Shown here: positions 1 through 19,451 of the stretch, piece by piece | Numbering within the stretch: the first letter of the stretch is position 1 | Layout: each line of letters starts with the position of its first letter | Source: a virus | Lineage: Duplodnaviria; Heunggongvirae; Uroviricota; Caudoviricetes | IMG/VR virus record: IMGVR_UViG_2576861193_000001 | Strand: one strand, 5' to 3' | DNA length: 19,451 nucleotides | Program-made: the position numbers and the translations under genes | Notes under the pieces: model-generated | Seen by the model: the letters and a program-made list of their open reading frames with translations, nothing else | Told to the model about the DNA's origin: nothing | The model's database searches: none

Positions 1-246
1 GCACCTCAAAAACACCATCATACACTAAATCAGTAAGTTGGCAGCATCACCCGAGAACGGATTTAACTAAATCTGTGCGCCACCAGTTAACGGCAGTACC
101 ACGAAACAACCCAAGCCAGTAAGTGGGGAAATAACACCGGCAGCCACTGAAAGATGAACCTCCTGCCTTATGGCAAAAAAGATTCTTTGTGGTGGCGGAC
201 TGATGGAAAGACATCCTAATTTCAGCCAAACATTGAAGGAGTTGTT

Positions 247-318
247 ATGTCAGCAGAAGGTTTCAATAACCCATCAAAATTCCGGGATGAGTGGGATAGC
301 AGCGTAAAGAGTAAGTGA
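247..318 (+). CDS. Possible 23-aa micro-ORF (MSAEGFNNPSKFRDEWDSSVKSK); speculative
   Basis: Canonical Shine-Dalgarno AAGGAG at 236..241, 5-nt spacer, ATG at 247, TGA at 316..318. Below the 60-aa cutoff of the ORF track. No homology recognised. Confidence 0.25.
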   Translation: MSAEGFNNPSKFRDEWDSSVKSK

Positions 319-610
319 TGCCATCACAAAAGCCATTCCCTACAGAGTGGCTTTGATAATGGCTTATACCCTACACGGGATAACTTAACTGATATCCCTT
401 TTAAAGGATAAAGGTATTCAAGCCTGACACATCATGCGCTGTATCGTCGCCGTATTCCCGCATTAACCATGACCGTAGCCCGACGGGGAATTCCTTCTGC
501 GTGAGTGTGCGGGAATAATCAAAAACGATGCACACCGGGGTTACCGGGTACACATATTTCATCATGCCAGCGAGTCCGGTTCTGGCACGGAAGAAACCGG
601 ACGTTATGAT

Positions 611-1021
611 TTAGTGCGGAAATATTTGTGTAGTGTTCTGAATGTTCTCAGTAAAGAGTAATGAATTATCAAAGGTATAGTAATATCTTTTTTGTTCGTG
701 GATATTTGTAACCCACCGAAAAACTCCTGCTTTAGCAAGGTTTCTTCTGTATTCCTGAAATGTGATCTCTCTGGATTTCAGCTTATTAGAGGTCGTTTCT
801 ATAAGATGCCTATCCTTTGAAAATTTGACAGACACAATGTTTTTTAGGCCCTTTAATAACACTGTATTATCATTTTTTAATACAATATGAACATTCTCTG
901 TGGCTAAATAGTAAATGTAATGTGAGACATTGTGACGTTTTAGCTCAGAATAAAACCATTGATAGTTTAAATCGTTTCGAACTTTATCAAATATTTGTTT
1001 AAAAATGACTACCTGATCCAT
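611..1021 (-). CDS. Hypothetical cos-proximal moron protein, 136 aa from the second ATG (141 aa if started at 1036); possibly YbcV/DUF1398-like
   Basis: Open frame 611..1036 on the minus strand in a visibly AT-rich segment. The ATG at 1021 is preceded by GGAAGG at about 7 nt, whereas the ATG at 1036 has no SD. Family assignment is from recollection of cryptic-prophage gene context (borD-ybcV-ylcI-nohD in DLP12), not verified. Confidence 0.55.
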
Positions 1022-1078
1022 AGATAAACCTTCCATGTGATATGAGGGGGCGTAGTCTGCACGATTATCTAAATTGCT

Positions 1079-1312
1079 TCAATCTGGTCTGACCTGTTTT
1101 CTGAGCAATTCAGTAATGTCACTCTTTTCTTTGTTTGCTTCAGGAGAAACTCTTTTTTCTGAGCACAGTCTCCGGCGGCAGGCTTCAATGACCCAGGCTG
1201 AGAAATTCCCGGACCCTTTTTGCTCAAGAGCGATGTTAATTTGTTCAATCATTTGGTTAGGAAAGCGGATGTTGCGGGTTGTTGTTCTGCGGGTTCTGTT
1301 CTTCGTTGACAT
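1079..1312 (-). CDS. Small ribbon-helix-helix (Arc/MetJ-like) DNA-binding protein, likely YlcI/YnfO (DUF3950) family
   Basis: 77-aa ORF with basic N-terminus, a beta-strand-like RNIRFP, helix NQMIEQINIALEQ, glycine turn KGSGNFS and helix AWVIEACRRRL, which is the RHH pattern. It sits immediately upstream of cos and Nu1, as ylcI/ynfO do in E. coli cryptic prophages (recollection). Confidence 0.65.
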   Translation of the reverse strand: MSTKNRTRRTTTRNIRFPNQMIEQINIALEQKGSGNFSAWVIEACRRRLCSEKRVSPEANKEKSDITELLRKQVRPD

Positions 1313-1481
1313 GAGGTTGTCCCGTATTCAGTGTCGCTGATTTGTATTGTCTGAAGTTGTTTTTACGTTAAGTTGATGCAGATCAATTAATACGATACCT
1401 GCGTCATAATTGATTATTTGACGTGGTTTGATGGCCTCCACGCACGTTGTGATATGTAGATGATAATCATTATCACTTTAC

Positions 1482-1675
1482 GGGTCCTTTCCGGTGATCC
1501 GACAGGTTACGGGGCGGCGACCTCGCGGGTTTTCGCTATTTATGAAAATTTTCCGGTTTAAGGCGTTTCCGTTCTTCTTCGTCATAACTTAATGTTTTTA
1601 TTTAAAATACCCTCTGAAAAGAAAGGAAACGACAGGTGCTGAAAGCGAGCTTTTTGGCCTCTGTCGTTTCCTTTC
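1482..1675 (+). other. cos: cos site: cosQ (GGGTCCT 1482..1488), cosN (12-nt cohesive-end sequence GGGCGGCGACCT 1512..1523), cosB with three Nu1-binding R elements and an AT-rich IHF-site region
   Basis: The lambda right-end sequence ...CCGACAGGTTACG is directly followed by the left-end GGGCGGCGACCTCGCGGGTTTTCGC. Heptamer CGTTTCC occurs at 1564..1570 and 1665..1671, and its reverse complement GGAAACG at 1625..1631 (R3, R1, R2). An AT-rich stretch 1586..1612 lies between R3 and R2. Confidence 0.88.
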
Positions 1676-1700
1676 TCTGTTTTTGTCCGTGGAATGAACA

Positions 1701-2220
1701 ATGGAAGTCAACAAAAAGCAGCTGGCTGACATTTTCGGTGCGAGTATCCGTACCATTCAGAACTGGCAGGAACAGGGAATGCCCGTTCTGCGAGGCGGTG
1801 GCAAGGGTAATGAGGTGCTTTATGACTCTGCCGCCGTCATAAAATGGTATGCCGAAAGGGATGCTGAAATTGAGAACGAAAAGCTGCGCCGGGAGGTTGA
1901 AGAACTGCGGCAGGCCAGCGAGGCAGATCTCCAGCCAGGAACTATTGAGTACGAACGCCATCGACTTACGCGTGCGCAGGCCGACGCACAGGAACTGAAG
2001 AATGCCAGAGACTCCGCTGAAGTGGTGGAAACCGCATTCTGTACTTTCGTGTTGTCGCGGATCGCAGGTGAAATTGCCAGTATTCTCGACGGGCTCCCCC
2101 TGTCGGTGCAGCGGCGTTTTCCGGAACTGGAAAACCGACATGTTGATTTCCTGAAACGGGATATCATCAAAGCCATGAACAAAGCAGCCGCGCTGGATGA
2201 ACTGATACCGGGGTTGCTGA

Positions 2221-2246
<26 letters not shown>
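1701..2246 (+). CDS. nu1: Terminase small subunit Nu1
   Basis: 181-aa ORF beginning MEVNKKQLADIFGASIRTIQNWQEQGMPVLRGGGKGNEVLYDS, recognised as lambda gpNu1 (winged HTH). It lies immediately downstream of cosB. Confidence 0.97.
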
Positions 2247-5927
<3,681 letters not shown>

Positions 5928-5947
<20 letters not shown>

Positions 5948-7247
5948 TCTCCCGCATATTGCCAGCATGGCCTTTAATGAGCCGCTTATGCTTGAACCCG
6001 CCTATGCGCGGGTTTTCTTTTGTGCGCTTGCAGGCCAGCTTGGGATCAGCCGCCTGACGGATGCGGTGTCCGGCGACAGCCTGACTGCCGGAGAGGCACC
6101 CGCGAAGCTGGCGTTATCCGTTAATGATGACGGACCACGACAGGCCCGCAGTTATCAGGTCATGAACGGCATCGCCGTGCTGCCGGTTTCCGGCACGCTG
6201 GTCAGCCGGACGCGGGCGCTGCAGCCGTATTCGGGGATGACCGGTTACAACGGCATTATCGCCCGTCTGCAACAGGCTGCCAGCGACCCGATGGTGGACG
6301 GCATTCTGCTGGATATGGACACGCCCGGCGGAATGGTGGCAGGGGCATTTGACTGCGCTGACATCATCGTCCGTGTGCGTGACATAAAGCCGGTATGGGC
6401 GCTGGCCAATGACATGAACTGCAGCGCAGGTCAGCTGCTTGCCAGTGCCGCCTCCCGGCGTCTGGTCACGCAGACCGCCCGGACAGGCTCCATCGGCGTC
6501 ATGATGGCTCACAGTAATTACGGTGCTGCGCTGGAGAAACAGGGCGTGGAAATCACGCTGATTTACAGCGGCAGCCATAAGGTGGATGGCAACCCCTACA
6601 GCCATCTTCCGGATGACGTCCGGGAGACACTGCAGTCCCGGATGGACGCAACCCGCCGGATGTTTGCGCAGAAGGTGTCGGCATATACCGGCCTGTCCGT
6701 GCAGGCTGTGCTGGATACCGAGGCTGCAGTGTACAGCGGTCAGGAGGCCATTGATGCCGGACTGGCTGATGAACTTGTCAACAGCACCGATGCGATCACC
6801 GTTATGCGTGATGCACTGGATGCACGTAAATCCCGTCTCTCAGGAGGGCGAATGACCAAAGAGACTCAATCAACAACTGTTTCAGCCACTGCTTCGCAGG
6901 CTGACGTTACTGACGTGGTGCCAGCGACGGAGGGCGAAAACGCCAGCGCGGCGCAGCCGGACGTGAACGCGCAGATCACCGCTGCGGTTGCGGCAGAAAA
7001 CAGCCGCATTATGGGGATCCTCAACTGTGAGGAGGCTCACGGACGCGAAGAACAGGCCCGCGTGCTGGCCGAAACCCCCGGTATGACCGTGGAAACGGCC
7101 CGCCGCATTCTGGCAGCTGCACCACAGAGTGCACAGGCGCGCAGTGACACTGCGCTGGATCGTCTGATGCAGGGGGCACCGGCACCGCTGGCTGCAGGTA
7201 ACCCGGCATCTGATGCCGTTAACGATTTGCTGAACACACCAGTGTAA
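5928..7247 (+). CDS. C: Prohead protease / minor capsid protein C
   Basis: GTG start at 5928 preceded by GAGGAGGAG at 5914..5922, giving the 439-aa length I recall for lambda gpC (VTAELRNLPHIASMAFNEPLMLEP...). Overlaps the B 3' end by 20 nt. The ORF-track start at 5814 is rejected. Confidence 0.93.
6642..7247 (+). CDS. nu3: Capsid scaffolding protein Nu3 (in-frame internal start within C)
   Basis: In-frame ATG at 6642 gives a 201-aa product sharing the C-terminus of C, which is the lambda C/Nu3 nested arrangement (established knowledge). The ATG position was verified in the sequence. Confidence 0.85.
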   Translation: MDATRRMFAQKVSAYTGLSVQAVLDTEAAVYSGQEAIDAGLADELVNSTDAITVMRDALDARKSRLSGGRMTKETQSTTVSATASQADVTDVVPATEGENASAAQPDVNAQITAAVAAENSRIMGILNCEEAHGREEQARVLAETPGMTVETARRILAAAPQSAQARSDTALDRLMQGAPAPLAAGNPASDAVNDLLNTPV

Positions 7248-7256
7248 GGGATGTTT

Positions 7257-7589
7257 ATGACGAGCAAAGAAACCTTTACCCATTACCAGCCGCTGGGCAA
7301 CAGTGACCCGGCTCATACCGCAACCGCGCCCGGCGGATTGAGTGCGAAAGCGCCTGCAATGACCCCGCTGATGCTGGACACCTCCACCCGTAAGCTGGTT
7401 GCGTGGGATGGCACCACCGACGGTGCTGCCGTTGGCATTCTTGCAGTTGCTGCTGACCAGACCAGCACCACACTGACGTTCTACAAGTCCGGCACGTTCC
7501 GTTATGAGGATGTGCTCTGGCCGGAGGCTGCCAGCAACGAGACGAAAAAACGGACCGCGTTTGCCGGAACGGCAATCAGCATCGTTTAA
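7257..7589 (+). CDS. D: Head decoration protein D
   Basis: 110-aa product [27 protein letters not shown]... recognised as lambda gpD. AAGGG lies upstream of the ATG at 7257; the alternative ATG at 7251 lacks an SD. Confidence 0.95.
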
Positions 7590-7606
7590 CTTTACCCTTC
7601 ATCACT

Positions 7607-7631
7607 AAAGGCCGCCTGTGCGGCTTTTTTT
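7607..7631 (+). terminator. Intrinsic-terminator-like hairpin between D and E (GCCGC-ctgt-GCGGC followed by T7)
   Basis: 5-bp GC stem 7611..7615 / 7620..7624 with a 4-nt loop, followed by TTTTTTT at 7625..7631. Seen directly; function inferred. Confidence 0.4.
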
Positions 7632-7644
7632 ACGGGATTTTTTT

Positions 7645-8670
7645 ATGTCGATGTACACAACCGCCCAGCTGCTGGCGGCAAATGAGCAGAAATTTAAGTT
7701 TGATCCGCTGTTTCTGCGTCTCTTTTTCCGTGAGAGCTATCCCTTCACTACGGAGAAAGTCTATCTCTCACAAATTCCGGGACTGGTAAACATGGCGCTG
7801 TACGTTTCGCCGATTGTTTCCGGTGAGGTTATCCGTTCCCGTGGCGGCTCCACCTCTGAATTTACGCCGGGATATGTCAAACCCAAGCATGAGGTGAATC
7901 CGCAGATGACCCTGCGTCGCCTGCCGGATGAAGATCCGCAGAATCTGGCGGACCCGGCTTACCGCCGCCGTCGCATCATCATGCAGAACATGCGTGACGA
8001 AGAGCTGGCCATTGCTCAGGTCGAAGAGATGCAGGCAGTTTCTGCCGTGCTCAAGGGCAAATACACCATGACCGGTGAAGCCTTCGATCCGGTTGAGGTG
8101 GATATGGGCCGCAGTGCGGCGAACAACATCACACAGTCCGGCGTCACGGAGTGGAGCAAGCGTGACAAGTCCACGTATGACCCGACCGACGATATCGAAG
8201 CCTACGCGCTGAACGCCAGCGGTGTGGTGAATATCATCGTGTTTGACCCGAAAGGCTGGGCGCTGTTCCGTTCCTTCAAAGCCGTCAAGGAGAAGCTGGA
8301 TACCCGTCGCGGCTCTCATTCCGAGCTGGAGACAGCGGTAAAAGACCTGGGCAAAGCGGTGTCCTATAAGGGGATGTATGGCGATGTGGCCATCGTCGTG
8401 TATTCCGGACAGTACGTGGAAAACGGCGTCAAAAAGAACTTCCTGCCGGACAACACGATGGTGCTGGGGAACACTCAGGCTCGCGGTCTGCGCACCTATG
8501 GCTGCATTCAGGATGCGGACGCACAGCGCGAAGGCATTAACGCTTCTGCCCGTTACCCGAAAAACTGGGTGACCACCGGCGATCCGGCGCGTGAGTTCAC
8601 CATGATTCAGTCAGCACCGCTGATGCTGCTGGCTGACCCTGATGAGTTCGTGTCCGTACAACTGGCGTAA
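7645..8670 (+). CDS. E: Major capsid protein E (HK97 fold)
   Basis: 341-aa product MSMYTTAQLLAANEQKFKFDPLFLRLFFRESYPF... recognised as lambda gpE. The ORF-track GTG start at 7618 lies inside the upstream hairpin and is rejected. Confidence 0.97.
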   Translation: MSMYTTAQLLAANEQKFKFDPLFLRLFFRESYPFTTEKVYLSQIPGLVNMALYVSPIVSGEVIRSRGGSTSEFTPGYVKPKHEVNPQMTLRRLPDEDPQNLADPAYRRRRIIMQNMRDEELAIAQVEEMQAVSAVLKGKYTMTGEAFDPVEVDMGRSAANNITQSGVTEWSKRDKSTYDPTDDIEAYALNASGVVNIIVFDPKGWALFRSFKAVKEKLDTRRGSHSELETAVKDLGKAVSYKGMYGDVAIVVYSGQYVENGVKKNFLPDNTMVLGNTQARGLRTYGCIQDADAQREGINASARYPKNWVTTGDPAREFTMIQSAPLMLLADPDEFVSVQLA

Positions 8671-8711
8671 TCATGGCCCTTCGGGGCCATTTTCTCTCTG
8701 TGGAGGAGTCC

Positions 8712-9107
8712 ATGACGAAAGATGAACTGATTGTCCGTCTCCGGTCGCTGGGTGAGCAACTGAACCGTGATGTCAGCCTGACGGGGACGAAAGAAGAACT
8801 GGCGCTCCGTGTGGCAGAGCTGGAAGAGGAGCTTGATGACACGGATGACGGAGCCGGTCAGGACTCGTCTGTCAGCCCGGAAAATGCGCTGACCGGACAT
8901 GAAAATGAGGTGGTATCAGCACAGACGGATACCGTGACTGATACGGCTGCTCTGGTCACGGTTGTGGCACTGGTGACGCTGCATACCGATGCACTTCACG
9001 CCACGCGGGATGAACCTGTGGCATTTGTGCTGCCGGGAACGGCGTTTCGTGTCTCTGCCGGTGTGGCAGCCGAAATGACAGAACGTGGCCTGGCCAGAAT
9101 GCAATAA
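8712..9107 (+). CDS. FI: DNA-packaging accessory protein FI
   Basis: Product MTKDELIVRLRSLGEQLNRDVSLTGTKEELALRVAELEEELDD... recognised as lambda gpFI. GGAGG at 8702..8706 precedes the ATG at 8712. 131 aa here. Confidence 0.93.
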   Translation: MTKDELIVRLRSLGEQLNRDVSLTGTKEELALRVAELEEELDDTDDGAGQDSSVSPENALTGHENEVVSAQTDTVTDTAALVTVVALVTLHTDALHATRDEPVAFVLPGTAFRVSAGVAAEMTERGLARMQ

Positions 9108-9118
9108 CGGGAGGCGCT

Positions 9119-9472
9119 GTGGCTGATTTCGATAACCTGTTCGATGCTGCCATTGCCCGCGCCGATGAAACGATACGCGGGTACATGGGAACGTCAGCCA
9201 CCATGACATCCGGTGAGCAGTCAGGTGCGGTGATACGTGGTGTTTTTGATGACCCTGAAAATATCAGCTATGCCGGACAGGGCGTGCGCGTTGAAGGCTC
9301 CAGCCCGTCCCTGTTTGTCCGGACTGATGAGGTGCGGCAGCTGCGGCGTGGAGACACGCTGACCATCGGTGAGGAAAATTTCTGGGTAGATCGGGTTTCG
9401 CCGGATGATGGCGGAAGTTGTCATCTCTGGCTTGGACGGGGCGTACCGCCTGCCGTTAACCGTCGCCGCTGA
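9119..9472 (+). CDS. FII: Head-tail connector protein FII
   Basis: 117-aa ORF with GTG start preceded by GGGAGG; MADFDNLFDAAIARADETIRGYMG... recognised as lambda gpFII. Confidence 0.95.
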   Translation: MADFDNLFDAAIARADETIRGYMGTSATMTSGEQSGAVIRGVFDDPENISYAGQGVRVEGSSPSLFVRTDEVRQLRRGDTLTIGEENFWVDRVSPDDGGSCHLWLGRGVPPAVNRRR

Positions 9473-9483
9473 AAGGGGGATGT

Positions 9484-10062
9484 ATGGCCATAAAAGGTCT
9501 TGAGCAGGCCGTTGAAAACCTCAGCCGTATCAGCAAAACGGCGGTGCCTGGTGCCGCCGCAATGGCCATTAACCGCGTTGCTTCATCCGCGATATCGCAG
9601 TCGGCGTCACAAGTTGCCCGTGAGACAAAGGTACGCCGGAAACTGGTAAAGGAAAGGGCCAGGCTGAAAAGGGCCACGGTCAAAAATCCGCAGGCCAGAA
9701 TCAAAGTTAACCGGGGGGATTTGCCCGTAATCAAGCTGGGTAATGCGCGGGTTGTCCTTTCGCGCCGCAGGCGTCGTAAAAAGGGGCAGCGTTCATCCCT
9801 GAAAGGTGGCGGCAGCGTGCTTGTGGTGGGTAACCGTCGTATTCCCGGCGCGTTTATTCAGCAACTGAAAAATGGCCGGTGGCATGTCATGCAGCGTGTG
9901 GCCGGGAAAAACCGTTACCCCATTGATGTGGTGAAAATCCCGATGGCGGTGCCGCTGACCACGGCGTTTAAACAAAATATTGAGCGGATACGGCGTGAAC
10001 GTCTTCCGAAAGAGCTGGGCTATGCGCTGCAGCATCAACTGAGGATGGTAATAAAGCGATGA
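9484..10062 (+). CDS. Z: Tail completion protein Z
   Basis: 192-aa ORF MAIKGLEQAVENLSRISKTAVPGAAAMAINRV... recognised as lambda gpZ. Good SD (AAGGGGGA). Confidence 0.95.
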   Translation: MAIKGLEQAVENLSRISKTAVPGAAAMAINRVASSAISQSASQVARETKVRRKLVKERARLKRATVKNPQARIKVNRGDLPVIKLGNARVVLSRRRRRKKGQRSSLKGGGSVLVVGNRRIPGAFIQQLKNGRWHVMQRVAGKNRYPIDVVKIPMAVPLTTAFKQNIERIRRERLPKELGYALQHQLRMVIKR

Positions 10063-10454
10063 AATATACTGAACTCCGTGCAGCCGTACTGGATGCACTG
10101 GAGAAGCATGACACCGGGGCGACGTTTTTTGATGGTCGCCCCGCTGTTTTTGATGAGGCGGATTTTCCGGCAGTTGCCGTTTATCTCACCGGCGCTGAAT
10201 ACACGGGCGAAGAGCTGGACAGCGATACCTGGCAGGCGGAGCTGCATATCGAAGTTTTCCTGCCTGCTCAGGTGCCGGATTCAGAGCTGGATGCGTGGAT
10301 GGAGTCCCGGATTTATCCGGTGATGAGCGATATCCCGGCACTGTCAGATTTGATCACCAGTATGGTGGCCAGCGGCTATGACTACCGGCGCGACGATGAT
10401 GCGGGCCTGTGGAGTTCAGCCGATCTGACTTATGTCATTACCTATGAAATGTGA
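10059..10454 (+). CDS. U: Tail terminator protein U
   Basis: 131-aa [51 protein letters not shown]... recognised as lambda gpU. ATGA overlap with the Z stop. Confidence 0.96.
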
Positions 10455-10461
10455 GGACGCT

Positions 10462-11202
10462 ATGCCTGTACCAAATCCTACAATGCCGGTGAAAGGTGCC
10501 GGGACCACCCTGTGGGTTTATAAGGGGAGCGGTGACCCTTATGCGAATCCGCTTTCAGACGTTGACTGGTCGCGTCTGGCAAAAGTTAAAGACCTGACGC
10601 CCGGCGAACTGACCGCTGAGTCCTATGACGACAGCTATCTCGATGATGAAGATGCAGACTGGACTGCGACCGGGCAGGGGCAGAAATCTGCCGGAGATAC
10701 CAGCTTCACGCTGGCGTGGATGCCCGGAGAGCAGGGGCAGCAGGCGCTGCTGGCGTGGTTTAATGAAGGTGATACCCGTGCCTATAAAATCCGCTTCCCG
10801 AACGGCACGGTCGATGTGTTCCGTGGCTGGGTCAGCAGTATCGGTAAGGCGGTGACGGCGAAGGAAGTGATTACCCGCACGGTGAAGGTCACCAATGTGG
10901 GACGTCCGTCGATGGCAGAAGATCGCAGCACGGTGACGGCGACAACCGGCATGACGGTGACACCCGCCAGTGCCTCCGTAGTGAAAGGGCAGAGCACCAC
11001 GCTGACCGTGGCATTCCAGCCGGAAGGCGCAACCGACAAGAGCTTCCGTGCGGTGTCTGCGGATAAAACAAAAGCCACCGTGTCGGTCAGTGGTATGACC
11101 ATCACCGTGAAAGGTGTTGCTGCAGGCAAGGTCAACATTCCGGTTGTATCCGGTAATGGTGAACTTGCTGCGGTTGCAGAAATTACCGTCACCGCCAGTT
11201 AA
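10462..11202 (+). CDS. V: Major tail tube protein V (with C-terminal Ig-like domain)
   Basis: 246-aa product [36 protein letters not shown]... recognised as lambda gpV. GAGGA precedes the ATG at 10462; the track start at 10432 is rejected. The C-terminal repeat-like [19 protein letters not shown]... fits the known Ig-like (Big_2) decoration domain. Confidence 0.96.
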
Positions 11203-11217
11203 TCCGGAGAGTCAGCG

Positions 11218-11640
11218 ATGTTCCTGAAAACCGAATCATTTGAACATAACGGTGTGACCGTCACGCTTTCTGAACTGTCAGCCCTGCAGCGTATTGAGCA
11301 TCTCGCCCTGATGAAACGGCAGGCAGAACAGGCGGAGTCAGACAGCAACCGGAAGTTTACTGTGGAAGACGCCATCAGAACCGGCGCGTTTCTGGTGGCG
11401 ATGTCCCTGTGGCATAACCATCCGCAGAAGACAAAGCTGCCGTCCATGAATGAAGCCGTTAAACAGATTGAGCAGGAAGTGCTTACCACCTGGCCCACGG
11501 AGGCAATTTCTCATGCTGAAAACGTGGTGTACCGGCTGTCTGGTATGTATGAGTTTGTGGTGAATAATGCCCCTGAACAGACAGAGGACGCCGGGCCCGC
11601 AGAGCCTGTTTCTGCGGGAAAGTGTTCGACGGTGAGCTGA
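11218..11640 (+). CDS. G: Tail assembly chaperone G
   Basis: 140-aa ORF MFLKTESFEHNGVTVTLSELSALQRIEHLALMKRQAEQ... recognised as lambda gpG. Confidence 0.95.
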   Translation: MFLKTESFEHNGVTVTLSELSALQRIEHLALMKRQAEQAESDSNRKFTVEDAIRTGAFLVAMSLWHNHPQKTKLPSMNEAVKQIEQEVLTTWPTEAISHAENVVYRLSGMYEFVVNNAPEQTEDAGPAEPVSAGKCSTVS

Positions 11641-12056
11641 GTTTTGCCCTGAAACTGGCGCGTGAGATGGGGCGACCCGACTGGCGTGCCATGCTTGCCG
11701 GGATGTCATCCACGGAGTATGCCGACTGGCACCGCTTTTACAGTACCCATTATTTTCATGATGTTCTGCTGGATATGCACTTTTCCGGGCTGACGTACAC
11801 CGTGCTCAGCCTGTTTTTCAGCGATCCGGATATGCATCCGCTGGATTTCAGTCTGCTGAACCGGCGCGAGGCTGACGAAGAGCCTGAAGATGATGTGCTG
11901 ATGCAGAAAGCGGCAGGGCTTGCCGGAGGTGTCCGCTTTGGCCCGGACGGGAATGAAGTTATCCCTACTTCCCCGGATGTGGCGGACATGACGGAGGATG
12001 ACGTAATGCTGATGACAGTATCAGAAGGGATCGCAGGAGGAGTCCGGTATGGCTGA
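11218..12056 (+). CDS. GT: Tail assembly chaperone G-T fusion produced by -1 frameshift near 11621/11622
   Basis: G frame joined to the T frame at the slippery site. The T-frame product ...FDGELSFALKLAREMGRPDWRAMLAGMSSTEYADWHRFYSTHYF... is recognised as the lambda gpT portion. T is not expected to be translated independently. Confidence 0.85.
11616..11622 (+). promoter_or_regulatory. Programmed -1 ribosomal frameshift slippery heptamer G GGA AAG (G to G-T)
   Basis: GGGAAAG at 11616..11622 with GGA and AAG in the G zero frame; the -1 frame is open from 11622 to 12056 (the T frame). Matches the lambda G/GT frameshift site (established knowledge). Confidence 0.85.
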
Positions 12057-14628
12057 ACCGGTAGGCGATCTGGTCGTTGATTTGAGTCTGGATGCGGCCA
12101 GATTTGACGAGCAGATGGCCAGAGTCAGGCGTCATTTTTCCGGTACGGAAAGTGATGCGAAAAAAACAGCGGCAGTCGTTGAACAGTCGATGAACCGGCA
12201 GGCGCTGGCTGCACAGAAAGCGGGAATTTCCGTCGGGCAGTATAAAGCCGCCATGCGTATGCTGCCTGCGCAGTTCACTGACGTGGCCACGCAGCTTGCA
12301 GGCGGGCAAAGTCCGTGGCTGATCCTGCTGCAACAGGGGGGTCAGGTGAAGGACTCCTTCGGCGGGATGATCCCCATGTTCCGGGGGCTTGCCGGTGCGA
12401 TCACCCTGCCGATGGTGGGGGCCACCTCGCTGGCGGTGGCGACCGGTGCGCTGGCGTATGCCTGGTATCAGGGCAACTCAACCCTGTCCGATTTCAACAA
12501 AACGCTGGTCCTTTCCGGCAATCAGGCCGGGCTGACGGCAGATCGTATGCTGGTCCTGTCCAGAGCCGGGCAGGCGGCAGGGCTGACGTTTAACCAGACC
12601 AGCGAGTCACTCAGCGCACTGGTTAAGGCGGGGGTAAGCGGTGAGGCTCAGATTGCGTCCATCAGCCAGAGTGTGGCGCGTTTCTCCTCTGCATCCGGCG
12701 TGGAGGTGGACAAGGTCGCTGAAGCCTTCGGGAAGCTGACCACTGACCCGACGTCGGGGCTGACGGCGATGGCACGCCAGTTCCATAACGTGACGGCGGA
12801 GCAGATTGCGTATGTTGCTCAGTTGCAGCGTTCCGGCGATGAAGCCGGGGCATTGCAGGCGGCGAACGAGGCCGCAACGAAAGGGTTTGATGACCAGACC
12901 CGCCGCCTGAAAGAGAACATGGGCACGCTGGAAACCTGGGCAGACAGGACAGCACGGGCATTCAAATCCATGTGGGATTCGGTGCTGGATATTGGTCGCC
13001 CGGACACTGCCCAGGGAATGCTGGAGAAAGCAGAAAAGGCTTTTGATGAGGCGGACAAAAAATGGCAGTGGTATCAGAGCCGGAGCCACCGGCGCGGTAA
13101 AACCTCAGCATTTCTTGCCAATCTCCGGGGAGCATGGGAGGACAGAGCGAATGCGCAACTTGGGCTTTCAGCCGCCACGTTGCAGGCCGATCTTGAAAAG
13201 GCCAGAGAGATGGCAGCAAAGGACTGGGCCGAGTCTGAGGCATCACGGCTGAAATATACCGAAGAGGCGCAGAAGGCTTACGAACGGCTGCAGACGCCGC
13301 TGGAGAAATATACCGCCCGTCAGGAAGAACTGAACAAGGCACTGAAAGACGGGAAAATCCTGCAGGCGGATTACAACACGCTGATGGCGGCGGCGAAAAA
13401 GGATTATGAAGCGACGCTGAAAAAGCCGAAACAGTCCGGCGTGAAGGTGTCTGCGGGCGATCGTCAGGAAGACAGTGCTCATGCTGCCCTGCTGACGCTT
13501 CAGGCAGAACTCCGGACGCTGGAGAAGCATGCCGGAGCAAATGAGAAAATCAGCCAGCAGCGCCGGGATTTGTGGAAGGCGGAGAGTCAGTTCGCGGTAC
13601 TGGAGGAGGCGGCGCAACGTCGCCAGCTGTCTGCACAGGAGAAATCCCTGCTGGCGCATAAAGATGAGACGCTGGAGTACAAACGCCAGCTGGCTGCACT
13701 TGGCGACAAGGTTACGTATCAGGAGCGCCTGAACGCGCTGGCGCAGCAGGCGGATAAATTCGCACAGCAGCAACGGGCAAAACGGGCCGCCATTGATGCG
13801 AAAAGCCGGGGGCTGACTGACCGGCAGGCAGAACGGGAAGCCACGGAACAGCGCCTGAAGGAACAGTATGGCGATAATCCGCTGGCGCTGAATAACGTCA
13901 TGTCAGAGCAGAAAAAGACCTGGGCGGCTGAAGACCAGCTTCGCGGGAGCTGGATGGCAGGCCTGAAGTCCGGCTGGAGTGAGTGGGAAGAGAGCGCCAC
14001 GGACAGTATGTCGCAGGTTAAAAGTGCAGCCACGCAGACCTTTGATGGTATTGCACAGAATATGGCGGCGATGCTGACCGGCAGTGAGCAGAACTGGCGC
14101 AGCTTCACCCGTTCCGTGCTGTCCATGATGACAGAAATTCTGCTTAAGCAGGCAATGGTGGGGATTGTCGGGAGTATCGGCAGCGCCATTGGCGGTGCTG
14201 CCAGTGGTGGAGCATCCGCGTCAGGCGGTACAGCCATTCAGGCCGCTGCGGCGAAATTCCATTTTGCGACCGGGGGATTTACGGGAACCGGCGGCAAATA
14301 TGAGCCAGCGGGGATTGTTCACCGTGGTGAATTTGTCTTCACGAAGGAGGCAACCAGCCGGATTGGTGTCGGCAACCTGTACCGCCTGATGCGGGGCTAT
14401 GCGGAAGGTGGTTATGTGGGCGGTGCCGGAAGTCCGGCGCAGATGCGGCGGGCTGAAGGCATTAATTTTAATCAGAACAATCACGTGGTGATTCAGAACG
14501 ACGGTACGAATGGTCTGCCAGGTCCACAGATGATGAAGGCAGTGTATGACATGGCCCGCAAGGGTGCCCGTGATGAAATTCAGACACAGATGCGTGATGG
14601 TGGCCTGTTCTCCGGAGGTGGACGATGA
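12049..14628 (+). CDS. H: Tail tape measure protein H
   Basis: 859-aa ORF MAEPVGDLVVDLSLDAARFDEQMARVRRHFSGTESDAKKTAAVVEQ... recognised as lambda gpH. AGGAGG precedes the start, which overlaps the T-frame stop. Long Ala/Gln/Glu-rich helical middle and a Gly-rich C-terminus. Confidence 0.96.
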   Translation: MAEPVGDLVVDLSLDAARFDEQMARVRRHFSGTESDAKKTAAVVEQSMNRQALAAQKAGISVGQYKAAMRMLPAQFTDVATQLAGGQSPWLILLQQGGQVKDSFGGMIPMFRGLAGAITLPMVGATSLAVATGALAYAWYQGNSTLSDFNKTLVLSGNQAGLTADRMLVLSRAGQAAGLTFNQTSESLSALVKAGVSGEAQIASISQSVARFSSASGVEVDKVAEAFGKLTTDPTSGLTAMARQFHNVTAEQIAYVAQLQRSGDEAGALQAANEAATKGFDDQTRRLKENMGTLETWADRTARAFKSMWDSVLDIGRPDTAQGMLEKAEKAFDEADKKWQWYQSRSHRRGKTSAFLANLRGAWEDRANAQLGLSAATLQADLEKAREMAAKDWAESEASRLKYTEEAQKAYERLQTPLEKYTARQEELNKALKDGKILQADYNTLMAAAKKDYEATLKKPKQSGVKVSAGDRQEDSAHAALLTLQAELRTLEKHAGANEKISQQRRDLWKAESQFAVLEEAAQRRQLSAQEKSLLAHKDETLEYKRQLAALGDKVTYQERLNALAQQADKFAQQQRAKRAAIDAKSRGLTDRQAEREATEQRLKEQYGDNPLALNNVMSEQKKTWAAEDQLRGSWMAGLKSGWSEWEESATDSMSQVKSAATQTFDGIAQNMAAMLTGSEQNWRSFTRSVLSMMTEILLKQAMVGIVGSIGSAIGGAASGGASASGGTAIQAAAAKFHFATGGFTGTGGKYEPAGIVHRGEFVFTKEATSRIGVGNLYRLMRGYAEGGYVGGAGSPAQMRRAEGINFNQNNHVVIQNDGTNGLPGPQMMKAVYDMARKGARDEIQTQMRDGGLFSGGGR

Positions 14629-14954
14629 AAACCTTCCGCTGGAAAGTGAAACCCGGTATGGATGTGGCTTCGGCCCCTTCTGTAAGAAAGGTGCGCTTTG
14701 GTGATGGCTATTCCCAGCGAGCGCCTGCCGGGCTGAATGCCAACCTGAAAACGTACAGCGTGACGCTTTCTGTCCCCCGTGAGGAGGCCACGGTACTGGA
14801 GTCGTTTCTGGAAGAGCACGGGGGCTGGAAAGCCTTTCTGTGGACGCCGCCTTATGAGTGGCGGCAGATAAAGGTGACCTGCGCAAAATGGTCGTCGCGG
14901 GTCAGTATGCTGCGTGTTGAGTTCAGCGCAGAGTTTGAACAGGTGGTGAACTGA
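14625..14954 (+). CDS. M: Tail tip protein M
   Basis: 109-aa ORF MKTFRWKVKPGMDVASAPSVRKVRFGDGYSQRAPAGLNANLKTY... recognised as lambda gpM. ATGA overlap with the H stop. Confidence 0.96.
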   Translation: MKTFRWKVKPGMDVASAPSVRKVRFGDGYSQRAPAGLNANLKTYSVTLSVPREEATVLESFLEEHGGWKAFLWTPPYEWRQIKVTCAKWSSRVSMLRVEFSAEFEQVVN

Positions 14955-15652
14955 TGCAGGATATCCGGCAGGAAACACTGAATGAATGCACCCGTGCGGA
15001 GCAGTCGGCCAGCGTGGTGCTCTGGGAAATCGACCTGACAGAGGTCGGTGGAGAACGTTATTTTTTCTGTAATGAGCTGAACGAAAAAGGTGAGCCGGTC
15101 ACCTGGCAGGGGCGACAGTATCAGCCGTATCCCATTCAGGGGAGTGGTTTTGAACTGAATGGCAAAGGCACCAGTACGCGCCCCACGCTGACGGTTTCTA
15201 ACCTGTACGGTATGGTCACCGGGATGGCGGAAGATCTGCAGAGTCTGGTCGGCGGAACGGTGGTCCGGCGTAAGGTTTACGCCCGTTTTCTGGATGCGGT
15301 GAACTTCGTTAACGGAAACAGTGACGCCGATCCGGAGCAGGAGGTGATCAGCCGCTGGCGCATCGAGCAGTGCAGCGAACTGAGCGCGGTGAGTGCCTCC
15401 TTTGTACTGTCCACGCCGACGGAAACAGATGGCGCTGTTTTTCCGGGACGTATCATGCTGGCCAACACCTGCACCTGGACCTATCGCGGCGATGAGTGCG
15501 GTTATCACGGTCCGGCGGTCGCGGATGAATATGACCAGACAACGTCCGATATCACGAAGGATAAATGCAGCAAATGCCTGAGTGGCTGTAAGTTTCGCAA
15601 TAACGTCGGCAACTTTGGCGGCTTCCTTTCCATTAACAAACTTTCGCAGTAA
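14954..15652 (+). CDS. L: Tail tip protein L (C-terminal Cys cluster)
   Basis: 232-aa ORF MQDIRQETLNECTRAEQSASVVLWEIDLTEVGGERYFF... recognised as lambda gpL. C-terminal CSKCLSGCKF cysteine cluster is consistent with the reported Fe-S site. Start overlaps the M stop (TGATG). Confidence 0.96.
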   Translation: MQDIRQETLNECTRAEQSASVVLWEIDLTEVGGERYFFCNELNEKGEPVTWQGRQYQPYPIQGSGFELNGKGTSTRPTLTVSNLYGMVTGMAEDLQSLVGGTVVRRKVYARFLDAVNFVNGNSDADPEQEVISRWRIEQCSELSAVSASFVLSTPTETDGAVFPGRIMLANTCTWTYRGDECGYHGPAVADEYDQTTSDITKDKCSKCLSGCKFRNNVGNFGGFLSINKLSQ

Positions 15653-15657
15653 ATCCC

Positions 15658-16401
15658 ATGACACAGACAGAATCAGCGATTCTGGCGCACGCCCGGCGAT
15701 GTGCGCCAGCGGAGTCGTGCGGCTTCGTGGTAAGCACGCCGGAGGGGGAAAGATATTTCCCCTGCGTGAATATCTCCGGTGAGCCGGAGGCGTATTTCCG
15801 TATGTCGCCGGAGGACTGGCTGCAGGCAGAAATGCAGGGTGAGATTGTGGCGCTGGTCCACAGCCACCCCGGTGGTCTGCCCTGGCTGAGTGAGACTGAC
15901 CGGCGGCTGCAGGTGCAGAGTGATTTGCCGTGGTGGCTGGTCTGCCGGGGGACGATTCATAAGTTCCGCTGTGTGCCGCATCTCACCGGGCGGCGCTTTG
16001 AGCACGGTGTGACGGACTGTTACACACTGTTCCGGGATGCTTATCATCTGGCGGGGATTGAGATGCCGGACTTTCATCGTGAGGATGACTGGTGGCGTAA
16101 CGGCCAGAATCTCTATCTGGATAATCTGGAGGCCACAGGGCTGTATCAGGTGCCGTTGTCATCAGCACAACCGGGCGATGTGCTGCTGTGCTGTTTTGGT
16201 TCATCGGTGCCGAATCATGCCGCCATTTACTGTGGTGATGGCGAGCTGCTGCACCATATTCCTGAACAACTGAGCAAACGAGAGAGGTATACCGACAAAT
16301 GGCAGCGACGCACACACTCCCTCTGGCGTCACCGGGCATGGCGCGCATCTGCCTTTACGGGGATTTACAACGATTTGGCCGCCGCATCGACCTTCGTGTG
16401 A
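15658..16401 (+). CDS. K: Tail tip assembly protein K (JAMM/MPN-like domain followed by NlpC/P60-like domain); start ambiguous (15658 vs 15802)
   Basis: Open frame from ATG 15658 (6 nt after the L stop) to TGA 16401. A complete JAMM motif HSHPGGLPWLSETD (H-x-H-x7-S-x2-D) with an upstream Glu (AESCGF) is intact only if translation starts at 15658. The classical 199-aa lambda K would start at the internal ATG 15802. C-terminal Cys/His motifs (TDCYTLF, NHAAIY) suggest NlpC/P60. Confidence 0.85.
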   Translation: MTQTESAILAHARRCAPAESCGFVVSTPEGERYFPCVNISGEPEAYFRMSPEDWLQAEMQGEIVALVHSHPGGLPWLSETDRRLQVQSDLPWWLVCRGTIHKFRCVPHLTGRRFEHGVTDCYTLFRDAYHLAGIEMPDFHREDDWWRNGQNLYLDNLEATGLYQVPLSSAQPGDVLLCCFGSSVPNHAAIYCGDGELLHHIPEQLSKRERYTDKWQRRTHSLWRHRAWRASAFTGIYNDLAAASTFV

Positions 16402-16970
16402 AAACGGGGGCTGAAGCCATCCGCGCACTGGCCACACAGCTCCCGGCGTTTCGTCAGAAACTGAGCGACGGCTGGTATCAGGTACGGATTGCCGGGCAGG
16501 ATGTCAGCACGTCCGGATTAACGGCGCAGTTACATGAGACTCTGCCTGATGGCGCTGTGATTCATATTGTTCCCAGAGTCGCCGGGGCCAAGTCAGGTGG
16601 CGTATTCCAGATTGTCCTGGGGGCTGCCGCCATTGCCGGATCATTCTTTACCGCCGGGGCCACCCTTGCAGCATGGGGGGCAGCCATTGGGGCCGGTGGT
16701 ATGACCGGCATCCTGTTTTCTCTCGGTGCCAGTATGGTGCTCGGTGGTGTGGCGCAGATGCTGGCACCGAAAGCCAGAACTCCCCGTACACAGACAACGG
16801 ATAACGGCAAACAGAACACCTATTTCTCCTCACTGGATAACATGGTTGCCCAGGGCAATGTTCTGCCGGTTCTGTACGGTGAAATGCGCGTGGGGTCGCG
16901 GGTGGTCTCTCAGGAGATCAGCACGGCAGACGAAGGGGATGGTGGTCAGGTTGTGGTGATTGGTCGCTGA
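16299..16970 (+). CDS. I: Tail tip assembly protein I
   Basis: 223-aa ORF MAATHTLPLASPGMARICLYGDLQRFGRRIDLRVKTGAEAIRALA... recognised as lambda gpI. Overlaps the K 3' end by 103 nt in a different frame. Confidence 0.95.
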   Translation: MAATHTLPLASPGMARICLYGDLQRFGRRIDLRVKTGAEAIRALATQLPAFRQKLSDGWYQVRIAGQDVSTSGLTAQLHETLPDGAVIHIVPRVAGAKSGGVFQIVLGAAAIAGSFFTAGATLAAWGAAIGAGGMTGILFSLGASMVLGGVAQMLAPKARTPRTQTTDNGKQNTYFSSLDNMVAQGNVLPVLYGEMRVGSRVVSQEISTADEGDGGQVVVIGR

Positions 16971-16987
16971 TGAAAAACGTTTATGTG

Positions 16988-17015
16988 AAACCGCCTCCGG
17001 GCGGTTTTGTCGTTT
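16988..17015 (+). terminator. Intrinsic-terminator-like hairpin between I and J (AAACCGCC-tccg-GGCGGTTT followed by T-rich tract)
   Basis: 8-bp stem 16988..16995 / 17000..17007, 4-nt loop, then TTTTGTCGTTT. Seen directly; function inferred. Confidence 0.45.
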
Positions 17016-17026
17016 ATGGAGCGTGA

Positions 17027-19451
<2,425 letters not shown>

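Follow-up and report, generated by a model that had tools for sequence, protein, structure and literature searches.

The genes considered here are already known, as are their position in phage lambda and in the DLP12 and Qin prophages, the AT-rich accessory character of the DNA that holds them, and the recombination hot spot on this side of cos. In lambda and DLP12 the order is bor, lambdap78 (ybcV), lambdap79 (ybcW), ylcI and cos, and in the Qin prophage of Escherichia coli K-12 the order is ydfO, ynfO and nohA. Lambda has long been known to join a GC-rich left arm to an AT-rich right part, and Hendrix and colleagues reportedly defined the extra genes of lambdoid phages termed morons, of which lambda bor and lom are examples. 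Recombination between lambda and DLP12 runs across the same region, with 10 of 19 sequenced junctions beside cos; terminase leaves a free end that stimulates recombination to this side of cos, and ybcV::Kan is viable (PMC3945230).

We analyzed a window of 19,451 nt that extends from the right end of a lambda-like prophage through cos and into the head and tail genes. The left edge of the window is the outer end of an IS1 element. Alignment with related prophages begins only at base 52, bases 1-60 have about 10 matches in each E. coli genome, both chromosomal and plasmid-borne, and in strain CREC-629 the match of these bases directly adjoins an IS1B transposase CDS. Between the IS1 end and cos lie two minus-strand open reading frames (ORFs), at 611-1036 and 1079-1312. 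The variable region is anchored on the right by Nu1, the first GC-rich late gene, which is followed by A, B, C, D, E and onward to J. The features are as follows.

1-51, no strand assigned: outer end of IS1, with the remaining IS outside the window to the left; context only.
401-565, minus strand: small ORF of 54 aa from the ORF listing, left of the AT-rich gene.
574-600, no strand assigned: conserved hairpin (CCGGTT...AACCGG) where the variable module has its left junction, 10 nt beyond the DUF1398 stop codon.
611-1036, minus strand: DUF1398 gene of the ydfO type (Pfam PF07166), the real compositional island.
1064-1069, minus strand: candidate -10-like hexamer GATAAT upstream of the DUF1398 gene, with a weight-matrix score of 4.9 (background level) and a poor -35.
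1079-1312, minus strand: ylcI/ynfO-type gene (DUF3950, 77 aa; Pfam PF13132 and NCBIfam).
1082-1098, no strand assigned: palindrome ATCTGGTCTGACCTGTT, read from the sequence, with reverse complement AACAGGTCAGACCAGAT.
1482-1700, plus strand: cos region, placed from the sequence and from an alignment of six architectures.
1701-2246, plus strand: Nu1, the terminase small subunit (Pfam Phage_Nu1, 333 bits).

We consider it probable that the segment upstream of cos is an accessory ('moron'-type) region of lambda-like Escherichia prophages, located between the lysis genes and cos and holding two independent leftward genes. The outcome is a corrected reading of the locus, in which the step in GC content belongs to the architecture of the phage, only the ydfO-like gene is an island, and the two genes are separable. 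It concerns two very common prophage proteins, one of known structure and the other a probable small DNA-binding protein.

Both minus-strand ORFs are genuine genes under purifying selection, with dN/dS values of 0.14 to 0.25. The product of ORF 611-1036 matches Pfam PF07166 over profile positions 1-119 of 119 (157.6 bits, cut-off 22), is identical at 138 of 140 positions to YdfO of the K-12 Qin prophage, for which there is an NMR structure (PDB 2HH8), and shares 80% identity with lambda gp78, which is of the ybcV type. Its true start is likely the second ATG, at 1021, which is preceded by GGAAGG and gives a protein of 136 aa; RefSeq homologues are annotated at 411 nt (136 aa). Against two other alleles its dN/dS is 0.17 and 0.25. 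The DUF1398 family is small, with 206 representatives (E at or below 0.001), many of them fragments, among 1.84 billion clusters at 50% identity, and K-12 YcgX is a 45% paralogue. The product of ORF 1079-1312 scores 75.6 bits against Pfam PF13132 (cut-off 25) and 36.7 against the NCBIfam model YlcI_YnfO_N, NF041551 (cut-off 30), and is identical at 53 of 55 positions (96%) to the copy at the lambda right end. Residues 1-50, encoded by 1163-1312, form the conserved domain, with a dN/dS of 0.14 against the copy in an Stx phage, and 1079-1162 encode the C-terminal tail. Database homologues likewise pair a conserved N terminus with hypervariable tails, the tail here being one of many alternatives.

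The segment 600-1400 had been described beforehand as much more AT-rich than the morphogenesis genes, and calculation of GC content and codon usage bears this out far beyond chance (GC 0.368, against 0.575 for 1701-19451). The lowest 426-nt window in the 19.4 kb starts at 603, with a GC of 0.310, and to the right of 1700 every window of this length has a GC of at least 0.507. Measured against a baseline of 17 late genes (mean GC 0.568, mean GC3 0.623), ORF 611-1036 has a GC of 0.315 and a GC3 of 0.317 (z = -11.1 and -7.6, respectively), and an equally low GC3 was never reached when 141 codons were drawn 20,000 times from the late-gene pool. The use of A/T-ending codons, ascribed by the preliminary description to the segment as a whole, is pronounced in this ORF (68%) but milder in the YlcI ORF (GC 0.449, GC3 0.462; z = -5.2 and -4.0; resampling frequency 0.0006).

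What the calculation does not sustain is a discontinuity that coincides with the two minus-strand genes. The best GC change point falls at 1717-1735, the start of Nu1, and everything to the left of it is low, with a GC of 0.414 for 1-1700 as a whole and 0.418 for the non-coding cos DNA at 1313-1700. Phage lambda has the same step, from 0.569 in its first 20 kb to 0.449 in the remainder, which makes the step at cos/Nu1 the segmental composition of the phage itself. It is the lambda-type contrast of left arm and right part and no cassette edge. The contrast with GC-rich genes from 1700 onward is real, but it is the general difference between the arms of lambda. These figures also bear on an alternative in which the AT-richness is simply the normal base composition of the lambdoid right part and of cos-proximal DNA, and there is no island at all. 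The uniformly low 1-1700, a change point at Nu1 that lies away from the gene borders, and the agreement of ylcI (0.449) with the lambda baseline all fit that view. It is nevertheless unlikely, as the DUF1398 gene is far under the right-part baseline. In lambda, the gp78 gene (0.326) has the second-lowest GC of 67 CDS and is the sole stretch below 0.36 in 426-nt windows outside the b region. Moreover, the DUF1398 gene comes and goes between phages with near-identical flanks, and three alleles diverged to a dS of ~0.55 all still have 32 to 33% GC. The true compositional outlier is the DUF1398 gene only; ylcI, with a GC of 0.436 in lambda, is ordinary for the lambda right arm. The foreign origin that had been read from composition is likewise favored for the DUF1398 gene and not for ylcI.

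The junctions of the variable module were read from the alignment of six architectures. On the left, GGAAGAAAC, the sequence of the hairpin at 574-600, is invariant in all six, and the variants diverge directly to its right; in the type with YlcI and bor, the hairpin is fused directly to the ylcI 3' end. On the right, the architectures are near-identical from CGGGTCCTTTCCGG rightward, ~30 nt left of cosN, and because all of them converge there, the variable region ends at cosQ. The same bases are the first of the invariant cos core, on its cosQ side. The cohesive-end sequence of cosN, GGGCGGCGACCT, lies at 1512-1523, the cosB inverted repeats are at 1620-1676, with inverted repeat I1 found, and phage DE3 has an annotated cos site under the matching segment. 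Relative to lambda, ~560 bp with gp79 is missing, and the breakpoint is inside the 3' part of ylcI, which accounts for the conservation of the first 50 residues and for the different tail (77 aa here and 64 aa in lambda). The mosaic of junctions fits the lambda x DLP12 experiments. We propose that modules would be swapped by homologous recombination in the conserved flanks and that, as in those crosses, exchange may be favored by the double-strand end left when terminase cuts at cos.

To the left of the hairpin, the 54-aa ORF at 401-565 is found by tblastn at 86 to 100% identity in most Nu1-linked contigs, including those that have neither DUF1398 nor YlcI. Its homologues are labeled 'hypothetical' in phages Chlobot and PhiR70_1, and comparison with PHROG gave no match.

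To follow the two genes across phages, we collected Nu1-linked loci and searched their upstream DNA by tblastn. Of the 80 closest Nu1 relatives, 76 IMG/VR contigs have Nu1 at 98% identity or more and 1.5 kb or more of DNA upstream of it; this sample includes related E. coli prophages, and the counts below are not counts of independent events.

YlcI and DUF1398 upstream of Nu1: 37 of 76 contigs, 9 of the 37 also with plus-strand gp79, as in lambda.
YlcI without DUF1398: 22 of 76 contigs, 16 of the 22 carrying bor instead.
Neither YlcI nor DUF1398: 17 of 76 contigs.
DUF1398 without YlcI: 0 of 76 contigs.

DUF1398 is thus present in 37 contigs and absent from 39, and YlcI is present in 59 and absent from 17. 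With one representative genome per species, 6 of 7 Escherichia/Shigella loci whose Nu1 is 98% identical or more carry both genes upstream of it, and none of 12 loci with Nu1 at 83 to 87%, from Enterobacter, Citrobacter, Kluyvera, Kosakonia, Klebsiella and others, does so. Within E. coli the arrangement is common: 950 of 5,426 complete genomes contain 80% or more of bases 1-1800, and in RefSeq the same pair occurs upstream of nohD or DNA-packaging genes in hundreds of E. coli genomes. The expectation that the region is accessory and not part of the core is upheld by these data, since content between the lysis genes and cosQ varies even among the 76 contigs and the pair is absent in the 12 loci of other genera.

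The same data speak against a cassette that is present or absent as a unit. YlcI occurs alone in 22 of the 76 contigs, and in the phage collection its domain is found in 153 records, many of them Stx-converting phages, versus 43 records for DUF1398, nearly all lambda-like Escherichia phages. In Stx phage YYZ-2008, the YlcI gene stands alone and antisense between Rz and an unrelated HNH/TerS/TerL module, and in lambda gp79 sits between the two genes. What moves is the DUF1398 gene, with YlcI as its more persistent neighbor. With respect to the marks of a moron, both genes vary in presence between conserved neighbors, and deviating composition is seen in the DUF1398 gene (0.315, against 0.568 for the late genes and 0.449 for the lambda right part) and not in ylcI.

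A single operon, with an RHH regulator or antitoxin, YlcI, followed by an effector or toxin, DUF1398, and with both genes gained and lost together, would suit the close packing of the genes, with ylcI first, a gap of 42 nt, and the same strand and reading frame, as well as the absence of DUF1398 without YlcI from the 76 contigs. We judge it very unlikely given how often YlcI occurs without DUF1398 in both the contigs and the phage records. In lambda and DLP12, moreover, the genes are ~560 bp apart with an oppositely oriented gene between them, and the paralogue YcgX is located elsewhere in K-12, beside bluR. YdfO overexpression is described as protective and non-toxic (PMC4077768), ybcV knockouts are viable (PMC3945230), and so are phages that lack both genes. 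There was also no PADLOC match; among the PADLOC-DB defense models none was significant, the DUF1398 protein matching only Csx23, at an E value of 0.013, and YlcI nothing. A type II toxin-antitoxin pair was rejected specifically, as obligate co-occurrence fails on the distribution and on the intervening gene of lambda.

Returning to two independent genes, we propose that YlcI would most likely be a small dimeric ribbon-helix-helix (RHH)-type DNA-binding protein, an assignment that we leave as a lead. Over ~50 residues the protein has a basic N-terminal arm, an N-I-R-F-P strand-like motif, and two helices with a Gly-containing turn; like the DUF1398 product it is basic and soluble, with a pI of 10.6 and no 19-residue window above a hydrophobicity of 0.5. 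Profile comparison by hhalign with Arc and with the Arc-family profile gave a probability of 2 to 5%, in a register with Arc that matches the predicted helices. Sequence and profile searches of the PDB returned no relative of YlcI, and a search of Pfam with E values up to 10 returned no RHH family. A tblastn match to YlcI in Pasteurella phage Pmp7 (40% identity) was discarded, as it lies on the opposite strand of a CDS annotated as a 'transcriptional repressor.'

Two more specific roles for YlcI can be considered. One is a function in the phage cycle that is tied to the packaging site, such as DNA binding at cos, close to it, or where the lysis genes meet the packaging genes. YlcI does keep the same place before the packaging genes both in lambda-like phages with Nu1/A and in Stx phages with the unrelated HNH/TerS/TerL genes, it is retained more often than its neighbors, and the low dN/dS of its N-terminal domain (0.14) indicates strong conservation. 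However, ylcI is antisense to the late operon, it is missing from 17 of 76 contigs that share the cos sequence and have Nu1 of 98% identity or more as well as from the 12 Nu1 loci of other enterobacterial genera, and genetic work on lambda never turned it up, the gene having long been missing from the annotation of that phage. We therefore regard this role as highly improbable. The other is that YlcI is an Arc-like RHH regulator, so far unrecognized, that temperate Escherichia phages with unrelated packaging modules all keep antisense at the lysis/packaging junction. Produced by the prophage, it would control leftward cargo such as the DUF1398 gene, or hinder late transcription or packaging of incoming related phages, with the ylcI 3' end acting as a recombination joint for cargo swaps. 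If true, this would explain the hypervariable C-terminal tails, yet taken as a whole it is improbable.

With regard to expression, homology with lambda places both genes antisense to late transcription, in agreement with the preliminary description; that late transcription still enters the region despite the IS1 at its left edge is uncertain. The promoter of their own that had been postulated for the minus-strand genes did not emerge from two scans, neither of which gave a sigma-70 match above the late-region background. The consensus scan found no minus-strand sigma-70 promoter upstream of either gene, and in the weight-matrix scan the best minus-strand scores, 4.9 to 6.6, equal the background of the late region, at ~2 to 5 per kb and strand. 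The hairpin at 574-600 forms on both strands, with z values of only -0.9 and -1.1, which are not significant, and no minus-strand U tract; it is at most a candidate terminator. Terminator-like matches lay only within genes or on the wrong strand, and an Rfam scan of 1-2000 returned only chance microRNA matches.

A more suggestive element is the palindrome at 1082-1098, as AACAGGTCAGACCAGAT is identical to the PdhR-box sequence reported for the K-12 ynfO/ydfO locus (PMC7660256). It is positioned just upstream of the GATAAT hexamer, within homology common to lambda upstream of gp78, and a PdhR-box sequence beside GATAAT would suit a weak, activator-dependent promoter. In a pdhR mutant, ybcV mRNA is down 10-fold, and PdhR boxes are reported at both ybcV/ybcW and ynfO/ydfO (PMC7660256). 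An ionic liquid induces ydfO, 12-fold in microarray data and 117-fold when measured by qPCR, and overexpression of YdfO is cited as increasing resistance to oxidative stress (PMC4077768). A strain tolerant of sabinene has raised expression of ybcV. As these homologues reside in cryptic K-12 prophages without late transcription, we count their expression as independent of it. We do not count the response to T4 MotB, under which ybcV and ybcW rise more than 1000-fold, as evidence of H-NS silencing, since lambda S and R also rose, which points to prophage induction.

By analogy with these homologues, an own promoter and expression in the lysogen are plausible for the present prophage. In the mechanism that we propose, leftward transcription of the DUF1398 gene would be driven by a weak, activator-dependent promoter of its own in the DNA just upstream, a stretch that carries the PdhR-box sequence of K-12 ydfO. 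Such a promoter would allow the gene to be expressed without prophage induction, in response to stress or metabolic signals and outside the late operon. Being so AT-rich, the gene is probably also a target of H-NS silencing.

We would expect the DUF1398 product to be soluble, basic and cytoplasmic and to act on the host, as suggested by the stress tolerance that its K-12 homologue is reported to raise, and not to form part of the virion or envelope. The protein has a pI of 9.5 and a GRAVY of -0.54, and no 19-residue window exceeds a hydrophobicity of 0.5; its AlphaFold model (pLDDT 49) is too poor for a fold search. Lambda gp78 (lambdap78) is non-essential by CRISPRi (PMC10695390). The labels 'head protein' and 'envelope protein,' found in PHROG 413, RefSeq and older lambda annotation, are attached to a protein without a membrane segment, and they are unsupported because gp78 is non-essential and the gene is missing from many phages with identical head genes. 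The current database labels are probably wrong.

Compared with the systems described, the locus combines familiar parts in a different way. Lambda and DLP12 have homologues of both genes in the same place, both antisense to the late operon in lambda, and the lambda gp78 gene is similarly low in GC. Unlike lambda and DLP12, the window is without bor and without the ~560-bp segment that holds plus-strand gp79/ybcW, it has a ydfO allele rather than ybcV, and its YlcI tail is different and longer. The resemblance of YlcI to the Arc, Mnt and CopG RHH repressors and to RHH antitoxins lies in the arm, the strand-like motif, the helices, the Gly turn, and overall size. Like morons, the region consists of extra genes between conserved neighbors, with variable presence, deviating composition, opposite strand, and dispensability for lytic growth; unlike them, it yielded no flanking promoter or terminator in the consensus scans, and the composition of ylcI is ordinary. 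The likeness to the ydfO-ynfO-nohA segment of Qin extends to both genes, which there too have this order and orientation and directly precede a Nu1 homologue, to YdfO itself (138 of 140 residues), and to an identical ynfO/ydfO PdhR-box sequence, and an E. coli chromosome has the same arrangement at ~1.63 Mb, with 97 to 98% protein identity. Qin, however, is a decayed remnant, whereas here the two genes follow an IS1 end and lead into the full Nu1-to-J set of head and tail genes.

Homologues of the DUF1398 gene (611-1036, minus strand) are labelled inconsistently, as "head protein" in PHROG 413 and for RefSeq lambda gp78 versus "putative envelope protein" elsewhere. Both labels are at odds with a soluble, basic and non-essential protein, and the absence of DUF1398 from many phages that carry the same head genes also counts against them. 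Annotation of the neighboring gene is uneven as well: the lambda homologue of ylcI (1079-1312, minus strand), located at lambda 48109-48303 (locus L163), is unannotated in the reference NC_001416, where lambdap79 is the final annotated coding sequence, and it is annotated in newer records such as that of phage O276.

The two minus-strand genes share a reading frame, with only one TGA and 13 sense codons separating ylcI from the DUF1398 open reading frame (1036-1081). A 233-aa ylcI-DUF1398 "fusion" in which this TGA is read as Trp is on record in the protein database (P0121, in a cluster of 761 member sequences drawn from Logan and ENA). This fusion is probably a gene-calling artefact, and stop-codon read-through of the TGA is a possible alternative origin.

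At the left edge, the window starts with an IS1 terminal repeat (1-51). The insertion point lies ~120 bp past the site occupied by a GIY-YIG nuclease gene in related prophages, and another Escherichia coli strain, 1506, has an independent IS1 insertion ~180 bp downstream of its own DUF1398 gene. Between IS1 and DUF1398 in the window lies a small reading frame:

401-565, minus strand, 54-aa ORF, 86-100% identity in most contigs linked to the terminase small subunit gene Nu1

This ORF is kept regardless of which accessory genes the Nu1-linked contigs carry, and a family search against PHROG returned no match for it.

Nu1 itself is found at 98-100% identity in assemblies of unrelated organisms, including Kitasatospora, Chromatium, Paenibacillus, Pseudomonas, Oceanobacillus, Shewanella and others (loci L006-L013, L017, L022, L024-L026, L038, L040, L043, L044, L048, L050-L052, L055, L062 and L064). 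Several of these contigs are ~48.4-48.5 kb long and begin near cos, some at ~1x coverage, and the Nu1 contigs in such assemblies look like contaminating phage lambda control DNA. The record "Campylobacter phage CJLB-4" (MW057783.1, 48,361 bp; phage-collection match H126) has a YbcV gene with 79.6% identity, the same value as phage lambda, at approximately the lambda coordinates, and may be lambda under a different name.

Among YlcI homologues, the N-terminal 50 residues are near-invariant, while the C-terminal tails are many and unrelated (homologue alignment A2; window 1079-1162), a diversity consistent with recombination breakpoints within the 3' end of ylcI. A direct repeat, CTGTTTTCTGAGCA (1094-1107) and CTTTTTTCTGAGCA (1152-1165), sits at the position of the additional 560-bp gp79 segment of lambda and could be left over from a microhomology-mediated rearrangement. 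In a CRISPRi screen lambdap79 scored as essential, whereas earlier work has it as non-essential (PMC10695390). The essential score may reflect a polar effect on late transcription, which is suspected because the gene is on the late-transcript strand, just ahead of cos. The window lacks gp79.

Follow-up and report, generated by a model that had tools for sequence, protein, structure and literature searches.

The closest described relatives of the locus studied here lie in prophages of E. coli K-12 and in phage lambda. The Qin prophage carries ynfO (b4533) and ydfO (b1549) beside nohA, and a related arrangement, with ylcI and ybcV (lambdap78 in lambda), is found in DLP12 and lambda. A solution NMR structure of YdfO has been deposited (PDB 2HH8), and K-12 ylcI is transcribed, ybcW-ylcI being listed as a convergent excludon for 50% or more of RNA-seq samples. 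Three host regulators have been placed at these loci. FNR binding was shown at the K-12 nohA/nohB loci by ChIP-chip and EMSA, with effects that were just marginal and with the fragment assayed in the noh direction only (PMC1802558). The Fur site of nohA (22.3 bits) was supported by Fur gel shift and in vivo selection, and that of nohB scored 25.3 bits (PMC2189734). PdhR binds both K-12 sites, and ybcV mRNA was 10-fold lower in a pdhR mutant (PMC7660256). No experiment assigning a function to YnfO or YdfO was found in the searched literature.

The 19,451-nucleotide stretch of Caudoviricetes DNA analysed here (IMG/VR record IMGVR_UViG_2576861193_000001, hereafter the window) carries the Qin arrangement on its minus strand. 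Window positions 573-2068 align with Qin nohA-ynfO-ydfO at 97.7% identity and without gaps; the gene order, the strand relation to nohA and the 57-nt spacer are all equal, YnfO is one residue apart and YdfO five, all in the C-terminal tail, and there is no difference in the FNR, Fur and PdhR sequences. The two loci differ downstream, since the window prophage keeps the full lambda-type head and tail genes, and gnsB follows ydfO in Qin whereas an IS1 end lies 560 bp past ydfO in the window. The locus is the already annotated ynfO-ydfO pair of the Qin prophage and lambda-like phages rather than a new kind of system, both genes being in the databases under family names. The initial annotation, which had likened the pair to the ylcI/ynfO plus ybcV neighbourhood of cryptic prophages, was correct in this respect. 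The same 1.3 kb is present in 4872 of 5426 complete E. coli genomes (~90%). The genes and their immediate landmarks are as follows:

1079-1312, minus strand: ynfO, read 1312 to 1079, 77 aa, TGA stop at 1081-1079; YlcI/YnfO protein, DUF3950
611-1021, minus strand: ydfO, 136-aa DUF1398 (YdfO/YbcV) protein, stop codon at 613-611
1036, minus strand: alternative ATG of ydfO, read 1036 to 611, 141 aa
1029-1034, minus strand: Shine-Dalgarno-like GGAAGG, 7 nt 5′ of ATG 1021, read directly from the sequence
1512-1523, plus strand: cosN, 12-nt lambda cohesive end GGGCGGCGACCT, exact match, in the neighbouring packaging module outside the cassette
1701-2246, plus strand: ORF for a Nu1/NohA-type small terminase subunit, divergent from ynfO, annotated as nohD or DNA-packaging protein in near-identical loci

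Both ORFs are far beyond chance because of their DUF1398, DUF3950 and 2HH8 match scores. YdfO spans the whole of Pfam PF07166 (DUF1398; model positions 1-119/119, E=1.7e-46, 157.6 bits, cut-off 22), and over residues 1-140 the 141-aa form is identical to PDB 2HH8 at 138 of 140 positions (E=1.6e-89), so that YdfO can be assigned the fold of that structure. YnfO matches Pfam PF13132 (DUF3950; E=2.8e-21, 75.6 bits against a cut-off of 25) and NCBIfam NF041551 (36.7 bits, cut-off 30). A match to well-characterised families of known role, which would have counted against the initial proposal, was not obtained; the families are named, but their functions are uncharacterised. Both ORFs, their strand and their spacing of 42 nt (141-aa start) or 57 nt (136-aa start) were found at the coordinates first proposed. 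The 136-aa start is the RefSeq one for K-12 ydfO, and only its ATG at 1021 has a Shine-Dalgarno-like motif, conserved in five of six aligned DUF1398 upstream regions (AAGAGG in the ycgX copy); ATG 1036 is preceded by CCCCCTCATATCAC, without such a motif. The ynfO frame and the 141-aa ydfO frame happen to be the same. The setting, described earlier as AT-rich and adjoining cos, is so: GC content is 32% at 601-1050 versus 52-57% across the terminase and head genes, and the cohesive end lies at 1512-1523. The bor-type position holds as well, the pair occupying the accessory slot between lysis genes and cos where lambda has bor. A 233-aa 'fusion' protein, P0121, with both domains was rejected; it has W at the position of the ynfO TGA and is a gene-caller artefact in which TGA was taken as Trp on short contigs.

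Codon comparisons show that both genes are under purifying selection. The pN/pS of ydfO is 0.1-0.4, and ynfO shows 12 synonymous and 12 non-synonymous changes against a divergent copy over codons 1-52 (pN/pS 0.29) and 15 synonymous and 7 non-synonymous changes against an Stx-phage copy over codons 1-49 (pN/pS 0.14). YnfO has a basic N-terminus, a near-invariant 49-residue core and a tail that is hypervariable in both sequence and length; its calculated pI is 10.6, and that of YdfO is 9.6. A DNA-level element was considered as the source of conservation in the 5′ half of ynfO and rejected on two grounds: this half falls in the cos-terminase block (window ~1150-4200) that is generally 97-100% identical to other lambda-cos phages, and homology to the Stx phages is confined to the CDS, with synonymous changes dominating.

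The AF2 monomer model of YnfO has helices at residues 19-32 and 34-54 (pLDDT 75-80), with residues 1-18 in coil and no strand predicted; the strand of real ribbon-helix-helix proteins forms only in the dimer. In hhalign comparisons with Arc and with the Arc/Mnt profile, YnfO aligned in the expected register (P=0.02 and P=0.0078) at a probability of just 2-5%, residues 11-34 lying on Arc 8-31, N14/R16 pairing with Arc N11/R13, and G33 with G30. Foldseek of the monomer model against the PDB gave no match at E<=0.001, a PDB profile search with YnfO gave none, and a permissive Pfam scan of YnfO returned no ribbon-helix-helix family at E<=10. The ribbon-helix-helix pattern, initially called clear, is plausible from the two helices and the Arc register but weak by score (hhalign P=0.008, probability 5%; Foldseek none). 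A tblastn match of YnfO in a Pasteurella phage was discarded because the annotated repressor gene there is on the other strand. We infer that YnfO may be a small Arc/Mnt-like ribbon-helix-helix DNA-binding protein in which the first ~49 residues alone would matter, and that the Qin-type tail may result from a reading frame that continues into the control region ahead of ydfO.

YdfO has an orphan two-repeat fold. Its model consists of two alpha-alpha-beta-beta-beta halves with weak internal similarity (P=0.0018), and a BFVD search with this model found nothing; an Rfam search gave nothing relevant. The invariant or near-invariant residues are L, T, G, Y, N, A, W and Y, with no acidic, basic, Cys or His residue among them. 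YdfO would probably be a basic, cytoplasmic, pseudo-dimeric protein acting through partner binding, not catalysis. The labels 'head protein' (PHROG 413, RefSeq) and 'putative envelope protein' found no support, because YdfO is soluble, its fold does not fit them, and it is also encoded on chromosomes at a distance from phage genes. A reported increase in oxidative-stress resistance on YdfO over-expression (PMC4077768) was also rejected, since that paper does not contain ydfO and reports YfdO of CPS-53.

Like several small proteins of the lysis-to-cos slot, YdfO might be a superinfection-exclusion, anti-defence or anti-repressor protein binding a phage or host protein. The gene sits in that slot beside bor and is present in some and absent in other, otherwise similar phages, its fold is non-enzymatic and pseudo-dimeric, and the neighbouring lysis region of Stx phage YYZ-2008 holds an anti-repressor Ant gene. 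Such a role is nevertheless improbable in our estimation: YdfO has no PADLOC match below E=0.01 and matches no known exclusion or anti-defence protein in structure, chromosomal homologues outside prophages occur in other Enterobacteriaceae, and no phenotype of YdfO, or of YnfO, is reported in the searched literature.

Whether the two genes belong together was judged from their distribution. Among 50,697 phage records, the DUF3950 N-domain occurs in 153 and DUF1398 in 43. In 80 loci seeded on the N-domain, ydfO is adjacent in 42, ybcW intervenes in 6, no DUF1398 gene lies within 3 kb in 31, and in one the sequence stops too close to ynfO for a decision. In Stx phages, the DUF3950 gene occurs without DUF1398. 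That of YYZ-2008 is solitary, next to a terminase of another type; the homology begins with its ATG, and a stem-loop with a T-run 3′ of it is interpreted as a terminator. In lambda and DLP12, a gene on the opposite strand separates the DUF3950 and DUF1398 genes. Distant chromosomal DUF1398 genes (Kluyvera, Klebsiella, Salmonella, Raoultella) and K-12 ycgX have neither a DUF3950 nor a Nu1 neighbour. Our best reading, which we hold to be probable, is that ynfO and ydfO are two separable accessory genes that happen to adjoin each other here and not one coupled cassette. Adjacency in 42/80 loci and a divergent pair (L109/L110) in which both genes are adjacent and co-oriented leave room for a functional link.

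The idea of a type II toxin-antitoxin module, with YnfO as ribbon-helix-helix antitoxin and autorepressor and YdfO as toxin, draws on a small basic DNA-binding-like gene 57 nt 5′ of a co-oriented 136-aa gene, on a weak PHROG match to a HicB-like antitoxin family (E=0.009), and on a call of ydfO as essential by TraDIS only. It appears very improbable. Linkage is not obligate in either direction, as seen in the 153 versus 43 records, the 31/80 loci without DUF1398 and the solo chromosomal DUF1398 genes, and the opposite-strand gene of lambda and DLP12 stands between the two. YdfO lacks a conserved catalytic-type residue, corresponds to no known toxin class by family or fold, and has no toxin or defence family match; it was produced alone for the NMR structure, and an ASKA clone over-expressing ybcV could be grown and its glycogen phenotype scored. 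As for TraDIS, transposons probably insert poorly into AT-rich DNA bound by H-NS, which would explain the call; this interpretation is ours and not that of the paper. The coupled regulator-effector or toxin-antitoxin cassette of the initial annotation is therefore not upheld, the genes being separable both ways and the DUF1398 gene having its own conserved element, and nothing ties YdfO as a toxin-like effector to toxin or defence families. A misleading annotation is thereby avoided, because the pair does not behave like a toxin-antitoxin module.

The element in question lies just 5′ of ydfO, together with a predicted promoter:

1078-1098, minus strand: conserved element 5′ of ydfO, consisting of the invariant 14-mer CAGACCAGATTGAA (1078-1091) and the overlapping PdhR gSELEX box AACAGGTCAGACCAGAT (1082-1098)
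1064-1069, minus strand: predicted ydfO-proximal -10 hexamer GATAAT from a consensus scan, 5/6 match with a weak -35, predicted start ~1057

The 14-mer and the PdhR box are exact matches in the window and overlap the final ynfO codons and stop codon. The 14-mer is found 57 nt 5′ of every E. coli-clade DUF1398 gene, invariant before Qin ydfO, DLP12 ybcV, lambda-type p78, the L109 copy and K-12 ycgX, with the DNA further upstream diverging; there is one copy per locus, solely where a DUF1398 gene follows. In lambda and DLP12, window ~1103-1150 is replaced by ~620 bp with the opposite-strand gene ybcW/p79, which makes co-transcription of the two genes impossible there. A promoter must exist ahead of the DUF1398 gene in both, because the upstream gene is on the other strand. 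Each of ynfO and ydfO appears to have its own control region. The ydfO promoter would be its own, weak and activator-dependent, marked by the CAGACCAGATTGAA/PdhR element. No terminator was found between ynfO and ydfO, so that ydfO may also receive read-through from ynfO in this arrangement; 3′ of ydfO, the hairpin at 578-600 makes a poor terminator candidate (z=-1.3, no T-run).

Instead of a host factor, YnfO itself could bind the 14-mer. YnfO/YlcI would then be a specific repressor or activator of DUF1398 genes in a dedicated regulator-effector pair, binding the invariant tandem CAGAC-CAGAT in cis here and in trans at the ybcV/ycgX copies at other sites of the genome. In favour of such a pair, the genes are neighbours on one strand in 42/80 loci and in L109/L110, no terminator was found between them, and the 14-mer is invariant and tied to DUF1398 genes only. 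It also holds two tandem CAGA boxes, and YnfO N14/R16 align with the Arc residues N11/R13 that read TAGA boxes in the Arc-operator structure. We consider both the dedicated pair and the proposed binding unlikely, since at least 110 phage records have the regulator without DUF1398 and lack the 14-mer at those loci, Kluyvera-type DUF1398 genes have neither the element nor the regulator, and the element already has a published binder, PdhR (PMC7660256).

The region 1313-1480, earlier suggested to hold a promoter, is a plausible location for one, with published FNR and Fur binding sites inside it:

1346-1351, minus strand: predicted ynfO -10 hexamer GACAAT from a consensus scan, predicted start ~1338-1339
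1368-1391, unstranded: FNR binding site, a 24-mer identical to the published nohA/nohB site, with the perfect core TTGAT-N4-ATCAA at 1373-1386
1382-1414, unstranded: inverted repeat ATCAATTAATACG-N7-CGTCATAATTGAT from a repeat search, a candidate operator with 13-nt arms, 85% complementary, adjoining the FNR box
1456-1474, unstranded: Fur box, 16/19 against GATAATGATAATCATTATC, equal to the Fur site published as 'nohA -233'

GACAAT and its flanks are conserved in the divergent L109 copy, in which the distal arm of the inverted repeat (1402-1414) is only partly conserved. The FNR core is the only perfect one in the window; the site is centred 67.5 bp 5′ of the ynfO ATG and about -40.5 to -41.5 from the predicted start, a predicted class II geometry. 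The Fur box search at 3 mismatches gave one match versus zero expected, and the sequence is identical in K-12 Qin and lambda. A promoter-consensus scan tool at its threshold reported none at the predicted ynfO or ydfO promoters. Leftward transcription of ynfO, antisense to the late operon, would come from a promoter with an FNR box at ~-41.5 and the Fur box ~120 bp further upstream, and because of this layout ynfO expression in a lysogen would respond to anaerobiosis and perhaps to iron. The proven FNR, Fur and PdhR binding sites fit ynfO/ydfO better than the terminase pseudogenes to which they were originally assigned. If this reassignment holds, reporter and deletion experiments could reveal responses of lambdoid prophages to oxygen, iron and pyruvate.

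The upstream sites also bear on a role of YnfO/YlcI in packaging, either as a cos-proximal DNA-binding accessory factor or as a regulator of terminase expression, with ydfO as unrelated cargo. The gene always abuts packaging genes: a Nu1/NohA-type gene lies beside ynfO in 77/80 of the N-domain-seeded loci, the Stx-phage DUF3950 gene adjoins HNH and HK97-type terminase genes, and the 5′ half of ynfO is within the conserved cos-terminase block. For lambda packaging, ~200 bp around cosQ-cosN-cosB is enough, and late transcription would oppose ynfO, which is on the strand opposite the late operon. Homology to the Stx phages begins exactly at the ATG, with unrelated DNA upstream, so that conservation attaches to the protein rather than to a site linked to cos, and host FNR and Fur sites upstream are typical of lysogen-expressed genes. 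The packaging role is accordingly given little credence.

H-NS may keep the AT-rich DNA of the locus silent during laboratory growth, with expression set off by stress. Consistent with this, ybcV and ybcW rose more than 1000-fold on expression of T4 MotB, which alters H-NS repression, and ydfO rose 12- to 116-fold with ionic liquid. Taken together, the locus is best read, with somewhat better than even confidence, as two separable, H-NS-silenced accessory genes, one for an Arc-like protein that binds DNA and one for a protein that binds a partner without enzymatic action. More speculatively, YnfO/YlcI might be an autonomous Arc-like regulator, unannotated in lambda, that is FNR-activated and possibly Fur-modulated and acts in trans on the CAGAC-CAGAT of DUF1398 genes or on host genes, which we regard as a long shot. 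If true, YnfO/YlcI would be switched on next to cos in anaerobic, iron-limited gut conditions, and the FNR/Fur sites credited to nohA/nohB would belong to a prophage-to-host signalling circuit in most E. coli. There is modest value in pointing to two proteins with no assigned function that occur in ~90% of complete E. coli genomes and in lambda, where one is unannotated: the lambda RefSeq record has no annotation for the ylcI ORF (48109-48303, complement).

Compared with lambda and DLP12, the window has a DUF1398 protein ~80% identical to that of lambdap78/ybcV, a DUF3950 protein identical to YlcI over residues 1-49, and the same DNA from ylcI to cos, FNR and Fur sites included; YlcI is 64 aa long with a tail unlike that of YnfO. 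Like lambda bor and other morons, the pair runs against late transcription in the interval from the lysis genes to cos, and ydfO is AT-rich (32% GC), present or absent among otherwise similar phages, being missing from many with the same flanking cos-terminase block; Bor differs in being annotated as an outer-membrane lipoprotein with a demonstrated serum-resistance phenotype. YnfO resembles P22 Arc/Mnt in being small, in having a basic N-terminal arm and in its two predicted helices, and its N-x-R-x-P ... G-x-x-x-x-S is in register with Arc N11-R13-P15 ... G30-S35. On the other hand, the similarity would not count as significant in a database search (probability 2-5%), the monomer model has no strand, and Arc regulates its neighbour ant, whereas the gene adjoining YnfO varies.

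Two reading frames lie on the minus strand beside the phage cohesive end, at the positions given by the initial annotation. The resemblance it named, to the ylcI/ynfO plus ybcV neighbourhood of E. coli prophages, is borne out by the family matches and by alignment to Qin. The features are as follows:

1312 to 1079, minus strand, ynfO reading frame, 77 aa
1036 to 611 (141 aa) or 1021 to 611 (136 aa), minus strand, ydfO reading frame with two start choices
1512 to 1523, lambda cohesive-end sequence

The intergenic gap is 42 or 57 nt by start choice, as initially proposed, and the cohesive end is followed by Nu1 and then terminase A on the plus strand. By Pfam and NCBIfam alike, the 77-aa protein clears the cut-off for YlcI/YnfO (DUF3950). 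The 136/141-aa product is a DUF1398 protein of full length (E=1.7e-46), and residues 1-140 of its longer form match PDB 2HH8 ('hypothetical protein ydfO') at 138/140 positions. Over window 573-2068 the alignment with nohA-ynfO-ydfO of the Qin prophage of K-12 is gapless at 97.7% identity, with one residue differing in YnfO and five in YdfO, all in its tail. The observation is real, and the locus is already catalogued as the ynfO-ydfO of Qin. A Shine-Dalgarno-like GGAAGG stands 7 nt 5' of the inner ydfO ATG and is absent at the outer one; the K-12 start in RefSeq is the inner ATG (136-aa form). GC content is 32% at 601-1050 versus 52-57% in the terminase genes.

The ynfO frame and the 141-aa ydfO frame share one reading frame, with one TGA and 14 sense codons between them (window 1037-1081). 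A database protein cluster spanning both domains (P0121, 233 aa, 761 members) was rejected as a true fusion, being a read-through with W at the ynfO TGA; it almost certainly arose as an artefact, with gene callers decoding TGA as Trp on short contigs.

Around the two genes, several other features were observed. The window begins inside an IS1 element, whose terminal 51 nt form positions 1-51; E. coli genomes contain this 51-mer at a median of 11 places each, and >5000 plasmids have it as well; in R100 it adjoins the IS1B transposase gene. Relatives without the insertion have an unannotated spacer, then a GIY-YIG nuclease and lysis genes. The 560 bp between the IS1 end and ydfO (52-610) are ~99% conserved in many E. 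coli genomes and contain no annotated gene; a 54-aa ORF there (401-565, minus strand) had no family match, and a conserved hairpin (578-600) lacks a terminator-like appearance. Between cosB and the Nu1 start, a long inverted repeat (1615-1681) gives a reverse-strand self-match in BLAST and weak, sub-threshold Rfam matches to microRNA models on both strands; it probably belongs to the lambda cosB/Nu1 leader already described.

Of 5426 complete E. coli genomes, 4872 contain a 1.3-kb stretch of this locus, as do 183 phage records, lambda among them. For ydfO, pN/pS is 0.1-0.4 against several copies. Differences in the conserved part of ynfO are too few for a selection test among lambda-cos phages; against the divergent copy at locus L109 the counts are 12 synonymous and 12 non-synonymous (pS 0.35, pN 0.10), and against Stx phage YYZ-2008 15 and 7, respectively (ratio 0.14). 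Both are real genes. Both lambda-region searches also returned phage record MW057783.1 (match H113; 'Campylobacter phage CJLB-4', 48,361 bp), whose YbcV gene scores identically to lambda's and which appears to be lambda DNA deposited with Campylobacter as its host.

The two genes are not a unit. The YnfO N-domain was found in 153 of 50,697 phage records and DUF1398 in 43. In a set of 80 IMG/VR loci for which this N-domain was the seed, 42 carry ydfO 56-57 nt downstream of ynfO, six have the lambda arrangement, and 31 lack DUF1398 within 3 kb, carrying instead bor, ybcW with gnsB/csp genes, or others; the sequence of the remaining one ends too soon past ynfO to be decided. Conversely, when one genome of each species was scanned, DUF1398 genes at 30-37% identity turned up solely in chromosomes of Enterobacteriaceae (Kluyvera, Pseudocitrobacter, Klebsiella, Salmonella diarizonae and Raoultella), none of them with a DUF3950 or Nu1 neighbour, and K-12 ycgX, which adjoins bluR, has no such partner either. 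In most of the Kluyvera loci examined (L084-L103, ~4530-4770) and in the unclassified Enterobacteriaceae locus L084, a conserved 74-aa opposite-strand ORF (MLEGYFDLDGATG...), with no Pfam match, precedes the DUF1398 gene.

The initial annotation had paired a ribbon-helix-helix pattern with an adjoining 136-aa protein as a candidate regulator-effector or toxin-antitoxin-like moron. YnfO is likely, though unproven, to be a ribbon-helix-helix protein: hhalign places its residues 11-34 on Arc 8-31 (P=0.02 against Arc and P=0.0078 against an Arc/Mnt profile, at a probability of only 2-5%), with N14-x-R16-x-P18 on Arc N11-R13-P15 and G33 on G30, the register expected by reading the sequence. The AF2 monomer model shows, at moderate confidence, helices spanning 19-32 and 34-54 after an N-terminus in coil; Foldseek, a profile search of the PDB and a Pfam scan at permissive settings gave no RHH match. 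Invariant or near-invariant positions in YdfO homologues as distant as 20% identity hold L, T, G, Y, N, A, W and Y, with no residue of catalytic type among them; the protein is basic (pI 9.6), and its labels 'head protein' and 'putative envelope protein' found no support. PADLOC returned nothing relevant on the locus. Separability in both directions, along with the fold and the conserved residues of YdfO, argues against a type II toxin-antitoxin system, which we consider very unlikely.

Among YnfO homologues, little or no variation is seen at 45 of the first 49 residues, and the tail is free in sequence and length (whole proteins 63-97 aa). From ~1150 through the terminase genes the window is 97-100% identical to other lambda-cos phages, whereas ydfO reaches only 70-90% and is internally mosaic, which puts a mosaic junction near codon 54 of ynfO. 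Lambda, HK629 and DLP12 carry ~620 bp with opposite-strand ybcW/p79 in place of window ~1103-1150, and their YlcI is left at 64 aa. The lambda ORF (NC_001416, 48109-48303 complement; L196 2210-2404) is identical to YnfO in its first 49 residues and equals DLP12 YlcI in length; lambda RefSeq leaves it unannotated, and its feature list is empty from 47944 to the right end.

The downstream gene has a conserved 5' element of its own: the invariant 14-mer CAGACCAGATTGAA (window 1078-1091, minus strand; also L198 3669-3682), which contains two tandem CAGA boxes and lies 57 nt 5' of the start in every E. coli-clade DUF1398 gene examined, among them Qin ydfO, DLP12 ybcV, lambda-type p78, L109 and chromosomal ycgX (46% protein identity). 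It occurs once per locus, solely where a DUF1398 gene comes next; sequences further 5' are unrelated, and it was not found at Kluyvera-type homologues. In the Qin arrangement the last ynfO codons overlap the element, which explains the retention of its bases in lambda despite the replaced ynfO tail and hints that YnfO has its long tail only incidentally. The element overlaps published PdhR gSELEX sites in the ynfO-ydfO and ybcV-ybcW spacers; pdhR deletion lowers ybcV and ybcW mRNA about 10-fold (PMC7660256).

In the divergent spacer upstream of ynfO (1313-1500), the 24-mer TTAAGTTGATGCAGATCAATTAAT, reported as an FNR site 'upstream of nohA/nohB' in K-12 by ChIP-chip and EMSA (PMC1802558), is unchanged at 1368-1391 and holds the window's only perfect TTGAT-N4-ATCAA core. 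A lacZ fusion oriented toward noh, the one direction covered, had low activity and marginal FNR dependence, and ynfO/ylcI was not among the genes named in that study (PMC1802558). The box centre is 67.5 bp 5' of the ynfO ATG; with a -10-like GACAAT at 1351-1346 and a predicted start near 1338, it would lie at about -41, a class II geometry. A Fur box at 1456-1474 (16/19 to consensus) is the 'nohA -233' site, gel-shifted with Fur and selected in vivo (PMC2189734). By geometry, both sites, attributed to nohA/nohB in 2006-2007, suit the predicted ynfO/ylcI promoter at least as well. The listing of ybcW-ylcI as a convergent excludon in K-12 (PMC12288877) implies that ylcI is transcribed there.

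Published data record ydfO up 12- to 116-fold under ionic liquid, ybcV and ybcW up >1000-fold on expression of T4 MotB (which alters H-NS repression), ybcV up in sabinene-adapted cells, and ydfO among four Qin genes changing on DicC induction. The call of ydfO as 'essential only by TraDIS' probably reflects poor transposon access to H-NS-bound AT-rich DNA. No paper in the literature searched assigns a function to YnfO or YdfO. The oxidative-stress resistance ascribed to YdfO over-expression (PMC4077768) is a citation error confusing ydfO with yfdO: the cited source (PMC3105296) reports YfdO of the CPS-53 prophage and never mentions ydfO. This mix-up could spread into annotations.

The best-supported reading is that ynfO and ydfO are two independent accessory genes, probably H-NS-silenced and wired to host regulators. 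YnfO would be an Arc-like DNA-binding protein that constantly accompanies the boundary of the packaging module; YdfO may be a binding protein of orphan fold, optional in the locus, whose gene has a conserved control element to itself. In YYZ-2008, the DUF3950 gene is solitary and adjoins an HNH endonuclease and an HK97-type terminase; its ATG coincides with the start of homology, and a stem-loop and T-run 3' of the gene read as a terminator. Lambda also carries both the FNR and Fur sites.

Follow-up and report, generated by a model that had tools for sequence, protein, structure and literature searches.

What does a cohesive-end site that is read straight through say about the DNA that carries it, and is the site one at which lambda-type packaging could begin and end? 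We analyzed such a site at positions 1482 to 1700 of a 19,451-nt stretch of DNA (IMG/VR record IMGVR_UViG_2576861193_000001; the whole stretch is hereafter called the window). An exact-protein look-up with its large terminase subunit, gpA, identified the window as the entire contig AYKC01000063.1 of assembly GCA_000511525.1, with the gene at the same coordinates. A published paper that lists another contig of the AYKC01 assembly gives its source as Escherichia coli FBPI, from pig faeces in the Netherlands (PMC11893012). The contig is a piece of a draft bacterial assembly, so its DNA comes from a bacterial genome and not from a virion preparation. As set out below, positions 1482 to 1700 are very probably the cos of a lambda-type temperate phage, retained uncut within a chromosomal prophage of an E. 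coli isolate.

When the last 4.5 kb of the lambda reference genome (NC_001416) was joined to its first 20 kb and compared with the window by BLAST, window positions 1150 to 13023 aligned in one unbroken piece, at 98.06% identity, to lambda 48141 to 48502 plus 1 to 11516; a second piece (13237 to 19445) aligned at 96.3%. Lambda coordinates are window coordinates minus 1511. The lambda right-end sequence CGACAGGTTACG stands directly 5′ of the cohesive-end 12-mer GGGCGGCGACCT, which is lambda bp 1 to 12 and occurs once in the window (1512 to 1523), with no second match at up to two mismatches. In reading order, the interval from 1441 to 1710 comprises GATGATAATCATTATCACTTTAC, GGGTCCT, and TTCCGGTGATCCGACAGGTTACG on one side of the junction and, on the other, GGGCGGCGACCT, CGCGGG, an A+T-rich stretch, and then ATGGAAGTCAAC.

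Between 1176 and 2300, the window differs from NC_001416 at only three places (Table 1), one of which, the absence of reference base G138, lies inside cos. This base is missing from all nine other records aligned: DE3, PV340536, E26-Berryhill, HK630, Kati, 2H10, NCTC9008, PSS-08-2, and the Qin prophage of K-12 (the same 501 bp was taken from eight of them, and K-12 Qin was aligned separately). G138 is probably an error in the 1982 reference or a change specific to its stock. Because all of the other aligned records are without G138, we treat this cos as identical to the functional lambda cos, and because the sole difference within cos is this reference-specific base, no cos subsite is disrupted. 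The missing base was considered as a lesion of cosB and dropped: among the records aligned, NC_001416 alone carries the G. Positions 1400 to 1700 are 100% identical to DE3 (EU078592), to a 2025 lambda record (PV340536), and to HK630 (JQ086376), with which the window shares cosQ, cosN, I2, R3, I1, R2, R1, and their spacing, as well as a 100% identical small terminase subunit (TerS).

Table 1. Features of the window in and around the cos site
Feature	Position	Strand	Evidence and remarks
IS1, terminal 51 bp	1-51		Exact match to the end of an IS1A annotated in E. coli PSS-08-2 (L004, 7204-7254); body of the element beyond the left contig end
DUF1398 gene	611-1036	-	Homologue of ydfO and lambdap78; Pfam PF07166, E=1.7e-46
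DUF3950 (YlcI/YnfO family) gene	1079-1312	-	Pfam PF13132, E=2.8e-21; YlcI/YnfO annotation in relatives
Difference from NC_001416	1320		T/C
Fur-type palindrome	1461-1475		Perfect 7-1-7 palindrome, TGATAATcATTATCA; outside the classical cos
cosQ, packaging-termination subsite	1482-1488	+	GGGTCCT; once in the window; lambda 48473-48479; identical to lambda
cosN	1510-1525		12-mer GGGCGGCGACCT (1512-1523), flanked on either side by 2 symmetric bp (CG...CG frame); whole, CGGGGCGGCGACCTCG
Expected nicks	1511/1512 (top strand), 1523/1524 (bottom strand)		Definition from PMC9026076
I2 spacer (lambda bp 18-50)	1529-1561		A+T-rich, identical to lambda; critical bp 30-35 at 1541-1546
cosB R3 (lambda bp 50-65)	1561-1576	+	Critical TerS binding site; identical to lambda
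I1, IHF-like core	1590-1602	-	One mismatch to WATCAANNNNTTR; between R3 and R2
cosB R2	1620-1635	-	Exact 16-mer CTGTCGTTTCCTTTCT; inverted relative to R3 and R1
Difference from NC_001416	Between 1648 and 1649		Reference G138 absent; in the R2-R1 spacer; only difference inside cos
cosB R1	1661-1676	+	Exact 16-mer CTGTCGTTTCCTTTCT
Nu1, small terminase subunit (TerS)	1701-2246	+	181/181 aa identical to lambda gpNu1; Pfam Phage_Nu1, E=2.5e-100
Difference from NC_001416	2052		T/C, silent
A, large terminase subunit (TerL)	2221-4146	+	636/641 aa (99.2%) identical to lambda gpA; Pfam GpA_ATPase, GpA_nuclease
Head and tail genes W, B, C/Nu3, D, E, FI, FII, Z, U, V, G/T, H, M, L, K, I, and partial J	4143-19451	+	

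The motif GGGTCCT, which we take to be the exact 7 bp of cosQ, lies some 30 bp upstream of the expected nick in the top strand; Wieczorek and Feiss reportedly defined cosQ as these 7 bp in 2001. The motif is invariant across 13 distinct related cos sequences, in which the left half of cosN likewise never varies and the R cores are conserved. In the literature, cosQ is described as a highly conserved 7-bp element, and lambda is credited with 12-nt cohesive ends and a 120-bp cosB that contains R3, R2, R1, and I1 (PMC4669245). R3 of lambda occupies bp 50 to 65, the nicks are placed at bp 12/13, Nu1 starts at bp 191, and the spacing of cosN and cosB is critical (PMC9026076); I2 spans bp 18 to 50, of which bp 30 to 35 are essential (PMC4856287). 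In the window, there is no indel between cosN and R3 relative to lambda, and the distance between these two subsites is kept. The motif CGTTTCC is found twice on the plus strand (1564 and 1665) and once on the minus strand (1625), each time inside a longer repeat, and R3 agrees with the R1/R2 16-mer at 12 of 16 positions. The spacer between R3 and R2 (1577 to 1619) is 74% A+T, versus 44% for the window as a whole (56% G+C). Matches to the IHF consensus are uninformative alone (12 found, 9 expected), and I1 is accepted because its position fits the placement given in the literature and its sequence is identical to lambda. The ATG of Nu1 follows the first cohesive-end base by 190 bp (191 in NC_001416, with its extra G).

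Judged by its sequence, then, the site carries each testable defining feature of a lambda-type cos and is predicted to have lambda packaging specificity. The first-pass annotation had read the locus as the right end of lambda running directly into the left cohesive end, with a cosQ-like GGGTCCT upstream and, before Nu1, three CGTTTCC-type R elements and an A+T-rich, IHF-like region; each of these elements is found where it was expected. Alignment to a lambda cos reference, which had been proposed as the check, left the cosN 12-mer and the R elements undisrupted.

Phages 21, phi80, Gifsy-1, and Monarch, whose cosB is of the complex type, share the architecture of the site, with a cosQ, a 12-nt cosN, and the order R3–I1–R2 (inverted)–R1 (PMC4669245). 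These four and N15 carry other R sequences and other TerS recognition helices and, with them, other packaging specificities, whereas those of the window correspond exactly to lambda specificity; N15, with its simple cosB, has R3 only, whereas the window has R3, R2, and R1. Gram-negative, EcCICFT073-type phage-inducible chromosomal islands (PICIs) possess a cosQ and cosN nearly identical to those of lambda, with the same spacing (PMC9026076, PMC6739421), and a PICI, or another hijacker mimicking these two subsites, could in that respect have supplied the site. We give this origin almost no credence: PICI cos sites are without R3, I1, R2, and R1 and continue into rpp instead of terS (PMC9026076), whereas the window has a full cosB, Nu1, A, and the head and tail set. 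With cosB and Nu1 both present, a PICI-type cos is refuted.

Downstream of cos, the 18 complete genes from Nu1 to I and the J fragment are all open and encode products 88 to 100% identical to the lambda proteins; J is open for its first 807 codons, after which the contig ends. The G-T slippery heptamer GGGAAAG is present at 11616. These reading frames indicate that cos adjoins its own cognate packaging and morphogenesis module and that the module is intact. Two products are markedly less similar to lambda than their neighbors (97 to 100%): FI (8712 to 9107), at 87.9%, and the tape-measure protein H (12049 to 14628), at 90.6% and with 859 aa versus 853 aa in lambda. The gap in the lambda DNA alignment, 13023 to 13237, falls inside H. 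Across the whole window, no Rfam family reached its gathering score.

Genes for a gpA identical to that of the window are also present on two metagenome or run contigs (L024, 3834 to 12753, and L025, 3712 to 8866), on which an insertion shortens the portal gene to 293 aa. The insertion carries an integrase, AlpA, Bro-N, a D5-type primase, SSB, an E-like major capsid gene, and a gpD-like decoration gene, and it resembles a satellite or a capsid-forming PICI that resides in a lambda-like prophage.

The way in which such a cos would work is established for lambda and is transferred to the present site through sequence identity. Upon induction and excision, rolling-circle replication would generate concatemers. 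TerS (Nu1) would bind at R3 and R2, between which IHF bends the DNA at I1, while R1 serves as an accessory site, and would thereby position TerL (gpA) to introduce nicks staggered by 12 nt at cosN. The end bearing cosB would enter the prohead, and packaging would proceed rightward, from Nu1 to J, until cosQ, acting with cosN and I2, would trigger the terminating cut at the following cos. In the integrated state, cos would be covalently continuous and lie in the interior of the prophage, as it does in the contig. The proposal that the locus defines the packaging origin holds up in the sense that an intact cosQ–cosN–I2–cosB would mark both the start and the end of packaging. We infer that terminase would cut at this cos, that the prophage may be complete and inducible, and that late transcription may still reach the Nu1–J genes across the IS1.

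From the read-through junction, the first-pass annotation had concluded that the DNA is prophage, circular, or concatemeric, and not virion-linear. The cos is indeed uncut and internal to the contig, with the right-arm genes DUF1398 and DUF3950 upstream and Nu1 downstream, so that the DNA is not virion-linear. Read-through alone is, however, weak evidence for a prophage because 29 of the 94 matching phage records in GenBank also run through cos, having been opened at other positions (HK630 ends just before Nu1, and E26-Berryhill and 4W start upstream of cosN). Of the three states named, prophage is the best because of the bacterial-genome origin of the DNA, the IS1 at the contig end, and the presence of the uncut junction in closed E. 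coli chromosomes. A search with the 231 bp spanning cos (window 1470 to 1700; threshold, at least 80% coverage) found the uncut junction in 3,985 of 5,426 complete E. coli genomes, K-12 with its Qin cryptic prophage among them; the median copy number was two, 128 records had at least 99% identity, and, among the matches listed, those at 100% were laboratory lambda or DE3 lysogens. In the closed genome of NCTC9008, window positions 52 to 19451 align in one piece at 97.5%. Upstream of the aligned region, NCTC9008 has quuD, a porin gene, essD, rrrD, an Rz-type gene, and a GIY-YIG gene, so that Q, lysis genes, and cos stand in the order expected of a prophage. A prophage cos of the lambda type is an already known element, and such prophages are among the commonest types in E. 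coli.

The same 29 phage records are what could be said for the junction being an assembly product, that is, free phage DNA (virion, circular, or concatemeric) whose ends were joined or which was opened elsewhere, in which case read-through would be silent on integration. Reads derived from phage DNA after spontaneous induction could in principle enter a draft assembly. We nonetheless consider an assembly product very improbable: the contig comes from the assembly of a bacterial isolate, it ends in an IS1 repeat, as is typical for a chromosomal short-read contig, and thousands of closed chromosomes have an identical type of junction. Free intracellular lambda DNA, moreover, is itself joined at cos, so the sequence would be genuine in either case. 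The window contains no att site or host gene, its ends being IS1 on the left and the interior of J on the right; a break in the repeated IS1 is usual for short-read bacterial assemblies.

Upstream of cos, the likeness to lambda is short-lived. Leftward of cos, identity at the lambda level persists only as far as about 1150, and substitutions are clustered at its start (1154 to 1175); beyond this point, the window departs from the lambda right arm, in that its DUF1398 allele is 76% identical in amino acids to lambda p78, neither bor nor Rz lies in the window, and an IS1 end is present. Positions 52 to 1150 form a mosaic arranged like the ydfO–ynfO region of the Qin prophage, and 435 to 1095 show a weaker match (83.7%) to the lambdap78 region. 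Joints of the mosaic lie at about 318/319, 435, and 1150. The segment from 52 to 318 is common to NCTC9008-type prophages only, and the sequence from 319 on is common to many metagenome contigs, in which an Rz-type gene directly follows. A look-up with the DUF1398 protein returned only short metagenome contigs sharing the window from 319 on, none of them with IS1, and the IS1/phage junction (window 37 to 81) had no exact match across the contigs of species-representative genomes.

Homology to IS-free relatives begins exactly at position 52, whose counterpart in NCTC9008 lies 119 bp downstream of the GIY-YIG gene; because homology resumes at this distance from that gene, IS1 is placed between the lysis region and cos. 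It may represent a simple insertion or mark the border of a deleted or rearranged segment, and in the latter case a rearrangement or truncation may have stranded cos in a defective prophage. The site would then be a fossil cos of a cryptic prophage, as in Qin or DLP12 of K-12, intact in sequence and yet cut off by IS1 from the Q, lysis, or early regions, with no induction, excision, or packaging to follow. The position of the IS1 end agrees with such a history, lying as it does exactly where the relatives continue into GIY-YIG, the lysis genes, and Q. So does Qin of K-12 MG1655, in which the order ydfO–ynfO–cos–nohA matches DUF1398–DUF3950–cos–Nu1 homologue (99% mean column identity over 1300 to 1760; cosQ, cosN, and the Fur-type palindrome identical to the window) and a 98 to 99% identical cos is retained beside a truncated packaging module. 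That decay of this kind happens is illustrated by an IS1A-truncated gpA gene near bioA in PSS-08-2. Qin, however, is a remnant in which nohA abuts tail-fibre genes and R3 has a point change (window 1565, G to A) among others, whereas the window has the full set from Nu1 to J, all open and close to lambda; furthermore, a simple 768-bp IS1 insertion in a nonessential interval need not inactivate a phage. Because the Nu1–J module is fully intact, unlike that of Qin, we hold a defective remnant to be unlikely, though a serious enough prospect to be kept in mind, and we proceed with the cos of a lambda-type prophage as the preferred reading.

In the closed genome of PSS-08-2 (L004, 6170 to 7254), the large terminase gene of a related prophage is cut short by an IS1A that borders on ybhB–bioA in the attachment region of lambda. 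This is a case of prophage decay through IS1 right beside an intact cos.

In lambda, the Q-modified late transcript crosses cos. The first-pass annotation held that the junction shows the plus-strand gene series to be fed by late transcription entering from upstream, and it pointed to Rz and bor as genes to look for there. This goes beyond what the junction can tell and draws on what is known of lambda: the window has none of Q, pR′, S, R, Rz, and bor, and an IS1 end lies in the path. A tblastn search with lambda S, R, Rz, Rz1, bor, p79, and p78 returned only p78 in the window; the lysis genes lie outside it, upstream in the relatives. The 1.45 kb upstream of cos holds two leftward genes, DUF1398 (in the same place as ydfO in K-12 Qin) and DUF3950, and a consensus scan of positions 1 to 2300 gave three promoter-like and three terminator-like sites, no more than in shuffled sequences, a result that speaks neither for nor against an internal late promoter or a barrier to read-through. 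By analogy with the relatives, a late transcript plausibly crosses cos here too.

The perfect palindrome that precedes cos is separated from cosQ by 6 bp, lies about 233 bp ahead of Nu1, and is present in lambda too. The 19-bp Fur box is matched at 16 of 19 positions (1456 to 1474), and none of 200 shuffles gave a match to the palindrome. Within the palindrome, the central base is the only one that varies among the 13 distinct cos sequences, whereas bases flanking it do vary, and the Qin sequence upstream of nohA is identical to the window across the palindrome. A Fur site at −233 of nohA has been confirmed by gel shift, and a strong site is predicted at nohB (Chen et al. 2007; PMC2189734), so the site is already known for the cryptic prophages of K-12. 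In the literature, we found no link between the Fur site and cos function. The palindrome is nonetheless a candidate for a role in the cos neighborhood because it is conserved in each related cos examined and because Fur binds in vitro to the sequence at nohA in Qin, which is identical. In iron-replete cells, Fur could repress a promoter of the leftward DUF3950 and DUF1398 genes, or it could modulate the reading of cosQ by terminase and thereby the termination of packaging; we regard such a functional part as doubtful. If it were true, iron status would be linked to phage maturation or to accessory genes expressed by the lysogen.

The main value of these results is one of annotation, and they do not challenge current knowledge: a wild E. 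coli from pig faeces carries a cos–Nu1 module identical to that of laboratory lambda. A prophage cos of lambda specificity can be cut by the terminase of a superinfecting phage of the same specificity, and such cutting leads to abortive particles filled with prophage and host DNA, as discussed previously (PMC4669245).

What the first reader, a model, noticed from the sequence alone, without database searches (positions are those of the whole stretch)
15658..15801. K most likely starts 48 codons upstream of the classical start, completing a JAMM/MPN domain
The frame is open from the ATG at 15658, six nucleotides after the L stop. Only with this N-terminal extension does the protein contain an upstream Glu plus the complete H-x-H-x7-S-x2-D motif (HSHPGGLPWLSETD) at a sensible distance from the N-terminus. 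The 199-aa form I recall for lambda K would put H-x-H at residues 20 to 22, truncating the fold. Combined with the C-terminal NlpC/P60-like Cys/His motifs, K would be a two-domain putative peptidase of the tail tip.
Basis: partly seen in the sequence, partly recalled or inferred. Interest (0 to 1): 0.45.

Follow-up and report, generated by a model that had tools for sequence, protein, structure and literature searches.

The report
Lambda K: full-length 247-residue protein
The phage tail-assembly gene K really does start 48 codons earlier than in the classical lambda map, giving a complete two-domain peptidase; the short textbook version traces to one missing G in the 1982 reference sequence, and automated annotation of related prophages already uses the long form.

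Summary
In this window the K frame is open from ATG 15658, 5 nt after the L stop, to 16401 (247 aa).

- **Domain evidence.** Only the long form holds a complete Prok-JAB/JAMM domain: Pfam 53 bits against a cut-off of 25. The 199-aa form scores 24.4 and fails. The motif residues are E19, H68, H70, S78 and D81.
- **Conservation.** The 48 extra residues are conserved in 84 distant homologues (E19 84/85, G22 and N38 85/85). Met49, the classical start, is not (12/85).
- **Structure.** The extra residues fold as helix 1 and strands 1-2 of the domain in an AlphaFold model (pLDDT 97).
- **Start position.** In 78 of 80 diverse phage loci the first start codon lies within -4 to +3 codons of this position, usually next to the L stop.
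- **Why lambda says 199 aa.** J02459/NC_001416 lacks one G (between 14266 and 14267, window 15792). That breaks the long frame. Every other lambda-like record and two independent resequencings have the G.

The JAB+NlpC/P60 architecture of K was published in 2003-2006, and NCBI's PGAP pipeline already aa, so this is a correction, not a discovery. RefSeq, UniProt and recent papers still use the truncated protein. The long start has no Shine-Dalgarno sequence, and no N-terminal protein data were found.

The parts
15650..15652 (+). Stop codon (TAA) of gene L. It lies 5 nt upstream of the K start.
   Evidence: L is Pfam Phage_tail_L at 333 bits.
15658..16401 (+). Full-length gene K: 247 codons plus the TGA stop.
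   Evidence: Listed as an ORF. PGAP annotates the identical interval as the 247-aa 'C40 family peptidase' WP_000194781.1. AlphaFold model: mean pLDDT 97.2, pTM 0.91.
15658..15801 (+). The N-terminal 48 codons missing from the classical lambda annotation. They form helix 3-15 and strands 21-27 and 30-36 of the JAB/MPN fold, and include the catalytic Glu19 (15712-15714).
15664..15969 (+). Prok-JAB (JAMM/MPN+) domain, residues 3-104.
   Evidence: Pfam PF14464 at 53.4 bits, cut-off 25. A profile of the homologues hits PDB 2kks, 2kcq and JAMM1 over profile positions 2-108. Foldseek matches 5ld9.
15786..15790 (+). GGAGG inside codons 43-45. It sits 11 nt before ATG 15802 and is the ribosome-binding site that curators annotate for the short K.
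   Evidence: Duplex energy with the anti-SD is -9.5 kcal/mol, in the top 2.8% of 423 ATGs in the window. It is annotated as an RBS in OM418625. It occurs only in the close lambda clade.
15792..15792 (+). The G that is absent from the lambda reference J02459/NC_001416, between reference positions 14266 and 14267. Its absence breaks the long K frame there.
   Evidence: Alignment. ORF lists: a 76-aa frameshifted ORF plus the 199-aa K in the reference, against a 247-aa ORF in OM418625. Only 4 of 108 records carry the deletion allele. Resequencing data.
15802..15804 (+). The classical K start codon (Met49). It is an internal residue of the JAB domain.
   Evidence: The aligned residue is Ile in 54 of 85 homologues and Met in 12 of 85.
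15859..15900 (+). JAMM zinc-site motif H68-S-H70-x7-S78-x2-D81.
   Evidence: Read from the sequence. H68, H70 and D81 are invariant in 85 of 85; S78 is present in 80 of 85.
15988..16329 (+). NlpC/P60 (C40, papain-like) peptidase domain, residues 111-224. Catalytic candidates are C121 (16018-16020), H187 (16216-16218) and H199 (16252-16254).
   Evidence: Pfam PF00877 at 49.3 bits, cut-off 23. Conservation is 84/85, 84/85 and 85/85. Foldseek matches MepS, LytE and Acd33800.
16299..16970 (+). Gene I, classical 223-aa form. It overlaps the end of K in another frame. It has an N-terminal ubiquitin-like domain (residues 14-97) and is the proposed substrate of the K JAB domain.
   Evidence: Pfam PF06805, residues 14-97, profile positions 2-83 of 83. 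Conservation of Y20, G21, L23, P92 and G96. The hypothesis is from PMC1779556.

Best explanation
Gene K is translated from ATG 15658 into a 247-residue cytoplasmic assembly protein. It has two peptidase domains: an N-terminal JAB/JAMM zinc metallopeptidase (residues 3-104) and a C-terminal NlpC/P60 cysteine peptidase (residues 111-224).

The start has no Shine-Dalgarno sequence and sits 5 nt after the L stop. Initiation is therefore most likely by ribosomes that have just terminated on L (translational coupling). This step is inferred.

The 199-aa K of the lambda map is an annotation artefact. The 1982 reference sequence lacks one G, 10 nt upstream of the internal ATG. In that record the long frame shifts at codon 45 and stops, and the next ATG with a good SD was taken as the start. 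The short call was then copied by similarity into records where the frame is open.

Function is inferred, not shown. K acts catalytically during tail-tip initiation and is not kept in the virion. The most likely reaction is the one proposed by Iyer et al. 2006: the JAB domain cleaves the ubiquitin-like N-terminal domain off gpI at or just after its invariant C-terminal glycine.
For: **Reading frame and domain**
- ORF and coordinates.
- Pfam Prok-JAB: long form 53.4 bits over profile 3-112 of 114. The short form covers only profile 63-112 at 24.4 bits, below the cut-off of 25.
- 84 homologues of 33-58% identity: E19 84/85, G22 85/85, N38 85/85, F47 82/85, Met49 12/85. Their N-termini coincide within 0-8 residues.
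- The homologue profile aligns to stand-alone solved JAB proteins (2kks, 2kcq) from their residue 4.
- AlphaFold: pLDDT 97-98 for residues 1-48, forming helix 3-15 and strands 21-27 and 30-36.
- Foldseek: JAMM1 5ld9, TM 0.67, rmsd 2.6 A.

**Start position in other phages**
- In 78 of 80 loci of 26-76% identity, the first in-frame start lies within -4 to +3 codons of the homologous position. The L-stop to K-start gap is -20 to +12 nt in about 62 of 79.
- The internal ATG plus SD occurs only in the close lambda clade: 52/58 at 90% identity or more, and 0/55 below 70%.

**The reference frameshift**
- Alignment and ORF lists.
- Only J02459, its RefSeq copy and two records identical to the reference across the left arm carry the deletion, 4 of 108 records.
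- 454 resequencing of ATCC lambda found the G in 232 of 235 reads (PMC3059205 Table S5).
- Lambda_AGU LC730321 has it too.

**Annotation and biology**
- PGAP aa, and the exact long lambda protein is on at least 1000 contigs.
- gpK is absent from virions by mass spectrometry (PMC10721106).
- gpI is resolved only from residue 101 (PMC11101478), just after invariant G96 and G100-G101.
Against: - The long start has no SD (duplex energy +0.7 kcal/mol). The internal ATG has a strong one (-9.5, top 2.8% of ATGs in the window).
- Many gene callers and the curated CPT, DE3 and HK630 records choose the short start.
- I found no N-terminal sequence, gel size, ribosome-profiling or peptide evidence for either start.
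- Two records that carry the Sam7 marker also lack the G. I could not prove these records are reference-derived, so a real frameshift in the strain Sanger sequenced is not formally excluded. My recollection that the supplier's corrected lambda cI857 Sam7 sequence has +G at 14266 and a deleted G at 138 is from memory only.
- No peptidase activity of K and no cleavage of gpI has been demonstrated.
Confidence: 0.9

Rival explanations
1. Two products. In lambda and its closest relatives, both the 247-aa protein and a 199-aa protein are made. The short one would start internally at ATG 15802, driven by the GGAGG at 15786. Nested in-frame starts are known elsewhere in lambda (C/Nu3, S107/S105).
For: The internal start has an SD in the top 2.8% of all ATGs in the window. 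The ATG plus SD pair is kept in 52 of 58 distinct sequences of the close clade. Codon 45 varies among Ala, Asp and Glu, all of which keep the fifth G of GGAGG.
Against: The pair is absent from all 55 contexts below 70% identity. Within the close clade it is lost by single changes: ATG to CTG or ATA, and GGAGG to TGAGG or GGAAG. The short product would carry 62 residues of a broken JAB fold lacking helix 1, strands 1-2 and Glu19. The 11-nt spacing is longer than optimal.
Confidence: 0.15
2. The classical annotation is right. K is the 199-aa protein starting at 15802, and the upstream 48 codons are untranslated spacer that happens to be open.
For: This is the long-standing curated annotation in J02459, RefSeq and UniProt TIPK_LAMBD. 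There is a strong SD before 15802.
Against: That annotation was made on a sequence in which the upstream frame is broken by a missing base. The 'spacer' encodes conserved catalytic and structural residues of a known domain. It evolves like coding sequence. Met49 is Ile in most homologues. A 149-nt untranslated gap would be unique in an operon whose neighbours overlap or abut. The region holds no RNA family, and nothing above shuffle expectation in the promoter and terminator scan.
Confidence: 0.03
3. K starts at an intermediate codon, such as GTG 15727 (224 aa) or the 211-aa start used in KT232076.
For: Some database entries use these starts (P0029 at 224 aa and P0039 at 211 aa). There is a weak GGAG before GTG 15727, at -6.1 kcal/mol.
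Against: These starts would delete helix 1 and the near-invariant P17, E19, C21 and G22. Homologues align from residue 1-9, and the first start in 78 of 80 loci is at the position of 15658.
Confidence: 0.02

Closest known systems
[quoted passage not shown] Corresponds to PGAP 'C40 family peptidase' WP_000194781.1 and phrog_30.
   Same: It has the same gene position (L-K-I-J), the same 247-aa length and the same JAB + NlpC/P60 architecture. The window protein is about 96% identical to the long lambda protein at the amino-acid level (about 97.5% at the DNA level) and belongs to the same 90% cluster.
   Different: Nothing of substance. The only difference is from the 199-aa curated lambda entry (AAA96551, NP_040598, TIPK_LAMBD), which lacks residues 1-48 because of the reference frameshift.
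Stand-alone prokaryotic and archaeal JAMM/MPN+ isopeptidases: Pyrococcus furiosus JAMM1 (PDB 5ld9, 5lda with the ubiquitin-like protein SAMP2), Haloferax desampylase, AfJAMM (1r5x), DSY2949 (2kks).
   Same: It has the same E...HxH-x7-S-x2-D zinc site, with spacing close to the AfJAMM numbering as I recall it (E22, H67, H69, S77, D80; from memory) against K E19, H68, H70, S78, D81. The fold is the same (TM 0.67 to 5ld9). The size is the same at about 105-130 residues, starting at the protein's N-terminus. Like JAMM1/SAMP2, it is encoded next to a ubiquitin-like protein that ends in Gly.
   Different: K's JAB domain is fused to an NlpC/P60 domain and sits in a phage tail operon. Its score against the desampylase equivalog model is far below cut-off (31.8 against 130 bits). 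Activity and substrate are untested.
NlpC/P60 cell-wall endopeptidases (E. coli MepS/Spr, B. subtilis LytE/CwlO, C. difficile Acd33800).
   Same: It has the papain-like fold and a conserved Cys-His-His set: C121, H187, H199.
   Different: gpK was not detected in virions by mass spectrometry, so a role in cell-wall digestion during infection looks unlikely. Whether it has a signal peptide or a wall-binding domain was not tested here. The substrate is more likely a phage protein.

Membership tests
JAB/JAMM (MPN+) metallopeptidases, Pfam PF14464 Prok-JAB | Profile score above the curated gathering threshold over the whole domain. | tested here: met
   Long form: 53.4 bits against 25, profile 3-112 of 114. 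The 199-aa form scores 24.4 bits and fails the cut-off.
JAB/JAMM (MPN+) metallopeptidases, Pfam PF14464 Prok-JAB | Catalytic motif E-x(n)-H-[ST]-H-x7-S-x2-D. | tested here: met
   E19, H68, S69, H70, S78 and D81 are in the sequence. Conservation is 84/85, 85/85, 81/85, 85/85, 80/85 and 85/85.
JAB/JAMM (MPN+) metallopeptidases, Pfam PF14464 Prok-JAB | MPN fold that includes the N-terminal helix and the first beta-hairpin. | tested here: met
   This rests on a predicted model only. pLDDT is 97, with helix 3-15 and strands 21-27 and 30-36. Foldseek gives 5ld9 at TM 0.67 and rmsd 2.6 A, plus Rpn11, CSN5 and AMSH.
JAB/JAMM (MPN+) metallopeptidases, Pfam PF14464 Prok-JAB | Zinc binding and (iso)peptidase activity. 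| not testable with these tools
   No biochemical data on gpK were found in the searchable literature.
NlpC/P60 (MEROPS C40) peptidases, Pfam PF00877 | Profile score above the gathering threshold. | tested here: met
   49.3 bits against 23, residues 111-224, profile 1-105 of 105.
NlpC/P60 (MEROPS C40) peptidases, Pfam PF00877 | Conserved catalytic Cys and His residues on a papain-like fold. | tested here: met
   C121 84/85, H187 84/85, H199 85/85. Fold matches to MepS, LytE and Acd33800.
NlpC/P60 (MEROPS C40) peptidases, Pfam PF00877 | Peptidase activity on a defined substrate. | not testable with these tools
   Requires an enzyme assay on purified protein with a candidate substrate.
Lambda-type tail-tip assembly protein K (TAPK) | The gene lies between the L homologue (Phage_tail_L) and the I homologue (Lambda_tail_I), upstream of J. 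| tested here: met
   The L-K junction is conserved in diverse loci.
Lambda-type tail-tip assembly protein K (TAPK) | Required for tail assembly but absent from the virion. | not testable with these tools
   From the literature on lambda itself only: PMC10721106 and PMC12617516.

The most novel reading that the evidence does not exclude
K is an active protease of tail-tip assembly with a ubiquitin-system logic. Its JAB domain would remove the ubiquitin-like N-terminal domain of gpI by cutting at or just after the invariant Gly96 (...PRVAG|AKSGG|V...). This would leave only the membrane-active C-terminal part, resolved from residue 101, in the virion.

One of the two peptidase domains might also be the still-unidentified protease that cuts the tape-measure protein gpH to gpH* in its glycine-rich region.

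A more remote reading is that a phage-borne JAB enzyme strips ubiquitin-like tags that bacterial Bil-type defence systems attach to the central tail fibre. That defence biology is from my own knowledge and was not checked here.
Probability: 0.35. Interest if true: 0.6.

Novelty: already known. Interest (0 to 1): 0.3.

Why it matters
Lambda is the reference for siphophage tail assembly. Its RefSeq record, its reviewed UniProt entry and many derived records describe an essential tail gene as a protein that lacks half of one catalytic domain.

Work built on that annotation has used the truncated protein:
- An HHpred survey saw only a peptidase domain at residues 52-182 of 199 (PMC7291167).
- A 2025 library of phage triggers expressed NP_040598.1, the 199-aa form.

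A lambda two-hybrid map found no tail-protein partners for K (PMC3224144). I did not check which K clone it used, but a clone built from the reference annotation would be the truncated form.

Using the 247-aa form makes a twenty-year-old prediction properly testable: that a phage carries a ubiquitin-like protein and deubiquitinase pair, I and K, for tail assembly. It also offers a candidate for the unknown gpH protease.

For annotation practice it is a clear case of two failure modes. A single-base reference error can propagate by similarity-based curation. SD-weighted start calling can pick an internal ATG over a translationally coupled start.

Tried and rejected
**Searches that gave nothing**
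- The search for related loci with the 85-sequence alignment failed, because no stretch was conserved enough. The scan with the distant homologue P0170 found nothing. Single proteins P0131 and P0083 worked instead.
- No paper states that the 199-aa lambda K results from the missing G or gives its true N-terminus.
- The Casjens & Hendrix 2015 review and the Liu et al. 2013 lambda ribosome-profiling paper are not held in the library. The most relevant experimental data set could therefore not be consulted.
- PMC2966988 and PMC3045373 mention lambda resequencing but say nothing about this site. PMC10695390 does not mention K by name.

**Analyses corrected or dropped**
- My first ungapped polymorphism count was corrupted by the two frameshifted reference loci. 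It was redone without them.
- I considered modelling a K-I complex, or the natural K-I fusion proteins P0030, P0015 and P0082. I dropped this for two reasons. The fusions are frameshift products that lack either the last strand and helix of K or the first strands of I. The structure tool also returns no coordinates, so docking of the gpI tail into the JAB site could not be read.
- A model of the 199-aa form was not run. High or low confidence would both be weak evidence.

**Alternatives checked and rejected**
- A functional non-coding element in 15653-15801 was rejected. There is no Rfam family, and the promoter and terminator scan found nothing above shuffle expectation.

Full report
**What is in the window.** The window is the tail region of a lambda-like phage or prophage. 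It runs from the tape-measure gene H (12049-14628) through M (14625-14954), L (14954-15652) and K to I (16299-16970), with J following. Around the finding the DNA is about 97.5% identical to phage lambda. It is 100% identical over 201 nt to prophages in many E. coli genomes, and the region is present in 4329 of 5426 complete genomes.

**The observation.**
- The L stop TAA is at 15650-15652. Five nucleotides later, ATG 15658 opens a frame that runs to TGA 16399-16401, giving 247 aa.
- It is the first possible start after the upstream in-frame stop.
- The classical lambda start corresponds to ATG 15802, which is Met49.
The upstream glutamate is E19.
- All of this is exactly as described.

**Is the extension coding?** Four independent lines say yes.

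1. *Profile boundaries.*
   - Pfam Prok-JAB matches residues 3-104 of the long form over profile positions 3-112 of 114, at 53.4 bits (gathering cut-off 25).
   - The 199-aa form retains only profile positions 63-112 and scores 24.4 bits, below the cut-off.
   - The 48 residues alone score E = 5.8e-5 against the N-terminal third of the profile.
2. *Distant conservation.*
   - A full HMMER search of 1.84 billion representatives returned 2805 relatives. The full-length ones are 230-260 aa and align from query residues 1-19.
   - I aligned 84 of these, at 33-58% identity. Choosing full-length hits is a selection, and one listed exception, P0254 (202 aa), aligns only from residue 47.
   - P17 (79/85), E19 (84/85), C21 (80/85), G22 (85/85), N38 (85/85) and F47 (82/85) are as conserved as the zinc ligands.
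   - Mean identity to the query is 33% for residues 1-48 and 35% for residues 49-110.
   - Met49 is Ile in 54 sequences and Met in only 12.
3. *Close relatives.*
   - In 84 loci of 97-99% identity (70 distinct sequences), ATG 15658 is present in all.
   - No sequence has a stop or frameshift.
   - Polymorphic sites in the extension fall 6/2/16 on codon positions 1/2/3, like the downstream part at 9/2/24.
   - Two sequences have lost the internal ATG, to CTG and ATA.
4. *Structure.*
   - With the 85-sequence alignment, AlphaFold2 gives mean pLDDT 97.2 and pTM 0.91.
   - Residues 1-48 have pLDDT 97-98 and form helix 3-15 and strands 21-27 and 30-36. This is ordered structure, not a disordered leader.
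   - Foldseek superposes the model on P. furiosus JAMM1 (5ld9: TM 0.67 normalised to the target, rmsd 2.6 A, 107 columns) and on Rpn11, CSN5 and AMSH.
   - The C-terminal half superposes on MepS, LytE and Acd33800.
   - A profile of the homologues aligns to the stand-alone solved JAB proteins 2kks and 2kcq from their residue 4. The domain therefore begins at the N-terminus of the long form.

**Gene arrangement elsewhere.**
- I examined 80 viral contigs carrying K homologues of 26-76% identity.
- In 78 of them, the first in-frame start after the upstream stop lies within -4 to +3 codons of the position homologous to ATG 15658.
- The distance from the stop of the L homologue to that start is between -20 and +12 nt in about 62 of 79. 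The rest have roughly 0.6-0.9 kb between the L match and K.
- A 149-nt untranslated gap, as the classical annotation implies, would be unique in this operon. H/M overlap by 4 nt, M/L by 1 nt, and L/K are 5 nt apart.
- The gap region holds no Rfam family, and the promoter and terminator scan found nothing above shuffle expectation.

**Why lambda is annotated with 199 aa.**

- *The deletion.*
  - I aligned the window with NC_001416, OM418625 (lambda imm21) and PhiR46_1. The reference lacks one G in GGAGGC[G]TATTTCC (window 15792, between reference 14266 and 14267).
  - In the reference, the ORF from the ATG after L (14133) shifts frame at codon 45 and ends after 76 aa. The K frame can only be entered at ATG 14276.
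  - In OM418625 the same ATG opens a 247-aa ORF.
- *How widespread it is.*
  - A 59-nt probe carrying the deletion allele matches exactly only 4 of 108 phage records: J02459, its RefSeq copy, OR474059 and OR974322.
  - Every other record has the extra base. That includes DE3, lambda imm21, imm434 and h434, HK629 and HK630, KT232076, PV340536, LC730321 and Lambda_ev058.
- *Resequencing.*
  - 454 resequencing of ATCC lambda found an inserted G at reference 14267 in 232 of 235 reads, and a deleted G at 138 (PMC3059205 Table S5).
  - The independently sequenced Lambda_AGU (LC730321) has the same two indels and seven of the same substitutions.
- *The two exceptions.*
  - OR474059 is an UNVERIFIED engineered strain. 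OR974322 is a 'chicken cloacal swab' isolate in reference coordinates.
  - Both carry the Sam7 marker. Both are otherwise identical to the reference across the whole left arm, including positions 138 and 542.
  - They look reference-derived, though I cannot prove it.
- *From memory only.* I recall the supplier's corrected sequence of lambda cI857 ind1 Sam7 listing exactly 'deletion at 138, insertion of G at 14266'. I could not verify this with the tools.
- *Most economical reading.* A single-base omission in the 1982 sequence forced the short call.

**How annotation stands now.**
- Records curated by similarity to lambda keep 199 aa although their frame is open. These include DE3, HK630 and the CPT lambda hybrids, the last with an annotated RBS.
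- KT232076 uses a 211-aa start.
- De novo pipelines aa. These include PGAP with WP_000194781.1, and PV340536 and PhiR46_1.
- In the 5.8-billion-protein collection, both forms head clusters with thousands of members. The exact long lambda protein is seen on at least 1000 contigs, under names including 'Predicted metal-dependent protease of the PAD1/JAB1 superfamily'. The 199-aa form is UniProt TIPK_LAMBD.

**The one real argument for the short start.**
- ATG 15658 has no Shine-Dalgarno sequence (best duplex with the anti-SD, +0.7 kcal/mol).
- ATG 15802 is preceded at 11 nt by GGAGG (-9.5 kcal/mol, top 2.8% of the 423 ATGs on this strand). This is why SD-weighted callers and human curators prefer it.
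- The ATG plus SD pair is confined to the close lambda clade. It occurs in 52 of 58 distinct contexts at 90% identity or more, 6 of 16 at 70-89%, and 0 of 55 below 70%. Within the clade it is lost in a few sequences.
- I therefore take the long start as the conserved one. It is probably served by termination-reinitiation from L, which is an inference. I leave about 15% for an additional lineage-specific short isoform.

**What K does.**
- *Shown here.*
  - K has a complete JAMM site and a complete NlpC/P60 Cys/His set on confidently predicted folds.
  - It sits next to gene I. The N-terminal domain of I (Pfam Lambda_tail_I, residues 14-97) is the ubiquitin-like beta-grasp described by Iyer et al..
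- *From the literature.*
  - K is required for tail assembly.
  - It was not detected in virions by mass spectrometry and is not seen in cryo-EM maps.
  - gpI is in the virion but is resolved only from residue 101, or from 134-135 in other maps.
- *Conservation in gpI.* In 50 distinct I sequences, P92, G96 and G108 are invariant and G100/G101 are nearly so. The ordered virion part therefore begins right after the glycines that end the ubiquitin-like domain.
- *Bearing on the hypothesis.* This fits the 2006 proposal that the JAB domain clips off the ubiquitin-like domain. It fits a flexible, uncleaved N-terminal domain equally well.
- *A speculative second substrate.* The protease that converts gpH to gpH* in a glycine-rich region is still unknown.

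**Comparison with what is known, and novelty.**
- The JAMM motif of lambda K was listed in 2003-2004 using the 199-aa entry (PMC300881).
- The JAB + NlpC/P60 architecture of the family and its link to the ubiquitin-like I protein were described in 2006 (PMC1779556).
- PGAP annotates the long form in E. coli prophages.
- The finding is therefore already known in substance.
- I could not find one point stated in the searchable literature: that the canonical lambda entry is truncated because of the missing G. The truncated protein is still being used.

**Verdict.** It is a real and useful correction of a famous reference annotation, but not a new kind of biology.

Noticed in passing
window 16299-16970 (gene I); alternative starts ATG 16338 (Met14) and GTG 16398: This is the mirror image of the K problem. 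PGAP and Pharokka-type records call a 190-aa I that starts at GTG 16398, a GTGA overlap with the K stop. That start removes the first two strands of the ubiquitin-like domain. Pfam Lambda_tail_I covers profile 2-83 at residues 14-97 of the 223-aa form, but only profile 26-83 in the 190-aa form. Residues upstream of the GTG are conserved in 50 distinct sequences (49 diverse homologues plus the window): Y20 47/50, G21 50/50, L23 50/50, G27 42/50. The classical lambda start, which has a good SD at -9.3 kcal/mol, or Met14 is therefore right. K and I then truly overlap by 64-103 nt.
   Followed up: partly
lambda reference NC_001416/J02459, whole genome (L173), against LC730321 (L172): Two independent resequencings, ATCC lambda by 454 and Lambda_AGU, share nine differences from the reference. 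These are a deleted G at 138, 542 C>T, the inserted G at 14267, 20661, 22444, 25662, 31016, 34934 and 45618. They are either reference errors or variants private to the strain Sanger sequenced. Lambda_AGU also has the extra C at 20833, which I recall (from memory) restores the side tail fibre gene.
   Followed up: partly
window 16299-16970, gpI residues 92-108 (about 16572-16622): The junction between the ubiquitin-like domain and the hydrophobic helices of gpI reads P92-x3-G96-[AS]-K-x-G100-G101. P92, G96 and G108 are invariant. Published cryo-EM maps resolve gpI only from residue 101, or from 134-135. This is compatible with removal of the N-terminal domain by the K JAB domain, but also with simple disorder.
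   Followed up: partly
database proteins P0020, P0035, P0042, P0047, P0051 (L-K fusions) and P0015, P0030, P0082, P0118 (K-I fusions): Many database entries fuse L to K or K to I in one polypeptide. The K-I fusions I inspected join the frames inside the overlap and lose structural elements of one partner. They look like indel or assembly artefacts rather than natural fusions. The L-K fusions were not inspected, but the 5-nt L-K spacer makes such fusions one indel away.
   Followed up: partly
PHROGs phrog_7305 (76-position profile), matched by window 15658-15885: A PHROG family of 'unknown function' is just the first 76 residues of K. I suspect it collects truncated or frameshifted N-terminal K fragments, but its members were not examined. 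The reference lambda sequence itself yields a 76-aa frameshifted ORF from the same ATG.
   Followed up: no
window 12049-14628 (gene H), C-terminal glycine-rich region: The tape-measure protein has a Gly-rich stretch (...SAIGGAASGGASASGGTAIQ...GGFTGTGGK...) near the region where gpH is cut to gpH*. A 2025 structural paper states that the protease and the cleavage site are unknown. K, with two peptidase domains and a role early in tail-tip assembly, is an untested candidate.
   Followed up: no
L091 (NZ_CP027368.1 93852-96412): In the E. coli prophage that is 100% identical to the window across the 201-nt query at the L-K junction, the tape-measure gene is annotated as a frameshifted pseudogene. 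That particular prophage may therefore be defective.
   Followed up: no
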